64,000 bases of DNA from a virus. Taxonomy: Duplodnaviria; Caudoviricetes. Position numbers and translations under genes: made by a program. The notes under the pieces were generated by a model. It had not been told where the DNA came from. It did no database searches and saw only the letters and a program-made list of their open reading frames with translations. Every line of letters starts with the position of its first letter. Position 1 is the stretch's first letter. Positions 1 through 64,000 of the stretch are shown here, in pieces. The DNA is taken from the IMG/VR virus record IMGVR_UViG_3300010354_000080, positions 1,546 through 65,545 of that record, one strand, 5' to 3'.

Positions 1-2
1 AA

Positions 3-101
3 TCCACCGCGGTTCCGCAGAGCCCTCAGTCCCTCGTTCGTAAGCAGGAGATTCTTGAGGGTATCACCTACTTCCAGACTGCTTCCCTAATCCTCGGCTG
101 A
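3..101 (+). CDS. 3' end of an upstream gene (partial, unknown, probably structural)
   Basis: Open frame from the window edge (..STAVPQSPQSLVRKQEILEGITYFQTASLILG*), TGA at 99-101, 2 nt before the next ATG. Confidence 0.55.
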   Translation, partial: STAVPQSPQSLVRKQEILEGITYFQTASLILG

Positions 102-103
102 TT

Positions 104-475
104 ATGACCTACCCAGTAAATAATTTCTACTCATCGACATACAGCAACGTCTCCGCGAACGCTGCGTCGGCCACGACTATCTTCGATAGTTCTCTCATTC
201 CGGCCAACGGTTACGCTATGATTCTCTCCGTGATCGTTGCCAATAAGTCCCAGACCACTCGTGGTTTGAATGTAACCCTCCAGAAGTCAGGTAGTGCCAC
301 TTCCGCCCATCTTCTGTACGACGTAGCGGTTCCCTCACAGACCTCATTCGAGGTTATCGACGGGAATAAATTTGTGCTTCAGCGTAATGACACCCTGCGT
401 GCTTGGGCGGATTCCAGTGGAGCTAACTCCGTGGACATCGTGGTGTCCTACGTCATCTACACTCCAGCGAGCTGA
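104..475 (+). CDS. small virion/tail-associated protein
   Basis: 123 aa beta-rich ORF (VIVANKS...VAVPSQTSFEVIDGNKFVLQRNDTL); resembles small proteins found beside tail-fibre genes in aquatic phages. Confidence 0.6.
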   Translation: MTYPVNNFYSSTYSNVSANAASATTIFDSSLIPANGYAMILSVIVANKSQTTRGLNVTLQKSGSATSAHLLYDVAVPSQTSFEVIDGNKFVLQRNDTLRAWADSSGANSVDIVVSYVIYTPAS

Positions 476-484
476 GGTTAAAAA

Positions 485-2824
485 ATGAGATATATAGGTC
501 GTACACAGACATCCACTTTGGTCCAGGTGGATCCAGATAGGAACTCCTATGTTAACGTAAAGTCATTTGGGGCTGCGGGCTTGGACGAGTACTTTGAGGG
601 ACGGGTGCGGGGACTGAACGGCAACGGAGGGGTTATCAGTATCGGTGATATCCCGAACTACTCGCAGTATGAGCGGGATTACTTTCAGCTTGGTCAGGAA
701 CTATACGTCTTCTTCTACCTCGATACGTCCACTCCTCCCGTCGGCGAGTACGATGGCATCTTCACTAACGTAGGAACTCCCGAGGGCGTGGGTACTGTTG
801 TCCAGGCGGGTACCGCCACTAGTAAGACACTTCGGTATTACGTTTACGCCTTCAACGTTGTTAGCGGGCGTTTTTCCCCATATGTTAAAACATTCACCCT
901 TCCGGATGTTTACCGTAACCCTCAGACTCAATTCGACGAGGATAATTACGTAAGATTCACTCTCAACCGTGCTACGCCAGAGTGGATTCCCGTCATCTAC
1001 AGGCAGTGGGGAACGGAATCTCCTAAATTCCTTGGAGCTCCGAGCAATAATATCTTTGGCAGTAATTCCTCCATCACATTCAATGACCGCGGATCGACTC
1101 AGATCCCCTCGTGGGACGAGGCGCGTATCAACGGTGGAGAATTTAGCCCGGAGTTTCTAAACGGAATCATCTCGGTGTCGTCCGGAATTGTTAGCTCTAA
1201 GACCATCATCGTGAAGAGAAGGCTCAAGATCCTAAGCCGAAGCATCTCCGGGATTCTGGAGTGCTCGGACGCCGCATCGCCAACCGGAGTTTTCACGGGT
1301 CTGGACAGCACTTCGATCAAAGTGAAGTTCAAATTTGACGATACCGCACCTTTCCAGAAAGCTCTGGATTTTGCCGCTACGAACAACGTAAAGGATGTTT
1401 TTGTTCCAGCAGGCACCTATCAGATACGTAACGTAACCCTCTACAGTTCTCTCATCCCGGCCAGCCAATATAGTGGCATTGTTATTAGAGGCTCCGGCGA
1501 TTCCTCGGTTCTTAAGCGCATGCCCACGCATGTTAGCCCAGAGGGAGAATTTGGGTTGATTGGTATTCTAGGCTCCGGAGTGACCAATCGTATCTCCGGA
1601 GTAACGGTTCGCGATCTCGCCTTCGACGGGAACAAAACCGAAACATTCCCCATCAACCTTCCGGAGAACGATACCTACGGAGTGGGCGACAAATACCACG
1701 ACTCTCTCGCCCTTGAGTACGCTGATGGTATCCGCATCTCTAACTGTGCATTCTACAACGGAGCAGGAGCAGCGGTATACTCTCTGGATTCGGATAAGAT
1801 CAATTTCACGGACAACCGCGTATTCGAGCTCTCCAAGCCCTACGAGCTCAACATTCCACCTATCAAGATCCGCGAATCGAGTCGAATCATTGCCCAGGGC
1901 AACCTCTTCCAGAACTGCTCCGGTGCGGTGGATTTCACCGGTATCGATGCCTCTCTTATCAACAACAATATCATCGATAACTGCGGAGAGACGGGCCTTC
2001 AACTCAATGCTTCCGACACCTGGAACGCTCAGGGTAACTTGACCTTCAACGAGTCGGGGTCGATTATCCGCACAGTCGACTTGTACCAGAACGAGTACAG
2101 CCGAGTTAGCCTGGATGTTAAACGCGGAGTCGCTATGACGCCTATGTACTTCACCGTAACTGATGGCGGATTCCCAGTGGCGATCTCTCCTGGCTCGATT
2201 ACAGCCCGTGTGTACCCACTCAACTCATCGTACCAGTACAATACCACAGCCACAGCTTCCTATCTCCAGGTTGTTGAGAATCGTCCTCAGCTCGAGGCTG
2301 GTATCTTTGGTATCACCGCTCCAGTAACATCTATTACTGGATCCGGTAATTCCAACCAGGGTAGAGCCATCAGAGGAACCGGTTCCTACGATCTCCTGAA
2401 ACCCGATGGGTCAGGCACCGCGAACTACGGTTACGGATATAGAATCACAGCTACAGTGACCCTAGGAAGATACGCCATAGACCGTATCGCCTACGCCTCC
2501 GCTTCCACTGTTAAGATTTTCTTCCGCAACTCCTCCGATATCCTCTCGCTGCTCTTCTTCGCGGCTGGGAACGCGTCCAATGATTCTATCAAAACGACCG
2601 GTATCGGAGTAACGGGCGCTGATCTTGCTAACTGGGCGGACAATACAAATCTCACGGTTACGGACGTCGACACAAGTAACTCTGCAATTGTGATCGCTAC
2701 CCCCTCCACAGTGGCGAACAAATTCACATCCAGCAGCGACGTGTATTCCACTCCGACTGGATATCTCGGCCTCGTAAAGAACAACTACTTCATCGCTGAC
2801 GGTAACATCTACGTCTCGGAGTGA
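485..2824 (+). CDS. tailspike-like protein with right-handed parallel beta-helix (pectate-lyase-like)
   Basis: YVNVKSFGAAG, DDTAPFQKALD, VFVPAGTY, VRDLAFDGN motifs, then Asn/Ile-rich beta-helix rungs; SD-like GAGG upstream. Confidence 0.75.
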   Translation: MRYIGRTQTSTLVQVDPDRNSYVNVKSFGAAGLDEYFEGRVRGLNGNGGVISIGDIPNYSQYERDYFQLGQELYVFFYLDTSTPPVGEYDGIFTNVGTPEGVGTVVQAGTATSKTLRYYVYAFNVVSGRFSPYVKTFTLPDVYRNPQTQFDEDNYVRFTLNRATPEWIPVIYRQWGTESPKFLGAPSNNIFGSNSSITFNDRGSTQIPSWDEARINGGEFSPEFLNGIISVSSGIVSSKTIIVKRRLKILSRSISGILECSDAASPTGVFTGLDSTSIKVKFKFDDTAPFQKALDFAATNNVKDVFVPAGTYQIRNVTLYSSLIPASQYSGIVIRGSGDSSVLKRMPTHVSPEGEFGLIGILGSGVTNRISGVTVRDLAFDGNKTETFPINLPENDTYGVGDKYHDSLALEYADGIRISNCAFYNGAGAAVYSLDSDKINFTDNRVFELSKPYELNIPPIKIRESSRIIAQGNLFQNCSGAVDFTGIDASLINNNIIDNCGETGLQLNASDTWNAQGNLTFNESGSIIRTVDLYQNEYSRVSLDVKRGVAMTPMYFTVTDGGFPVAISPGSITARVYPLNSSYQYNTTATASYLQVVENRPQLEAGIFGITAPVTSITGSGNSNQGRAIRGTGSYDLLKPDGSGTANYGYGYRITATVTLGRYAIDRIAYASASTVKIFFRNSSDILSLLFFAAGNASNDSIKTTGIGVTGADLANWADNTNLTVTDVDTSNSAIVIATPSTVANKFTSSSDVYSTPTGYLGLVKNNYFIADGNIYVSE

Positions 2825-2846
2825 TGGGACTCTAACATAATCTCTA

Positions 2847-2878
2847 GGCCAGGAAGGGGATTCCTTCCTGGCTTTTTT
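2847..2878 (+). terminator. intrinsic terminator
   Basis: GCCAGGAAGG-ggatt-CCTTCCTGGC followed by TTTTTT. Confidence 0.85.
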
Positions 2879-2896
2879 GTTGTTTGGCCAAGGCGT

Positions 2897-2904
2897 GTTT
2901 AAAG
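2897..2904 (+). promoter_or_regulatory. putative phage late promoter GTTTAAAG
   Basis: Recurrent intergenic 8-mer, about 28 nt upstream of ATG 2932. Confidence 0.65.
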
Positions 2905-2931
2905 TACATACATATAGAGCATGCGTTTACA

Positions 2932-5900
2932 ATGGCATCAAAAGTCAGCGTCGGAAAAACTTCTCCGGTACCTCTAGGTCAACAACCAGCGGCAAACTCT
3001 CTTCCTGTTGTATTTGCGGAAGACCAGGCCCCGATTCCTGTTGAGGAACAGAATAAGATTCAATCGGAGGTGGCTCTAAGCCTTCTCGGTATCCCCCGTT
3101 CCGAAGTTGCACTCGGTATATTTGCAGACGTTAACACTTACGATGTAAACCCATCAGAGTGGGCGCAGTTCCCTCTGGAGAACACTCCCGACGCAAGCGG
3201 AGAGGGCATTGACTACGGCGTCGAGCACGTCCCCGACGAAGCGGGTGCTAGATTGGTTGCTCCAGACGGTAAGACCGCAGTGCTAACGTCGAAGCGATTC
3301 TTCCGCTACCAGCCTGGACGTGTTTCCGCCTCCACTATGGGTGTGAAGATGAACACCACCCGCGATCCGGAGGCCCAAGCCGCGGCTCTCCAAGCCAAGA
3401 TGAAAGGTGCCCCCTCCATCAAGAAGTGGGGTATCTTCGATAAGTTCGATGGTTACTACTTCGAGATCGTAAACGCTGGAAAGGGTAACGACTTTCGTTG
3501 CGTTCGTCGTACCCAGGCTATTATCCCCTCCGAGCCTTCCGGCTACTCCGGCTCCCTAAGCTGGTTCACTAACGGCGACGACAATACATTCAATACCGCC
3601 ACCAATTTCGGTGTAGCTGGTGTGGATCCAGTAATTGTTAGAGATGGTCTAGTGTATACCGCTGCAGCGATCTACGATCCTTCACTTGTGTACGCGCCAG
3701 CCGACGTTGCTACTATTGACTCCGCTAATGACCCCTCTGGAGCTCTGAAGAATTACCAACCCGACTCTGGGTATGCTGTTAGACTGGCAACCTACGATGG
3801 AACAACCTGGTCGGAAGTGATGACCGATCGTAAGTTCCAGTTCCCCTTCGACCAGTCCAAGACTGTCTCCCTGAGCCCTGAGAACACTTCTCTGGAGCGC
3901 GGGTATATCCGCATGGACGCCCACTGTAACTTCTACCAGATCATCTCCAACCTCAACCGTAAAGCCTCTTACAACACTTTTCCGTCAGATAAAACCTCTC
4001 TGGAATCCTCCCAGTGGGGAGTAGCTGGTAGCTCTATCAGCTCCTACGACTCCAATATTGTTGCGAATACCTGGGACACCACTCCATCAACAGCAAATCA
4101 AGAGAAGAAAGTCTGGCACCTGATGGTTAATACTCAGGGCACAGCTTCAGGGTACAGAATCACCGACGCACAACATAACGCATCTCCTAATCTCCCTTCC
4201 GGGGTTAAGGCACGCACTGTGTCCAATGGTAATGTAACGCTCAAGGAGTGGTTTAACATCTGCGTTCCCAAGCCCTACCGTATGGTGTACGAGTGGAGGC
4301 CGTGTAGAGCAATGTTCTCAGGCGACAAACTTGACGGCGCTGAGTCCGTGGTACGCTGGAGCGATGTGAACACTGCCGCCGAAGACACCACCGTGGGTGG
4401 TGGTTCCGTAATCAACCTCCCCGGCCAGAAGATCAAAACCGCGAATAATGAGGACCTGACCACCGTCTCCGCCTACGACATCGACTTTACAAAGGTGACC
4501 ATGTGGAAGATCGAGTTCTCTTGGTACGGTGCCGTTGGTGCTATCTTCCTCTGCTACGTCCCCGTAGGCAACAATGAGGCCCGCTGGGTACGAGTCCACC
4601 ATATCCGAGCCTCGAATCAGCACTCGGTGGCTTCGCTTGGTAACGCCACCCTCCCCATCACCTACCTCACACACGGTGGTCCAGAGAGTGGCCTGGAGTC
4701 TACAGATATTGGAAACACTCTTGTTAAGTACGGTGCTTCCTACTACATCGATGGTGGAGACAAAGGTACCGTTCGCCTGCTCTCCAAGGCCTCCGATTTC
4801 CCCCGCGAGGTCCCCAAAGGTTTCTATGATTTCACCGCTAATAACTGGGTGAGAACCTCGGCGTCAGAGCTGACCTATTCGGTCACGACTCATCCTAATG
4901 TAGCTGGTGGGGTGGCCGTTGGTCTGATGGGAGCCTATCTCGCCTCTGACTCCACCGCCAAGGTTAAGTGGGTGACTCAGAGTGGTGATAATATCACTCT
5001 TCACTTCTCCACATCATCCCTTCCGGCTTCCGCGGCCACGGGTGTGAGACTTGTGATCCCGAGGGCTCAGCGCTCCCTGCTCACGGTTCGCGCCAAGGAC
5101 TTCATCTATAACAGAGACGGTAAGCCGGTTCGTAACCGCTTGCAGATCTATCCTATCAAGTACGGTGCTGGTGTAACCGGAGGTACTTCCGGCGAGCTTC
5201 TTACCCTGAGAGCCGTAAAGAACCCGCTCTTCATCGTAACTAATACCTCTACAAGCCTGGGAACAAGCGTGGCGTACACGGGAGCGACTATCGTTCGCGA
5301 TCCCGTAACCACTACCAACCAGTACGTAAACACCAAAAACTCCACCCTTCCCGTGCAAGTTGGTTTTGCCACTCCTCCCGCTCTTGATATCGGTAAGTAC
5401 CGTTACGGATATTTCCTAGGAACAACCTCCCAATCCACCGCTTCCACCGGCTGGACCGTGGGAACCACTTCCCCATCCGCCTACACTCCGATCCTCGGCA
5501 AGCTCTTCAGGACTTCAGCCGGATACTTCTTCGAGAAGTTCTTCTCCTATCCTGAGGATACCTATATCGTAGGACTGTTTATCCCAGAGCGTCACCTTAC
5601 AATTAGCTCGGCAGGAGTGTTTTCCGAGCAGACCCTCAGCGCAGGCTCCGGTGTCCTTGGCTCATCCGCCTCCACTGACCAGACCAAGTGGAATCGCCTG
5701 GAGACCGATGGCCTCGCTACCTGGGAGGACATCACTCGCCTCTCCGGAGTTCAGATCGCCCAGGACTTAGACCTGACCCCCATCGCCGATACCGGCAACG
5801 AGATCCTCTCCTACTACGCCAATGCCGGAGGCTACCAGTTCGACCTTCAGGACTACTTCGCCTACAACAAAGAGTACCTCTCCTTTCCTCTCACCGACGA

Positions 5901-6018
5901 GGTGGACATCATCAACCTCCAGGGGCACTACGACATCTCCGCCCAGGCCCTAGGCTCCGCCACTCCGGGTTCCTCTCCATTTAAAGTCAATAATGCCCTG
6001 ACCTGGGAGGAGCAGTGA
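2932..6018 (+). CDS. large virion structural protein (cyanophage-type)
   Basis: Start moved to ATG 2932 (MASKVS), downstream of the promoter motif; motifs SEVALSLLGIPR, TSKRFFRYQPGR, KIEFSWYGAVGA, KYGASYYIDGGD; ends TWEEQ. Confidence 0.75.
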   Translation: MASKVSVGKTSPVPLGQQPAANSLPVVFAEDQAPIPVEEQNKIQSEVALSLLGIPRSEVALGIFADVNTYDVNPSEWAQFPLENTPDASGEGIDYGVEHVPDEAGARLVAPDGKTAVLTSKRFFRYQPGRVSASTMGVKMNTTRDPEAQAAALQAKMKGAPSIKKWGIFDKFDGYYFEIVNAGKGNDFRCVRRTQAIIPSEPSGYSGSLSWFTNGDDNTFNTATNFGVAGVDPVIVRDGLVYTAAAIYDPSLVYAPADVATIDSANDPSGALKNYQPDSGYAVRLATYDGTTWSEVMTDRKFQFPFDQSKTVSLSPENTSLERGYIRMDAHCNFYQIISNLNRKASYNTFPSDKTSLESSQWGVAGSSISSYDSNIVANTWDTTPSTANQEKKVWHLMVNTQGTASGYRITDAQHNASPNLPSGVKARTVSNGNVTLKEWFNICVPKPYRMVYEWRPCRAMFSGDKLDGAESVVRWSDVNTAAEDTTVGGGSVINLPGQKIKTANNEDLTTVSAYDIDFTKVTMWKIEFSWYGAVGAIFLCYVPVGNNEARWVRVHHIRASNQHSVASLGNATLPITYLTHGGPESGLESTDIGNTLVKYGASYYIDGGDKGTVRLLSKASDFPREVPKGFYDFTANNWVRTSASELTYSVTTHPNVAGGVAVGLMGAYLASDSTAKVKWVTQSGDNITLHFSTSSLPASAATGVRLVIPRAQRSLLTVRAKDFIYNRDGKPVRNRLQIYPIKYGAGVTGGTSGELLTLRAVKNPLFIVTNTSTSLGTSVAYTGATIVRDPVTTTNQYVNTKNSTLPVQVGFATPPALDIGKYRYGYFLGTTSQSTASTGWTVGTTSPSAYTPILGKLFRTSAGYFFEKFFSYPEDTYIVGLFIPERHLTISSAGVFSEQTLSAGSGVLGSSASTDQTKWNRLETDGLATWEDITRLSGVQIAQDLDLTPIADTGNEILSYYANAGGYQFDLQDYFAYNKEYLSFPLTDEVDIINLQGHYDISAQALGSATPGSSPFKVNNALTWEEQ

Positions 6019-6024
6019 TTCCTC

Positions 6025-9000
6025 ATGGCTCAGTACCGCATCAAAGCCCAGAAGACGGGCGTTAGGACCTACGAGAAAGAGCTACAGATGATCAGCTATC
6101 GGGGAAGTGCGCTCTTCTCCGATGAGGGTAACACACTGATCTCAAGAAAGGATGTATACTACCCACCCGATTACCTCTCCAAGGGATCGGTTGCGGTGGT
6201 TGCGGATCCCGAATCTTATAAGAAAGACGGTCTGTCAATCCAGAACATCTACAGCAAGGGCCGGCCAGCGGCTCTTCCCATCGAGGAGCAGTTTGCCGAG
6301 CAAAGCGCTGTTAGCCGCTCGCTGCTCGGTATAGACCGCGGAGAAACGCAGCAGGGTATTTTTGACGATGTTAGTTCGTACGGTCTGGATCGTAAGGACT
6401 GGGTTGTGTACTCTGGATGGACAGAGTGGGAGCAAGAGGACCACTGGGATAGTAAAAACTCCCCAGCCGGCCGTTACATCGCTGTTAGAGACAGGGACTA
6501 CTCTGAAGGATCCTCGATTATCATCGACTCCTACCCCACACCGTACACGAACCCTGGAAATCCTCCGGTATCTAATCGAATCGCCGGTATTACTAGCAAC
6601 CCCGGTCCAGGTTGGGGTCGCTATATTCAGTCACTTGTGGCTATGTACATTATCGAGTACATGGTCAATAATTTTACACAGGAGCAGAAGAACGCCTTCC
6701 GCCTTAATTTCCTAGAGCGTAAGTATCCCAAGAGGTCCGATGGGAAGTTTGACAGACTATACTGGGATCAGATCTGGCTCGATATAAATCAAGGTCGATT
6801 TGAATCAGCCGGTAATATACCTATAATTCCTCGGGGCACTCTAGTGAATTTTGCCCCTGAGCCTGGGCAGGATACCATCAACCTAGTTACCCTGTTCGGG
6901 GCCAATCTTCCCGCCGAAGAAGCTAGCGTTTCCGTAAACTTCAATAAGTTCTTCTTTGCTTCTACAAGATACACGTGGCGCGAGCCGGATCAGGGGCACT
7001 ACCGCATTGCCACCAACTCTAATCCAGAGCTCTGGAGCGAGTACTGGGGGATAGACTATAACTCATTGCCAGAAAACTTGAGAAACTGGGAGTTCCAAGT
7101 TTACACGTCCCAGAGCCAAGTACCGCAATTTGTTACAGACTACAAGCTACCGTACTTCTTAATCACCTCAACAACGCCATCCGAATCTCTGCTTTTTGGC
7201 CAGAGCTGGCCTCAGAGATACTCCGATGTCTCTGTTCCGCAGATATCCTCGCCTCTTGCCGACGGAAACCTTATCGGTGGGCGGGAGTCAAACTACGCGG
7301 TTATCACCCTAACCTCCATCAGAGCATTCCGTTATCAACCAGGCCGTATTAGCGCTTTCACTTACGGCGTTCGTATCTCCGAAGAGGGTGCGGGTCCTGG
7401 TTCGCTTCTCGAGTGGGGTGTTGAGAATTACACTGACGGTTATTTCTTTAGGCTTCAGGACGGAACGGACTTCTCTGTAGTGAGACGCTCCACGGTCCCT
7501 CTTGGCCAGACCGACCTTTTTATCGAAGCTCAATACAACGAGCGCGAAGCTTATATTTCCCAACTTACCGGCGTTGTTAGATACAAAGACCTTCTAACCG
7601 ACTCCGAAGTACTTCGCTTAGAACAGGAGGTACGCAATGGAGATACCACCAAGGTCTACGAGACGGTCATTCAGCAGAACCAGATGAATGGTGATGGCCT
7701 AAATGGCCAGGGCGAGAGTGGTTACATTTTCAACCCGGACACCGTAACCATGTACAAGATCGAGTTCGGATGGTACGGTGCTATCGGCGCTCGGTTCTAC
7801 ATGTATATTCCTCAGGAGAATGGCGAAGCCCGCTGGGTGACTGTGCACACGCTCATAATCGAGAACCAGATCGGCCAGCCTTGCCTTGAGGATCCGTTCT
7901 TCTTCTTCAAGTACCGAGTGTACGTTGACAGCCCAAGCAGATTGAGACTTCCTCAGTTTGTGGAGAAGTACGGTGCTTCGTACTACATCGATGGCGGTGA
8001 CGAGGGCACTGTCTCCCTTTCCAGTGGTAAAGCAACTAATCGTCTTGTGCCCTCTATCAGCTCGGACGCTGTCGAAGTTCCTATCTACGACTGGTCCAGT
8101 GTTCTAGGACTAAAGCCCAAACAGTATATCGTTAATACCGAGGGTAATTCCTTCCCTAATAAGAAAGAAGTGTTCCCGGTGTCCATGTCCGTGACATCCA
8201 CAACGGATGTAGAGGTGAAATTCATCAATCAGTACGGATGTAGGGAAAATGCATTTACCTTCCAGGAAGGATATACATGTGTCCTTCCAGAGGAACAGAG
8301 ACTGCGCGGAATATTCAGCATTAACAAGCTTCAGAAAAATGAGTCCACTCTTATCGCGCTTGGCCGTGATAAAGAGTCTCCTGTTCCAACACTGACTTAC
8401 GTTGGAGCCGATCCGACGTACCCTGAGGCCTCTAGCAATCTCGTAAGTGGGGGCTCTTTCATCGGTTGGGGGGCATACCAAAATTCGCTGATGGGGGCCC
8501 ACCTTGTGGGTAATAAAGTCTATGCCTCCTACGTGAATCCAACTCAGGAGTACAGTTCCGCACCTACAGGTATAAGTGGGCCCGAGGTTGTTATCCAAAG
8601 GGACATTAGGGACGACTTTTACTCTGGGCAATTTAAAAATCGTCCCTGGTCAAGCGCGGAGCTTCTTTTCAGATTCACGGAGAATGTCTCTCTAAAACTA
8701 TCCAGGTTCCGCAGAGATACCACACTTCTCTCCACTATTGATATCACAACAGACGAGTTCTACTTACTATTTACTCGCGTCACTCCACAATCGGCGGACT
8801 CCTACTCGCTAACCTGCGGGGTCGACAACGTTGAGTTTGGTTGTGATGGCAACCACTTTGGAGAGATGCAGATAGGTATTGTGTGGCCGCAGGAGAATCC
8901 CGCTTCCTACACGTATCCTAACTCTCTCGTCTCTAGATCAAGAGTTGGCCCTAACTTCGGAATTATCGATCCCAAGAACGCCACGGATCGTTCTGGGTTA

Positions 9001-10251
9001 AGCGCCGACAGTTTTGATGTTAGAGTGCTTGAGGACTCGGGAAATTACTACGTAGTAGATAAAACCGTGCCAAATAGCACGAATTATCGCTACTATGAAG
9101 GCCTTCCTGTAAACTTCGATTCCGATGAGATCAGAAATAACGTTCTCGCCGTTAATCAGGCCGCCTGGTTACACGTTGGAGACGGTGGTCTTGAGGTCGG
9201 AGAAGGACTCTGGGATTCCATGGGTCTTATTGATCACCAACTTCCGTCAGTCCCAGGAGCAGAGGGAGGTAGTTGCCACGCGTTGTATGGCAGAGCGGGT
9301 GAGATTAAGGAGCTAGCCTCATTTACTAACACTGGAGCTGACGGAGAAGTGGTTTCAGGCACTTACTATTTGTCCAAAACCTCCCCCTGGCCACAGGATC
9401 TGTGGTCATCGTCCAATACAATTTTTGTTGAGAGAGACTCTGATGGAGCGAGTATAACGGTAAGAACAACTGCGGGTGTTGCTCAGCAGTCCTATACTCC
9501 CTCAGGAACTAACGTAAGGCTCTTCCTACTTCCAGTTGTAATCGTTACGGGCTCCGCGCTTAGTAACGATACCCAGATCACCGCAAAATATAGAGCCATT
9601 GCTCTATATGTTCCCAATCTGCTCCGGCCTGACGGAAGGCTGATTACACAGAAGATTGTTGGCCAGAATCTCTTCCCCATCCGCTTCTTTGTTAGGATGA
9701 GAGAGGGAGCTAAGATCGGCGGTATGAGCGTGGGTCAAGTGACTCCCAACGGCATTATCCAGTCCCCATTTACTCCCCACGGTTGTACTCTTAGCGTCAA
9801 TAACATTGACGACGAGCCCGATCGCCACGACGGAGGAGCTTCAGACGAGACCAACTCGGCGAAGAAATCGATGATTGCCTACAGTCATCCTGGTACTCTT
9901 ACCTCCGCCGAGTACTCGTACTACGATGTAAGTGGTGCTACAGGACTCGATAGGCGCAAGAAGTGCTCTAGCTTTATCAGCAATAATATCCTCTCTGGAG
10001 CTGGATTCTCCGGCACTGGAGACTACCCGGTACGTTGGCTGGAGTTTAAAGAATCAGGAGATCCTATCGCATCGTTCTTTGTATCGGCTAACAAACCTAC
10101 AGAGATCGATCTCTCCGACATCTTCAACATCAACACCGAGTCTATCGGTCCCAGCTTCTGGGGCAATAAAGCCCTATTCATGATCGCTCGCAATCTCTCC
10201 ACCGGGGTGAATGGGACGATGTCCGTAACGCTCAACTACAAGGAACAGTAA
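6025..10251 (+). CDS. large virion structural protein, paralogue of the upstream gene
   Basis: 1408 aa; shares SRSLLGIDR, RAFRYQPGRIS, KIEFGWYGAIGA, KYGASYYIDGGD and a C-terminal xxEQ with 2932-6018. Confidence 0.75.
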   Translation: MAQYRIKAQKTGVRTYEKELQMISYRGSALFSDEGNTLISRKDVYYPPDYLSKGSVAVVADPESYKKDGLSIQNIYSKGRPAALPIEEQFAEQSAVSRSLLGIDRGETQQGIFDDVSSYGLDRKDWVVYSGWTEWEQEDHWDSKNSPAGRYIAVRDRDYSEGSSIIIDSYPTPYTNPGNPPVSNRIAGITSNPGPGWGRYIQSLVAMYIIEYMVNNFTQEQKNAFRLNFLERKYPKRSDGKFDRLYWDQIWLDINQGRFESAGNIPIIPRGTLVNFAPEPGQDTINLVTLFGANLPAEEASVSVNFNKFFFASTRYTWREPDQGHYRIATNSNPELWSEYWGIDYNSLPENLRNWEFQVYTSQSQVPQFVTDYKLPYFLITSTTPSESLLFGQSWPQRYSDVSVPQISSPLADGNLIGGRESNYAVITLTSIRAFRYQPGRISAFTYGVRISEEGAGPGSLLEWGVENYTDGYFFRLQDGTDFSVVRRSTVPLGQTDLFIEAQYNEREAYISQLTGVVRYKDLLTDSEVLRLEQEVRNGDTTKVYETVIQQNQMNGDGLNGQGESGYIFNPDTVTMYKIEFGWYGAIGARFYMYIPQENGEARWVTVHTLIIENQIGQPCLEDPFFFFKYRVYVDSPSRLRLPQFVEKYGASYYIDGGDEGTVSLSSGKATNRLVPSISSDAVEVPIYDWSSVLGLKPKQYIVNTEGNSFPNKKEVFPVSMSVTSTTDVEVKFINQYGCRENAFTFQEGYTCVLPEEQRLRGIFSINKLQKNESTLIALGRDKESPVPTLTYVGADPTYPEASSNLVSGGSFIGWGAYQNSLMGAHLVGNKVYASYVNPTQEYSSAPTGISGPEVVIQRDIRDDFYSGQFKNRPWSSAELLFRFTENVSLKLSRFRRDTTLLSTIDITTDEFYLLFTRVTPQSADSYSLTCGVDNVEFGCDGNHFGEMQIGIVWPQENPASYTYPNSLVSRSRVGPNFGIIDPKNATDRSGLSADSFDVRVLEDSGNYYVVDKTVPNSTNYRYYEGLPVNFDSDEIRNNVLAVNQAAWLHVGDGGLEVGEGLWDSMGLIDHQLPSVPGAEGGSCHALYGRAGEIKELASFTNTGADGEVVSGTYYLSKTSPWPQDLWSSSNTIFVERDSDGASITVRTTAGVAQQSYTPSGTNVRLFLLPVVIVTGSALSNDTQITAKYRAIALYVPNLLRPDGRLITQKIVGQNLFPIRFFVRMREGAKIGGMSVGQVTPNGIIQSPFTPHGCTLSVNNIDDEPDRHDGGASDETNSAKKSMIAYSHPGTLTSAEYSYYDVSGATGLDRRKKCSSFISNNILSGAGFSGTGDYPVRWLEFKESGDPIASFFVSANKPTEIDLSDIFNINTESIGPSFWGNKALFMIARNLSTGVNGTMSVTLNYKEQ

Positions 10252-13200
10252 TGTCAGATTTCTTCAAATTCCTACGGCAGAATCGACCCGATACGGGTCT
10301 GGTTGATAGATTTGACCTGAGCGAAATCTACGATTCCGACGAGCGTTTAGCTCTAAATAACCTCCTTCTCAATCCAGATGGCCTCGATCAGATCTATGGT
10401 CTGGCCAGAGGTGGTCTGACAAAAGAGGATATCAGAACCATGGGAGGTTTGGATAAGCCTGTTATCCACTCCCTTGGTATCTCGGCTTGGACGTTGAGTG
10501 ACATCTCGTTCTCTCTGAGCCAGCAGATCACCACCGATAAAGCGGTAGGTCAACCTGGAAAACACTCCTTCTCCACTGCGGAGTTCTCTGATAACATCAT
10601 AGTTATGCAGGGCGGCCTTGCCGCTAAGAAAATCGAGTACAACTTCCTGGACGAGAATGGAGAAGTAAGAACTACTACTGTCCCTACCTCCAGGGAAAGT
10701 CTTTTTAACTCCTCGAAGAATATAGCTGGTGAGTACACGTCAGCGTCATATCCTAGCCTTTTTAGAATTCGTCGTCGTTCCCATCTCTACGAACTTAGAC
10801 TCGCCTCCAAACTCCTTATAGAGAAGGGATCTATTGTTGAGTCGCCGACCGACACTCTTAAGATCCCCACGTACATGCGTACCTCTAGCAACACGACTCC
10901 GAGTGTTGTTAATCTGCAGTGTTACGCCACTAAGAATTCGCCTCTGATCCTTCCTGTCAAGATTTTTGGTTCCGCTTCGATCTCGTTTTCAAGAAAAAAT
11001 GCCACTTCTAGCTCCCCGGCTTTTGTGTACGGGTGGGAGCTGAAGAGACAGTCGGATCTGCAAACTGCCAGAACAGCAACCGTATCATCATCGGGAGCTG
11101 TTAACACGGTCAATATAACCGTCAATACATCTGGGACTATATGCAATGGTGTAGATAGTCTTTTATACATCTATCTAGACCCCACTGTCATAACTTCCGC
11201 CACGTTGGCGGGGCTCGGTATGACAGAGCAGGCTGGTAGAGATATCGGACTTGTAGGTTTCGATCTGCTAGAGGATCTGGATATCTCTAGAAATAATCTT
11301 TCTACTCTGCCGGTGTGGCTAAAGACTCTCCACGGGACTCTGAAACGACTCAATATAAGAGGAAATTCGTTCTGGAACAACGGCATCGTTTCATTCTTCG
11401 ACTGGCAGGAGCCTCCCACCGGAATCACTGGAGCGAGTAATGCCGGCGGAAGACCTAACATCACGTTAGCGCAGGTGCTAGGGTACAGCGGTTGGACCGA
11501 TTTAGATTCTATAACAGCCTACGACGGAACATACGCAACCGCTCAGGACTCAGAGGGTCGGCTCTATAGAAACCAGAGAAATATCTCTATCAACGGAGGC
11601 ACTCCGCCTACAGTCGACATCGCCAACGGATTTAGACCATTCACTGTTCTAGAGGAGCTTAACCTAGGACCAAGCGTCAGGGTAGCTAACCCCGATTTCT
11701 CTACGCTATTCCCCAACCTGAGGACTCTAAGCATAGATACTGGGGGTAATTCCCCCAGAGTGTACTTCGGGCTTATTCCCAAGCTGAGAAATAATAACGC
11801 TTTAATGTCACTAAATCTCACGGACCATTTTGGTGATGTGGGCGGATCTGTTCGATACTTAGGAAACACTACAACTTGGAATTCCGCTGACTCTTCTTCT
11901 GTAAAACAGCAGTTTATTGGTCAGTTCAAGTTCTCTTCCTTTAACATTAACAATGGCGGAGGCGATATATCGGGGTGGTTTGGTGGAATCTGCACTACAA
12001 ACGCCGAGCTAGGCACGAGCATCCCCTCCACCACCGTAGATGGGCTTTCTAAGTACAGTTTTGTGGCTACTGGATCAGCATCCGAAGCCTGGAGCGGCTG
12101 GTTGGCTGAGACTCAGTACCTTGGAATTTACTACCGAGACATTGCCCTAAGAATCGCTTCGGGCAACAATCTCACCTGGACAAAATTAAACAACGTAAAT
12201 TGTAACTACTGCGGCGTTTGGGAAACATCCAACAAAGTACAGTATAACGCTAGTGTTGGAACAGGGACAGAGCAAGCAACCGATGTACTTCAGGCTCCGC
12301 AGCTTGCAAATATAGACGCCTGGTACTCTGGATGGTACGGAAAACTCTTTTCAATCGCAGGAGCTCCTGATCTTACTACATTTAACTTCGGTGCAAACAA
12401 CTGGAGCGGGTACACCACTACAGACGGGAGACAGTACCTTCTGCCAACTAATTTTGCCAACGAGGCTACGGCTTCTTCGTACCACAATCTGAGGAATCTG
12501 TACTTACACAACCTATTCAATTCGTCATCCAGAGATCTGGAATTTAGGCAGGATGATCTAAGAAACCTCCCTAGAATCTCCACGTTCTACATCGGAGACT
12601 CGTATATCACTGGCAAATTCCCCACCGTGTACACGGCTACAAATACTTCTGGGGTTAACTTTAGTACCTGGTTCCACAGTTGCAGATTCAGGGATTTATC
12701 GGCACTGGGCTCATCTCAAACCGGAAGGGTGCAGTCGATTTATGGTCCGTCTAATGGTACTGGGGTCGGAGGGTCGCTGCTTCCTAACTTCTCTACATCC
12801 GCTAATAACACCGTACTAGAGTACGTCAATCTAGACGGTACTCTCCCATCAAGGTACTCGGGCAATTGGTCCGTTGTGGCCAACAGAGGAAAGCTGATAG
12901 ACCCGCTCATCAGTGGCTCTGTGGAGGAAACCACCCCTTCGGTTACCTGGACGTCGAGAAACAACAACAATACCGCGAACGAAACGTCAGAAAAACTGTA
13001 TCAAAGTAACGCCGGTGGCTTCCAGATCGATTCTCAGGTGATGGTTGGAGATATAGTTTTTAACGGAATCACAGAGATAGGCAGGGTAACTCAGATCGAC
13101 CGAGGTAATCAGTTTATTTACATCAGCACTCCCGCGTCGTTAAGCTCCGCCACTCTGAAGTTCAGAAGGGCGGGTCAGGATATCAGCTCTTTCTTCAATA

Positions 13201-13700
13201 ACCACACCAGCCTCGATCAGGTGTATCTTCAGAGCGTAAAAGCTACAGGTGCGGTTCCTCAGTTTACTAATTGCAGAAACCTTCGGTTTGTGTACCTAAA
13301 CAACAATCTTCTCACGACGTATCAAACCGGTACGCTTAAAAACATCACTGGGATGAGTACGGGCTCTTCTACCACTCCGCGGTTAAGAAGATTCTATCTT
13401 GAGAGTAATGCTCTTACCAAGCAATCCATCAAGAACATCATTAATGATGTCCATGATATAGCAGTGTACTTTAGATCGAGAAGGATAGATCCTAACTTTA
13501 TCATAGGGCTGTACTCTACCAAGTACGACCCTGCGAACAAAGAGTATCAGAACTGGACGAGAGCGGAGATCTTCGACCAGTCATCCACCACAACAAACGC
13601 TGCCGGGGAGACTATAACTATTCCCGACCCACTGGAAACAAAATTCGATCAGCTCGGTACAGGAAATACCTACCGCGGAATCGTGATCCAACTCTTTTAA
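10251..13700 (+). CDS. leucine-rich-repeat-containing structural/tail protein
   Basis: LRR units LEDLDISRNNLSTLP, LKRLNIRGNSF, LRFVYLNNNLLT, LRRFYLESNALT; overlaps the upstream stop codon. Confidence 0.7.
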   Translation: MSDFFKFLRQNRPDTGLVDRFDLSEIYDSDERLALNNLLLNPDGLDQIYGLARGGLTKEDIRTMGGLDKPVIHSLGISAWTLSDISFSLSQQITTDKAVGQPGKHSFSTAEFSDNIIVMQGGLAAKKIEYNFLDENGEVRTTTVPTSRESLFNSSKNIAGEYTSASYPSLFRIRRRSHLYELRLASKLLIEKGSIVESPTDTLKIPTYMRTSSNTTPSVVNLQCYATKNSPLILPVKIFGSASISFSRKNATSSSPAFVYGWELKRQSDLQTARTATVSSSGAVNTVNITVNTSGTICNGVDSLLYIYLDPTVITSATLAGLGMTEQAGRDIGLVGFDLLEDLDISRNNLSTLPVWLKTLHGTLKRLNIRGNSFWNNGIVSFFDWQEPPTGITGASNAGGRPNITLAQVLGYSGWTDLDSITAYDGTYATAQDSEGRLYRNQRNISINGGTPPTVDIANGFRPFTVLEELNLGPSVRVANPDFSTLFPNLRTLSIDTGGNSPRVYFGLIPKLRNNNALMSLNLTDHFGDVGGSVRYLGNTTTWNSADSSSVKQQFIGQFKFSSFNINNGGGDISGWFGGICTTNAELGTSIPSTTVDGLSKYSFVATGSASEAWSGWLAETQYLGIYYRDIALRIASGNNLTWTKLNNVNCNYCGVWETSNKVQYNASVGTGTEQATDVLQAPQLANIDAWYSGWYGKLFSIAGAPDLTTFNFGANNWSGYTTTDGRQYLLPTNFANEATASSYHNLRNLYLHNLFNSSSRDLEFRQDDLRNLPRISTFYIGDSYITGKFPTVYTATNTSGVNFSTWFHSCRFRDLSALGSSQTGRVQSIYGPSNGTGVGGSLLPNFSTSANNTVLEYVNLDGTLPSRYSGNWSVVANRGKLIDPLISGSVEETTPSVTWTSRNNNNTANETSEKLYQSNAGGFQIDSQVMVGDIVFNGITEIGRVTQIDRGNQFIYISTPASLSSATLKFRRAGQDISSFFNNHTSLDQVYLQSVKATGAVPQFTNCRNLRFVYLNNNLLTTYQTGTLKNITGMSTGSSTTPRLRRFYLESNALTKQSIKNIINDVHDIAVYFRSRRIDPNFIIGLYSTKYDPANKEYQNWTRAEIFDQSSTTTNAAGETITIPDPLETKFDQLGTGNTYRGIVIQLF

Positions 13701-13722
13701 TACACCAGGAGCATTCTGAAAC

Positions 13723-16092
13723 ATGGCAATCGGTTTAACTAGATCCAAAAATCTATCTGAATCTAACCTCAATCTTAAAACGGCCTTACAGAAGCTGTAT
13801 GCTCCTGGAATTGAAGATGATATCGAGCTATACTCGCTATCCTCCTCTGTCGAGTCGATATGCTTTTCCGGCCTGGCAAATAACCAAGACTCTCAGATCT
13901 TCCGTCTCACCACAGAAAGACTAAGTACTCTCACTGGGGACTTCGTAAACAGAACCAAATTCAGCACCAGGTATTTTACGTTTACCGACGAAAATAAGGT
14001 GTACTTTACAAAGTACACTGCGGGCATCGGTAACAGCACCCTCGCTAGAGCCCCACGTTATTCCGATAACGGATCGGTACCCTCTATCAGGCTAGTCTCC
14101 GGTGGAGGTGGTTTCTACTTTCTTGACTCTCAGGATTCCGTGGCAGCACTGGAGAATTTCTCCACTACCTGGTCCGCTACGGCCACCTCCACTCTCACAA
14201 TCACTCTAAATAACCACGGGTTTCAAGAGGGACAGGGACTAAATATCAGATTCGATAATACTGGAGGAGGTACTAACGCTACATTCGGCGAGTACGCCAT
14301 TACTAGCGTTGAAACCAATAGTTTCACCGTTACCAATATCGGAGGTGTCATATCAGGGTCTGGAAACGCCATCGTATCTAGCTCTGATGTCAGACTCTCC
14401 AATGTCCAGTTACGTGGTAAAACCAGTGGAAGAACAACCCTTAGGGCTAACGTTACCTTCGGTAAGCAAGGCTTTGATTACCTTGCTGGAGTTGCAGCTA
14501 CTTACTCTAACACGAACTTTGGAACAGAGTTAGGAAGCACGGCTTCTACAGCTATTACTCTCACGAACCACGGACTTTCCACCGGTCAAAGTGTTTACAT
14601 CCGCGTTACATCAGGCACGTTACAGAGCGGGTTTGTGAGCTCGGTAACAAAAACATCCGATAGTACATTCAATGTAGTTCTCCCGGCAACATCCGCCAAC
14701 ACAAACCAAACTTGTGAAGTATGCTATGTTGATGAACTCACGAGATTTACTCCTAATAACGGCTCAAGGTACTTTGTCAAGTCGATAACCATCACTGACC
14801 CCGGCAGCGGGTACGTTATCCCAGAGGAGCTCGAGATCGTAGAAAGCACCGTTAACGAGAGCAACTCGGGGCAAGTTATAAAGCTAAGGAAGCAAAGAGG
14901 CCCTCTGTTTGAGGGTATGCCTGAGATTATCAGGACCGAGGTTTTTACGTACACAGTCAAAAATGCCACAGAGGAGGGTTTCTTCCTTTACGACGAGGAG
15001 AGAAGAGAATACTTGTTCCTGGACAAAAACACTCCTGGAACCGGGCTGACATCCTCCCAGGAGATAGAGCTGAGAAGATTTGACGGAGTTAATGTAAATA
15101 ATATTCTTCAGTTCAAATTCGCCCAGTCGCCGATCTACCTCAGAAGTTACACAGGTGATATATTTTCGATGGGTAGCTCCATCTCTGGGGCGATCAATAG
15201 TATCAGTAACTTGGCCTCCAATCTAAAGTCCAGATCGAGGCTCTCCATACAAAACACGAAGAGACCGACCCCAGCAACATCAGAGGAGAACATACTCGGC
15301 TACACCTATAACTCTTTTGCGGGTCGCGACGTTGTTATCTGGCAGAGGGTCGTTCTACGTGACCAGGACTACGTGATAGATCCGTTGGATACCACTCTGG
15401 GATCTGGATCTATAACCGGGGACAGACTTCGTACCGCGGTCTCCGAATTTGTTATGGGACCAATTGTGTCCTGGTCATCCACCACCTCTGGAGTGGTAAC
15501 CATTCCGCTTAATGGACATTCCGTACAGACCGGAGATACTGTAAGAGTATCCAACATCTCTGTGACAACTGGTTCTGGATTCTCGGAGGGGGCCTACACA
15601 GCTACGTACATTAACGCGTCGTCCTTCTCCATAACGGTTAGCTCGACTACTGCCAGTACCGGAACGCTCAACCTGATCATCCCGGATCCTAACTTCCAGA
15701 TCAGAGTACCAGGGCTCTTCATTAAAGTCGGTAATGTCTACCGCAGAGCGTTCTCCACCACCGATAAGCCTTTCTTCCAGCAGATAACGGACTCCGCCGG
15801 AGCCGGGGCTTTTGCCAATCCGACAATCAGTGGAAGTGGGGCAAGTTTTACGGGGCAAAGTTACGGTGCTCTTAGCGCAGAGGGTACGATGACCACTACA
15901 AATCCGGCCGCCACAAACTGGTACTCGTATAACACCACGATTTCAGAATTGGCGCAGCGTATTCACACCAATGGCAGGGACGGAGCTTTCTACTTCCACA
16001 GACCAACTGCACCTTCAGTAGCAAACGTATCTGTTATAAGAAATGGCGCAGCTGCTACAATCTACGCCGTTCCTCTATTTACTTTAGTTTAA
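13723..16092 (+). CDS. virion structural/tail protein with repeated beta-sandwich modules
   Basis: Three related modules (TITLNNHGFQEGQ, ITLTNHGLSTGQ, TIPLNGHSVQTGD); ITDPGSGY motif; Ser/Thr-rich. Confidence 0.65.
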   Translation: MAIGLTRSKNLSESNLNLKTALQKLYAPGIEDDIELYSLSSSVESICFSGLANNQDSQIFRLTTERLSTLTGDFVNRTKFSTRYFTFTDENKVYFTKYTAGIGNSTLARAPRYSDNGSVPSIRLVSGGGGFYFLDSQDSVAALENFSTTWSATATSTLTITLNNHGFQEGQGLNIRFDNTGGGTNATFGEYAITSVETNSFTVTNIGGVISGSGNAIVSSSDVRLSNVQLRGKTSGRTTLRANVTFGKQGFDYLAGVAATYSNTNFGTELGSTASTAITLTNHGLSTGQSVYIRVTSGTLQSGFVSSVTKTSDSTFNVVLPATSANTNQTCEVCYVDELTRFTPNNGSRYFVKSITITDPGSGYVIPEELEIVESTVNESNSGQVIKLRKQRGPLFEGMPEIIRTEVFTYTVKNATEEGFFLYDEERREYLFLDKNTPGTGLTSSQEIELRRFDGVNVNNILQFKFAQSPIYLRSYTGDIFSMGSSISGAINSISNLASNLKSRSRLSIQNTKRPTPATSEENILGYTYNSFAGRDVVIWQRVVLRDQDYVIDPLDTTLGSGSITGDRLRTAVSEFVMGPIVSWSSTTSGVVTIPLNGHSVQTGDTVRVSNISVTTGSGFSEGAYTATYINASSFSITVSSTTASTGTLNLIIPDPNFQIRVPGLFIKVGNVYRRAFSTTDKPFFQQITDSAGAGAFANPTISGSGASFTGQSYGALSAEGTMTTTNPAATNWYSYNTTISELAQRIHTNGRDGAFYFHRPTAPSVANVSVIRNGAAATIYAVPLFTLV

Positions 16093-19000
16093 GTCCAGGA
16101 GGGGTTGTTGGCTGAGAGAACACTCAACTGACTTCCCCCGGTCTGCTTGCGGATGAAGAGGTAGTACTTGTCCTTTACAGGCTTATTGTTCGAGTGCAGT
16201 CGAACATCGTTGTAGATTTTGGAATTAATAGCAGTTGATGAGTTGGTTGGTAGACCTATGTTCAGTTCTACCTCCAGCTTATGTGTATATTCCGAGCCGG
16301 TAAACACCGGCTTTTGCGCTGTTGTTAGCGATGATAGCAGGTTAGTACGCTCCGAAGCTGCAAAATCAAACATCAGCTTATCGGTAACATAGAGGGACTT
16401 CTGTCCCATGTCACTAACATCGCTGATCCTTCCACCCCACCATACATCGAACTGCCCCTCGGTGGAGGCGTAGAGGGAGTCGTCCGTTTTAGCCAGGCCT
16501 TGCAGTTCGATGTTCTGAATAGAGTAGGGAGGATAGCATAGGCCTCCTAAGCCGGGATCAGATGCCCCGGTCGAATTATCGTAGCCAAATGGAACCACGA
16601 TATCCGCCGGAGGAGCCGGGAGCTCAGTATCCGAGGTAAAGGGCTGGGCCTCCGTGGGCGAGGATCCGGCTTTAACGTACAGAGTCTCTCCAAAGCTTAA
16701 TCCGGCTCCGTTGTCCGCCCTGAGGAACTGGTACGCAGAGCTGAATACGAAGCGGATTTGGATGAGTCTGCTGTTAACGTTTCCGCCACTTGGAGCTGGA
16801 ATGATGGCCAATCTTGCAACCTTAGCTCCTGAGGAGTCAACAATGTTAGAAGGAAGGATACCACCAAGCTGGAAGTGATTGTAGTACACCTGGCAGTTTG
16901 TGTACTGCCCGGCGGCAATAGATGGGGAGAAGGTAACAGTGCCTGTAGAGGCGTTGTACGATGTAACTCTCCTTACAGTCGCGTCTCCCTGGAAGATGAT
17001 TTCGGATCCGATGTACTGGTTATTATTTGAGTTTGTGGAGTCGGGAGTGAAAATACCACCGGACGAGGTTATCGTGGTCCCTCCGGCATTAACCGTTAGG
17101 GTGGCGCTGGAGAAAGAGGGACGCTGGGCGCCGATGAGCCCGTAGAAGTCGTAATTCGCCCCACCTTTGTCAAACTCGGCCCAGAACATCGACTTGGACG
17201 AGTGGTTTCTGCTCGTGGCTCCTAGTGTTAACTGCGCGATTATGCCTGTGTTATCGTAGGTGAAGGTCGTACCGTTCCATGTGCCAACGCTCAATCTGCC
17301 AACCCCATCAACCTCCTCGTAAAGAACTCGCGAAGTGGAGGCATAATTAGCATCCGAAGGGAGCCTATTTACCTGCACCGTAGAGATATTCTGCCTTGTG
17401 GATCTAGAGAAGGTGGTTGTATTATCCAGCATATGGAGGGCTTTTCCATATGTTGTTGTGGAGGTTGTGGAAACGACTCCTAGGTCATTGGACGGGTACG
17501 CGTTAATAATAACATTTCCGCCAAATCCCGCAGCGTTTTCCACCACCTCGATAAAAGTATAATTCTCGCCTTTCTTTCTTATCTCATCCGGGGCTAAGTT
17601 TCTACCAAAATACGGAGCTATAGTGCCGATCTCCGCCACGGTGCCCTTCTTCTGCCTTCCGATCATCAAGAGCTTCGAGTGATTATAGTCGTAGTCTCTT
17701 TCAGTGCTAGACGTGGTGATCGAGTTTAGGAGCGTTCCATCGTACCGGGTTGGCGTGTAAGTGTTTAGAGCGGGAAGGCTTCCATAGATAGCCTTATAGA
17801 GATCGAGATTCTCTTCGAATGGTACCCGAGCAGGATTAGGCTCAGCGTAATTAACCCCGACATTTTCAAGGAGATCAGTTACGCGCTTGTAAGCCCCGTA
17901 GGGGTTAGGATTGAAGAGGTACTTTTGCCATAAAGATCTCTCCTCGCGAGAGGAGGGTCCTGGAATCACGTTAAACGGACGATTTCTCGCGATCACCCAT
18001 ATAGTCTGACCATTGGAGGGGCTGATTCCAGATATAGAGAAAGTTGCGTAGGTTACGCCAGACACAGGGTCTCCCTTTCTGGCGATTATGGTGGTAGAGG
18101 GCAGCGTAAATCCGGTAATAGCGGAGGGTTTGGAGGCATTGACCGGAGTGTATCCTACGATCTCAAAAACCGAATTATAATCGTCGAAGTTCGCCTCGCC
18201 GGCAGCGCTTCCGCCAGCGGAAGTATCGACAGCCCAAGCGCTTTGCGCAGAGTTCCAAGTCAGCCTAAGCTGAGAGGAGTAATCGTTCCACTTGGACAGA
18301 TCCGCTGTCGGCAGGTTTGTGTCCAGCATCTGAATGAAGAAGCTCGCAGTGCCCAGGGGCTGCCTTGTTGCGTTATTTGTCTGAGTCGGATCTGTGGAAG
18401 GCTGACCGTACCAGAATCTGATAACTACGGGAACGTAGTCATCTGTGAAGTTTTTAATAGTATTTCCTTCTCTATCCGAGTAGGCATCGCTTAGATCCCA
18501 TGCCCCACCATTTACCAGAGATCTCTGCGAAGGCACGGTCCCGTCACCCGCCCCGATGGCCATCGTTGGACCGCCCTGAACGTAGTACAATCTGCCGCCT
18601 AAAGCGTTCGGAACGGCGTTTTCCTTTGAAAGCTGAGTGTAGTAAGTGCTCGGATCAGCCGTGTTAAGGGCGGTTCTCCAAGTGCCTTCAATAGCTCCAG
18701 TGGTAGAGTTGTAACCGCTCTTCTCGAAATAGTCGACGCGTAAGTGCCCGTTAACCTGGGCAGCCCATCTCATCATCGTTGAGCTGGAGCTGACATCACC
18801 CCGTCTCACCCAGGTATCGAATCTGAGACCCCAGTTATAGCGGGTATTGATCCCACGCGGCAGGATCTGATCGAACTTCATATTCCCATCACGTACAATG
18901 GGGAACTTGGGATTGGTAAGGGCGGACTGAGTAGGATTACCGTACTCATCCACATCGTTCATATAATGGTCGTACTCCCCACTCCACCAGTATTCGCTCT

Positions 19001-19625
19001 CCGACTCTGGAGTAAAAGCTCCGTTCTGAATATATCCTATCCGGTGCGTATTAGCGATCTGGGCGGACGTAGTGGGAAGAAAGTCCGCTGAGTTCTCCAT
19101 GGTGGAGGTGATGGCCTCAGTGAAGAATGGAGGTGGGTTCGTGTGCGAGTATTTATTTGTGGAGCCCGTAGGTTGGGTTTCCGGTACGTAGTACTTGTAA
19201 AGTACAGTCCCCTGCCCCTGGTATACTGTTCCTCTACCAGCAAAACGTTCTGATTGAGCAATGCGATCGGAGATCCGCTGGCGAGGATTAACAAGCGCAG
19301 CGGAAGCTCCGGTACTATCTTCGGCATTGATCGAAGCGCCTTGAAGGATCTCAAAATCCTCCTTCTTGAGGTCAAATCTAACAACCCCATCAAGAACTTG
19401 GAGGTCGGTCGGTCTAAATGAACCTGAGGTTGAAGCCTCCGCAGGATCCTGGATGTCCTTAAGCACCTCGGCAAGAGCCTTATTGTTAGACTCTAAGTCA
19501 CCCAGGGCCTCATCTCGAACTAAGCCGAAGTACTTTACCTCGGTCTCAGCACTGTCTCTTTGCGCGAAGGGTTGGGGCTGGGTTCTGGAAGTTCTTAGTC
19601 TCCCACCGCTTTTTGACTTAGGCAT
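16089..19625 (-). CDS. large virion structural protein
   Basis: 1178 aa Ser/Thr/Gly-rich ORF convergent with the fibre operon; VPVVIRFWYGQ (PA14-like) and PPADIVVPFGYD motifs; late promoter motif upstream. Confidence 0.65.
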   Translation of the reverse strand: MPKSKSGGRLRTSRTQPQPFAQRDSAETEVKYFGLVRDEALGDLESNNKALAEVLKDIQDPAEASTSGSFRPTDLQVLDGVVRFDLKKEDFEILQGASINAEDSTGASAALVNPRQRISDRIAQSERFAGRGTVYQGQGTVLYKYYVPETQPTGSTNKYSHTNPPPFFTEAITSTMENSADFLPTTSAQIANTHRIGYIQNGAFTPESESEYWWSGEYDHYMNDVDEYGNPTQSALTNPKFPIVRDGNMKFDQILPRGINTRYNWGLRFDTWVRRGDVSSSSTMMRWAAQVNGHLRVDYFEKSGYNSTTGAIEGTWRTALNTADPSTYYTQLSKENAVPNALGGRLYYVQGGPTMAIGAGDGTVPSQRSLVNGGAWDLSDAYSDREGNTIKNFTDDYVPVVIRFWYGQPSTDPTQTNNATRQPLGTASFFIQMLDTNLPTADLSKWNDYSSQLRLTWNSAQSAWAVDTSAGGSAAGEANFDDYNSVFEIVGYTPVNASKPSAITGFTLPSTTIIARKGDPVSGVTYATFSISGISPSNGQTIWVIARNRPFNVIPGPSSREERSLWQKYLFNPNPYGAYKRVTDLLENVGVNYAEPNPARVPFEENLDLYKAIYGSLPALNTYTPTRYDGTLLNSITTSSTERDYDYNHSKLLMIGRQKKGTVAEIGTIAPYFGRNLAPDEIRKKGENYTFIEVVENAAGFGGNVIINAYPSNDLGVVSTTSTTTYGKALHMLDNTTTFSRSTRQNISTVQVNRLPSDANYASTSRVLYEEVDGVGRLSVGTWNGTTFTYDNTGIIAQLTLGATSRNHSSKSMFWAEFDKGGANYDFYGLIGAQRPSFSSATLTVNAGGTTITSSGGIFTPDSTNSNNNQYIGSEIIFQGDATVRRVTSYNASTGTVTFSPSIAAGQYTNCQVYYNHFQLGGILPSNIVDSSGAKVARLAIIPAPSGGNVNSRLIQIRFVFSSAYQFLRADNGAGLSFGETLYVKAGSSPTEAQPFTSDTELPAPPADIVVPFGYDNSTGASDPGLGGLCYPPYSIQNIELQGLAKTDDSLYASTEGQFDVWWGGRISDVSDMGQKSLYVTDKLMFDFAASERTNLLSSLTTAQKPVFTGSEYTHKLEVELNIGLPTNSSTAINSKIYNDVRLHSNNKPVKDKYYLFIRKQTGGSQLSVLSANNPSWT

Positions 19626-19651
19626 CTTCTCAAGGCACTACGTATAGTATA

Positions 19652-19659
19652 CTTTAAAC
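19652..19659 (-). promoter_or_regulatory. putative late promoter GTTTAAAG
   Basis: CTTTAAAC on the + strand, 26 nt upstream of the start at 19625. Confidence 0.65.
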
Positions 19660-19667
19660 CTCCAAGA

Positions 19668-20411
19668 TCACTTAGAGGTGTAAAGATCCGCGTAGGCCCT
19701 GATCACAGACTGAACAAACTCGGAGCGGGTGATATCATCAAAGCCAAACTCCACATGACCAACATCTTTCAGAGGCCGGAGGCGGGCAAGAGCGTCCGAA
19801 AGCCCATCTCCGCCAAAACGATTGGCCAGGTCCCGCTGAACTACGTCCCCGAGCACCGCCACGCTGGATCCCTCGCCAAGCCTTGTCAGGATCGTCATCA
19901 CGCTGTGAGTAGTAGCGTTCTGCATCTCGTCGGCGATAATCATGCACCTGTGCAGTGAACGCCCCCTGAGGTGCTCGATGGGAAGAAACTCGATATGCTT
20001 CTTTGAGAGAAGGTACTCTGCTTTTCCTTTGGCCATAAATACCTCCAGAGCGTCGCGGACCGGGCTGATATGCGGGGCGATCTTCTCGTCGAGGTTGCCA
20101 GGCAGAAAGCCGAGACCCTGCTCGCCTGGAACGTTGACAACAGGCTTTACGTAGTAGATCTTGTCGATCTCACGCTTGGAAAGCTTCTCACAAGCGATGT
20201 AAGTTGCCAGGAGAGTCTTGGCGGTGCCAGGAGGACCAGAGAGCAGGGTAAGTGTCTTCGTTCTCAGATAATTCATGGCATCGACCTGGTTAGGATTGCG
20301 GGGCATCAGGGTCTTGCTCTCCTGGAATTTAGGCTGCGATCCCGTATTTTCCATGGAGAGAAGGTGGTTCTCCTCGAGCTGGCGCTGTTTCCGTGTTGAT
20401 TTTCTAGCCAT
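19668..20411 (-). CDS. phoH: PhoH-family ATPase
   Basis: GPPGTAKT Walker A, LGFLPGNLDEK, LRGRS, DEMQN, ILTRLGEGS, GDVVQRD. Confidence 0.95.
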   Translation of the reverse strand: MARKSTRKQRQLEENHLLSMENTGSQPKFQESKTLMPRNPNQVDAMNYLRTKTLTLLSGPPGTAKTLLATYIACEKLSKREIDKIYYVKPVVNVPGEQGLGFLPGNLDEKIAPHISPVRDALEVFMAKGKAEYLLSKKHIEFLPIEHLRGRSLHRCMIIADEMQNATTHSVMTILTRLGEGSSVAVLGDVVQRDLANRFGGDGLSDALARLRPLKDVGHVEFGFDDITRSEFVQSVIRAYADLYTSK

Positions 20412-20441
20412 GATAGAATTTGCGTCTAGGAAGTTGATACG

Positions 20442-20477
20442 AAAAAAGACCCAAGAGCACGAGAGCTCCGGGGTCTT
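20442..20477 (-). terminator. intrinsic terminator in the phoH upstream region
   Basis: Minus strand AAGACCC-cgGAGC-tctcgt-GCTCtt-GGGTCTT followed by TTTT. Confidence 0.7.
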
Positions 20478-20538
20478 CAGGTCATGTAACGCCGATCAGT
20501 AGTCTGGACATGCGCTAATGTTTTCGCATCCTGACATA

Positions 20539-20546
20539 CTTTAAAC
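20539..20546 (-). promoter_or_regulatory. putative late promoter GTTTAAAG overlapping the stop of the 20541-20882 gene
   Basis: Exact motif, oriented toward phoH. Confidence 0.5.
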
Positions 20547-20882
20547 CACTCTTACCTTAAGTACGCTTCCGGTACGGTACATTCCTCCCACTGCCACAGG
20601 TGGAGTTGCTGCCGCGGCTGCGGTGTCATCGGCGAACTCCCTAAGCCCCGTAAAACTGATCCGTGAGAAGGGCACGGCTGCTCTGTCCCCGAACCTCCTA
20701 GCCACTCCCGTGGAGTCGACGTAGTACATCTCGTCGAGAGCCTCGTTGAGGAAGAGCTCGCCCCTGTAGGCGTTAGTGGCATCCTCATTGTGCTGGGTCT
20801 GAAGGTACGCCAGATTGTGAGTCGTATCGTTCGTGAATCTTACTCCCCAGCGATGATAGGGAGGTTGGGGGGTGGCGGGCAT
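20541..20882 (-). CDS. small tail-fibre-like virion protein
   Basis: GELFLNEALDEMYY and FADDTAAAAA..VAVGGMYRTGSVLKVR motifs, typical of short fibre proteins. Confidence 0.6.
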   Translation of the reverse strand: MPATPQPPYHRWGVRFTNDTTHNLAYLQTQHNEDATNAYRGELFLNEALDEMYYVDSTGVARRFGDRAAVPFSRISFTGLREFADDTAAAAATPPVAVGGMYRTGSVLKVRVV

Positions 20883-20914
20883 GTTCCTGCTCTGTGCGAA
20901 TATCTGTATATGTA

Positions 20915-20922
20915 CTTTAAAC
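20915..20922 (-). promoter_or_regulatory. putative late promoter GTTTAAAG
   Basis: Exact motif 32 nt upstream of the start at 20882. Confidence 0.65.
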
Positions 20923-20999
20923 TCTAGTACGTTAGTGAAAAGTAATAGTTAAAAAGTTACGGTGCATGGGCGCGGGCGCTAGCGCTCGTGAGCGCAGCC

Positions 21000-21027
21000 T
21001 TGACAGCTTGCGAGCGTATGATATAAT
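21000..21027 (+). promoter_or_regulatory. host sigma70-type early promoter
   Basis: TTGACA-N16-TATAAT with extended TG, 9 nt before ATG 21037. Confidence 0.8.
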
Positions 21028-21036
21028 AGAGCTACT

Positions 21037-21624
21037 ATGATAGCCCTTCGCATGTCCCGTCCAGTCACAGCTGTTCTTCTAGGAGCCGATAGAGTCGGAA
21101 AATCCACAATCGTAAAAAATACGATTGATAGGTTCGGGCATAAGGACGTAGATGCCATTACTCTGCACTTCTCCGGTCCTCAACCCCACCACTCCTCCCC
21201 TATCCAGCAGTACATCGAGCCTTTTGAATCTGTGCTCGAGATGATGCCAGAGTTTGTAATCTGCGACAGGGGCTTTTCCGAGGTCTGCTTCTACGACGAG
21301 TTTCGTCGCCACACCACCATCAGCCCCCAGTGGGCTCAGTCCGCTGAATCGTACTTTCTAGAACGGAGCAGTCGCCTCCATGTATTCCTCGTGGAGAGGG
21401 ACTGGGAGTGGAGCGAACCCCACCACCTCGCAGAGGTCCTTGAGCAGTATCCAGATGCCACGGCTTGGTGGGTGAAGAATCAGATGAAGGCGAGAGAGGC
21501 CGAGCATCACGCCTACTACGATTACATGCATAACTACCTCAACCACTACTCACTTCTCCCGCACACAGTGATCCGTGATTCCGACATTGATTATAATTTG
21601 GTCGATCAGCTTATCGGTGTTTAA
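21037..21624 (+). CDS. deoxynucleoside monophosphate kinase (thymidylate-kinase-like P-loop)
   Basis: LLGADRVGKST P-loop; VICDRGFSEVCFY equals the TMK-family DR motif. Confidence 0.7.
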   Translation: MIALRMSRPVTAVLLGADRVGKSTIVKNTIDRFGHKDVDAITLHFSGPQPHHSSPIQQYIEPFESVLEMMPEFVICDRGFSEVCFYDEFRRHTTISPQWAQSAESYFLERSSRLHVFLVERDWEWSEPHHLAEVLEQYPDATAWWVKNQMKAREAEHHAYYDYMHNYLNHYSLLPHTVIRDSDIDYNLVDQLIGV

Positions 21625-21654
21625 AGATAATCGACTAGACCCCACTTCGGTGGG
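21619..21654 (+). promoter_or_regulatory. late promoter GTTTAAAG plus 5' leader cUUCGg hairpin
   Basis: GTTTAAAG at 21619-21626; CCCAC-TTCG-GTGGG at 21641-21654. Confidence 0.6.
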
Positions 21655-21686
21655 CTTCCCATCCCACTTAGAAGTATTACTTCACT

Positions 21687-22418
21687 ATGGCTAATATCCT
21701 TAACGAAGGTCTGTACCGCACTCTCGGGATCCAGTTCGAGTACAAGATTAAACTTCAGGAATTTCTGAACGAGGCCCGTACCGACTCGCTGGTATCCTCA
21801 TACACATCCGGATCCAACACAGCGGCCGCTCGCCTGGCGCTCTACAACAGCTTCGTTAAGGCGGGACCCACTATGGGCTTCGAGGCCAAGAAAGCCGCTT
21901 ATAACCTTCTCAACTATATTGTCGCTGCTCTGAACGCCAGCGCCGACGTCCCCGCCGCTGACAAGACGACTCTGACCGATCTGCTGGGCGATGTGACTCG
22001 CTATGTTGGCATGGAGGGCGAGGAGGATTTTCACTTCATGGTTGCCACCTTCAACCTGGCCGAAGTGATCTCCGGAGTCATCGCTGAGGTAGTACCCGCT
22101 CCTCAGGCACCCACCGGCGGCCTGGTAACTCTGACTCTTGAGAAGCAGGGAAGTGGCTATACGACTGATGGCACGGCTACCTCCGGCACGGTATCGATCC
22201 TGATCGAGTCGACTGAGACAACCAATCCAGCCGGTTACGCCGCTGCTGAGGCCACTGCCACTCTCACATCGGGTAAAGTCACAGCGATTGGAGCCATTAC
22301 TCTCGCCGGAGATGGATTCGAGGTCGGTCAGATTGTAGCTATTAATGTGGACACCGCAAATTCTGCCGGAGCCACACAAAAGACCGCGGCTCTGGCCAAA
22401 GTCACTGCCGTTGCCTGA
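21687..22418 (+). CDS. putative abundant virion protein (helical N-terminus, Ala/Thr-rich beta C-terminus)
   Basis: 243 aa with biased codon usage; QGSGYT and AGDGFEVGQ motifs; late promoter upstream. Confidence 0.55.
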   Translation: MANILNEGLYRTLGIQFEYKIKLQEFLNEARTDSLVSSYTSGSNTAAARLALYNSFVKAGPTMGFEAKKAAYNLLNYIVAALNASADVPAADKTTLTDLLGDVTRYVGMEGEEDFHFMVATFNLAEVISGVIAEVVPAPQAPTGGLVTLTLEKQGSGYTTDGTATSGTVSILIESTETTNPAGYAAAEATATLTSGKVTAIGAITLAGDGFEVGQIVAINVDTANSAGATQKTAALAKVTAVA

Positions 22419-22430
22419 TAAGTATCCGAT

Positions 22431-24584
22431 GTGTCAAGTCTGTATCGCTGCAGGGCCCGTGTAGGCTATCGGCCATTCGGGTCCGATAAGCTTATCCTGT
22501 TCGACGAAAAGCAGATACAGGAGCTTAATGTAAAACTCAAGTGGCAGCCCGGCCTCATCAGGGGTAACGCTGATCGTTCCACAGAGGCCTCGGTTGCCAC
22601 TAACGTGCTGTCTCAGTCCACCTGCTCGGTGACGATCTCCGATCCATACCTGACAGGGCTAGCGTGGCCCGCTCTATTCGATTCCGCGAGCCTATATAGT
22701 CAGTCGACCATCTCCGCGGCTAACAACATAATCCTACCACCTTGCGCCGAGGGCCAGGACCCGTATGTTGACAAATGCTTTAAGTACGTCGATACGGAAA
22801 CCGATGAGACAGCAGGACTGGGAACACAGAATTTCGCCTTCCTACTCATATCACTATGGTACGACGTCAAGGGCACCTCATTCGGCACTGACTTCTACTT
22901 CAGGGTAAATGGCTTCTCTGTATCTCACGGCACGAAGTACCCCAGCGTAACAGTGCGAGGGGTCGAGGCGCGCTCTGTTCTATTCAATCAGTCCCTCGCA
23001 AATATGACACTCGAGGAGGGCGTGGAGATCGAGAAGGCGCTCAAGGACATGGCGGAGAAGCTGGGCTACTCCGTCTCATTCTGTGCTAACACCAACACCG
23101 AACCCGACAAGAAACGCTTGCTCCCTCGCGCTGTAAGATACACCGGAATAACAACCGATGAGGCCATCAAGAAGGTACTGAATTCTGTCGGGGGTAACAT
23201 GCTCTCCCTTCCCACACGGGAGTACGCAAACCGGATCTCGATGTGTACTCGTGGCGAAGTCAATCAGGGTTGCTCCGTATTCTATCTCGGTAAGGGCCTA
23301 TACGAAGGATACGAGATCTCTGGATCTCCAGAGCTTACACTGCTCGGTAAGAACTACGAGCAGGGATCAAAAGGAAATAACGCGGATCCGTACGCCTCCG
23401 AGGCCTTTAAAGCCTCAACGTATCTCATCGGGGATGTCACTCCGAATAAGCGCAAAAAGGCCATGGAGAAGGTTAAGAAGGTAGCTTTTCCTGAGTTATT
23501 CAAACCCGTACCCAAGCACATCAAAAAAACTCCCACAGCCACTGGGTACGTGTGGCGCGATGAGCAGTCCGCGTCCGGTAACACAAAGGGTATCCAGGTG
23601 ATCAACGAGGAGGCGTCTAAAATCCAGAAGGAAGGCCTGAACTTGTTTGGCATAGCACCCAACGGCACCACGGCCATCTCGTTTCTTAGCGGCGAAGTCC
23701 AGGAGGCCGATGAGAGGCAGGGAAGGGTGGTGGTTAAGACAAAATTCTCCCTGCAGATCTGCGAGAAGGAGGGGAGCCAGAAGTGCTTCTTTCGGCCGAT
23801 CCTTCAGGAGTCTACGAGCCTCTCGTCGGTTAAGGTGAAAGCAAAAGATAAGCTCGAGATCTCTCAGGAGATCGGGGCCTCAACGTCCGATAAGCCAGAG
23901 TTTACAAGGTTCTATATCCTTGGGCATAATGGAGCGTTCACCACTCTCAATCCAAAACTGGTGTGGAACTGGGCGTTTCCCGAAGAGGAGGTGCCTAAGC
24001 CCGAACAACCCGTGGTCTCCTCACAGCCCACTCAGGCAGCACCCGTGACCCCGGGCACTGTTGTGGGCAGAGTTGGTTCCACAGGGAACTCCTCCGGCCC
24101 CCATGTTCACATTCAGGAATCCACAGGGCGCACCCTGTCGGAAGCGCGGCTTCGCCAATTGGCCGGAAAGTACGTAACAGTTGCGGGAAAGTCCCTCACC
24201 TCGTATTCTCAGGGGGATGGATTTGGGGCCGGGAGAGGCCACGCTGGGCTTGACTACCCGATTAAAGAGGGGGAGCCTATCGGAGTAACAGGCAAGATCA
24301 TCGCCGCGGGACCAAACGTCGGAGGCAGCGGTTGCGGCAACGGCTTAGCCTTCCAACCTCCCGAAGGACCCGAGCTCCTAATCTGCCACCTTAAGGACAA
24401 CTCCATACCTCCCAACATCGCGGGAATGTCCGTCTCGTCGGGCGGAGGGAAGCCAGGGCAGGCCATACAGAGCTCGCCATCGGTGCAGGGCCTGACGCTC
24501 GAGACCAGCTTCAAGGGCGTGCCCAGAGCCCTACGTATCATCCCAGGTCGCACCATCCTGTCCTTCATCACCAACTACGATTAG
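22431..24584 (+). CDS. baseplate hub / tail protein (gpD/gp44-like) with M23 peptidase domain(s); ends at an in-frame TAG
   Basis: Hub-like N-terminus; GRVGSTGNSSGPHVH and HAGLDY..ICHL M23 motifs; the frame continues past TAG 24582-24584. Confidence 0.65.
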   Translation: MSSLYRCRARVGYRPFGSDKLILFDEKQIQELNVKLKWQPGLIRGNADRSTEASVATNVLSQSTCSVTISDPYLTGLAWPALFDSASLYSQSTISAANNIILPPCAEGQDPYVDKCFKYVDTETDETAGLGTQNFAFLLISLWYDVKGTSFGTDFYFRVNGFSVSHGTKYPSVTVRGVEARSVLFNQSLANMTLEEGVEIEKALKDMAEKLGYSVSFCANTNTEPDKKRLLPRAVRYTGITTDEAIKKVLNSVGGNMLSLPTREYANRISMCTRGEVNQGCSVFYLGKGLYEGYEISGSPELTLLGKNYEQGSKGNNADPYASEAFKASTYLIGDVTPNKRKKAMEKVKKVAFPELFKPVPKHIKKTPTATGYVWRDEQSASGNTKGIQVINEEASKIQKEGLNLFGIAPNGTTAISFLSGEVQEADERQGRVVVKTKFSLQICEKEGSQKCFFRPILQESTSLSSVKVKAKDKLEISQEIGASTSDKPEFTRFYILGHNGAFTTLNPKLVWNWAFPEEEVPKPEQPVVSSQPTQAAPVTPGTVVGRVGSTGNSSGPHVHIQESTGRTLSEARLRQLAGKYVTVAGKSLTSYSQGDGFGAGRGHAGLDYPIKEGEPIGVTGKIIAAGPNVGGSGCGNGLAFQPPEGPELLICHLKDNSIPPNIAGMSVSSGGGKPGQAIQSSPSVQGLTLETSFKGVPRALRIIPGRTILSFITNYD

Positions 24585-24587
24585 TGG

Positions 24588-25439
24588 GTGGAGCAGGGTA
24601 GGCCCGTGTCCATGGACCCCGGAGTGTGGATACCCGACCGTTTCAAGAACTGGTTTGTTAACGAGTGCGACTATAAGTGGAGAGATGGTGATCTCAGAAT
24701 ACAGCTAGAAGCGATCAATGCGTGGGGATTTACAAAAGTCTCATCTCCGACCTTCGATGCTTATCTCGAAGGCATGAGGAAGTCGGGCGATGCCAAAATC
24801 TCCAGAAACTACTACGACTATATCAGATCGATCGGTGATCTCAACTGGAAACTTCCTGACGGAAAGGACTCCACTGAGGTGTACTGTCCCGAGGCCCAGC
24901 AACTTAGCCAGGCTCTCAGCCAGGGAGGCGACTCCACCTCTCCGTCAAACACGCAAGGCTCGTACCCGCAAGGAGACTGTAGAACTGGGGATGCCACAAA
25001 AGATTCTATTATCAATGCTTTGTACTCGGCGGGTCTAAAAACCCCCAATGCTTTTGCTGGGGCGCTTGGTAACCTCCAGGAGGAGAGCGGATTTGACCCT
25101 AATGTCCATAATACGCCAAGGCAAGGTGTTACTTGTGTTACCGACTCTGGGGTACCGGAGAAATGCTATGGACTTGTTCAGTGGGGCGGGAGCCGAAAAG
25201 TTAGAGCCGTAGCAAAATGTGGCCAAACAAGCACACTGCAATGTCAGCTCGAGTTTGTTGTACAGGAGATAAAACAGCGTGGTGGTGGGCTGGTTGAGGA
25301 AATGAACGCGGCAAGCTCCGCATCGGCAGCAGCTGAGATCTGGAGACGTAAGTACGAGGTGGCGAGTGGCGGCATCGCAAAGAGGCAGCAGTTTGCCGAG
25401 CAAATCGTAAAGCAAATCAAATGCTCTAAACCTTTATGA
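24588..25439 (+). CDS. C-terminal part of the hub with phage tail lysozyme domain (probably one gene with 22431-24584)
   Basis: AGALGNLQEESGFDP, YGLVQWGGSR, QLEFVVQEI, AAEIWRRKYE match the Phage_lysozyme2 pattern; same frame as the upstream ORF. Confidence 0.75.
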   Translation: MEQGRPVSMDPGVWIPDRFKNWFVNECDYKWRDGDLRIQLEAINAWGFTKVSSPTFDAYLEGMRKSGDAKISRNYYDYIRSIGDLNWKLPDGKDSTEVYCPEAQQLSQALSQGGDSTSPSNTQGSYPQGDCRTGDATKDSIINALYSAGLKTPNAFAGALGNLQEESGFDPNVHNTPRQGVTCVTDSGVPEKCYGLVQWGGSRKVRAVAKCGQTSTLQCQLEFVVQEIKQRGGGLVEEMNAASSASAAAEIWRRKYEVASGGIAKRQQFAEQIVKQIKCSKPL

Positions 25440-26128
25440 TCTACAGAGCCATCGCTAGCGCTATAATGGGAGCTGTGCTCTCCAACTCCAAGAAGGAGGT
25501 CATGGAGATCGCCAAGAGGCAGGTCATGCAATCCCAGATGGAGGGAGCGAGGAAGGCGATGCTGGCTCACGTTGCCGAAAAGTACACAGAGGAGGTGGAG
25601 TATAATCTCTCTCAGTACATCAGGGCTCTGGGCGAATCGAGCGTCGAGATCGAGTTTAAGGGAAAGCCCGGCGAAGCGCTTATCATGCGTGCCGAAAGCG
25701 CCGTGAAGGAGCTCGAGGGGTACATAGAAGCCCAGAATCCCGACGGGGCAGTGATCCAATTCCTCAAGCGTAGGTACAAGGAGGAGGGTGTTCGCATCGT
25801 TTCCGGTAGGCTTTATGCCGGCCACTACGTCAACAGGCGTTCTCAAGGAATCTACGAGGTGGCCAATCGTATGGGCTACGCTGCAGCAGTTGATAAGAAA
25901 AAGCCCTGGTTGACAGGGCCAAAGACAACCGAGGGCATAGAGAATATAATCACCAACGCCGCTGTGGAGATATTTGAAGTGATGTTTGATGACGTAGATC
26001 TCAGCTCCGAACTCGCTGGGCTTAAATTCACCGGCGTTGGAGACCAACTCGCTGAGAATAGCGGGGCGGGGTTTGCCGCGCCGGAGCGCTCGCGTCCCAA
26101 GTCCTCGCGTAAGAAGAAGAAACGCTAA
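25436..26128 (+). CDS. hypothetical protein (possible neck/tail completion)
   Basis: 230 aa, 4-nt overlap with the upstream stop, basic C-terminal tail. Confidence 0.55.
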   Translation: MIYRAIASAIMGAVLSNSKKEVMEIAKRQVMQSQMEGARKAMLAHVAEKYTEEVEYNLSQYIRALGESSVEIEFKGKPGEALIMRAESAVKELEGYIEAQNPDGAVIQFLKRRYKEEGVRIVSGRLYAGHYVNRRSQGIYEVANRMGYAAAVDKKKPWLTGPKTTEGIENIITNAAVEIFEVMFDDVDLSSELAGLKFTGVGDQLAENSGAGFAAPERSRPKSSRKKKKR

Positions 26129-26823
26129 CCGTAGTATTTTGAACCCTTCTCCAGATTGGCTTTGGCGCTAAGCGCCTGGAGCTGAGCGTTCATCATATGG
26201 TAATCGAACCACGACTCGGCGAGATCGGTGTCTCTCATGTAGCATTTTGTTCCCCTACAGTATACATCGACTCTCTCCAGATCCACCTTCATCTCCCTGC
26301 ACCACTCCTCGACAAGGTTCTTGAAAGGATACCGGTGATCGATGTGAAACTCTCCAGAGTTGATAAACTCGCCACTTACGGCGCACTTTAGTGGTTTCTT
26401 TTTGAGCTGGCGGTTGACACTCAGACGGAACGTTTTGATCTGCGGATCGATGATCTGCCTCATCGCCACAAGAGCGTCCTTTTTATTTTGCTTGTACTCG
26501 GGTACCGCAACCTCTCGCGGGAACAGTTCATCCACGACTTTGCCCTTCCCCAGCCAGATCTCCCTCTTGGATTTAGAGGTGACCATCACAACGCCCCTCA
26601 CCGCTTTGCCCTGAAACTTCTTGCTGCGTATCTTGTACCGTACCGGTCCACGATCCTTTACCAGCTTCCACTTAGGAATCAGGTCTATGACGGAGCTGAT
26701 GAACTCCTCGTCGTCTCCCCTGACAAAGTAGTTACACTCTGTCGCGTTTGTTACTTCGCTCCACTTTTTCTCGAAGCCGCTTTTGGTGTAGGAATCTCCT
26801 TTGATGGCAATGGTCCGTCGCAT
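26125..26823 (-). CDS. DCL/DUF3223-like protein with HNH-like C-terminal motif
   Basis: CAVSG..FHIDHRYPFKNLVEEW..WFDYH..LQALSAKANL. Confidence 0.55.
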   Translation of the reverse strand: MRRTIAIKGDSYTKSGFEKKWSEVTNATECNYFVRGDDEEFISSVIDLIPKWKLVKDRGPVRYKIRSKKFQGKAVRGVVMVTSKSKREIWLGKGKVVDELFPREVAVPEYKQNKKDALVAMRQIIDPQIKTFRLSVNRQLKKKPLKCAVSGEFINSGEFHIDHRYPFKNLVEEWCREMKVDLERVDVYCRGTKCYMRDTDLAESWFDYHMMNAQLQALSAKANLEKGSKYYG

Positions 26824-27503
26824 AAAATAAACTCTATTAGCTGGTCCGAATACCGCCGGATATCATCGGCGTTTCTAAGGTGGGGGTTCTTACGAACAAT
26901 AGTGGAGACGCTTCTCTTCTTCACGAGGTAGTCGGTGAGGAACGTCTCGTCCTCAGGATCCAGGTCCGTGATCTTACACAACAGATCCTTATGGGATGTC
27001 ATCAGATCCCCCATGGTGAGATTCGTCTCGTAGTCAGGCTCGATCACGTTGGAGTACTCCGTAATCTGAGAGAAGCTCATGGAGAAAGCTTGGCGTACTG
27101 CCCGGACCTTCTTAACTGGGACCTGGATCTTTTCCGCGATCTCGTCGTCGGTTATGCTAGGATCCTGCAGAAGGTACTTCCTGATCTTCAGATAGAGATC
27201 GGAGTAGGAACGGGGGATTTTTACCAGGCGACTATTATCGCGTAGGTAGTTAAGCATGTGAAACTGCAGGCATCTATTCACCCAGGTGGAGAAGTTGGCG
27301 CCCTTGCTCTGGTCCCAGGAATCGTAGATACGAACAATGTACTCCAGCGCGGCGTCCCTGAGCTCCTCGTAAGGCAGCCCTGTAAAGCTCGAGATCTTGC
27401 GAGCTACTTGGTTGGCCTTCCACATCTGGGAGATAATCTGCTTATCCCGCTCCGTCTCTCTTCTGGACCCTCTGCGGGTCTCGGCGTTAAAGTTAAGATT
27501 CAT
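26751..27503 (-). CDS. phage RNA polymerase sigma factor (sigma70 family, group-3-like)
   Basis: Region 2 YEELRDAA..WDQSKGANFSTW..MLNYLRDNSRLVKIPR; region 3 TDDEIAEKIQVP; region 4 poorly conserved. Confidence 0.9.
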   Translation of the reverse strand: MNLNFNAETRRGSRRETERDKQIISQMWKANQVARKISSFTGLPYEELRDAALEYIVRIYDSWDQSKGANFSTWVNRCLQFHMLNYLRDNSRLVKIPRSYSDLYLKIRKYLLQDPSITDDEIAEKIQVPVKKVRAVRQAFSMSFSQITEYSNVIEPDYETNLTMGDLMTSHKDLLCKITDLDPEDETFLTDYLVKKRSVSTIVRKNPHLRNADDIRRYSDQLIEFILCDGPLPSKEIPTPKAASRKSGAK

Positions 27504-27820
27504 TTGCCAGGGGATTCTATAGCACCGATGATGAAGTCCTTGAGCTGAGTCTTAGCCAAGATCCCCTCGGTATTTATACCTAGAAGATCGGAGTCCTCGT
27601 CAAAAACGGCAAAGTTAGGAGTACCATCGCACTCGATCTGATCGCAAAACTTCCAATCGTCAGAAGTTACGTCCCATTCGCCAAACCCAATTGCGTAGTG
27701 CGGATACTCTTCCGCGAGTTCGTTAGCAGCTTCTGCCCATACGGGTTTCATCGTGTTACAGGCAACGCACCCCGGCTGCTGAAAGAAGACTACGCGGTGT
27801 TTGAATTGCTGATCTGTCAT
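27500..27820 (-). CDS. thioredoxin-like protein
   Basis: FFQQPGCVACNTMKPVW CxxC motif and GTPNF cis-Pro; start moved to MTDQQ, after a TGGTATAAT promoter. Confidence 0.85.
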   Translation of the reverse strand: MTDQQFKHRVVFFQQPGCVACNTMKPVWAEAANELAEEYPHYAIGFGEWDVTSDDWKFCDQIECDGTPNFAVFDEDSDLLGINTEGILAKTQLKDFIIGAIESPGK

Positions 27821-27838
27821 AGTTTGTATACTTGCAAG

Positions 27839-27860
27839 TAATACGTTACGTATTATACCA
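27839..27860 (-). promoter_or_regulatory. extended -10 promoter with overlapping palindrome
   Basis: Minus-strand TGGTATAAT; perfect inverted repeat TAATACGT-T-ACGTATTA at 27839-27855. Confidence 0.6.
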
Positions 27861-27872
27861 TATAAACTAACG

Positions 27873-29486
27873 TTACAGGTACCGTGTTGTCGTGGAGGAG
27901 CGTCCATGGCCCGCTCCTATCAGCCCGATGTCGCTGGAGATGCGCCGGCTCCCTCCTTGGTAGTAGGGGTCGTGGACAAGACGCGGAAGCCTACCTCTGT
28001 CTCCTCCGTGCACGGCTCTACCACCCATGATCTCATCACGGTACACGGTGACTCCGTACACAAAAGCATCGACAAAGTCGTCGTTTTTGATGAATGGGAA
28101 GGAGGTCAGCTCGGCAATACGCTCTGCTAGGTTGGGGAGATTCTCGTAGAGTGAGACGGCTCCGTCCTCGACAATGGGGGCGATAGCGTTGGCCCTTAGT
28201 ACCTTATCCTTGTTGGGCACCAGCTCCTTGATGGAGATATTCACGGTGCGTTTTAGTGTCTGGATAAGTGGGACACCTTGCGCTCTACCTTCGATGTAAA
28301 TGCATCGTATCTTCCACTGCTTGATGAGCTGGGGGAATATCTTCTCAAGATCCGGAAACTCCAGTCGCTCCAGAATGTAGTGGATGAGGTGGAGCTTGGT
28401 GTTCTTGCGATCGTACCCCCATATACATATCGCGGTAAAGTCATTCATCCTATCGGCTTTGTACGCGGTGTCGATAGTCGCGTAAATAAATCCGTACTTC
28501 CCGAGATTCTTCGAGTGGTAATCAAACCACACCTCCTTGAAGATAGCGCCTTGCTCGCCAGCGGGTCGACCCTGGTACAGTGAGTTAAAGTCCTTATCCC
28601 CGATGGACTTTTTGATAGCCTGCAGGTTCTGAACGGGGAAGAACTCAGGCCAGTGCGACTCGCCGAGCTTTCTGCCAAGAACGTCGTTTTCCTCATCGAC
28701 GCACAGAGCGGGCACGTTGAGCTCTCTCCAGCCTTCGGGGTCAGCCTTGAGCAACCTGCCGATCACATCGTCCACGTGAAACCTGGTTCCCATGGAGATA
28801 ATAGCGTGGTTGGGTAGACCACGAGTCAGGAACTGCGCCTGCGTCCAAGCAAACGTGCTCTCCATGATAGTCGCCGAGTTACCGTCCGCGAGAAGGTCAT
28901 CCAGCAGACCTACACCCGGTAGGTCTTCGTCGCTGATGACTCCAAAACCAAAACCCGTAACGTTACCACCGGCGGAGGCGATCTTAATAAGCCCACCGTT
29001 GTTATTTCTGATCGCGCTCAGATTGCATTTCTCGCGATCTATCTCGCACTCGGGAAAGATCCACTTAAACTGCTCGTGGGAGATATACTCGATAACCGCT
29101 CTTGAGTTCTCGTTGGTCAGCTGGAGAGCGTAGGAGCTCATGATAAACTGAGCGGTGGGGCTCCGGCCCATCTGCCAAGCTGGAAAGATCTTGGAGATGA
29201 GAAGCGATTTTCCCGTACGAGGAGGTAGGGAGATGGCCGATTGCTTATACGCGGGTTTACCATCCCCGATATTCTGCAGGAAATTTCCGATGATATTATG
29301 GACTTTGAATGGGGTAAATTTTCCCGCGATAGGCACCTCACTTGTGATGTAACGCGCGAAAGTCAAGAAGTCTGTTCTGCACTTAAGTCTGAGCAGCTCC
29401 TGCTTGTCGGATGCGGAGAGAGCTTTGAGGCTCTTCTCCATCTCCTTAACAGTTTGCTTCTCCGCTTTGAGCTCGGCCTTGTTCAT
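27873..29486 (-). CDS. terL: terminase large subunit
   Basis: ISLPPRTGKS, LLDDLL, MGTRFHVDDVIG, LYQGRP, IDTAYK..DFTA, KDKVLRA, FPFIKNDDFVDA; exact start uncertain (29486 or 29441). Confidence 0.93.
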   Translation of the reverse strand: MNKAELKAEKQTVKEMEKSLKALSASDKQELLRLKCRTDFLTFARYITSEVPIAGKFTPFKVHNIIGNFLQNIGDGKPAYKQSAISLPPRTGKSLLISKIFPAWQMGRSPTAQFIMSSYALQLTNENSRAVIEYISHEQFKWIFPECEIDREKCNLSAIRNNNGGLIKIASAGGNVTGFGFGVISDEDLPGVGLLDDLLADGNSATIMESTFAWTQAQFLTRGLPNHAIISMGTRFHVDDVIGRLLKADPEGWRELNVPALCVDEENDVLGRKLGESHWPEFFPVQNLQAIKKSIGDKDFNSLYQGRPAGEQGAIFKEVWFDYHSKNLGKYGFIYATIDTAYKADRMNDFTAICIWGYDRKNTKLHLIHYILERLEFPDLEKIFPQLIKQWKIRCIYIEGRAQGVPLIQTLKRTVNISIKELVPNKDKVLRANAIAPIVEDGAVSLYENLPNLAERIAELTSFPFIKNDDFVDAFVYGVTVYRDEIMGGRAVHGGDRGRLPRLVHDPYYQGGSRRISSDIGLIGAGHGRSSTTTRYL

Positions 29487-32352
29487 AAGTGATCTGATCC
29501 AGTAGGGATGTGTAGGGGGGGTTTTCCGAGATCGCGGAAGGGAGTTTGGCAAGTAACAACGATTCGGGATCGGGAGGTGTTGGAGAGTTTATCCTGGATT
29601 CCAGAGAATCCCGAAGAGCTTTATTCTTGTCTCGTTTGGTGAGGCACTTATCAAAAGCAATAGGAACGTCTGTAGGTATTAGTCCTAGAATGAAACTCGT
29701 GAGATCCACAAGCCCTCCGCCCGGTTCCATGGACTTCCACTCTTTATCGGCTTTCTTTAGAAACTCCCGGCTGATGTACGTAGCTTCTTTCTTCGATAGG
29801 CCGTTAAGCACAGAGATGTACTTGATGTTGCTAAACGTGGTTGCTAGTGGTTCAGTTATAAACACCCCAGCGCTTCCGCCGTGTTTTACAGCGTCGAGTC
29901 TTCTGGTGTAGTTATAGACGTCTCTAATAGCCTTAAACGCCTCTCGGATGGCTATGTAGGTTTGGGACATAAACGATCCGTTACCCATCATAAGCTTATT
30001 CACGAGACGGTACTGCGCGTCAAGAAGCTTTCTCTCTACAGACTCGATCTTGGTTATGTTATTATCGGCTTGCTTGAACGTCTTCTCGATTGTCTCGAAT
30101 GTGTACATCATCTCCGTCCAGAGCTCGGGCCAGTCGGCGTTTTTCGCGCTGTCAAGCCTGTCCGCCATCTCGCCGAGTCTCTTTACGTTCTGGATAAGCT
30201 GCGTTAAATCAAGCTGGTTGGGTATACATAGATCGTCTCCTAGTTTTGTGGGGATCAGGTCCAGAGCCTTGGCCACAATATTCTCGTTGTTCTTTGTCGG
30301 GTCTCCGTCAGGATTGTAGGAGCTCGCGGTATTTGCCACAACATTACCGCACTTCTCGAGTAAGTTATTACCATCAGAATCCTCAAAGTGCTTCGTCTTG
30401 CGACATTTCGGATCGCATGGGCATTCGCTTCCTCCAGCACCAAATAATCCTTTGGTCAGTCCTCCTAGCAACCCGGCCACAGGATTAACACCCAAGAGCT
30501 TTCCCACCGACTCCAGAGAGATACCACCTTTGAAAGTATCGAGGAGTTGTTTGCCGAGGTCTAGGGCCTGGAGCGCGGTGGAGGCGATCTGGGGTATACT
30601 GTCAATGCCCTCGAATTTTGGCATTGTAGGAAGGGTGGAGAAGGACGCCAATGTTGAGGCCACCTCTCCCAGGGACCCAGAGTTGATCTTAGATGTTATC
30701 TCAGCGGCAACACCTGGAGTAACGGGCACGATCTTCTGCAGTGACGAAACTACCTCTGGAAGCGGAGCGGAGTTCGCCTCACCTGTAGCGCTTCCTATTA
30801 CCTTGTTAATAGCCTGAGGCTGAGAGCGTACAACGCTAGCTCCGATGGCAAGAGCAGGCTTGATGATGTCATTGATCTCTGGAGGAATGCGCGAGAGCTT
30901 CAGGGCGGATGCGGCGTCCAGTGCCCCTGCAATTCCTCCGGCCATATACGCAAAATACACAGACGAGGCCTCTGGGGATAGGGCACTGATGCTCTGATTG
31001 AGAGCTCTTTGCCCGATGTTCTGGAGGGTCGAGTCCACGGTCCCGTTCTCGACTCCGCGAAGTAATTGGTCACCAACACCTCCCAGTGATGTCAGCACGG
31101 AGAGGGTCGTCTGATCGATCACTTCAGCGGATTGCAGAGACGAGGAGATCTGGGAGACTAGACTACCTACGGGAATGGTTCCGTTGTTGGCTATGACCGT
31201 TCCGGCGATATCGCTTAGCAATTTTGCCCCATCAAAGCTTCCCGAGAGTACATTAGCGGCTTTAAGAGCGGCTCCGAGCGGAGTGGTGGGCAGCGCGGCG
31301 GGAATCGCCTTAGCGGCCATCTGCAGCACTTGAGAGGCCGAGTTGCCAACGAAGTCTCCGGAGCCCATACCCGACCCCTTCTTCTCTAAGGCTTTTACAG
31401 GTTTCTTACTATCGAGCAGTTGCGTCTTTGTTATCGGTGGATCTTGCTTGTGGAACTGGATCGGCTCCCGCTTACCCGCATTGATCCACTTCATCTGCCC
31501 CTGGTACCTAAGGCAGATCACCCGCTGAGAGTTAAGACCATCGTCATCAACCGCATCGACTCCGTGCATCTTTTCAGTGCACTCAGGCAACGTGCTCCTA
31601 GTATGTAGTGGGGTTGCACCTACCGGTCTCCAGTTGTAGTCCCCGTTCTCGTCCCTACCACACTTTATCTGGAATGTTCTGAACTTCCTATCCTCGGTGA
31701 AATCCCGAACATCCCCCTCTGTCGCTTCACTGCACTCGGGGATCCCCTTCTTCTCCGAGTAGTCGGTCGCCGCTTGATTCTGCAGGCCGGGATCAAAGCC
31801 CTTCTCCACCCATTTTGAGGCGGTTAGGGACTTCCAGTTCCAGATCTCCTCCCCTCCCTCCTGTAGGTTATTGCGCCTCATACATATCACGAGGTCTTCG
31901 TTGACTTCGTTTCGCATAAGGTAGACTCTTCCCGAGTTACCCTCGTTGCACCTCATACCCTGGTCGCCAGGAGATTGCGGGGAGCGGTATGCTCCGGCTT
32001 GCTCGTCGAGGGTGGGGATCTGTACCGGCGCCCCACCCGATCCGACATTGGGGTTCTTATTGAAAAATCCAAGAACAAACGTGTCTCCTGAGTTGCCATG
32101 GGCCTTACCCACGAGGCAACTAGAGCCTATAAGTTGAGCACTGAGCAACCCCTTGCCACTTCCAAGAACGTACACCCAGTCGCTCGTTGTTCCGTCCTGG
32201 TACTCGACCTTCACCCTACCAAGTTTCTTGGGGTCGGATACGGATATTACGGAGGCTACCTCGTTGAATGGATCAGCGTAGACTCCGCCGATGGCCTCCG
32301 AGGTTCTTGATCCGAGTTCTTTTATCTGCTGGAGCTCGTTAAAAAATCCCAT
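29446..32352 (-). CDS. baseplate spike (gp5/gpV OB-fold) with long C-terminal extension
   Basis: VISVSDPKKLGRVKVEY..TSDWVYV and FVLGFF match the gp5/gpV N-terminal signature. Confidence 0.7.
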   Translation of the reverse strand: MGFFNELQQIKELGSRTSEAIGGVYADPFNEVASVISVSDPKKLGRVKVEYQDGTTSDWVYVLGSGKGLLSAQLIGSSCLVGKAHGNSGDTFVLGFFNKNPNVGSGGAPVQIPTLDEQAGAYRSPQSPGDQGMRCNEGNSGRVYLMRNEVNEDLVICMRRNNLQEGGEEIWNWKSLTASKWVEKGFDPGLQNQAATDYSEKKGIPECSEATEGDVRDFTEDRKFRTFQIKCGRDENGDYNWRPVGATPLHTRSTLPECTEKMHGVDAVDDDGLNSQRVICLRYQGQMKWINAGKREPIQFHKQDPPITKTQLLDSKKPVKALEKKGSGMGSGDFVGNSASQVLQMAAKAIPAALPTTPLGAALKAANVLSGSFDGAKLLSDIAGTVIANNGTIPVGSLVSQISSSLQSAEVIDQTTLSVLTSLGGVGDQLLRGVENGTVDSTLQNIGQRALNQSISALSPEASSVYFAYMAGGIAGALDAASALKLSRIPPEINDIIKPALAIGASVVRSQPQAINKVIGSATGEANSAPLPEVVSSLQKIVPVTPGVAAEITSKINSGSLGEVASTLASFSTLPTMPKFEGIDSIPQIASTALQALDLGKQLLDTFKGGISLESVGKLLGVNPVAGLLGGLTKGLFGAGGSECPCDPKCRKTKHFEDSDGNNLLEKCGNVVANTASSYNPDGDPTKNNENIVAKALDLIPTKLGDDLCIPNQLDLTQLIQNVKRLGEMADRLDSAKNADWPELWTEMMYTFETIEKTFKQADNNITKIESVERKLLDAQYRLVNKLMMGNGSFMSQTYIAIREAFKAIRDVYNYTRRLDAVKHGGSAGVFITEPLATTFSNIKYISVLNGLSKKEATYISREFLKKADKEWKSMEPGGGLVDLTSFILGLIPTDVPIAFDKCLTKRDKNKALRDSLESRINSPTPPDPESLLLAKLPSAISENPPYTSLLDQITYEQGRAQSGEANC

Positions 32353-32353
32353 A

Positions 32354-34462
32354 TCACACCGTTGTTACTTTTGGTTCAAAGAATGCGTCTCCTACGGCCC
32401 AGAGCCCAGCGGCAAGGTGGGCGTACTGAACACGAACGTTGAGGTTCGATGGCATCCAGTTCTTTGCGATGTAAGAGACCCTGTCCCAGGACTTACCATC
32501 TCTATTATAGTAGTAGGGCACGCGGAAGAAGACATTGCGACTGTCGTCTCTAGTAACGACCCTACTAACCCCCGCAATAAGCTGATTGGTGTAGTTATTT
32601 ACCGAGGCGTCAATGGTTCCGCCGACCTGCAGCACATCTTGCTTGTAAGGAACCAGGAGCGGAGCTGACACCTCCGCGCTTCTCAGCCCGCTCCGGACTT
32701 TGAATATGCTTCTCTCCTGGTCCACAAGACTTAACTCCTCCGAAGAATGGCCTTTAAGCCCGAACGCCGAACATAGAAACACGCTTCCTAAAAGGCTACC
32801 CTTGGCCTCCACCATCCCATTCCACTGGGACTTATCGACTCGTACGTTGCTCACAGGGACCAGAGATACTCTTTGTGTTACGCTTGAGTAGGATTTTGTT
32901 TTTAGGCGAGGACCCGGCACCACGGATCCCGAGGTTACATTAATTTCCTCCACCTCATCTAGCTTAAGACTTAGTAGGTTGGGGGAACTCGTCACCCATT
33001 CAGACTGGGTGAATGGAAACTGCTCTAGAGCCCCACCTTTAGGCGTAAGGATCTCACCAAGAGAGGGGAGTTCGGTTGTTAGTTCTCTGTCCCACCATCC
33101 AAAGGAGTTTCTGATAAGCGCCCTCTTGATGTCATTGCTCCAGAGTGGATTCCACAACTCACCGAAGAGCCCGACATGCTGAGCCAACCAATCCAGAAGA
33201 GCCGGATTGCAAGTGTCAGGGTCAAGATACTCCGCGTAAAATCTTGCTACGGAATCCTTCTTGGAGGATAGAAACTCATCGACTCCGCTTGTCAGCCATT
33301 GCGCCGGCGTTTCCACATCGGAGAAGGCGGGATCGGATCTGTAGGACTCGGCCAATCCCGGAAGTCTGGAGTATACGGGTCTGGATATCTTCTCTTTACC
33401 ATAAGAGATGGAGGGCATGGAGAGAGAACTCGATACCTCCTGGATTATGCTCCCGAAAAGCTGTTTGATCTCATCGTAAACCGCGGAGATAAATTCCAGG
33501 CCATTGTACGATAACGCTAGTCTGTACGCAAAAATCTCTTCGATTATGCTATTACACATATCGCGCCATTTCTTGTCCAAGCCCGCAAACCCCTCTGTCA
33601 AGGCCAGCCTTAGTTCGTCCGATGCTGACGTATAGAGAACCTCATTGAGGTACCTCTCCGATCTGCCTGGATAGGCGAAGATAACGGTGCTGCGTATGAA
33701 AGCTTCCTTTCTATCCTCAAGTCCTATGACGTCGGGGCGAAGCCCACTTACACCGCTACTTCTAAGTCTCTCGTCCACTCTAATTATCGCGGAGTCGATA
33801 AAGTCGTCAGAGTAGTAGAATTTTGGGGGTAGATAGATTCTTGATGCGACGCTTGCGGGCTTATCTACCGGGATCTTATACGAACTGCCATCGGAGGCAT
33901 AAGTAATAAAGTGGCCTCTCAGAACAGTTTTTAGAACCACAGAGGTGTCTGCCTTGAAGTAATAGATAACTGGACGAGCAGGAGAACCGTAGATGTTTGC
34001 TGATACGTACTTCCACTTGCCCTCGTTGATCCTCTCTACGGATCCTATAACGCACTTTCCAGGATTACACAGCGAGTCAGTCCCCTCTCCGTTCTTACAC
34101 TGCAGTCCGCTTCTTGAGCAACTCTCCATTCCTCCATGCTCGGTTCCTCCAAGAGGATGGCCGTGGGCGTAGATGGGATATGACTGGGCACCGGTCGACT
34201 GAGGCGATACTACATCCTGGGAGTAGACGTGCCCGACATTCTTGTACTTGAATCCGTTAAGATCGAGATTTCCTATCTCGGTGTCGATAACATTCTGTCT
34301 CTCCGCGTTTACGTCTCTTCTAGCAGAGAAGTCCACTCTCCCGAGCTTGTGGGCGAATATCTTTCCTCTCTGTGTGCCCTCAGATAGCACAGAGATATGC
34401 CCTGGAGATAGGGCCGGGTTACGTCTTCTGAGGCTTAAGCTATTCCACGCTGAGTAGTTCAT
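32354..34462 (-). CDS. baseplate wedge / tail protein (P2 gpI-like domain)
   Basis: YLDPDTCNPALLDWLAQHVGL..W....KRALIR motif; lies just downstream of baseplate J. Confidence 0.7.
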   Translation of the reverse strand: MNYSAWNSLSLRRRNPALSPGHISVLSEGTQRGKIFAHKLGRVDFSARRDVNAERQNVIDTEIGNLDLNGFKYKNVGHVYSQDVVSPQSTGAQSYPIYAHGHPLGGTEHGGMESCSRSGLQCKNGEGTDSLCNPGKCVIGSVERINEGKWKYVSANIYGSPARPVIYYFKADTSVVLKTVLRGHFITYASDGSSYKIPVDKPASVASRIYLPPKFYYSDDFIDSAIIRVDERLRSSGVSGLRPDVIGLEDRKEAFIRSTVIFAYPGRSERYLNEVLYTSASDELRLALTEGFAGLDKKWRDMCNSIIEEIFAYRLALSYNGLEFISAVYDEIKQLFGSIIQEVSSSLSMPSISYGKEKISRPVYSRLPGLAESYRSDPAFSDVETPAQWLTSGVDEFLSSKKDSVARFYAEYLDPDTCNPALLDWLAQHVGLFGELWNPLWSNDIKRALIRNSFGWWDRELTTELPSLGEILTPKGGALEQFPFTQSEWVTSSPNLLSLKLDEVEEINVTSGSVVPGPRLKTKSYSSVTQRVSLVPVSNVRVDKSQWNGMVEAKGSLLGSVFLCSAFGLKGHSSEELSLVDQERSIFKVRSGLRSAEVSAPLLVPYKQDVLQVGGTIDASVNNYTNQLIAGVSRVVTRDDSRNVFFRVPYYYNRDGKSWDRVSYIAKNWMPSNLNVRVQYAHLAAGLWAVGDAFFEPKVTTV

Positions 34463-35742
34463 GGTGTGTACAGGGCCTCGTAGTAGAAAGTGAGTGGGGT
34501 GAAATCGTTTACCGACGTAAACCCTATCTGCGCTCTGTAAAGCTTATACGAGCTGATCGGAGATAGCGCTTTCTGCACTTGGCTGTCCGAGTTAACCACT
34601 CCAAGGTAGGTGTAATTGCATCCGGTATCTGTCTCCTCTCCTGAGAATCCAGCGCATAGTCCCTCAACCACGGAACTGTTTTTAAGCATGCTCTTAGCGC
34701 TGAGATTATTAACCGACTTGACAAAATCAAAATCGTAGATCGCCTTTAACATCTCCTGGTACTCGAGGTCGGATCCTAATCCCAGGTTTGTCGGATCAAT
34801 GTACTCCTTCACAGCGGCTAGTAACTGAGAAGCAAGGGAGTCTACCCCTACCCCAATCGTAGTGGGATCGTACATCACCTCCAGTACAAGATCCACCGGC
34901 ACTACATCCGGACTCACAAAAGATACGTTAGTTCCTATCGCCACTCTCGATTTCATAGAGCTAATCAGATAGGATAGGTTGGAGGCGCTAAGCTCGTTGC
35001 CGTCCTTATCTCCTACGCATATAACAACGTTACCCGAGAAGGCCTCCGAAAGAGCAAATCTCTCCTCGTAGGTTAGTACCTTGACGATGTTGGTGTCAGG
35101 GACTAGGGCCCTTACCTCATTCTCGAAGTCCCCAGATGTGGTGAGATTGCGCCTCGTAAGGACTTCAAAGGCCCGTGCTTTCATCTGCGAGACGGACTCC
35201 GTATCGGTACCTCCAACCGCAGCCACCTCATTGCTTAAGAATTCCAATCCCGCAAAATTCTTCTCTATCTTATTTATCTCACCGCGCGTGACATTGTAGC
35301 CAGATCCCCACTTCTCGGATTGGCAGGAAACGGTCACTGACGAGGCGGTCTCCACCACTCGTGCCTCAGCCAACGTGACAAATACCTGACCACCATTCGC
35401 TATAACCTTGGTCCCTTTGGGGATGACTAGAACCCTCTGATAACCCGGTACTTTGTAGAAAGTTACGTCGACAAGTGCTCGGCTACCGATCTTTCTCTGG
35501 ATGCCTAACTGCCTAAGCCACTGAAGACTAAAAGCCTCTGGGAGATTATTTAAGTAGTAGAGGAGTTCTGCTTGAGCAAATGCTTGCCCCTCTGTAATCG
35601 CCGCTAGTGGCGAAGCCGGGGTGAAGTCGTTCAACTCCCCTCCTGACTCGAGGTAGATCCGTGTCTGAAGCGCTCTTACCAGAGCCTCCGTGTTACGACT
35701 GTCCAATTGTAGAGGCAGTATCGGACCGTAGATGTTCGCCAT
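34459..35742 (-). CDS. baseplate J-like wedge protein
   Basis: LNDFTPASPL, IPKGTKV, GSGYNV, AAVGGTDTES..RA, TSGDFE. Confidence 0.88.
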   Translation of the reverse strand: MANIYGPILPLQLDSRNTEALVRALQTRIYLESGGELNDFTPASPLAAITEGQAFAQAELLYYLNNLPEAFSLQWLRQLGIQRKIGSRALVDVTFYKVPGYQRVLVIPKGTKVIANGGQVFVTLAEARVVETASSVTVSCQSEKWGSGYNVTRGEINKIEKNFAGLEFLSNEVAAVGGTDTESVSQMKARAFEVLTRRNLTTSGDFENEVRALVPDTNIVKVLTYEERFALSEAFSGNVVICVGDKDGNELSASNLSYLISSMKSRVAIGTNVSFVSPDVVPVDLVLEVMYDPTTIGVGVDSLASQLLAAVKEYIDPTNLGLGSDLEYQEMLKAIYDFDFVKSVNNLSAKSMLKNSSVVEGLCAGFSGEETDTGCNYTYLGVVNSDSQVQKALSPISSYKLYRAQIGFTSVNDFTPLTFYYEALYTP

Positions 35743-36758
35743 TAGAATGCTGGGGTGAAGTTGCGAGCGGCGGGATTAAGCCCACCTTGAGGATCTCTGT
35801 TATCCTCTTCGAAGTTAGGAACCTGTGAAGTATCCAGTAGGTCCCCATTTGACATTGTAGCCGGGTCGAATGTCGTGTAGCCATTGAGCTTCTCCCCCAT
35901 CAGCGAGATGGAGAACACATCTCTATCCCCCTGAAGTTCGTCGGCAAATTGGTCGTACTCGAAGGCCGAGGTCGCCACGCCGGGAGCGTCGGATACTGAC
36001 AGAGCCCCGACAGGGTTATATAGCCCCTCAAGTGGAGTTTTCGACAGATACCCAACGTACCCATCGGAGACGTAATCCTGTATGTCGGGTGGGAGGGAAG
36101 AGGTGGTGAGTCCAGGAATTGCGATATCGGTCCAGTAGTCCTGCGGGGAGATGTACCCGGTGGGCACGCTCACTCCCCTGAAATCGTATCCGAGGTCCAC
36201 TGTGTTACTGAGATCGACCCTGGAGTTTAGTGGCGGGACGGATAGTTTTGTCTGAGGGTTGTTGGATACGACCCTGGACATCAGGGAGATGTCGGGGCCA
36301 ATCAGGTGATCCTGAGTCGCTCTCTGATATATGCTATCAGTTACTCCCTCGGAGATATCCTGGTCCAGTATAAATCTGGATACCGCTAGGCCTACGTAGT
36401 CTCTAAAGGAAAGTCCATAATTCTCCTCGGAGTCCAGTACCTCGAAGAAAGCCGAATCTATGCGACGCACCAACTCCTCCCTCCATGTTGGCCCGAACGT
36501 AATATCGACGTAATTGGCGAATCCGGGGTCGGTGGAGTACTGCAGATTCAGAGAGTTCAGAAATATCTCCGATAGTCTACTCCTCGACGATACAAAACTC
36601 GAGAAGATGTCGGATGGTCTCTGTGAATCCAAGAACCTTGTAGGCGACTGGGCGTAGATCTGATTCTGCACCTCTCTAAAATACTCCGGATCGCCATAGG
36701 CGACGGAAGCCAATCCACCCAAGGTGCTAAAGCTGTCGGTAACGTATCCTGTTTTCAA
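35742..36758 (-). CDS. baseplate wedge protein with LysM/tail-X-like N-terminus
   Basis: TLGGLASVAYGDPEYFREV; TTG start; first gene of the baseplate operon. Confidence 0.55.
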   Translation of the reverse strand: MKTGYVTDSFSTLGGLASVAYGDPEYFREVQNQIYAQSPTRFLDSQRPSDIFSSFVSSRSRLSEIFLNSLNLQYSTDPGFANYVDITFGPTWREELVRRIDSAFFEVLDSEENYGLSFRDYVGLAVSRFILDQDISEGVTDSIYQRATQDHLIGPDISLMSRVVSNNPQTKLSVPPLNSRVDLSNTVDLGYDFRGVSVPTGYISPQDYWTDIAIPGLTTSSLPPDIQDYVSDGYVGYLSKTPLEGLYNPVGALSVSDAPGVATSAFEYDQFADELQGDRDVFSISLMGEKLNGYTTFDPATMSNGDLLDTSQVPNFEEDNRDPQGGLNPAARNFTPAF

Positions 36759-36785
36759 AACCTAAACACCGCATCTCTATTTATA

Positions 36786-36812
36786 ATTTAAACCGCGGAA
36801 GGTAGGTTAAAG
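36786..36812. promoter_or_regulatory. back-to-back late-promoter variants
   Basis: GTTTAAAT on the minus strand (36786-36793) and GGTTAAAG on the plus strand (36805-36812), between divergent structural operons. Confidence 0.55.
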
Positions 36813-36838
36813 GTTATCAGACACAATACTAGTTGTCA

Positions 36839-37387
36839 ATGGCTGAAGCAACACACCAGCAGATAACCACCTCGTTACCTGGAGAGGAGCCGTTTATCGG
36901 CGATCTCGACGAGGGTGAGATCTGCATTAACGTTGCTGATGGCAGGATCTGGGCGGGAGACGCGATAAGCGTTCCCGTGGAGCTCGGAGGTGCGGTTAAA
37001 AACGCTCCCATAGGACCGTTACTCGCTTCCAATTACCTGGACGTAGACGTAACATCTGCAGACAATCTCCCGATCGCCAATACGAATCCTCTGGACGTAC
37101 CTCCAGGATTTTACCGGGAGCATCGCATCCTTCTGAGATTTACCCAGACACCACCTCAGAGCCTTCAGACTTACTTCGATTACCCTGTCAACTGGGGCGT
37201 TGAAGCGAGCTGGAAATTTGGCACATCCGTTATGACGTGGGGAGGAGATGTTGAAGATCTCGATTTTCAGGCTGATAACCCCATAGATTTCTACAGAGCC
37301 CAGGGGAGAAAGATCCTCGTAGAGTTGAGCTCTTTCGGCCCTAGCGCAGAATGGACCGGAAGGCTACTTTGGGTTAGTTCACTATAG
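36839..37387 (+). CDS. tail-fibre-associated protein
   Basis: PGEEPFIGDLDEGEICINVADGRIW resembles fibre N-terminal motifs. Confidence 0.55.
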   Translation: MAEATHQQITTSLPGEEPFIGDLDEGEICINVADGRIWAGDAISVPVELGGAVKNAPIGPLLASNYLDVDVTSADNLPIANTNPLDVPPGFYREHRILLRFTQTPPQSLQTYFDYPVNWGVEASWKFGTSVMTWGGDVEDLDFQADNPIDFYRAQGRKILVELSSFGPSAEWTGRLLWVSSL

Positions 37388-37404
37388 TGACATAGCTTTT
37401 TACC

Positions 37405-40400
37405 ATGCTAGATAAGATTCAGTTCCAGAATGGGACTATCGTACCTGAAACATATCTTAACGAGACGCAGAAAGGCTCGAGCTTCTCTGCTACGACCTCG
37501 CGTGCAAACTACTACTCCGAACCCACCGACGCCGAGCACGGTGGCTGGAAGATGGGCCAGCGGGATAGCCTCAAGGATTGGGAGATCGCCGATCCTCGTG
37601 AGGATAACGAGACCGCTGTTGGTAGACTCGCGCATGACGGCATTGTTCTTAAGTCCTACGATCCACAAACAGGGATTAAAGAGTGGGGTCCTCCGACCCT
37701 TATCAGTTCGGGTGTGGGGGCAGGAAGCTATGGCGTTTGGGTGGAGGCTGGTAGCATCGTATCCAGCGATGGGCAACCCATCTCCTGGGGCGTGCAGTTT
37801 GTTAGCCTCCTCAGTGGTATCAGTACTAATTATATCTATCTAGACGAAGCGTCTGCCAAAGCGGATATTACTGCTGGGAATCCCGTAGAACTAGCCATTG
37901 GCTCAGCGTTGCCATCCCCTTCTCGCCCTCATGTCCCTCTCGCCAAACTAACTCTTAACGCCGGAGGCACTTCACTAGCTACAGACGAAGATGGTAGCGT
38001 CGTAGGGGCGGGTTACGTAGATCTAAGACCCAACCTCTACGTGGGTAATCTGAACACGTATCCTCGGATCCTCCGCAACACGGAGATGGTAAGTGACTCG
38101 TACTCGGCTAAGAGCTGGGAGAGAGTAATCGCCGACACCTCTAACGGTTCGCTAATCGTCTCACTTCCCTCCACTCCAACCGACTCCGATAGGATCGCGA
38201 TTGTCGACATCTCCGGGACATTCGACCGATTCCCCATCGTTATCAGGCCAGGTGGCGATACCAAGATCTCCAACTCTGTTGATGATTGGATTATCAACAT
38301 CAGAGACGCTCACATTGAACTGTTCTATCACGCGGCTACCTCCGAGTGGAAGTTTGAGGAAACTCCAGGTGGTGACTGCTCGCCGGTTCTTGGAACGTTC
38401 CTGAGCTGTGGTGGAAGAGAGTTCATTGGTCAGCGACTCGCAACCGAGTGCCCCGACGGGCAAGTTGTACCCGCGATCTACCCCAATCCTCCGGAAGGGG
38501 TGTATCGCTATGAGCCGTCAACCTCCAAGTGCTATAAGGAATTCTACCAGTCGGTTGCTGTGTACGCCGATGGTCAGGGTGGGCTTATCAGAGTCCAAGA
38601 TGCTCCACGCTGTGATCGCGTAGGAGTCACTGCGGATCCTACGGTAAAAAATATCATCTACGTTGACCCGGCTACTGGCGACGACTCCATCTCCAATAAT
38701 GGATTTACCCAGGCCAAGCCATTCCGCTCCATCGAGAGGGCGCTGATCGAGGCCGTTAGGGAGAGCCGCAGATCGGGTCAGTATAACGATCGCTATGACA
38801 GAGTGGTCATCGAGCTGTCTCCGGGTGATTATTACGTCGATAACTCTCCTGGAGCGGGAAGTCCTGGCCTAACAGCTAACACGGGGCTCATCCAACGAGC
38901 CCCCTCAGGATTTAAGATTTTTGCTCGCGAGGATCTGGATCGTGCCATAGTCATTCAGGTAGACTCTCTTAACCCTTCTTCCGCCCAACCTCCGGGATCT
39001 CTTAATCTAGGAAGGATTCTGTACTCTCAGAGTGGTGGTGTGGGCAATATCGCCAAAATCGAGAAGGAGAGTCTGAACTCATCCATCTGGAAAGTGACTC
39101 TGGAGTATGTCCGTGGTAACTTTTCAGTCAACGACGATCTCTTCTACGACAATCTGTCCCTCATCAACCCCACCGGTGGTGGTCTGATCGTTCCGCGCGG
39201 TATCTCTATCAATGGTGTGGATCTTCGTAAAGTTCGGGTTCGTCCGATGTACGTTCCCGAGCTCAATCCGGTTCAGGAAGAGCCACAGCGCGAGAGAACT
39301 TGCATCTTCAAGGTTACCGGCGGTAGTTATATTTCGCTCATCACCTTCACCGATAACCCTCAGATCCCCAGAAGCCACAACACAGTTACCTCAGTCGGAT
39401 TCGCCTCGCAGGGCGAGATCGCCGGTGGGTCCGTGGAGACGTCCTACTACTCCAAACTTAACAGCCTCTTTGGTCAGTACGATAATTGGGGATCGCAAGG
39501 CCTCGAGGCCATCACCGCTGAGACCACAATCGTTGCTCCCATCTACGACTCCAAGGATCTTCGTCAGACCGACTCAGAGGAGAACCAAACAGGGATTCCG
39601 CTTCCCGACTCCAGAGTGGATTCTTCGGTTGTTTATCCAGGCGCCTCCAGAATTAGAAACCAAGGCTCAGGTGATCAGCGCACCTTCGATCTTCCGGACA
39701 TCAACTCCACAAGATCTTCGTCTCCGTACGTTTTCAACTGCTCGGTAAGATCCATCTTTGGTCTTAACGGTCTTCACGCCGACGGCGCGCTGGTTGCTGG
39801 ATTTAAGTCCATGGTGACCGCTAACTTTACCCAGGTATCCCTACAGACTGATCCCACTTGCTACACTGACGGATCCTACTACCTCGATCCGCCGACTAAT
39901 AAGGACCGGGGTTCTGGCAAGCAGTACAGGCCTTGCCCTGCTGATCAGTTTAAATATCGCCATTTCGGCTTTAAAGGTAGCAACAACGCAACCATCCAGA
40001 TCGTAAGCTGCTTTGTCATCGGTAACGCGGATCACTTCATCGCGGAGAGCGGCGCTGATCTCTCGATTACGAACTCCTGCTCCGACTTCGGTGACATCTC
40101 ACTGCACTCTGTGGGATATAAGACAAGGTCATTTAGCCAGGACGAAGGGGTTCCTTCGGGAACCTACGGTGGAACAAAGATCATAGAGATCGTTCCTCCT
40201 AAGCCTCTGTCGTATGGTGTACTTTCCTCCGGAGCCAATCCGACTCTAGTGGATACGGAGATTAACACCGGTCTGGTTCTCGAGTACACTAAGACAAAGA
40301 ACTGGTATGTTGCAAACTCTTCCAACGGTGTTCCTCCAAACCTCATCCGTATATATTTCTCTAATACCAACGCTGGATCTCCATTTACGGCTAGTACTAA

Positions 40401-42561
40401 TGTACCATCTGCTGCAAAGATGGGATTTGGTCAATTTACGTACACAAGGAAGAAGGGTGACGGAACCTACGAACTCTCAGGAGGTACGTCCAGAGCCAAC
40501 AGAAAGAGATTTTATATCAAGGGATTCAACGAGAACGGGGACTCCATCCTTTACACCGGTGATATCCAACTGGTTGAATCGGCTTCGTCTCCAGGATACG
40601 AGTTCCTAGACGACTCTTCCAAGATCTTTGTGTGGGATGCTCAGCAATCCTGCTGGTACGTGAACCTCTCTACATCTCTTATTGTAGAAGAGACCGTAGA
40701 TACCGACGGTGACGGGTACCTCCTGAAGAAGTTTGATTACGCATTCAGATATAAGATTCTGTCTAATCCCGTAGGTTCTCAGGTGTTCTACTCTACCCTG
40801 GACTTCATGTTCCAGAGAGCGGCTCTAACAACCATCAGGGGAATTGATAAGAGAAAATCCGACGATCGTGTGTACAGGATCGTGCTTGAGGGCTTCATCC
40901 GCGATCAAGGAATGAGAAGGCCACAGAACTACTACATTCTGGAAAAGCAACTTGGTGTGAGTGGCTATCCGCTAAACGGCAGTTCTACTCTCGCTACCGA
41001 CCCACTTACCATCTCGCAGATTCGAGACTACGATGAGGTCTTCGAGCCAGAAGCCTATCGTAGAAGACGTGCAGAGAAACTGCCTTCCGATGGTAGGTTT
41101 GTGGCTTATCTTACACAAGCAACCCAGGCTCGTAAAGTTGCTGCTGGGGAGCTCTACCCCGCTCTGGACTATGACGAGCCCGAAAAGACTATCGATCCCG
41201 TCAACTCTATCACCCGCCAGGCCATCGTTGAGATGGCTAATCGCCCCGGAGTAAATCTGAGCAGGAGTATCGAGCCCAGCGTTGATCCCATCTCCCTCAA
41301 AGTGAGATCAAGCTCCTCCACCTCGGGAATCCTTGTTGGCCTCCGCAGACCTTCCGTCATCAGGGCCTCCGGCCATACGTGGGAATGGACCGGTTATCTC
41401 AACTACGATACCGCTTTCCCGACTTTCCAGGGGGAGTCACTAGAGCAGGACTTTGCGCTCGGCAAGATCATCGTTGAAACAAACGGTGGTAAGGTGTACG
41501 CCACCGGAATGAATGAGGAGGGTAGCTTCTACATCGGAACCACAGTCTTCGACCTTAGAACCGGTGAGCAGTTCGCCATCCCGCTCGAAGCGGATAACGA
41601 GCCAGGATCGGTTACCAACCAAGTATTCAATAGCGTTGTTATCAAATCCACACTCGCGCTGAATGACGGCGCGGCAATGTACTTCGGTAATGACACGAGC
41701 CTCTACTTCGACTCGTCGACAACATTTAACACTACAACCGGTCCTATCACCGCAGGGCAGAGTCCTCTTCCGGAGGTTTACGCTACCACGTCCAAAGCCG
41801 GTCTGGTGCAACTTGCCGATGACTCCGTTATCAGAGGGGCCCTAGGATCTGGTAGCCAGGGTATCTCCGACAGAACCGCGGTTACGGCGGCAGCACTCGC
41901 AAGAGAACTCAACGTAAGATTCGATAATAGCCTGGCATCAGGCACCGGAGTAGCAATTACGGAATCGCCTATCGAGCTACCCGGAGGTGATCCTACCGAC
42001 TCTTCAGATAATATCACTCAATTTATGGTGAATATCGGTCTTCCTCTTAGTACCGATAATGTCGCCTTTGCCGGTATGCGTCTTGGAGATCCTTCCACCG
42101 GGCAACTTGTAACGGATGTTGTTAACAGTACCGTCGGTATTAGCAAAAACAGCCCTCAGGATACCAAGCTCGTTACTGAGAAAGCTGTTGTTGATTACCT
42201 AAAAGCACAACCGCTAGTTCTTGTGGTACCCACAGGAGCAGATGGTGGTGGATCAGCCCCCGGCACTGGGTATGAGCACATCGTTGATTTTGTGGTTAAT
42301 AACGTCGTTAGTGCCTCGGCCTATCCCATTGGCCAGGTCCTTAAAGTTGTAAGAAGGTCTCTTAACATCAGTTATGTGGCTCCGTCGCTATTTGAGTACA
42401 AGAGTAACTATATCTCGATCAACTATGTTAGCGATGTTTCTTTTAGCGCAGGAAGCCTAAGCATAGACTTTGCCAGCCTTTACGACGCCTCTGCTCTCGT
42501 TTGGACCTACGTCAATAACGGCACGGCCTTCGTGCTCCAAGGAAATCGCCCGATCCCGTAA
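37405..42561 (+). CDS. long tail fibre protein (cyanophage type)
   Basis: 1718 aa; IYVDPATGDDS..KPFRSIERALIEA, GFKSMVTANFTQVSLQ, RPSVIRASGHTWEWTGYLNY, GGKVYATGMNEEG, YATTSKAGLVQLA. Confidence 0.8.
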   Translation: MLDKIQFQNGTIVPETYLNETQKGSSFSATTSRANYYSEPTDAEHGGWKMGQRDSLKDWEIADPREDNETAVGRLAHDGIVLKSYDPQTGIKEWGPPTLISSGVGAGSYGVWVEAGSIVSSDGQPISWGVQFVSLLSGISTNYIYLDEASAKADITAGNPVELAIGSALPSPSRPHVPLAKLTLNAGGTSLATDEDGSVVGAGYVDLRPNLYVGNLNTYPRILRNTEMVSDSYSAKSWERVIADTSNGSLIVSLPSTPTDSDRIAIVDISGTFDRFPIVIRPGGDTKISNSVDDWIINIRDAHIELFYHAATSEWKFEETPGGDCSPVLGTFLSCGGREFIGQRLATECPDGQVVPAIYPNPPEGVYRYEPSTSKCYKEFYQSVAVYADGQGGLIRVQDAPRCDRVGVTADPTVKNIIYVDPATGDDSISNNGFTQAKPFRSIERALIEAVRESRRSGQYNDRYDRVVIELSPGDYYVDNSPGAGSPGLTANTGLIQRAPSGFKIFAREDLDRAIVIQVDSLNPSSAQPPGSLNLGRILYSQSGGVGNIAKIEKESLNSSIWKVTLEYVRGNFSVNDDLFYDNLSLINPTGGGLIVPRGISINGVDLRKVRVRPMYVPELNPVQEEPQRERTCIFKVTGGSYISLITFTDNPQIPRSHNTVTSVGFASQGEIAGGSVETSYYSKLNSLFGQYDNWGSQGLEAITAETTIVAPIYDSKDLRQTDSEENQTGIPLPDSRVDSSVVYPGASRIRNQGSGDQRTFDLPDINSTRSSSPYVFNCSVRSIFGLNGLHADGALVAGFKSMVTANFTQVSLQTDPTCYTDGSYYLDPPTNKDRGSGKQYRPCPADQFKYRHFGFKGSNNATIQIVSCFVIGNADHFIAESGADLSITNSCSDFGDISLHSVGYKTRSFSQDEGVPSGTYGGTKIIEIVPPKPLSYGVLSSGANPTLVDTEINTGLVLEYTKTKNWYVANSSNGVPPNLIRIYFSNTNAGSPFTASTNVPSAAKMGFGQFTYTRKKGDGTYELSGGTSRANRKRFYIKGFNENGDSILYTGDIQLVESASSPGYEFLDDSSKIFVWDAQQSCWYVNLSTSLIVEETVDTDGDGYLLKKFDYAFRYKILSNPVGSQVFYSTLDFMFQRAALTTIRGIDKRKSDDRVYRIVLEGFIRDQGMRRPQNYYILEKQLGVSGYPLNGSSTLATDPLTISQIRDYDEVFEPEAYRRRRAEKLPSDGRFVAYLTQATQARKVAAGELYPALDYDEPEKTIDPVNSITRQAIVEMANRPGVNLSRSIEPSVDPISLKVRSSSSTSGILVGLRRPSVIRASGHTWEWTGYLNYDTAFPTFQGESLEQDFALGKIIVETNGGKVYATGMNEEGSFYIGTTVFDLRTGEQFAIPLEADNEPGSVTNQVFNSVVIKSTLALNDGAAMYFGNDTSLYFDSSTTFNTTTGPITAGQSPLPEVYATTSKAGLVQLADDSVIRGALGSGSQGISDRTAVTAAALARELNVRFDNSLASGTGVAITESPIELPGGDPTDSSDNITQFMVNIGLPLSTDNVAFAGMRLGDPSTGQLVTDVVNSTVGISKNSPQDTKLVTEKAVVDYLKAQPLVLVVPTGADGGGSAPGTGYEHIVDFVVNNVVSASAYPIGQVLKVVRRSLNISYVAPSLFEYKSNYISINYVSDVSFSAGSLSIDFASLYDASALVWTYVNNGTAFVLQGNRPIP

Positions 42562-42564
42562 CAG

Positions 42565-43080
42565 ATGAACGTTGATTCTCTATATAGAGTAAACCTAATA
42601 GATAACTACGTAACAAACGTAGATGAGATACTAGAGGAGGTGTATATTCACCCCTCCTCGGCATTCAAAGACAGATCCGGGAAATCTCATTTTTATAAAT
42701 TTGACACAATTTGCGGAAGAGGTGCGTCAATGTACACGATGATGTACGACTCATTCTCTCCTAGGCTCAAGGAGCTTTGCGTAAAAACAGTCGATTTTGG
42801 AAGATTTCCTAGGCCCACGGAGATAGCAATAAACCGCTACCCCAGAGGCTCTTATCTTGGCAAGCATAGAGACGGAGCCGGAGGGTATTGGAAGTTTCAG
42901 CTTATATTCCTCAAGTCCACTAGATCCCACTTTACGTGGTACGATAGGGACGATAACCCCCATCTTGTCGAGGAAATTCCAGGCCGAGGACTGGAGATGC
43001 CTTTGCACATCGTCCATGAAAGCACAGAGATCGGTCCCGATGAAGAGGATAAATACAGCATGGTCTTCGTCTGGAAGTAA
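42565..43080 (+). CDS. 2OG-Fe(II) oxygenase-like protein
   Basis: INRYPRGSYLGKHRD (HxD) and distal HES..KYSMVF. Confidence 0.65.
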   Translation: MNVDSLYRVNLIDNYVTNVDEILEEVYIHPSSAFKDRSGKSHFYKFDTICGRGASMYTMMYDSFSPRLKELCVKTVDFGRFPRPTEIAINRYPRGSYLGKHRDGAGGYWKFQLIFLKSTRSHFTWYDRDDNPHLVEEIPGRGLEMPLHIVHESTEIGPDEEDKYSMVFVWK

Positions 43081-43098
43081 TCAAGTTGAAAGATCCAC

Positions 43099-43584
43099 AT
43101 GGAAACAAGTAAAATGAAAAAAATTCTGCTTTTTAACGCTCAAACTGGAGTGTTCTTCAGTTCTTTTGAAGCGGAAGGATTTAATAAAGATGGAATTAAT
43201 CCCGATGCCTTTCTCTATAAGGAGTTAGAGCTGAAAGAAGGTGAGTTCTGGTACGGTGATTACGAGACTGGTCGTGTGTATAAAGAAGGAGAGACTCGTG
43301 TAGTTACACAGACAACTCTTCGCGATAACGCAATTAAGAAGATCTTCTCTAAATACTTCTTTATTGACCAGATCAAGATTATATGTGATCAGTTAAAAAC
43401 CACGCTCCCAGAGGAGAATAGGACTCAAGCGTTCAACGATATGATCTCTTTTATCGATGAAGTTCGCGCAGAATACCATCTCCAAAAGGAAGCGTATTCC
43501 TCCAATCCCGAGATGTACATCTGGATCCCCGATGAGGAAGGCCAAGAGATCGTGAAGAAGCGCTACGAAGGGTTCTTTGAATAG
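43099..43584 (+). CDS. hypothetical protein (possible fibre assembly factor)
   Basis: 161 aa ORF in the fibre operon. Confidence 0.55.
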   Translation: METSKMKKILLFNAQTGVFFSSFEAEGFNKDGINPDAFLYKELELKEGEFWYGDYETGRVYKEGETRVVTQTTLRDNAIKKIFSKYFFIDQIKIICDQLKTTLPEENRTQAFNDMISFIDEVRAEYHLQKEAYSSNPEMYIWIPDEEGQEIVKKRYEGFFE

Positions 43585-43588
43585 GTAG

Positions 43589-43915
43589 ATGAGATTCAGT
43601 TTCTCCAGGTCGGCGTCTGGAGCTAGAGCGCGCGCACCTAAATGGTGGGGGAGGATGCTAGAGGGGCTTCCAAAGTTCTACGTGCCCGCCATACGGCCAA
43701 AGTCCTGGACGCCCGAACTCGCCCAGAAATGGGTGGACTCGATCCCAGCAAAGTGCCCCTTCGAGCGCCAGCTCTGGTGGGGTGATACACTGCTCCTGTA
43801 CGTGCCGCCTCTCTGCCCGCTCAACCCGCTCTCCTCCCAGCTATACGATATCCGCCTCGAAGCCCAGACCTACCTGGCCCGCCTACAAACCTCTAGTAGT
43901 CAGTTTAAAGACTGA
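43589..43915 (+). CDS. Mo-nitro_C (Mo-dependent nitrogenase C-terminal) domain protein, function unknown
   Basis: IPAKCPFERQ..YVPPLCPLNPL..QL..IR..A..YL matches the cyanobacterial family signature IPxxCPFER..IPPLCKLNPL. Confidence 0.8.
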   Translation: MRFSFSRSASGARARAPKWWGRMLEGLPKFYVPAIRPKSWTPELAQKWVDSIPAKCPFERQLWWGDTLLLYVPPLCPLNPLSSQLYDIRLEAQTYLARLQTSSSQFKD

Positions 43916-43956
43916 CATACCTGCACCGACCGATATGGACCCGGTTGTGGTATAAT
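43903..43956 (+). promoter_or_regulatory. late motif plus extended -10 promoter
   Basis: GTTTAAAG at 43903-43910; TGTGGTATAAT ending at 43956. Confidence 0.55.
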
Positions 43957-44017
43957 ACTAGAAGAGTCAAAGAGAGATCTTTTGCTCCAAAGAGACACCT
44001 ACTAAGTGAGAAACACA

Positions 44018-44956
44018 ATGTCCGCAGCTACTTTTTCCGTTACGACCATCGATCTGAGCACCAACGCTCCGCAACTTGCTCCTCTGAGTGGTCGTGAATA
44101 CACCTCCGAGTATACCTCGCTTCCTAACGCCAACCTTCCTAAGGGTCTGCGTAAGGACTTGGATACCGTCTTCCAGTTCCTGACAGGGGAGGACCTCCCA
44201 CTCGATGAGAACACTTTCCTGATCAAATCCCGCGACGGGATCTACTTCCGCCTCTTCGGTCCTGTGCTGAAAGCCGGTGCTGAAGGCGTCGAAGGAACCT
44301 CCGATGGCCAACTCTATATTCAGTGGGGTCCACGTTACCTGCCTCTGAGCGCAGTCAAGGGTGGTTTCACCAAGCCCGATGGTACCGCCATCGAAGCCGA
44401 GTTTGGCTCCTACAACTTTTCCGGTCGTGGGGAGGATCCCGCTCTGTTCCTGAGCGTCGACGTTGAGGATGGCCAACTGGTCCTTCCCGTGGCTGTCCGC
44501 TTCAGCGACTGGGAAAATCCCACCGAGCCTAAGGCCCTCAACGCCCTCCTCAAGAAGAAGCCCGAGGATGTGATCGCTCTTATCCAGAAAGTTGCCGCCA
44601 AGGGCTCCGGATCCAGCGGCCCTCGTATCGAGGCCGATAGCGAAGTCGACTTCCGTGACCTGGACGTTAATGTCCCCTACGAAGTGATCAACTACTACCC
44701 GTGTAAGACCTCCTATGGTCTGACCTATCGCATCATGATCGCCAACTACCCTGAGGAGGGTCAGGTTGCCGGTGCATGGGCCCACTCCTCCATCCGTCCT
44801 CTGCTCTCCACCAAGCCCGAGATCACTCGCGAAAAACCCGCGACTCTGACTCTGCGCTCCAAGGAGGAGCTGGATAACAACAAGATCCGGATTCGCTCCA
44901 CTTTGCTTCTGTCTCGCCAGGAGGCAAGCGAAGAAGACCTGAACCTGGACTTCTGA
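44018..44956 (+). CDS. putative single-stranded DNA-binding protein
   Basis: Strongly biased codons, beta-rich, acidic C-terminal tail ending in Phe (EEDLNLDF); heads the replication/nucleotide region. Confidence 0.45.
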   Translation: MSAATFSVTTIDLSTNAPQLAPLSGREYTSEYTSLPNANLPKGLRKDLDTVFQFLTGEDLPLDENTFLIKSRDGIYFRLFGPVLKAGAEGVEGTSDGQLYIQWGPRYLPLSAVKGGFTKPDGTAIEAEFGSYNFSGRGEDPALFLSVDVEDGQLVLPVAVRFSDWENPTEPKALNALLKKKPEDVIALIQKVAAKGSGSSGPRIEADSEVDFRDLDVNVPYEVINYYPCKTSYGLTYRIMIANYPEEGQVAGAWAHSSIRPLLSTKPEITREKPATLTLRSKEELDNNKIRIRSTLLLSRQEASEEDLNLDF

Positions 44957-44978
44957 GGCTCCCAGACATAGAGAGATT

Positions 44979-45012
44979 GCTCCCTCGGCTCTGCCAAGGG
45001 AGCTTTTCTTTT
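44979..45012 (+). terminator. intrinsic terminator
   Basis: GCTCCCT-cGGC-tct-GCCa-AGGGAGC followed by TTTTCTTTT. Confidence 0.75.
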
Positions 45013-45014
45013 GG

Positions 45015-45022
45015 GTTTAAAG
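45015..45022 (+). promoter_or_regulatory. putative late promoter GTTTAAAG
   Basis: Directly after the terminator, 26 nt before ATG 45049. Confidence 0.65.
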
Positions 45023-45048
45023 ACCTATTACGGTATTTAATCTCTCCC

Positions 45049-45603
45049 ATGGATCACGAAATAAAGATCCCCGAAGGCTGGACGTTGGCGTCATACGCCG
45101 AACCCGGAGCCGATACGGGCAAGACCAAGAAGAACCTAGAGTTAGTCGAGCCGGGACCTCAGTCCGGTGAAGATGACTACCACTCTCAGTACGTTGATCC
45201 AGAAGGAGAGTTCGGAGCGGCGAAAGTAGGCGGAGGAGAAACTCGCTCCTACGAGGGTCCCCATGACAAGGACCTCAACCCGGAGGGTAAGCCCTCCTAT
45301 GACATCGGTCAGCTCCATGTGGAACCTGGTGAGATTGTCGTGGAGCAGGGAGTGCAGCATCGCCGTCCCTACTACCTCGTCACCCATCCCGATGAGGAGT
45401 ACTTCTACTCCGTGGTTCCCAAAGTGAAAAGCACAGCTGAGGAATACCGGAGTCCTAGGAAGCGTACACGCTCCGAGGCACTGGAGATGGCGTATAAGGT
45501 ACTCAACGCCACCCTTCCGGAGTCCGTATCCGACCAGATGCACTATACGTATCCGGAGTCGGAGATCTCTGTCCGTTCCACTGCCGGCCAGCAGCATATG
45601 TGA
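45049..45603 (+). CDS. hypothetical acidic late protein
   Basis: Start moved to MDHEIK, downstream of the terminator and promoter. Confidence 0.6.
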   Translation: MDHEIKIPEGWTLASYAEPGADTGKTKKNLELVEPGPQSGEDDYHSQYVDPEGEFGAAKVGGGETRSYEGPHDKDLNPEGKPSYDIGQLHVEPGEIVVEQGVQHRRPYYLVTHPDEEYFYSVVPKVKSTAEEYRSPRKRTRSEALEMAYKVLNATLPESVSDQMHYTYPESEISVRSTAGQQHM

Positions 45604-45666
45604 CCACGGCCTTCGGCCGATGGGACCAACTCATGATAGAATAAGAGTAATTAGGCTAGAGTCTCC

Positions 45667-46404
45667 GTGCACAACGTTCTGCTAATCTCCGATGTTCACT
45701 CTCGTGATGATGCTCTGGAACGTCTCGTTGATAGGCTATCTGGAGAGATCAACTCCGGATCTCACCTCGTGTTCCTTGGTGATCTATCGGATTGCCGGGA
45801 TAAGCTGTACAGGCCCACCTGCTCCTTTTTGAAGGTCTATAAGCTGGTACGCCAGCTTTGCGACGAAGGATACGCCACCCTCATCCACTCCAATCACGCG
45901 CAGAACCTCACGGATCTGTACCTAAATCGGAGGGACGTTAGGAAGGGAATCGTTGGATTCAAACGTACTCTAGAAGAACTCGAGACTTTGGACGGACCTA
46001 CTCGGGAGGAAATGATCCTGTGGTTAGATTCGAGGCCTCTTACTTATACTTATAATTCCGGAAACGGAAAAACATACAAAGCAGCTCACGCTTTCTACCA
46101 GAAGGATGTGGAAGCTAAATACTCCGAGGGAGGACTTACTCAACAAGAGATCGATCTGACTCTTCGCGGCCGTGAGTCCTCCTGGTTATATCAGGGTCGT
46201 AAAATAACTAAACGTACCGGGTTCTGGCGCAACCCTACTCGTTGGGGTGCTACTGGCTCGGATGTTCTTTGCTCAGGTCACTGGGCAAGAGTCCTTGTCG
46301 AGGACAATTGCGTAGTCAATGATCCCGGAGGAGAAGCCACTGACGGAACTCTGGGTGTATTCGATTGCAACAACCATAGTCTTACAATCCACGAAAACAA
46401 ATGA
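45667..46404 (+). CDS. calcineurin-like metallophosphoesterase
   Basis: ISDVH, FLGDLSD, HSNH, AHA, SGHW motifs; TGATAGAAT upstream. Confidence 0.85.
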   Translation: MHNVLLISDVHSRDDALERLVDRLSGEINSGSHLVFLGDLSDCRDKLYRPTCSFLKVYKLVRQLCDEGYATLIHSNHAQNLTDLYLNRRDVRKGIVGFKRTLEELETLDGPTREEMILWLDSRPLTYTYNSGNGKTYKAAHAFYQKDVEAKYSEGGLTQQEIDLTLRGRESSWLYQGRKITKRTGFWRNPTRWGATGSDVLCSGHWARVLVEDNCVVNDPGGEATDGTLGVFDCNNHSLTIHENK

Positions 46405-47408
46405 CCGGTATTCTTGAACACAACAAAATGGTATTTAAGAAGGATGATGGATTTGACTATCCTGAGTTCTACGACTACTACGAGCGTACTGTGGCGAGCG
46501 TATGGCGCCACCAGGAAGTTGCCATGGAGGGAGACCTTAGAGACTGGCAATTTAACTCAACACCGGACGAAAGAGCGGTTATAGCCGGGATTTTAAAGGG
46601 CTTTGTAAGCGCAGAGTTGGGGATTGGTTGCTACTGGGCAGATAAGGTCTGCAGTATTTTCCCCAAGCCGGAGATCCAGGCCATGGCCCGTGCTTTCTCG
46701 TTCTTCGAGACTATCCACGCCGCTGCCTACTCCTACCTGAATGACGTTCTGGGTCTCAAGGAGTACGAGGAGTTCATCAACGATCCGATCGCCTGCTCTA
46801 AGATCGACACTTTCTTCCAGAGCTACGACGACAAAGTCTCCCTAGCGGTGTTCTCTGGAGCCGGTGAGGGCGTATCGCTATTCAGCTCCTTCGCAGTACT
46901 ACTCAGCTTCAATAAAGATGGACGTTACAAGGGCCTGGCGCAGATCATCTCGTGGTCAGCGATCGACGAGCAGATTCACTCGGAAGCCGGCTGCGCGCTA
47001 TTCCGCCAGTTGGTTAATGAGACGGGCCTCACTCCATCCGAGGAGCAGGCTATTTACGAAGGGTTCCGCCTTGTGGTGGACAAGGAGTTCGCTTTTATTG
47101 ACCACATTTTTAATTCTGCACATATTTCTTCGATCGACTCCGATGAGTTGAAGGCTTACATAACAAACCGTGCTAATGAAAGGCTTCTTACTCTCGGCCT
47201 CGAGCAGATCTTCCACCTCTCAACCGAGGAGCTATCTAAGGCAAAGTCTATCAGCTCGTGGTTTGATCCGACTATCAAAGGAGCTAGTAGCTCGGATTTC
47301 TTCGCTCAGAGCAAGTCCGGAGATAACTACGTTGCGAAGCCTACTCAGGACTATATGAGCGTCGATCTCTCGACCCTGGATCTAGTCTCCTGCCTCTCCT
47401 ACACCTAA
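46401..47408 (+). CDS. nrdB: ribonucleotide reductase class Ia beta subunit
   Basis: ETIHAAAYS, EGVSLFSSFAVLL, DEQIH, SSDFFA..Y. Confidence 0.95.
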   Translation: MTGILEHNKMVFKKDDGFDYPEFYDYYERTVASVWRHQEVAMEGDLRDWQFNSTPDERAVIAGILKGFVSAELGIGCYWADKVCSIFPKPEIQAMARAFSFFETIHAAAYSYLNDVLGLKEYEEFINDPIACSKIDTFFQSYDDKVSLAVFSGAGEGVSLFSSFAVLLSFNKDGRYKGLAQIISWSAIDEQIHSEAGCALFRQLVNETGLTPSEEQAIYEGFRLVVDKEFAFIDHIFNSAHISSIDSDELKAYITNRANERLLTLGLEQIFHLSTEELSKAKSISSWFDPTIKGASSSDFFAQSKSGDNYVAKPTQDYMSVDLSTLDLVSCLSYT

Positions 47409-47426
47409 CGTACACCCGGAGGTCCT

Positions 47427-47588
47427 ATGCCAATCTCAGAACCAATCAGCCTAAAAGACGGAAAATGGTTAGTGCAGACATCGAACGGACCAAAAATTTT
47501 CTCCGACGGAGAGACGGCTTACGACTTCTACTTGATAAATAAGCACAGAGAACAGCAAAAACCCAATGGCAATCCATCCAAACCCTGA
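47427..47588 (+). CDS. small hypothetical protein (53 aa, not in the ORF track)
   Basis: GGAGG SD then MPISEPISLKDGKWLVQTSNGPKIFSDGETAYDFYLINK..; fills the gap after nrdB. Confidence 0.6.
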   Translation: MPISEPISLKDGKWLVQTSNGPKIFSDGETAYDFYLINKHREQQKPNGNPSKP

Positions 47589-47769
47589 TAGAGCAGAGGA
47601 GCTGATGGTCGCTGATCATGGCACAGTATGCCTGATTACCGATCCCAGAGCCGATCTCTACATCAAAAAATACAGGAAGAAAGCGTTCGCTCCTCCGCAG
47701 GATCGATTCTCCAGGCCGTGTGGCGGGCCTGGGGGATTCGACGATTTCGTGGAGAGATGGCATGAGTGA
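47566..47769 (+). CDS. small hypothetical protein
   Basis: 67 aa ending CGGPGGFDDFVERWHE; overlaps both neighbours. Confidence 0.6.
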   Translation: MAIHPNPDRAEELMVADHGTVCLITDPRADLYIKKYRKKAFAPPQDRFSRPCGGPGGFDDFVERWHE

Positions 47770-48172
47770 TCTCGTAAGGCCCGAGGGCTGGAGGGTCAAA
47801 GGTCGAGAGCAGGGAGGCCGCGACTACGCCGACGGGGGAGAACGCTGGAAGCAGTGGAAAGACTCCCCCTACGAGGTAAGCAGCGGAGGCAAGGTTCGCC
47901 GTAAAGGCGATGACTCCCACCGTAAGCCGCGCGATGATGACCGTAAGCACCAGAGAATGAACCTGACGTGGGACGGGAAGAGGGAAGAACCTCCCATCCA
48001 CCAGATGGTCATGGAGCTTTTTGGCCCTCCAAAACCAGCGGGCAAGAATATCGTCATTCTCCACAAGGATAACGACGGAACCAACAACTCCATCTCCAAT
48101 CTGGAGTGGGGGACTAGATCCGAGAACGTGCAGCAGGCCCACGATGACGGTCTGATTAAGCGCAAAAAATAA
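47762..48172 (+). CDS. NUMOD4-type HNH endonuclease
   Basis: ERWKQW..YEVSSGGKVRR; ILHKDNDGTNNSISNLEWGTRSEN. Confidence 0.85.
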   Translation: MSDLVRPEGWRVKGREQGGRDYADGGERWKQWKDSPYEVSSGGKVRRKGDDSHRKPRDDDRKHQRMNLTWDGKREEPPIHQMVMELFGPPKPAGKNIVILHKDNDGTNNSISNLEWGTRSENVQQAHDDGLIKRKK

Positions 48173-48258
48173 CCTACGTTAGTTGGTAAACTAATAACTA
48201 ACGAGCTACTAACAAGGGCTTAAACTTGATATAATAAACCACCGGAAAGTCTATTACT

Positions 48259-50172
48259 ATGTCCCAGCCACAAGTCCCCATCTGGATGTCCAGAGAAGCC
48301 ATCAGCACCCTGTCCAAGGGGTATCTGTATCAGGGGGAGACACCACGGGGGTTGTACGAGCGTGTAGCCAATCAGGCAGCCAAACTACTAAACTATCCTG
48401 AGATCTCCCAGGACATCTTCGAGATGCTGTGGAAGGGGTACCTCGGACTCGCCACTCCAGTGGCTAGTAATTTCGGAACCTCCCGTGGCTTGCCTATCAG
48501 CTGCTACTCTAATCACATCGCCGATTCGGTTCCTTCGATCTACTCCCACCTCAAGGAATCGGCCGCCCTCTCCCAGCATGGCGGTGGGGTTGGTACCTAC
48601 TTCGGGGATATCCGTCCTGCCGGAGCACCAATCTCCTCGGGTGGTAAGAGTACCGGAGTGGTGCCGTGGATGAGACAGTTTGACCAGTGCGCGGCGGTAG
48701 TCTCCCAGGGTGGTGTTAGGAGAGGTAGCTTCGCTCTTTACCTCCCCATCGACCACCCCGACCTCCCTGAGGTCCTACGCTCCAAGGACCACTCCCAGGG
48801 CGATCCACGTGATTTCATCGACAGCAATATCGCCGTTACGGTTACCGATGAGTGGGTGGAAAGTCTGCTCTCGGGTGATCGTGAGAAGCAGAAACTCTTC
48901 GGCGAGGTGCTCAAAGCGCGGCTTGTGTCCGGGTCTCCTTACATCGTGTTTGTAGACAATGCCAACAGAGCCAATCCTGAATGCTATACTCAGCGTGGGC
49001 TAAGCGTCAAGCTTAGCAACCTCTGCTCGGAAATCTTCCTCCACACTGACGAGAATCACACCTTCGTCTGTGTTCTCTCCTCGCTTAATCTATCGCGCTG
49101 GGAGGAGTGGAAGGACTGGACAGGCCCCGCAACTGGCAAAACCGCGCCGGAGCTGGCTGTGTACCTACTGGACGCGGTTGTTGAGGAGTTCTGCCATAAG
49201 GCCGATAGGATCACCTCGATGGGCAGAGCTGTTCGTTTTGCTCGCAAATCCCGGGCTCTTGGCCTGGGCACCATGGGCCTCCACGCTCTCTACCAGTCCA
49301 AACATCTCCCCTTCGCGTCCGACGGAGCACGTCAGCTCAACGCAGAAGTCCACAAGTTCATCAAGGAAAAAGCCATTAAAGCTTCGCGGGACATGGCCGC
49401 TACCTACGGCGAGCCAGAGTGGTGCCAGGGCACCGGCCTACGTCATACCCACCTCATGGCCATCGCCCCCACCAAGTCCAACTCCGTAATCTGCGGAGCT
49501 GGGAGCGAGGGCATCGAGCCCATCGACGCCAACTACTACGTTGCCAAACAGGCCAAGGGTACCTTCGTCAGGAAGAATAAGTACCTTGTTGATTACCTGG
49601 AGAAGATCGGCCGTAACACCGACGAGACGTGGGAATCTATTCTGGAGTTCAGGGGATCGGTGCAGCATCTTGACTTCCTGGATGCCGAGGCCAAAGACGT
49701 ATTTAAGACTGCTCGTGAAGTCGATCAGTTCGAGATTATCCGCCAGGCCTCAGACCGCCAGAAGTTCATCTGTCAGGGCCAGTCTATCAATCTCTTCGTC
49801 GATCCTGAGGCCACTCCAGAGTACCTCTTCAGGTTGCACCTCAGCGCCTGGAAGGGAGGACTCAAGTCCCTCTACTATCTTAAGAGCTCGTCATTGCTCG
49901 TTAAGAAGAAGAAACCAGGGGCGATCAAAGAGGCCAAAATTATTACCAAATCCGATTGCCCATACTGCTCCATGGCCAAATCACTGCTCCGTAGCCAAGG
50001 CTGGACCATCAACGATGTGGATAGAGCGGACGTTCCCAACTCCGAGTGGGTGTGGAAGACCGTGCCTCAGATCTGGCTTAACGGCCAGCATGTGGGAGGT
50101 TACACCAATCTCTCCGAGAAGCTTGGTCAGGGCGAGAAAACATACGGGGAGTGCGCGGCCTGCGAGGGTTAA
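48259..50172 (+). CDS. nrdA: ribonucleotide reductase class Ia alpha subunit with C-terminal glutaredoxin domain
   Basis: LPISC, SQGGVRRG, SNLCSEI, VCVLSS, AIAPT, QGQS, KSLYY; then Grx (CPYC..TVPQI..VGGY) and terminal CAACEG; TGATATAAT upstream. Confidence 0.95.
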   Translation: MSQPQVPIWMSREAISTLSKGYLYQGETPRGLYERVANQAAKLLNYPEISQDIFEMLWKGYLGLATPVASNFGTSRGLPISCYSNHIADSVPSIYSHLKESAALSQHGGGVGTYFGDIRPAGAPISSGGKSTGVVPWMRQFDQCAAVVSQGGVRRGSFALYLPIDHPDLPEVLRSKDHSQGDPRDFIDSNIAVTVTDEWVESLLSGDREKQKLFGEVLKARLVSGSPYIVFVDNANRANPECYTQRGLSVKLSNLCSEIFLHTDENHTFVCVLSSLNLSRWEEWKDWTGPATGKTAPELAVYLLDAVVEEFCHKADRITSMGRAVRFARKSRALGLGTMGLHALYQSKHLPFASDGARQLNAEVHKFIKEKAIKASRDMAATYGEPEWCQGTGLRHTHLMAIAPTKSNSVICGAGSEGIEPIDANYYVAKQAKGTFVRKNKYLVDYLEKIGRNTDETWESILEFRGSVQHLDFLDAEAKDVFKTAREVDQFEIIRQASDRQKFICQGQSINLFVDPEATPEYLFRLHLSAWKGGLKSLYYLKSSSLLVKKKKPGAIKEAKIITKSDCPYCSMAKSLLRSQGWTINDVDRADVPNSEWVWKTVPQIWLNGQHVGGYTNLSEKLGQGEKTYGECAACEG

Positions 50173-50174
50173 AA

Positions 50175-50744
50175 ATGAAAAAATTTTTACATCACAAAAT
50201 ACCTCAGAGTAGAGGGGGTGGGAACGAAACATGGAATTTGATAGAATTAAACGCTTATGAGCATGCGTATGAGCATGCTCTGGATTTTGTTTTATTTAGT
50301 TCTTCTCCGTCTTTTGATTGCAGACAACCCGGATGGAAACTACTTCCAGAAGATCTTAAAGAAGCAGTTAGAAAAGAAATTTCTAACAGGATGAAAGGTA
50401 ACAAACTTGCTCAAGGGCGCGGAGAATCAAAAAGAGGGGCAAAAAATGGGATGTGGGGAAGGAAAGGCTCTCTTCATCCAGCTTTTGGTAGAAAAAGACC
50501 GCAAGAAGAACGTAATAGAATCTCTGAATCAAATAAGGGCCGCTTCTTTACAAAAGAGCATAGAAATAACATCTCTAAATCCAGAACTGGAACAAAAATG
50601 AGCGAAGAGTTCAAACTTAAAAGATCCAGAGATGCAACTGGCCGATTTTGGGTGACAGATTTAGAAGGATGTGGTAGAATGCTAAAGAAGGGAACTCCTC
50701 TACCTCCAGGATATACTCTGGGGAGACCTAAAAAATCGCAGTAA
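50175..50744 (+). mobile_element. free-standing HNH/NUMOD3 homing endonuclease
   Basis: HHKIPQSRGG..NLIELNAYEH..H; basic NUMOD3-like repeats; visibly AT-rich. Confidence 0.75.
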
Positions 50745-50748
50745 ATTA

Positions 50749-51225
50749 ATGGATTTTGTAAAATTTATCAACGAAGGCTTCGAATCCCAAGAAAAATACG
50801 CCGAGAAGATTGGTAGCGTAGGTCCCACAATGCTGATGAAGTACGAGGAGAAACACGGCTATCTTAGCGAGGACCTGCTCACCTACCGCTACGAGAAGGT
50901 CATCGAGTACTTCGGCCATCTCATGGAAGAGGCAATCGAAGCTCGGGTGTATGTCCCTCGACGCTCTTGGAAGAATAAGGAAAAAAGCTATATGGACTCT
51001 CCCGAACTTCGCCGAGAGTTTATCGCTGAGATGTACGATATTACTCTATTTTTCCGAGCCATTCTCGCCTACGCCGGCGTGACCGGAGAAGAGTTCGCCG
51101 AGATCGCCGCTCAAAAGCAAGCCTACAATCAGGTCCGCCCAGACCACAATATCAACGGAACCGCTGAGGTTACCTCTAGCCCCTCCGAAGAGCTACAGGG
51201 CAACTGCGAATCCGCTTCCTTCTAA
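50749..51225 (+). CDS. all-alpha NTP pyrophosphatase (dimeric dUTPase/dCTPase family)
   Basis: LMEEAIEA..RRSWK..AEMYDITLF..KQAYNQVR pattern of the dUTPase_2 / T4 gp56 family. Confidence 0.75.
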   Translation: MDFVKFINEGFESQEKYAEKIGSVGPTMLMKYEEKHGYLSEDLLTYRYEKVIEYFGHLMEEAIEARVYVPRRSWKNKEKSYMDSPELRREFIAEMYDITLFFRAILAYAGVTGEEFAEIAAQKQAYNQVRPDHNINGTAEVTSSPSEELQGNCESASF

Positions 51226-51230
51226 CTGCC

Positions 51231-51413
51231 ATGTCACCCTTTCCCCGTCAGCGTCTCATCTCCAAAATCGACGATTCCGCTTGCAGAAATTGCGCTGGGC
51301 GGGGATTTCTAATCATAGAACGAAACCGTCCTGGCGGAATCGTATTACCCAACGAAATTATAGAATGCGGAGTCTGCGATGGTACCGGAAAACGTAAAAC
51401 AGATCAGGCCTGA
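51231..51413 (+). CDS. small DnaJ-type zinc-finger protein
   Basis: CRNCAGRG and CGVCDGTG (two CxxCxGxG motifs). Confidence 0.6.
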   Translation: MSPFPRQRLISKIDDSACRNCAGRGFLIIERNRPGGIVLPNEIIECGVCDGTGKRKTDQA

Positions 51414-51864
51414 GACCAGAGTACTTGTACTTAACGCCTCGTACGAACCCCTCCATATCACAAGCTGGAAGAGAGCTATCATCCTCCTGCTGAAGGAGAA
51501 GGCGCTTGTAGTCTCAGCCAAAGTCATTCGCCTAACCGAGTACATCCGGATTCCGTTCGCGAGGATCAATTCCGTCAAACCATCACGGGCTCTCATCTAT
51601 AAGAGAGACGGGCATAAGTGCCAGTACTGCGGAGCTACGAGAAGGCTAACTATCGACCACGTGGTTCCGAGGAGTCGTGGTGGCGGGGACACATGGGAGA
51701 ATATGGTGGTAGCCTGCTCATCATGTAATACAAAGAAGGGTGACACTCTTCTCGAGCAGACGGGGATGAAGTTGGCGAGAAAACCCTTCGCTCCAGCCAA
51801 CCGATTCTTGCTGAGTCTTATCGACTCCGACTCTCCCGAGTGGCTTCAGTACGCATTCGGTTAA
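51379..51864 (+). CDS. HNH endonuclease (McrA-like, cyanobacterial type)
   Basis: VLVLNASYEPL, RDGHKCQYCG, LTIDHVVPRSRGG..WENMVVACSSCN. Confidence 0.9.
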   Translation: MVPENVKQIRPETRVLVLNASYEPLHITSWKRAIILLLKEKALVVSAKVIRLTEYIRIPFARINSVKPSRALIYKRDGHKCQYCGATRRLTIDHVVPRSRGGGDTWENMVVACSSCNTKKGDTLLEQTGMKLARKPFAPANRFLLSLIDSDSPEWLQYAFG

Positions 51865-51866
51865 AG
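51859..51866 (+). promoter_or_regulatory. late promoter variant GGTTAAAG
   Basis: 8 nt upstream of the riboswitch 5' end. Confidence 0.55.
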
Positions 51867-51874
51867 ACACATAG

Positions 51875-51987
51875 ATCGTTCATCGGGGAAATATCTGTAC
51901 TTCTCCGACGGAAGTAGGCCGACTCGGAACGTAGTCGTTCATTCTCTATTCGGAAATAGAGAACGCAAAAGCCGACTGAAGGAACGC
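51875..51987 (+). ncRNA. tandem glutamine riboswitch (glnA-type RNA motif, two aptamers)
   Basis: Aptamer 1: ATCGTTCATC-stem-GACGGAAGTAG..GGAACG. Aptamer 2: TCGTTCAT-TCTCTATT/AATAGAGA-ACGCAAAAGCCGACTGAAGGAACGC. Both have P1 CGTTC/GAACG; lies upstream of a YRG peptide. Confidence 0.85.
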
Positions 51988-52020
51988 ACCAGTACCCTAA
52001 CAAGTAACGGAGCAAACCTA

Positions 52021-52164
52021 ATGTCCAAAGTAGTTTACCGCGGTGTTGAGTATGACACTGAAAAGCGTCTTCAGTACCAGCAACAGATGCAACAGCAACC
52101 ACAGCAGTATAATGAGATCTACCGTGGTGTGAAGTTTGTAAAGAAAGAGGGGGAGAAGGAATGA
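52021..52164 (+). CDS. DUF4278-like small protein (47 aa, Gln-rich; not in the ORF track)
   Basis: MSKVVYRGVEYDTEKRLQYQQQMQQQPQQYNEIYRGVKFVKKEGEKE; two YRGV motifs; GGAG SD. Confidence 0.85.
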   Translation: MSKVVYRGVEYDTEKRLQYQQQMQQQPQQYNEIYRGVKFVKKEGEKE

Positions 52165-52259
52165 GATCCATCAACGTCCTCCAGCTCATCAAGGAGCAGA
52201 AGCAAAAACAAGATAGGCGCCACAAAGCGTCCATCGCCCACCTGATTCAATCCAGGTAG
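52161..52259 (+). CDS. 32-aa basic micro-protein (not in the ORF track)
   Basis: MRSINVLQLIKEQKQKQDRRHKASIAHLIQSR; ATGA overlap with the upstream stop; purine-rich SD. Confidence 0.7.
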   Translation: MRSINVLQLIKEQKQKQDRRHKASIAHLIQSR

Positions 52260-52269
52260 ATTAAAGCTC

Positions 52270-52296
52270 GGAGGGGAGGAATCTTCCCTCCTTTTT
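52270..52296 (+). terminator. intrinsic terminator closing the riboswitch operon
   Basis: GGAGGGGAG-gaat-CTTCCCTCC followed by TTTTT. Confidence 0.8.
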
Positions 52297-52302
52297 AATG
52301 TT

Positions 52303-52869
52303 ATGAGTTTTTACTTTTCTTTTGGTAAGCAAAAGCCTTCTCAAAGGGAGACGGTGTTTCAAGCAGCGGTTCTCTGGACAATACTCGAGCCTCTTATCGA
52401 CTGGGTGCTGGATTTTGTAAACCGTAAAGTACTTGCTAAAGTTGACGGTAAAGCGCTAAAAACCGTCTTCGACGAGTTGGATATCTTCTGGCTTAGAAAC
52501 AACTCCTCCAGGGAGTACGACGAATCACAAGTCCGGCTCATCATCGCTATGATAGTAAGGGCTACAGCTGATGGCCAACTCACCCGCCAGGAACTACTCG
52601 CCATTGTAGACTTCATCCAGCGCAAGTGGGTACCTCAGGAAGCTCTGAAGAAGACTTTTACGCAAACAGACGAGGTCATCGAGGCGAGGGTGGTGGCAAC
52701 AGTTGACGAGGCCATAGAGCTTTATCAGAAGAAATACGAAGAAAGGCCACTAACCCCAGAGGAGTTTGTGGCCAGTACCGCGGAGATCATCTTCCACGAG
52801 CCGGACGGGAGCGAAGCTCAAGCCCTTCTCGGTGGGAGGATGCAGATTAAGAATAAGCTTATATACTGA
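52303..52869 (+). CDS. hypothetical protein
   Basis: 188 aa helical ORF with no recognised motif. Confidence 0.55.
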   Translation: MSFYFSFGKQKPSQRETVFQAAVLWTILEPLIDWVLDFVNRKVLAKVDGKALKTVFDELDIFWLRNNSSREYDESQVRLIIAMIVRATADGQLTRQELLAIVDFIQRKWVPQEALKKTFTQTDEVIEARVVATVDEAIELYQKKYEERPLTPEEFVASTAEIIFHEPDGSEAQALLGGRMQIKNKLIY

Positions 52870-52873
52870 GCGC

Positions 52874-54073
52874 TCATAGCGCCCAGATGGGCTTCATCGT
52901 GTCCTTGGAGGCAGTGTTGTTCTGGCGCAGAATCGCTCCATTGGGCCTATCCACCCACTCCCGATCGCCGTCGAGAGCCGAAACAATCTCCTCCACCCAG
53001 TCCCTAGCCGTGCACGCGGGCACGTTCTGACACACCACGTTGCTGTGCTTGGTGGGGATGGAGACTTTCGCCGCGTAGTCATCTGGGAAACCCATGAGCC
53101 CAAGGCCCTCTGCAACGGTGAGCCAGCGGTCCTCGTAGGGATGCATGAGGTACGGCAGCGACTTCCACATCAGGGACTGCGTCCTGAACCAGGCCAGTTT
53201 CATGCTTCCGTCCATGATGTTCTTCCCGGCCTTTTTCTTCTCAAGAGTGTAATTGAGCCAACGCTTAGCCTTCTCGTCTTTGATGACTCGGGCCGCCTCT
53301 TCCAACCATCCAGAGTCGTAGATAACATTCCAGGTGGAGGTCATGCGCTCCGAAGCCACCTTGGAGAGGATGTCCTGCTTGGTGTAGCCGGCGTACTTCT
53401 CCTCGATAAACTGCCATAGGGGATCGGCGCTCGGCGTACCCTTGGTATTCACGGGTTCCGACGGGGCGAATCTTCCCTCCTTGAGGAACTTATGGAAGGG
53501 CTTAAAGTCCCGCTTGATAGGAGCCAGTACGGGGACTTTGCTTCCCTGCCACAGGAAAAAGAACGATCTGGTCCGCTCCTGGGGTACGCCATGGTTGATC
53601 GAGGTGGTCTTAATCAGACTCATGGAGTAGTCGTACTTGGCCGCAAGAGCGTTGATTCGTTCGGCAAACTCCTCTCCCATCTTCGAGTACAGAGCGGGAG
53701 CATTCTCCACCATGATGGCCTTGGGTTTGATCTTGGACATGGCAAACTCTGACGCGTGGTACATGTGCATGTTGCTAGGTGCCGAGCAACCACGTGGGTT
53801 GTTCACCTTGTCGCCAGAGGTGGTATTGGCCATGGAGAGACCAGCGCATGGCGGCAGGCAGGTTACAATATCTACGTACTTGGAGGGATAATTACCCTCA
53901 TCGAGGTTATGGAAAGGTACTTTGTCGAAGTACTTCAGGCAGTACTGATCATTGGCACCGAAGCTATTGCTCCAGGACGCGATCCACTCGGGCTCCTTCT
54001 CCAGTGCCAGAGTCGCTCCTACGGTGCTGCCTCCAACAAGAGGGATGATGTGTCCGTGGGTGTAAGTGGTCAT
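52874..54073 (-). CDS. C5 cytosine DNA methyltransferase with atypical motif I
   Basis: PPCAGLS (IV), VENAP (VI), GVPQERTR (VIII), RWLTVAEG (IX), QNVP (X); motif I reads IIPLVGG instead of FxGxGG. Confidence 0.85.
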   Translation of the reverse strand: MTTYTHGHIIPLVGGSTVGATLALEKEPEWIASWSNSFGANDQYCLKYFDKVPFHNLDEGNYPSKYVDIVTCLPPCAGLSMANTTSGDKVNNPRGCSAPSNMHMYHASEFAMSKIKPKAIMVENAPALYSKMGEEFAERINALAAKYDYSMSLIKTTSINHGVPQERTRSFFFLWQGSKVPVLAPIKRDFKPFHKFLKEGRFAPSEPVNTKGTPSADPLWQFIEEKYAGYTKQDILSKVASERMTSTWNVIYDSGWLEEAARVIKDEKAKRWLNYTLEKKKAGKNIMDGSMKLAWFRTQSLMWKSLPYLMHPYEDRWLTVAEGLGLMGFPDDYAAKVSIPTKHSNVVCQNVPACTARDWVEEIVSALDGDREWVDRPNGAILRQNNTASKDTMKPIWAL

Positions 54074-54117
54074 GGTAAGATGTCTTGTATACAGGGACCT
54101 TAGACTGAAACTCTAAG

Positions 54118-54125
54118 GTTTAAAG
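54118..54125 (+). promoter_or_regulatory. putative late promoter GTTTAAAG
   Basis: 24 nt upstream of ATG 54150. Confidence 0.65.
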
Positions 54126-54149
54126 ACTAATGATTAGGCGTTTGTACGC

Positions 54150-56483
54150 ATGTTAGACGAGGTTTTAAAGCCCGAGGATTGGGGCGTAGCTAGTAAGGAC
54201 GAGTGGGTGGCGGATAGACCCCTCTCCGGCGAGGCCGTTATGCCCGCTCTTGAGGGTAGAGATATTGTGGGATTTAGCGAGAGTGTAGATTTTGCTATTA
54301 AGTTGGCTCCAGGCAAGCCTCCAAATGCTCAGCAGTGGACCGATGAGGGGGGTAGGCCAGTAAGATTCAATCCTTCTACGAAGTCTTGGTATCATATCGA
54401 CCAGTCTGGAAAGAAGGACCTTCAGAAAAGACTAGATACTCAAGGGCAGCAGGATAGAAGACCAGAGCCTAAGTCCGAGGAAAAACCTCTGCCTAAGCCC
54501 GCGCCTAAGAAAAAAGAGACGCCAGCGCCAGCGCCAGCGCCCGCTCCCAGCACAAAACCACCTCAGCCTCCCAAGGAGCGGGTTACACAAAAACAGCAAG
54601 AGCCACCTCCTGAAAAATCTCAGGAGCAAAGCACTTCTCAAAACCCCTACGCAATAGATCAGTCGACTTCTCAATCAATATCCAGAGTAAAAAATCTTAG
54701 CTCCATTCCAGCAACGGATCCCGCGTTTAAATCTGGACAAGTGGCATTCAAGCAGATAGATGAGCACTACTCCAAGCAGTCTCCTAACGATGAAGCTTTG
54801 TCAAGATTGTCGGGTAAAGGTGGCTTTGGTAATAAGATAATGACGGCTCTACTGAAAGATTTCGATCTAGATCAGCAGGTAGAAATCAAAAAGAAGACAT
54901 TCGTAACTCCTCGCGATATTCTTCAGCAAGCGGGCCTTGATGTAAATAATCCTGAAAGAGTAAAGAAATTTCAGTCTTTGCTTCAAGGGCTCAACTCACA
55001 CCTAGGTCCTGACGGAAACTGGAAAACGTCCCCCGTGCATTCTCTGTCCGAAGGATTGGGATTTTTTGAGGCGGAACACATTCAGCACAGAGCGGATATG
55101 GCCGACTCGAGTACGTCTCCGTCGGATTTGAGAGTAAAAGCCTTTTCTGTGGGAGCCGACTTTGACGACTCTTCCTCCTGGGCTGATATGTCCCCTGATG
55201 AGATAGATCTTGCTTTCCATCTTCTCCCGACCGGGGCTCAGACGTCGCTGAAGAAGAGTGGATCACCAGATAAATACTACGATCCTCTATCTCCAGACGG
55301 ACAGAGCAAGAATCCAACTGATCTTCGAGGAAGGCTAGCTCTATTTATGTGGGCTAAACAAGGTGGAAGAGATGGGTATTCCCTATCGGGCATGCAAAGG
55401 TCCCCTGGAGAGTTTCAGGTAGAGCACGTACAAGATCTGTCCTCTGGAGGTAAAGATACCGCATCTAATTTTGTGATGTTACTCAAGAGAGTTAATGAGC
55501 CTAGGTCCAGTTTACCGCTTCCTACTTTTGTAGACCAGGCTTCTAGAAGAGCAAAAGAAGTACAGAAGAATCTTGCCGATCCTAGCGGAGAATTTTTACA
55601 AACAAGGCTCAAAGCGCTTCAGCAGAGAGGAATACATGACTCATTGAGTGATAGTTCCAATCCTCTAATGGGATCCATCTCTTCACTTTCCAGTCCAGAA
55701 TTCTTCAAGCTAATACAAAAGAACTCCGAGTCGTTGCCGGAAAACCTTCGGCCATCCGCAGATGATTTTAATAAGTTTGCCGATAGCATAAATTCTATAA
55801 CCGACCCCAACACCAAGATTTCTGACCTTAGCGCCCCGCAGATGAACCAGCTTCTATCCTCAATGGAGGAGTTTGGAGCTGATTCAGATAAAGTAAAGGA
55901 ATACATAGGGAGATCTGTATTCAACAATTACCACGACGGTAATAGAATACAGTCTATAAAATCTGATGGCACAATTGTGGCTGGTAGAGGTGGTACTAAT
56001 GGAGCACCGGCCCCTTTGCAGTTTCTGGAAAACAGGCTCCTAGGCAGACCAGAATCCGTAACTCCAGAAGAATACCAAGCTGGATTATCATCCGTATCCA
56101 AAGCTCACGATGATATAAGAAACGCCAGAAACTCCCTAATCGAGCAAGGTGGAGGAGATTTTGCGGAATTTCATGAGACTCTTGGCCAGTCCCTGATGAC
56201 AATATGCGGATTAAGTGACTCTTCTCCAGAGTGGATAAAAAACCGAAAAATTAACACCAGAGACCTTTCAAGAACAATAGAAAATTACATCGGGACATTT
56301 CCACCAACAAGGCCTGTAAGGGGAGATCTTGCTAGTCTTTACGTTTCCGCCGCTTTAGACTATCATGGGGTTAGCAAAGAACAACTTGACAATCCCGAAC
56401 TAATTAAAAGAAAAGCTGAGAGAACAAAAGTACTAAAAATCAAGTCAGTACTCGATCAAATAACGGGTGGTAATCAATCATGA
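54150..56483 (+). CDS. large hypothetical late protein with Pro-rich linker and HNH-like motif
   Basis: 777 aa; PAPAPAP linker; FQVEHVQDLSSGGKDTASNFVMLLKRVN. Confidence 0.6.
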   Translation: MLDEVLKPEDWGVASKDEWVADRPLSGEAVMPALEGRDIVGFSESVDFAIKLAPGKPPNAQQWTDEGGRPVRFNPSTKSWYHIDQSGKKDLQKRLDTQGQQDRRPEPKSEEKPLPKPAPKKKETPAPAPAPAPSTKPPQPPKERVTQKQQEPPPEKSQEQSTSQNPYAIDQSTSQSISRVKNLSSIPATDPAFKSGQVAFKQIDEHYSKQSPNDEALSRLSGKGGFGNKIMTALLKDFDLDQQVEIKKKTFVTPRDILQQAGLDVNNPERVKKFQSLLQGLNSHLGPDGNWKTSPVHSLSEGLGFFEAEHIQHRADMADSSTSPSDLRVKAFSVGADFDDSSSWADMSPDEIDLAFHLLPTGAQTSLKKSGSPDKYYDPLSPDGQSKNPTDLRGRLALFMWAKQGGRDGYSLSGMQRSPGEFQVEHVQDLSSGGKDTASNFVMLLKRVNEPRSSLPLPTFVDQASRRAKEVQKNLADPSGEFLQTRLKALQQRGIHDSLSDSSNPLMGSISSLSSPEFFKLIQKNSESLPENLRPSADDFNKFADSINSITDPNTKISDLSAPQMNQLLSSMEEFGADSDKVKEYIGRSVFNNYHDGNRIQSIKSDGTIVAGRGGTNGAPAPLQFLENRLLGRPESVTPEEYQAGLSSVSKAHDDIRNARNSLIEQGGGDFAEFHETLGQSLMTICGLSDSSPEWIKNRKINTRDLSRTIENYIGTFPPTRPVRGDLASLYVSAALDYHGVSKEQLDNPELIKRKAERTKVLKIKSVLDQITGGNQS

Positions 56484-56956
56484 ACGATAGGTTTTCCGGA
56501 ATTATAGAAAATACCCTATATAAGCTGGATACAACGCTTGAGGAACTTGGACTCTCCTCCGACGAACTCTACGCTTACGCCAAAAAGTATAAATTTAACA
56601 CGAACGAACTAGAGTCGTTCATAAAACAACACCACAAATTGTCCCAAAATAAGCCTCAGAAACTTAATTTAACAGAAGCCGACTACCTTGAGATACTAAG
56701 AAGAAAGAAGCTTAAAGAGGGTGCCAATTACGCCGATTCCATGGTATTCTATAGGGGTAAAGTGCTGGGGCGTTGCCCGGCAGGGACTACGCGCGCGGGC
56801 AAGACGTGCATCCCTGGCGCCTCAGCCACGCCGAAAGGCGCCGGGTACAAACAGACCGATTTAGGTGGACTATCACAGGCTCAAGTTCAAGCTCTTTCCA
56901 AAGCCCAGTCCACCGAGGATATCATCAAAGCCCATAAGAAACAAAGTAAAAAATGA
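56480..56956 (+). CDS. hypothetical protein
   Basis: 158 aa; RCPAGTTRAGKTCIP cysteine motif; ATGA-coupled to the upstream gene. Confidence 0.6.
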   Translation: MNDRFSGIIENTLYKLDTTLEELGLSSDELYAYAKKYKFNTNELESFIKQHHKLSQNKPQKLNLTEADYLEILRRKKLKEGANYADSMVFYRGKVLGRCPAGTTRAGKTCIPGASATPKGAGYKQTDLGGLSQAQVQALSKAQSTEDIIKAHKKQSKK

Positions 56957-57192
56957 TCGAACGTATCACAAAGCCCATCCGCTTCGATAAGGATGTGCCA
57001 TGGCTCGTAGTAGCCCATGACGGAGAGAAATTCTTCGTCGCCAAGGAAGATGTAATCGCGGAAGACCCCGAGATGGAGCTAGTGGAGATGGGTAGTCGCT
57101 CCCTGCTCCAGTGGGCCATGGAGTACGACTACCCGCTCCGCCGGTTCGTGAAGCTTCAACGGATCCTCGTTGAGAAGTATTTCGGAGCCTAG
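56953..57192 (+). CDS. hypothetical protein
   Basis: 79 aa, 4-nt overlap with the upstream stop, genome-typical codon usage. Confidence 0.6.
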   Translation: MIERITKPIRFDKDVPWLVVAHDGEKFFVAKEDVIAEDPEMELVEMGSRSLLQWAMEYDYPLRRFVKLQRILVEKYFGA

Positions 57193-57193
57193 C

Positions 57194-57814
57194 GTGATTA
57201 TCACGAATAAATACGAGAGGTGGTATTGGGCCCTCATGAATAGGGCTCTGTCCAGACACGACATCTCTGAGCGTGTTGAGAAACACCACGTATTTCCTCA
57301 ATGCGTTTACGGAAAAAATTCTTTCGTGGTTAAATTAACACGAAGAGAACATTACGTTGCGCATCTGCTCCTTGCCAAGTTTTTAGGGAAGCAACACCCA
57401 AAACTATGGTTAGCGATAACTAGAATGAATAAGCCTAGCGTTTATAACTCTAGGCTATATTCCCTAGCTAGACAGAAAACTTCTGAATGGAGGTCTCTGA
57501 AAAACAGAACAGAGCTAGATTACTCTAGAGTGCTCCCACGGATTCATAGGAATAATTCTCTGCTTCAGAATCGGCCTTGGAAAAATTTCAATGTAAAGAA
57601 AGATAACTTGATTTTCTGGAAGAAGGCCGATGTTGTATACGATTTGTACATCAATAAAAAGTATCCAGATAAGCAGATGCATTCCTATATCTGCGGAAAG
57701 ATTGACTTACCGGTGAGTAAGCTAAAGATACTTAGAAACATGATCAGATTGATCGACAGTGGCTGGGTCCCTAGCCAGGATGAAGAGTGGTTACAGCTGA
57801 CGCAATCCAGCTGA
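57194..57814 (+). mobile_element. free-standing HNH homing endonuclease
   Basis: KYERWYWALM..EKHHVFPQC..VVKLTRREHYVAHLLL; AT-rich. Confidence 0.8.
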
Positions 57815-57855
57815 TCCTATGATAGAATACTCTCATAGTTTTTACCAGAAAGTCT

Positions 57856-58695
57856 ATGTCTTGTCTTCCGTTTGATTTTCAATACATCAAAATTGCTCGC
57901 GAGATCCTTAATGAAGGAGTCGAAATTGTAGGCCGTAATAATCTTCGCTATAAGCAGATCTTCGGTCAAACTATTAAGATTGACCTGCGAGATGGGTTCC
58001 CTGCGATGACTCTGCGTAAGATGCCTGTGCGCAATCTCTTCCGCGAATTCATGTGGGATATTTCTGGAGATTATCGCGTAAGTAACCTCGGTCCCGCAAA
58101 ACATTTTTGGGATTTTCTTGCTGATTCTGAAGGTCGTCTCGCTGGATCCTATGGGCGTTCCTGGCGTTCTTGGCCTAAAGTCTGTCCAGAAGAGAGCATG
58201 GAATGGGAAAACTTCCGCAAAGAGCCTTTTGATCAACTTAAGTGGATTTGGGAGCAGCTTCGCACCAATCCAACCAACCGCCAGTTGGTTCTTCAAACCG
58301 TGAATCCAGCTTACGAGTCTCTTCACTGTCCAGGTTGCCATCCCTGTCTCGTATTCAGTTCCGATGGTCAGTTCCTCGACCTGCTCGTTACCGCCCGGAG
58401 TAATGACATGGCTACAGGAGTTCCGCTGGATATGTTCAGGTACGGCCTCCTCACCACGAAGATGGCGCAGGATGCCTCGCTGACCCCACGCTACGTGATG
58501 TTCGCTTCCGCCAACAACCACATCTACTCCCAGAACGAGTTGGCGATCAAGTCGATCATCATCAACCAGCCTCTGCATCCATGCGACGTCTGGATCAATA
58601 ACGAGAAGCCCATCTTCGACCTCGATCCGGAGACTGACTTCGAGCTCATCGGCTACGAATCCCACGCCGCTGTGAAGATGGACGTTGCTAACTGA
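57856..58695 (+). CDS. thymidylate-synthase-family protein, probably dCMP-specific (Asp at the dUMP-determining position)
   Basis: IFGQ..DLRDGFP, REFMW, YGRSWR, PGCH, RSNDMATGVPLD, HIY; TGATAGAAT upstream. Confidence 0.88.
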   Translation: MSCLPFDFQYIKIAREILNEGVEIVGRNNLRYKQIFGQTIKIDLRDGFPAMTLRKMPVRNLFREFMWDISGDYRVSNLGPAKHFWDFLADSEGRLAGSYGRSWRSWPKVCPEESMEWENFRKEPFDQLKWIWEQLRTNPTNRQLVLQTVNPAYESLHCPGCHPCLVFSSDGQFLDLLVTARSNDMATGVPLDMFRYGLLTTKMAQDASLTPRYVMFASANNHIYSQNELAIKSIIINQPLHPCDVWINNEKPIFDLDPETDFELIGYESHAAVKMDVAN

Positions 58696-59969
58696 TGTCC
58701 CTACCAGAATACGACCACACCACCACGCTCCTAGAAGATGTATTTGAGCCCGTCCTCGATCCTTATTGTCCGGTCTACGTCATCGATTTCAAGGTTTGTG
58801 CGCACTTCATATGTAATTACGCGGAGGCGGCTGAGGACGTTGCGAATGGCTCTGAGGAGGAACTGAGAAAGATTCTCAAGGCCATGTGGGCCTACCGTCT
58901 CAACCGCGGACCCGACATGCTCAAGCCTATGCCCTTCGTCGGTCTCATCGCCGACGATCTTAAGGGCCAGCTCCCAACCAACTTCTCCGAAGCCTCGGTG
59001 AGTGGCAAGGGGTACTGGAGGCATATCGAAGCCCACAAGCTCTCCATGGCGGAGTATAAGGGAGGCCGGGGGGAAAAGACCGCGTTCTTTGACATGGTTC
59101 AGGACGAGGGGTACAAGTACATCAACTCACCCGGCTCCACGTTCAGTTACTTCGCGAAGGAGTTCTTCGAAGCTGATGATATTGCGGGACACGTATGCAG
59201 ACTGAAACGCAAATCCCGTAAGAACTCCAAACTGGCCAAGCGCCAGATCTTTTTAGGAACTCTGGATGGCGACTGGCAGGGACTAGTCTCCGACCCTGAC
59301 GGTATCATCTGGGCCAACACCGGCCCCTGGCTACCGCGTCTCCGCTCGGAGCGCGAAGTCTGCGACTACTACCTTCGCAAGGAGGGGATGCACATCACTT
59401 CCGCCCGAGGATGCTACGACTTCAAGGTCGAATATGGCGACCTCGGCGACAACTTATATCCTGGTACACCACTACGATTTTTTGACTTATATGACGAGGA
59501 CGCTGAATGGCATTTTACGGAACAGGATTCCAAAAGCCTACTCAAAGTACTTAACAGCACAACTCCATCCAACCGGCCAGATCACATGGAATCCGCGAGA
59601 GTCTTCCTGCTTCGCAAAGGACTCTTCCTGCCAGAGATCCCTCCCACCTGGCACGAGGACAAGGACTCCTACTTTATCAGGGCTAGAAAATCCCGTATCG
59701 AGAACTCCCACCCCGATCTCACGGGTCGTAATAGGACTCTTTGCATGGGAAAAGTCTCCGACATAGAGATTTTTGAGAAGTGCAAAGAACTCGCTCTTGA
59801 GGATTCCAAGACTCACACGGAGATAAAACGGGAGACGGAGAATCTGCGGCAGTGCCGCGAGGCCGAGGATAAGAAGTGCGTTAAGGAGCTCCGCGCTCTG
59901 CTCCGTGGCCTCAAGGATCTTCGTTCCTCCATCAAGGAGCAACTTTCTCAACTGGTTACAAGCTCTTGA
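58695..59969 (+). CDS. 5'-3' exonuclease / flap endonuclease (T4 RNase H-like)
   Basis: VIDF, YKGGR, FEADDIAG, TLDGDWQGL, GDLGDNL. Confidence 0.85.
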   Translation: MSLPEYDHTTTLLEDVFEPVLDPYCPVYVIDFKVCAHFICNYAEAAEDVANGSEEELRKILKAMWAYRLNRGPDMLKPMPFVGLIADDLKGQLPTNFSEASVSGKGYWRHIEAHKLSMAEYKGGRGEKTAFFDMVQDEGYKYINSPGSTFSYFAKEFFEADDIAGHVCRLKRKSRKNSKLAKRQIFLGTLDGDWQGLVSDPDGIIWANTGPWLPRLRSEREVCDYYLRKEGMHITSARGCYDFKVEYGDLGDNLYPGTPLRFFDLYDEDAEWHFTEQDSKSLLKVLNSTTPSNRPDHMESARVFLLRKGLFLPEIPPTWHEDKDSYFIRARKSRIENSHPDLTGRNRTLCMGKVSDIEIFEKCKELALEDSKTHTEIKRETENLRQCREAEDKKCVKELRALLRGLKDLRSSIKEQLSQLVTSS

Positions 59970-59994
59970 CTCGGGCCCTCCACTGATCTATAAT
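59966..59994 (+). promoter_or_regulatory. sigma70-type promoter
   Basis: TTGACT-N17-TATAAT upstream of the helicase. Confidence 0.7.
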
Positions 59995-60007
59995 AGTCCC
60001 ATCTAGC

Positions 60008-61870
60008 ATGGGACTTTTTTATTGTATGGCAGAATCGAAGAATCAAGGACACTCCTCAGCGAAGGACACACTCGCCTCGGATGCGATCGGTCCCTCTCGG
60101 ATGTACAAGAAGATTCTTGCCTGGGCCGAGAATCGTGGTTACTATCTTCGGTTCAACTACGACGCCAAGTTGACTGGCTATCACTCCCTTTACGAGGAGC
60201 ATAACCCGGCCAAGGACCCCATGGCCCCCAAGTCCGTCAAGTTCCCCGAGTGGTTTCAGTTCCTCGTCCCGGCATCAGAGATCCGTCTGGAAACCGCTCA
60301 GGAGACTATTCTGGACGAGGACGTACTCCACGAGATGTCCGCCGACGAGCAGGAATTCGCCATTCCCCTATTCGTCTATCGTTCAGGTCGTAGTAGCGAG
60401 ATCACTGACCACGTGCTCGGCGTCGAGAACCTCAAGGCGATGAGGCATAAGAAACTCGGAGGAGGCCAGTACCAGCTCGGTATCGCTCACTCGCCCGCAA
60501 CTACGCAGGGCCGCAAGGATTCCGTTCGCGAGACCTACGCTTACGTCCCTGAGAAGGAGTGGTTTACAGAGGAGCTTCAGGGGCTTAGTTTTGAGGACAT
60601 CATTCGCATCTTCCCCTACCACGAGGCCCAGATGATGAAGCTGATCATCGGCCGGGCATGTGTCGGTCGGACGGGTGCTGTCCATCCTGGCACCCACAAA
60701 GTCCTCGAGCATGGCTTCCGTAAAGCTGGTGTGGTTATCGGTGAACCTGGAGTGGGTAAAACACTGACCCTCAATGGCATTCTCAACGCTATGAAGTACG
60801 TCGGCTACGATGTCTCAGCTATGGGAGATTTCGGATCTAGATTTAACCAAGGAAGCGTAGTCACCTCCCACCTCGCCTACAACGATGATCTTACCTTGGA
60901 TAGTTTGGAGAGGATGCTAAAGGCTCATAGTTTCAAGTCCGTAGTCACCGGCGGTTGCGAAAAAGTTGAGCAGAAAGGAGTAGATGCAATTGAAGTAGTT
61001 GCTAACACGGTTATCTTAGCTAATTGTAATGAATGGGCCCCGTCTATGATCTACGGATTGGACTCTGGCGCTGTGAGTCGCTTGGCTCCTATTGCTACTT
61101 ATAGGCTTTTTGAACTAGAAGAAATGAGTGAGGAAGAAGGCCATGACATCCATCCCGGCTCGCATATTGCTTGGCTATGCGAGAAGTATGATACTGATCC
61201 TATGTCTCTTTTTCTGCGTGTGCTCCGTGACTGTACTGACTTTTTTCTTGAAAAATGTTCAGAAGGGAGAGACGTACATTTTTACTCAGAGCAATTGATG
61301 CCTTATCTGCGAATCCAACTTCATAAGAATGCCTTGGAATGCTTTATTCGATTTGGATTTCTAGCATATGCTATTCGTCAGCGAAATTTAGAGGGAGACT
61401 GGTTACCGGAGCTTACTTTGAATAGCATGGCCGATGTAATTAATCATATTCGGTTTTTAATGATTGATAAGCGTGCGGATAGTTTTCGTACGGCCCTCAA
61501 AGAAGACTGGGAGAGCAAGCATCGCCCAGATTCTCATCCCTACTGGGCCCAACGTAAGCTCCTAATCACGAGCGTCGACAAGTCCTACGAGATATTTAAC
61601 ACGTATAAAGCTGATAGAGACGTCTCAATTGCAACTGAACATGCCTTTGAAGTACTAAGACTCCGAGACGGATTTTCAATCTCGAAAAAAATGTCATATA
61701 TCGTGCGAACTTGGGAATCTGTAAAAGGGGAAAAGTCTAAAATCTATCGACTAGGCAAGCAAATTCTTGACCAACTTCCGCAAGAAGACCAAGAGGTTCT
61801 TTTTAACGGCGACCTAAGAACCGATCCGTCTTGGATCTATGATCCTTCATACGATCCGACAAGTGTTTAA
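60008..61870 (+). CDS. SF3/D5-like helicase (P-loop NTPase)
   Basis: GEPGVGKT, LAYNDD, FKSVVTGG..VEQKG, ILANCN; start may be 60026. Confidence 0.75.
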   Translation: MGLFYCMAESKNQGHSSAKDTLASDAIGPSRMYKKILAWAENRGYYLRFNYDAKLTGYHSLYEEHNPAKDPMAPKSVKFPEWFQFLVPASEIRLETAQETILDEDVLHEMSADEQEFAIPLFVYRSGRSSEITDHVLGVENLKAMRHKKLGGGQYQLGIAHSPATTQGRKDSVRETYAYVPEKEWFTEELQGLSFEDIIRIFPYHEAQMMKLIIGRACVGRTGAVHPGTHKVLEHGFRKAGVVIGEPGVGKTLTLNGILNAMKYVGYDVSAMGDFGSRFNQGSVVTSHLAYNDDLTLDSLERMLKAHSFKSVVTGGCEKVEQKGVDAIEVVANTVILANCNEWAPSMIYGLDSGAVSRLAPIATYRLFELEEMSEEEGHDIHPGSHIAWLCEKYDTDPMSLFLRVLRDCTDFFLEKCSEGRDVHFYSEQLMPYLRIQLHKNALECFIRFGFLAYAIRQRNLEGDWLPELTLNSMADVINHIRFLMIDKRADSFRTALKEDWESKHRPDSHPYWAQRKLLITSVDKSYEIFNTYKADRDVSIATEHAFEVLRLRDGFSISKKMSYIVRTWESVKGEKSKIYRLGKQILDQLPQEDQEVLFNGDLRTDPSWIYDPSYDPTSV

Positions 61871-61899
61871 TTATATATTGAAATCTAGGGACTTGATAA

Positions 61900-62616
61900 A
61901 TGAACTACTTAAGCAAGTACATAAAACTAATAAGAAACGCTCAATCGAGAGAAATCGCTCCAGAGTTCTTTGAGGAACACCACATTTTTCCAGAATCTAT
62001 CTATGGCAAAAATAGTTACACAGTAAAACTAAGCTCCAGAGAGCATTATATAGCCCACCTACTGTTATATAAGGCTTTAAAGACTAGATACGGAGCAACC
62101 CACCATCGCACTGCAAAGATGGCCTATGCTCTCTGGAGAATAAATACTGCAAAAATTCGCATCGAGGGCAAAAAATCCACAGAATCTATTTTATACAGGA
62201 TGGCAAAAAATGCTTTTATTGAAAATCATCCGCTTCTTGGTAAAAAACACTCAGAACAAACAAAGTTAAAAATTGGAATGGCTAATAGTGGCCGTTTAAT
62301 TGGAGACAAAAATCCGATGTATGGCAAATTCGGATCAAATCATCCTCGATTTGGTCAACAACACACAGAAGAGTCAAAGGAGAAGATTGGAAGGTCTAGG
62401 AGGGGAGAAAAACATCCAATGTTTGGCAAAACTGGAGATAAAAATCCATTTTTCGGTAAGGTGCATACGGAGGAGTCTTTAAAAGTAATGTCAAAGAAGG
62501 CTTCAAGAAATAACAGGGGCAGAAAATGGTGGACCAATGGAACTAAAGATACCTTTGCTAGAGAATGCCCTGAAGGATTTTACGCCGGGAGATCCGCAAC
62601 TAGAAAAAACACATAG
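61900..62616 (+). mobile_element. HNH homing endonuclease with NUMOD3 repeats
   Basis: EEHHIFPES..VKLSSREHYIAHLLL; GKKHSEQTK, NPMYGK, HPMFGK, NPFFGKVH repeats; AT-rich. Confidence 0.85.
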
Positions 62617-62707
62617 TTTTACCCTTCTCACACATTGTCACAGTTTGTGTTTGTGAAAAATGTGAAGGGGGTACGTACTTTACTCGGTCCTATCGTATAA
62701 TTGTTCC

Positions 62708-63697
62708 ATGAAACCATCCGCCCTAATCTCTCTCGACCACGAGCAGTGGGACCATAAACCCTCCACCAAACTCCAGTACAAGGACCAGGTGGATAAATTC
62801 GGTAACCCTCGATCCGAAGTCCGCGTCATCGGCGCCCGCCTCGGATCGGAAATCGAGGAGGTAAATCCTAAATCCCTCGCCCGTTTCGTCTCCAGGGGGC
62901 AGACTTGGAGCCCGTTCGTGTTCAATGAGTGTCCTCAGTGGAGAAGACCGCGTCGTATCGAAGCCCTCTTCAAGAGCTGCCAGGTATTTGCCCTGGACTT
63001 CGACAATGGCGAGAGCGTAGATCAAGTCACCGAGCAGGCCAAAACACTCGGTCTCCAATTCAATCTCATCCACCACTCGTTCTCGTCCGCTCCCGACCAT
63101 CCCAAGCTTCGCGGGATCCTCTTCGTGGAGAAGGAGATCGTTGATTTTGAGAAGGCTAGGTTGTACTCCACGGCCCTAGCGCACGCGTTTGAAGGGGCGG
63201 ATAAGCAGTGCATTGATGTGGCTCGGCTTTACTTCGGCTCACGTGCCGATTCCATCGTCACGGTGAGTTCCGACTCGATGGTAAAAATCGCCACTCTGGA
63301 GAAGATCGCTAAGTCCGTTGAGGCAGAGAAGTTTCTAGTCAAGGGAGAGCGCAATATCTCCAAGCCGGACAGCACCGAGTGGGGGGATGCTAAAGTACAG
63401 CGTTCCATCCTTGCAGGTCTCTCCGCCTCCAAGAGAGCGTACGTGAAACGCAAAGTTCTCGGGATTCTGAAAGACGTTGAGACATTTGATGGGGCCAAGG
63501 GTTCTAGGTACGAGTGCGTATGGCGTAATGCAAGTAGACTGTCTCGTATGCCGGAAGTTGTCGGAAGTGCTGTGTACCAGTGGATGATCGAGAGCATCGA
63601 GAAGAATCCTTACTTCGCTGACTGGGACTGGGATGCTAAGAGCGTTGTCATGAACGCCATCGAATGGAGCAGCAACCACGCCGATGACCCAGTTTAA
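62708..63697 (+). CDS. archaeo-eukaryotic-type primase (AEP/prim-pol)
   Basis: FALDFDNG (DxD), HHSFSS, PKLRGIL, DKQCIDVARLYFG; TATAAT upstream. Confidence 0.8.
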   Translation: MKPSALISLDHEQWDHKPSTKLQYKDQVDKFGNPRSEVRVIGARLGSEIEEVNPKSLARFVSRGQTWSPFVFNECPQWRRPRRIEALFKSCQVFALDFDNGESVDQVTEQAKTLGLQFNLIHHSFSSAPDHPKLRGILFVEKEIVDFEKARLYSTALAHAFEGADKQCIDVARLYFGSRADSIVTVSSDSMVKIATLEKIAKSVEAEKFLVKGERNISKPDSTEWGDAKVQRSILAGLSASKRAYVKRKVLGILKDVETFDGAKGSRYECVWRNASRLSRMPEVVGSAVYQWMIESIEKNPYFADWDWDAKSVVMNAIEWSSNHADDPV

Positions 63698-63699
63698 AG
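63692..63699 (+). promoter_or_regulatory. putative late promoter GTTTAAAG
   Basis: Exact motif overlapping the primase stop, 6 nt before ATG 63706. Confidence 0.5.
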
Positions 63700-63705
63700 T
63701 CTAGT

Positions 63706-64000
63706 ATGGATAAATGTTCTTCTCCCGGCGACTCTTTAAATAATTGGACCTCCGGCTGCGAGCATCTAGGATCTAAGAATCCTAGCGCTTCAGTTACAAC
63801 TGTTAGAGTGGGAGGAAGCAGTACCTATACAAGCCAAACTCCGGTATCTTACACCAGCCGGGGACTAGGAACTCCTACAGATGGTAGCGATCAGATATTT
63901 GGCCCTGGAGGAACACTAGGGGGCATCCCCGCTTCCCCAAGTGATGGCATAAACCCCTCTACTGGATACACCGAAGGAGACGCAAAATTAAACTCTTGGG
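63706..64000 (+). CDS. hypothetical Ser/Gly/Thr-rich protein (partial, runs off the window)
   Basis: Open frame MDKCSSPGDSLNNWTSGCEHLG.. to the window end. Confidence 0.55.
   Translation, partial: MDKCSSPGDSLNNWTSGCEHLGSKNPSASVTTVRVGGSSTYTSQTPVSYTSRGLGTPTDGSDQIFGPGGTLGGIPASPSDGINPSTGYTEGDAKLNSW

What the first reader, a model, noticed from the sequence alone, without database searches (positions are those of the whole stretch)
51859..52296. Self-contained nitrogen-sensing cassette: late promoter, tandem glutamine riboswitch, two micro-ORFs, terminator
Seen: GGTTAAAG, two CGTTC..GAACG aptamers, a 47-aa YRGV-containing ORF, a coupled 32-aa basic ORF and a terminator. Both ORFs are missing from the ORF track. 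Established: glutamine riboswitches in cyanobacteria and cyanophages precede DUF4278 genes and gifB, which encodes the glutamine synthetase inactivating factor IF17. Inference: the phage senses host glutamine late in infection and makes small proteins that may modulate host glutamine synthetase or nitrogen flux. The second peptide could be a split or minimal IF-like effector.
Basis: partly seen in the sequence, partly recalled or inferred. Interest (0 to 1): 0.75.

Follow-up and report, generated by a model that had tools for sequence, protein, structure and literature searches.

The report
Nested glutamine riboswitch with two micro-genes
A cyanophage carries a small portable unit in which a glutamine-sensing RNA, apparently one sensor folded inside another, controls two tiny genes copied from peptides that its cyanobacterial hosts also keep under glutamine control.

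Summary
The sequence features are real. Rfam finds a glutamine-I (glnA) aptamer at 51934-51990 (36.4 bits, cut-off 35) and a weaker copy at 51875-51933 (22.6 bits). A 47-aa YRG ORF follows, then a 32-aa ORF overlapping it by ATGA, then a strong terminator. Both ORFs are under purifying selection (dN/dS 0.04 and 0.11). The cassette recurs in over 70 cyanophage contigs with unrelated flanking genes.

- Covariation favours a nested fold over two side-by-side aptamers. The 5' half of unit 1 and the 3' half of unit 2 form one canonical aptamer. Nested-specific pairs hold in 181 of 181 cells, side-by-side-specific pairs in 53.6%.
- ORF2 shows no similarity to the IF7/IF17 core. It is homologous (hhalign 97%) to the N-terminal helix of picocyanobacterial peptides that sit directly behind glutamine-II riboswitches (8 of 8 host hits).
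- GGTTAAAG is a one-mismatch copy of an enriched GTTTAAAG motif, but such variants are no commoner than chance. "Late" timing is untested. The window lacks the NtcA-box-like site found in 49 of 50 loci examined and the -10 box found in 37 of them.

Glutamine binding and any action on glutamine synthetase remain inferred. This is a new variant of a known kind.

The parts
51859..51866 (+). GGTTAAAG, a one-mismatch copy of the enriched GTTTAAAG motif and a candidate phage promoter element. It overlaps the HNH stop codon and ends 10 nt before the aptamer.
   Evidence: The exact motif occurs 10 times against 1.52 expected. One-mismatch forms are at chance level. Its position matches that of the -10 box of relatives.
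51877..51881 (+). Outer P1, 5' strand (CGUUC)
   Evidence: Invariant in 29 of 29 aligned elements. In the nested fold it pairs with 51982-51986.
51883..51908 (+). P1a hairpin of unit 1 (outer aptamer)
   Evidence: pairs 2-5 are standard in 45/45, 45/45, 43/44 and 31/32 sequences, with 2 to 5 pair types each.
51909..51916 (+). Junction CGGAAGUA, carrying the AGUA strand of the loop-E motif. G51911 is the long-range partner of C51987.
   Evidence: Column 37 with column 113 is G:C in 17 and C:G in 12 of 29 unique elements; the pair holds in 62 of 62 loci.
51917..51925 (+). S1, 5' strand of the long P2 helix (GGCCGACUC)
   Evidence: It pairs with 51969-51977, with compensatory changes at three positions across relatives.
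51926..51941 (+). Inner hairpin GGAACG-UAGU-CGUUCA, made of the 3' strand of unit 1 and the 5' strand of unit 2
   Evidence: The sequences are invariant, so covariation cannot test this helix.
51942..51963 (+). P1a hairpin of unit 2 (inner domain)
   Evidence: 98.4% of cells are paired and 4 of 7 pairs show changes on both sides.
51964..51977 (+). Inner junction CGCAAA and S2, the 3' strand of the long P2 helix (AAGCCGACU)
51978..51987 (+). GAA (second loop-E strand), the outer P1 3' strand GGAACG, and the long-range partner C51987
51987..52020 (+). Expression platform. The tail GCACC can pair weakly with the Shine-Dalgarno GGAG(C) at 52009-52013.
   Evidence: -6.6 kcal/mol, z -0.25; window -1.6 kcal/mol. 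SD is at least 3/4 paired in 42 of 54 unique platforms against 54% in shuffled controls. The evidence is weak for the window itself.
52021..52164 (+). ORF1, 47 aa, with two YRGV motifs and a Gln-rich linker; DUF4278-like
   Evidence: dN/dS is 0.043 in frame against 1.95 and 5.98 off frame.
52147..52160 (+). Shine-Dalgarno-like GAGGGGGAGAAGGA for ORF2, lying inside the 3' end of ORF1
   Evidence: An SD-like word lies before the ORF2 start in 71 of 72 loci.
52161..52259 (+). ORF2, 32 aa, a basic helix-type micro-protein. Its start overlaps the ORF1 stop (ATGA).
   Evidence: dN/dS is 0.113 against 1.48 and 3.25 off frame. hhalign to the host helix module gives 97.2%, E 3.6e-11.
52270..52296 (+). 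Intrinsic terminator: 9-bp stem with 6 G-C pairs, then TTTTT

Best explanation
This is a portable two-gene micro-operon under a glutamine-I (glnA-type) riboswitch, carried here by a TIM5-like cyanophage.

Shown:
- The 111-nt leader (51877-51987) contains two aptamer-like units.
- Across relatives the covarying pairs are those of a nested fold. CGUUC of unit 1 pairs with GAACG of unit 2 as the outer P1.
- The junction of unit 1 (CGGAAGUA) and the GAA of unit 2 supply the two loop-E strands.
- G51911 pairs with C51987 as the long-range closing pair.
- 51917-51925 pairs with 51969-51977 as a long P2 helix. This helix encloses an inner domain made of the GGAACG-loop-CGUUCA hairpin, a second P1a hairpin and CGCAAA.
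- Both ORFs are conserved coding genes, and ORF2 has its own SD inside the end of ORF1.
- ORF2 is homologous to the N-terminal helix of host peptides that lie directly behind glutamine-II riboswitches.
- ORF1 has the two-YRG layout of the other host peptide class.

Inferred:
- Glutamine binding closes the outer P1 and the long-range pair. This draws the tail away from the ribosome-binding site and turns on translation of ORF1 and, through coupling, ORF2.
- The terminator ends the unit.
- The phage thereby makes its own copies of two host nitrogen-status peptides when host glutamine is high. Their target, possibly glutamine synthetase, is unknown.
- Transcription in this window comes either from the GGTTAAAG site or by read-through from the HNH gene.
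For: RNA family:
- RF01739 scores 36.4 bits (cut-off 35) and 22.6 bits.
- Infernal aligns relative L023 as one 99-nt aptamer with a 52-nt insert in P2, 37.6 bits.
- The S-CREM1 paper tabulates a single 99-nt glnA hit (PMC9964418, passages).

Nested fold:
- The long-range pair between the unit 1 junction and the unit 2 tail is Watson-Crick in 62 of 62 loci (G:C 44, C:G 18). The side-by-side partners pair in 18 of 62.
- All 10 distinct S1/S2 combinations in 62 loci keep the cross helix, and neither strand folds alone (0.0 kcal/mol).
- On 29 unique elements the nested-specific pairs are standard in 181 of 181 cells. Covariation score is 0.334 against 0.121 +/- 0.021, with 0 of 500 shuffles as high, and slid controls reach at most 42%.
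- Side-by-side-specific pairs are standard in 53.6% of cells, with 170 of 500 shuffles as high.

Coding:
- dN/dS is 0.043 for ORF1 and 0.113 for ORF2 in frame, and above 1 in the other frames.
- Of 81 loci with ORF1 (80 of L001-L084 plus the window), 73 have a helix-type ORF2 (62 unique sequences) and 4 a second YRG-type ORF in its place; where printed, the overlap is 4 nt in all but two loci.

ORF2 relatives:
- 56 cluster representatives at E <= 1e-3 in 1.84 billion proteins, mostly 27-44 aa.
- 8 of 401 cyanobacterial genomes have a match.
- All 8 matches lie just downstream of an RF01704 riboswitch scoring 37.7-54.6 bits.
- hhalign gives 97.2%, E 3.6e-11. My own run gave score 45.2 against a shuffle mean of 7.7 and maximum of 15.4, 0 of 200 as high.
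- Fusions exist in both orders.

Other:
- ON-switch behaviour of both riboswitch classes is taken from passages of Klahn 2018 and Huang 2019 (PMC6698751).
- Contigs of three other studies bridge the HNH 3' end into the leader.
Against: - No ligand-binding, structure-probing or expression data exist for this element, and no RNA runs were available.
- P1 sequences are invariant, so the choice between a-d/b-c and a-b/c-d pairing rests on P2 and the long-range pair alone.
- Related sequences are not independent. The G:C to C:G swap may reflect few events, although it occurs on three different P2 backgrounds.
- In the window the inner long-range pair is broken (C51966 against U51932). It is Watson-Crick in 55 of 62 loci.
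- The window's anti-SD helix is weak.
- ORF1 is below the DUF4278 cut-off. hhalign to host YRG peptides aligns only 9 residues, probability 9.4%.
- The window is the only one of 50 loci without the upstream GTA-N8-TAC site, and it also lacks the -10 box that 37 of them have, so its transcription signal is unknown.
- I could not read Ames & Breaker 2011 or Ren et al. 2015, which may already describe such arrangements.
Confidence: 0.6

Rival explanations
1. These are two independent glutamine-I riboswitches placed side by side, giving a steeper (pseudo-cooperative) response. This is how glutamine doublets are classed in the literature.
For: - Two separate RF01739 matches are found in the window.
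- Sherlock et al. 2022 list 157 glutamine doublets as pseudo-cooperative (PMC9481103, passages).
Against: - Only 3-4 nt separate the units, so there is no expression platform between them.
- Each unit alone lacks one loop-E strand.
- Side-by-side-specific pairs are standard in 53.6% of cells, at shuffle level, against 100% for nested-specific pairs.
- Long-range partners fit side by side in 18 of 62 loci against 62 of 62 nested.
Confidence: 0.15
2. In this particular phage the leader is a decaying relic. After homing-endonuclease insertion displaced the promoter, the two genes are expressed by read-through, or not at all, without glutamine control.
For: - The window is the only one of 50 loci without the GTA-N8-TAC site, and it also lacks the -10 box that 37 of them have.
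- The HNH ORF abuts the leader.
- The inner long-range pair is mismatched.
- The anti-SD helix is weak.
Against: - Every conserved position of the outer aptamer, the long P2 helix and the outer long-range pair is intact in the window.
- Both ORFs, both SDs and the terminator are intact.
- The same HNH-leader junction occurs in contigs of three other studies, so it persists in nature.
Confidence: 0.15
3. ORF2 is a minimal IF7-like inactivating factor that binds glutamine synthetase through its basic helix.
For: - By my count from the sequence, ORF2 has eight Lys/Arg against two Asp/Glu.
- IF7 and IF17 act through electrostatic contacts of conserved arginines (review PMC6316151, passage).
- In hosts, ORF2-like helices are glutamine-riboswitch controlled, like IF17.
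Against: - hhalign of the ORF2 profile against the IF7/IF17 core of 13 cyanobacterial proteins gives probability 0.13% and score 6.46. 134 of 200 column shuffles score at least as high.
- The host helix module also shows no similarity to that core (0.32%).
- No family hit above threshold was found in Pfam or NCBIfam.
Confidence: 0.08

Closest known systems
Glutamine-I (glnA RNA, RF01739) riboswitch of cyanobacterial gifB leaders
   Same: - Conserved CGUUCA, CGGAAGUA and GAAGGAACGC blocks, a P1a hairpin and a long-range closing pair.
- Placement before a DUF4278-type gene.
- A likely translational ON switch.
   Different: - Here the canonical halves are 60 nt apart and enclose a second aptamer-like domain.
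- The controlled unit is two micro-ORFs rather than IF17.
glnA riboswitch cassettes of Kyanoviridae cyanophages: S-CREM1 (annotated), S-PM2 p190/p191, S-SRM01, DSL-LC02
   Same: Same leader, same ORF1 and ORF2 families, and often a terminator.
   Different: - The window is a TIM5-like phage with unrelated flanking genes.
- It has no NtcA-box-like site or sigma-70-type promoter; an HNH gene and GGTTAAAG lie there instead.
- S-CREM1 has ORF1 and ORF2 fused into one 48-aa protein.
Glutamine-II (Downstream-peptide, RF01704) riboswitch peptides of marine picocyanobacteria
   Same: - ORF2 matches their N-terminal helix.
- ORF1 shares the two-YRG layout of the 33-aa class.
- Both are glutamine-riboswitch controlled.
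   Different: - The hosts use the pseudoknot class, with one riboswitch per peptide gene.
- Fused host forms have the order helix then YRG.
- The phage uses the three-way-junction class, one leader for both genes, and the order YRG then helix.
IF7/IF17 glutamine synthetase inactivating factors
   Same: They are small basic proteins made when glutamine is high, and IF17 carries DUF4278.
   Different: Neither phage ORF contains the C-terminal arginine-bearing core.

Membership tests
Glutamine-I riboswitch (RF01739) | Covariance-model score at or above the gathering cut-off | tested here: met
   36.4 bits against 35 at 51934-51990. The upstream unit alone scores 22.6 bits, below the cut-off.
Glutamine-I riboswitch (RF01739) | Three-way junction helices supported by covariation | tested here: met
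   P1a of unit 1, P1a of unit 2 and the long P2 helix all covary. P1 is invariant, so it is uninformative.
Glutamine-I riboswitch (RF01739) | Both strands of the loop-E motif at the junction. That the family has a loop-E motif is from Huang 2019 passages; the AGUA/GAA wording is recalled. | tested here: met
   Met only in the nested reading. AGUA is at 51913-51916 and GAA at 51978-51980. Unit 1 has C in place of GAA, and unit 2 has CAAA in place of AGUA.
Glutamine-I riboswitch (RF01739) | Long-range closing base pair next to P1 | tested here: met
   G51911 with C51987. The pair is Watson-Crick in 62 of 62 loci, with a G:C to C:G swap.
Glutamine-I riboswitch (RF01739) | Selective binding of L-glutamine | not testable with these tools
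   Needs in-line probing or calorimetry.
Tandem pseudo-cooperative riboswitches | Each aptamer folds on its own and has its own expression platform | tested here: not met
   A 3-4 nt linker separates the units. Side-by-side-specific pairs are standard in 53.6% of cells, at shuffle level.
DUF4278 (PF14105) | Score at or above Pfam's gathering cut-off | tested here: not met
   ORF1 scores 19.3 bits against 25.3, E 0.0015, matching profile positions 3-32 of 57. Relatives score 20-21 bits.
DUF4278 (PF14105) | Repeated YRG-x-x-Y motif | tested here: inconclusive
   Two motifs are present. Profile comparison with host YRG peptides aligns only 9 residues, probability 9.4%.
IF7/IF17 inactivating factors | C-terminal core with three conserved arginines needed for glutamine synthetase binding (review passage) | tested here: not met
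   hhalign of ORF2 against the core gives 0.13%, with 134 of 200 shuffles as high.
IF7/IF17 inactivating factors | Inhibition of glutamine synthetase | not testable with these tools
   Needs an enzyme assay or a pull-down.
Host helix-type peptides behind glutamine-II riboswitches (no curated family) | Profile similarity to the MN-L--I+ ... +L--AQL helix | tested here: met
   hhalign gives 97.2%, E 3.6e-11 over 29 columns; 0 of 200 shuffles reach the observed score.
Host helix-type peptides behind glutamine-II riboswitches (no curated family) | Gene lies directly behind a glutamine riboswitch | tested here: met
   8 of 8 host hits lie behind RF01704. In the phage, ORF2 lies in an operon behind RF01739.
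GTTTAAAG motif sites of this phage (candidate promoter) | Exact octamer | tested here: not met
   The site has one mismatch (GGTTAAAG), and such variants occur at chance level.
Intrinsic terminator | G+C-rich stem-loop followed by a U run | tested here: met

The most novel reading that the evidence does not exclude
The leader is a two-site glutamine sensor built as an aptamer within an aptamer. The outer domain is a canonical glutamine-I aptamer. Its P2 arm carries a circularly permuted second binding core: a P1-like helix closed by a 3-nt loop whose first base makes the long-range pair with CGC of the inner junction. That pair is Watson-Crick in 55 of 62 loci. The two sites would act cooperatively on a single expression platform. 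The two peptides would be the separated halves of the host helix-YRG protein and would act together on host nitrogen assimilation.
Probability: 0.2. Interest if true: 0.8.

Novelty: new variant of a known kind. Interest (0 to 1): 0.58.

Why it matters
Glutamine riboswitches before DUF4278 genes in cyanobacteria and cyanophages are established, so the core of the finding is not new. Two things go beyond what I could find in print.

First, glutamine doublets are classed as independent side-by-side switches (review passages; the word 'nested' does not occur in that text). Here, comparative data across 62 loci point to one aptamer folded around another. If that holds, part of the 157 reported doublets may need re-reading, and the element would offer a natural compact design for a steeper or two-site amino-acid sensor.

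Second, the unannotated 32-aa gene links phage and host. It identifies a helix-type class of glutamine-riboswitch-controlled micro-proteins in picocyanobacteria, alongside the YRG class. It also shows that phages keep one of each class in a single operon. The function of these host 'IF17-like' peptides is an open question (Klahn 2018 passages). A phage operon holding both modules, with fused forms in both orders, gives a concrete pair to test together against glutamine synthetase.

I searched for prior descriptions. Ames & Breaker 2011 and the supplements of Klahn 2018 and of the S-CREM1 paper could not be read and may bear on both points.

Tried and rejected
- Complex prediction of ORF1 with ORF2, both given as alignments, returned no verdict (score 0.00). 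I draw no conclusion from it.
- The look-up of sequencing runs listed no RNA holder, so there are no expression data.
- A joint 50957->52738 in one contig of X13 might mean a variant without the whole block. It has a 46-nt side at 85% likeness, so I did not use it.
- The ORF2 profile against PDB sequences gave only chance-level hits, E >= 0.71.
- NCBIfam returned nothing relevant for ORF1, ORF2 or their relatives.
- The ESM Atlas returned no usable hit for ORF2.
- hhalign of ORF2 against a second C-terminal type of riboswitch-linked cyanobacterial proteins gave 0.75%, with 13 of 200 shuffles as high. I rejected it.
- A scan of viral contigs with P0068 found no relative.
- The ORF2 profile in three cyanobacterial genomes reached through loci gave no match. 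The wider sample of 401 genomes then gave 8 matches.
- The whole-leader MFE fold is not better than shuffles (z -0.46), and single-sequence folding did not recover either architecture cleanly.
- TGTA-N8-TACA has no copy near the cassette in the window.
- PHROG searches of the genes that follow GTTTAAAG sites gave one virion structural protein, a PhoH-like protein and otherwise no family, so 'late' could not be judged.
- Papers not held: Ames & Breaker 2011 and Ren et al. 2015. Supplements are closed; Klahn 2018 Figure S1 and Table S1 and S-CREM1 Table S7 may bear on the peptide classes and on phage riboswitch lists.
Full report
WHAT IS THERE.

The window is a fragment of a cyanophage: an IMG/VR record of 65,545 nt, estimated 41% complete. 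Its flap-endonuclease/polymerase-like protein is 57% identical to those of cyanophages S-TIM5, S-TIM54, S-TIM61 and S-TIM66. The finding lies in a nucleotide-metabolism region that holds ribonucleotide reductase subunits, a thymidylate-synthase homologue, a C5 methylase and two homing-type endonuclease genes.

An HNH endonuclease ORF ends at 51864. The octamer GGTTAAAG (51859-51866) spans its stop codon. Ten bases further on, at 51877, the structured leader starts.

Rfam's glutamine-I model (RF01739) scores 36.4 bits, just over its cut-off of 35, at 51934-51990. In a local scan it scores 22.6 bits at 51875-51933. ORF1 (52021-52164, 47 aa) has a GGAG 8 nt before its ATG. ORF2 (52161-52259, 32 aa) starts inside the stop of ORF1 (ATGA) and has a purine-rich SD within the last codons of ORF1. 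A 9-bp G+C-rich hairpin with a T run follows at 52270-52296 and folds at -19 kcal/mol, z -2.8.

IS IT MORE THAN CHANCE.

Of these, 398 encode a relative and the best 80 were kept. Four isolated Kyanoviridae phages also carry the unit: DSL-LC02, S-CREM1, S-PM2 and S-SRM01.

- Of the 84 loci, 80 yielded ORF1. With the window that makes 81.
- 77 of the 81 have a second ORF overlapping the end of ORF1.
- 73 of these are of the helix type (62 unique sequences), and 4 are a second YRG-type ORF.
- Pooled Nei-Gojobori dN/dS is 0.043 for ORF1 (70 unique sequences, 2415 pairs) and 0.113 for ORF2 (53 unique sequences of the commonest type, 1378 pairs).
- The same DNA read in the other two frames gives 1.5 to 6.0. 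Both are therefore real genes.
- An SD-like word precedes ORF2 in 71 of 72 loci, and a terminator-like site follows it in 41 of 72.
- None of the five flanking ORFs of the window has a relative within 1.5 kb of the cassette in any of the 84 loci. ORF1 is found in 82 and ORF2 in 64.

THE PROMOTER CLAIM.

GGTTAAAG itself occurs twice in the window against 1.84 expected. An earlier first-reader note pointed to GTTTAAAG, and I tested it.

- The exact octamer occurs 10 times against 1.52 expected, and 0 of 100 shuffles reach 10. For 9 of the 10, an ORF of at least 40 codons on the same strand starts within 127 nt. It is a real signal of some kind.
- One-mismatch forms are not enriched: 53 matches including the 10 exact, against 43.4 expected. 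The copy at 51859 carries no statistical weight of its own.
- In its favour, its 3' flank (ACACATAGA) resembles those of exact sites.
- It also sits where relatives have their -10 box.
- Of the 50 loci examined (49 relatives and the window) with at least 90 nt upstream, 37 have TA[TC]AAT 5-10 nt before CGTTCA. 49 have a GTA-N8-TAC palindrome, 42 of them 58-60 nt before CGTTCA. That consensus is recalled as the NtcA box; its function was not tested.
- The window is the single locus with neither.

Nothing tested here bears on 'late'. The genes that follow the motif include one virion structural protein gene, a PhoH-like gene and several without a family. Contigs from three other studies run from the HNH gene into the leader, so the arrangement is stable in nature.

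THE RNA: NESTED, NOT SIDE BY SIDE.

Each unit alone is half-canonical. Unit 1 keeps CGGAAGUA but has a single C where the family has GAA before GGAACG. Unit 2 has CGCAAA in place of CGGAAGUA but keeps GAAGGAACGC. [quoted passage not shown] 2019, passages).

If the 5' strand of unit 1 pairs with the 3' strand of unit 2, one complete canonical aptamer results. I tested the pairs that differ between the two architectures.

(a) The third base of the unit 1 junction and the base after the unit 2 GGAACG form a Watson-Crick pair in 62 of 62 parsed loci: G:C in 44 and C:G in 18. By my reading of the lists, the C:G form occurs on three different P2 sequence backgrounds. The side-by-side partners pair in only 18 of 62 for each unit.

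(b) Segment S1 (between AAGUA and GGAACG of unit 1) and segment S2 (between ACGCAA and GAAGG of unit 2) pair antiparallel in all 10 distinct combinations seen in 62 loci.
- Compensating changes include U:A to G:C, A:U to C:G or G:C, and G:C to A:U through G:U.
- One shortened variant forms a perfect 5-bp helix.
- Neither segment forms a hairpin alone (0.0 kcal/mol).

(c) On an alignment of 29 unique compact elements, the seven nested-specific pairs are standard in 181 of 181 cells.
- Three pairs change on both sides (29 cells).
- Covariation score is 0.334 against 0.121 +/- 0.021 in shuffles, with 0 of 500 as high.
- Slid controls reach at most 42% paired.
- The six side-by-side-specific pairs are standard in 53.6% of cells against a shuffle mean of 52.7%, with 170 of 500 as high.

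(d) Infernal itself aligns relative L023 as one 99-nt aptamer with a 52-nt insertion in P2, at 37.6 bits. The S-CREM1 paper lists one 99-nt glnA hit.

The two P1a hairpins are each well supported. P1 is invariant and cannot discriminate between the folds.

The inner domain keeps GGAACG, CGUUCA and CGC. In 55 of 62 loci it also keeps a Watson-Crick pair between the C of CGC and the first loop base after GGAACG. This is the geometry of a circularly permuted binding core. In the window this pair is C against U. Whether the inner domain binds glutamine is open.

Caveats apply. The sequences are related, so counts are not independent events, and the structure was derived from these same sequences.

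EXPRESSION PLATFORM.

In the commonest relatives the long-range C is the first base of CUCUUUA, which pairs with UAAGGAG, the SD. This matches the model given for gifB, in which the base after the aptamer and its neighbours mask the ribosome-binding site until glutamine binds (Klahn 2018, passage).

Across 54 unique platforms the SD is at least three-quarters paired in the MFE of 42, against 54% when the upstream part is shuffled. In the window the equivalent helix (GCACC with GGAGC, one A-A mismatch) is weak. A glutamine-ON translational switch is therefore an inference by analogy here.

THE TWO PROTEINS.

ORF1 matches DUF4278 only below threshold: 19.3 bits against 25.3. It matches PHROG 5049 at E 1.6e-12.

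ORF2 has no Pfam or NCBIfam family.

- Its profile finds 56 cluster representatives at E <= 1e-3 among 1.84 billion proteins. Nearly all are 27-44 aa.
- Two of the longer ones carry the helix in front of a YRG motif.
- S-CREM1 and 24 relatives carry YRG followed by the helix in a single protein, 48-49 aa in nearly all and at most 68 aa.
- In a sample of 401 cyanobacterial genomes the profile hits 8, sized 1.7-3.7 Mb.
- The hit ORFs begin MN-L--I(R/K) and are either helix-only peptides or a helix followed by AYRGVAY.
- All 8 lie directly behind a glutamine-II riboswitch scoring 37.7-54.6 bits.
- In five of these genomes, 15 glutamine-II riboswitches precede 7 ORFs with the helix, 6 YRG peptides without it, among them three of 33 aa with two YRG motifs, and 2 others.
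- Profile-profile comparison of phage ORF2 with the host helix gives 97.2%, E 3.6e-11. My own run with 200 column shuffles gave 45.2 against a maximum of 15.4.
- ORF2 against the arginine-bearing core of 13 IF17/IF7-type proteins taken from cyanobacterial glnA-riboswitch loci scores at shuffle level.

So ORF2 is not IF7-like by sequence. It belongs to a second class of host glutamine-riboswitch peptides. The phage operon holds one member of each class.

Klahn et al. state that the host peptides lack the IF17 C-terminal part needed for glutamine synthetase binding and that their function is unproven. A role in glutamine synthetase control therefore remains a hypothesis for the phage proteins too.

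VERDICT.

The late promoter and the IF-like second peptide are unsupported.

The known part is ordinary, since glutamine riboswitches before DUF4278 genes in cyanophages are established. Two parts appear new after five literature searches, with two key papers and all supplements unread. These are the nested architecture and the identity of ORF2 as a homologue of host helix-type riboswitch peptides. I class the finding as a new variant of a known kind, interest 0.58.

Noticed in passing
L001 1360-1533 (DSL-LC02), L004 1360-1533 (S-SRM01) and 17 further loci: In 19 of 60 loci with two full units, the inner P1a hairpin is replaced by about 150 nt that encode a conserved ~50-aa ORF. Its ATG lies in the 5' strand of the hairpin (CGTTCATCTATGG...). 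Its TGA stop is the UGA of ..GACUGAAGGAACG. A protein gene therefore sits entirely inside the riboswitch. It is annotated as hypothetical in both isolates, and PHROGs gives no family.
   Followed up: partly
Relatives, 38-61 nt upstream of the first CGTTCA (e.g. L011 about 1300-1370): Among 50 loci examined (49 relatives and the window), 49 have a GTA-N8-TAC palindrome (NtcA-box-like; consensus recalled) at a nearly fixed distance, and 37 have a TA[TC]AAT box. Several of the sequences printed also show a TTGCAT/TTGACT -35-like hexamer. This suggests dual control by NtcA and glutamine. The window is the only locus without any of this.
   Followed up: partly
window 2897, 10044, 19652(-), 20539(-), 20915(-), 21619, 43903, 45015, 54118, 63692: The exact octamer GTTTAAAG occurs 10 times against 1.52 expected. 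It is usually followed by TA/AC-rich sequence and, in seven of the ten cases, by a start codon 6-34 nt downstream. It is a candidate phage-specific promoter or processing signal.
   Followed up: partly
window 50151-50744: A homing-endonuclease-like ORF (PHROG 655) is skipped in contigs of two other studies: joints 50170->50764 and 50170->50767. This is a presence/absence polymorphism typical of a mobile endonuclease gene, next to the ribonucleotide reductase large-subunit gene.
   Followed up: no
L017, L018, L031, L075, about 1632-1795: In four relatives the place of ORF2 is taken by a 53-aa second YRG-type ORF, with the same 4-nt overlap.
   Followed up: no
window 51231-51413: A 60-aa CxxC zinc-ribbon ORF overlapping the HNH start matches PHROG 6060, 'anti-termination protein Q-like' (E 9.8e-7), and weakly the DnaJ CXXCXGXG domain.
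   Followed up: no
window 51886-52073: In four metagenomes, summed contig depth over the leader and the start of ORF1 is 10 to more than 100 times that of the flanks, for example 4506 against about 17 in X6. Many different phage lineages in those samples therefore share this element.
   Followed up: no
window 52021-52259: PHROG 545 (55 positions) matches ORF2 at profile positions 2-24 and the YRG start of ORF1 at positions 25-37. This is the helix-then-YRG order seen in host proteins, so a phage family with that fused order already exists in PHROGs.
   Followed up: no
window 52072-52110: The linker of ORF1 between the two YRG motifs is rich in glutamine (QYQQQMQQQPQQY), and this is conserved in relatives. 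A glutamine-rich peptide under a glutamine sensor is curious. I did not test it.
   Followed up: no
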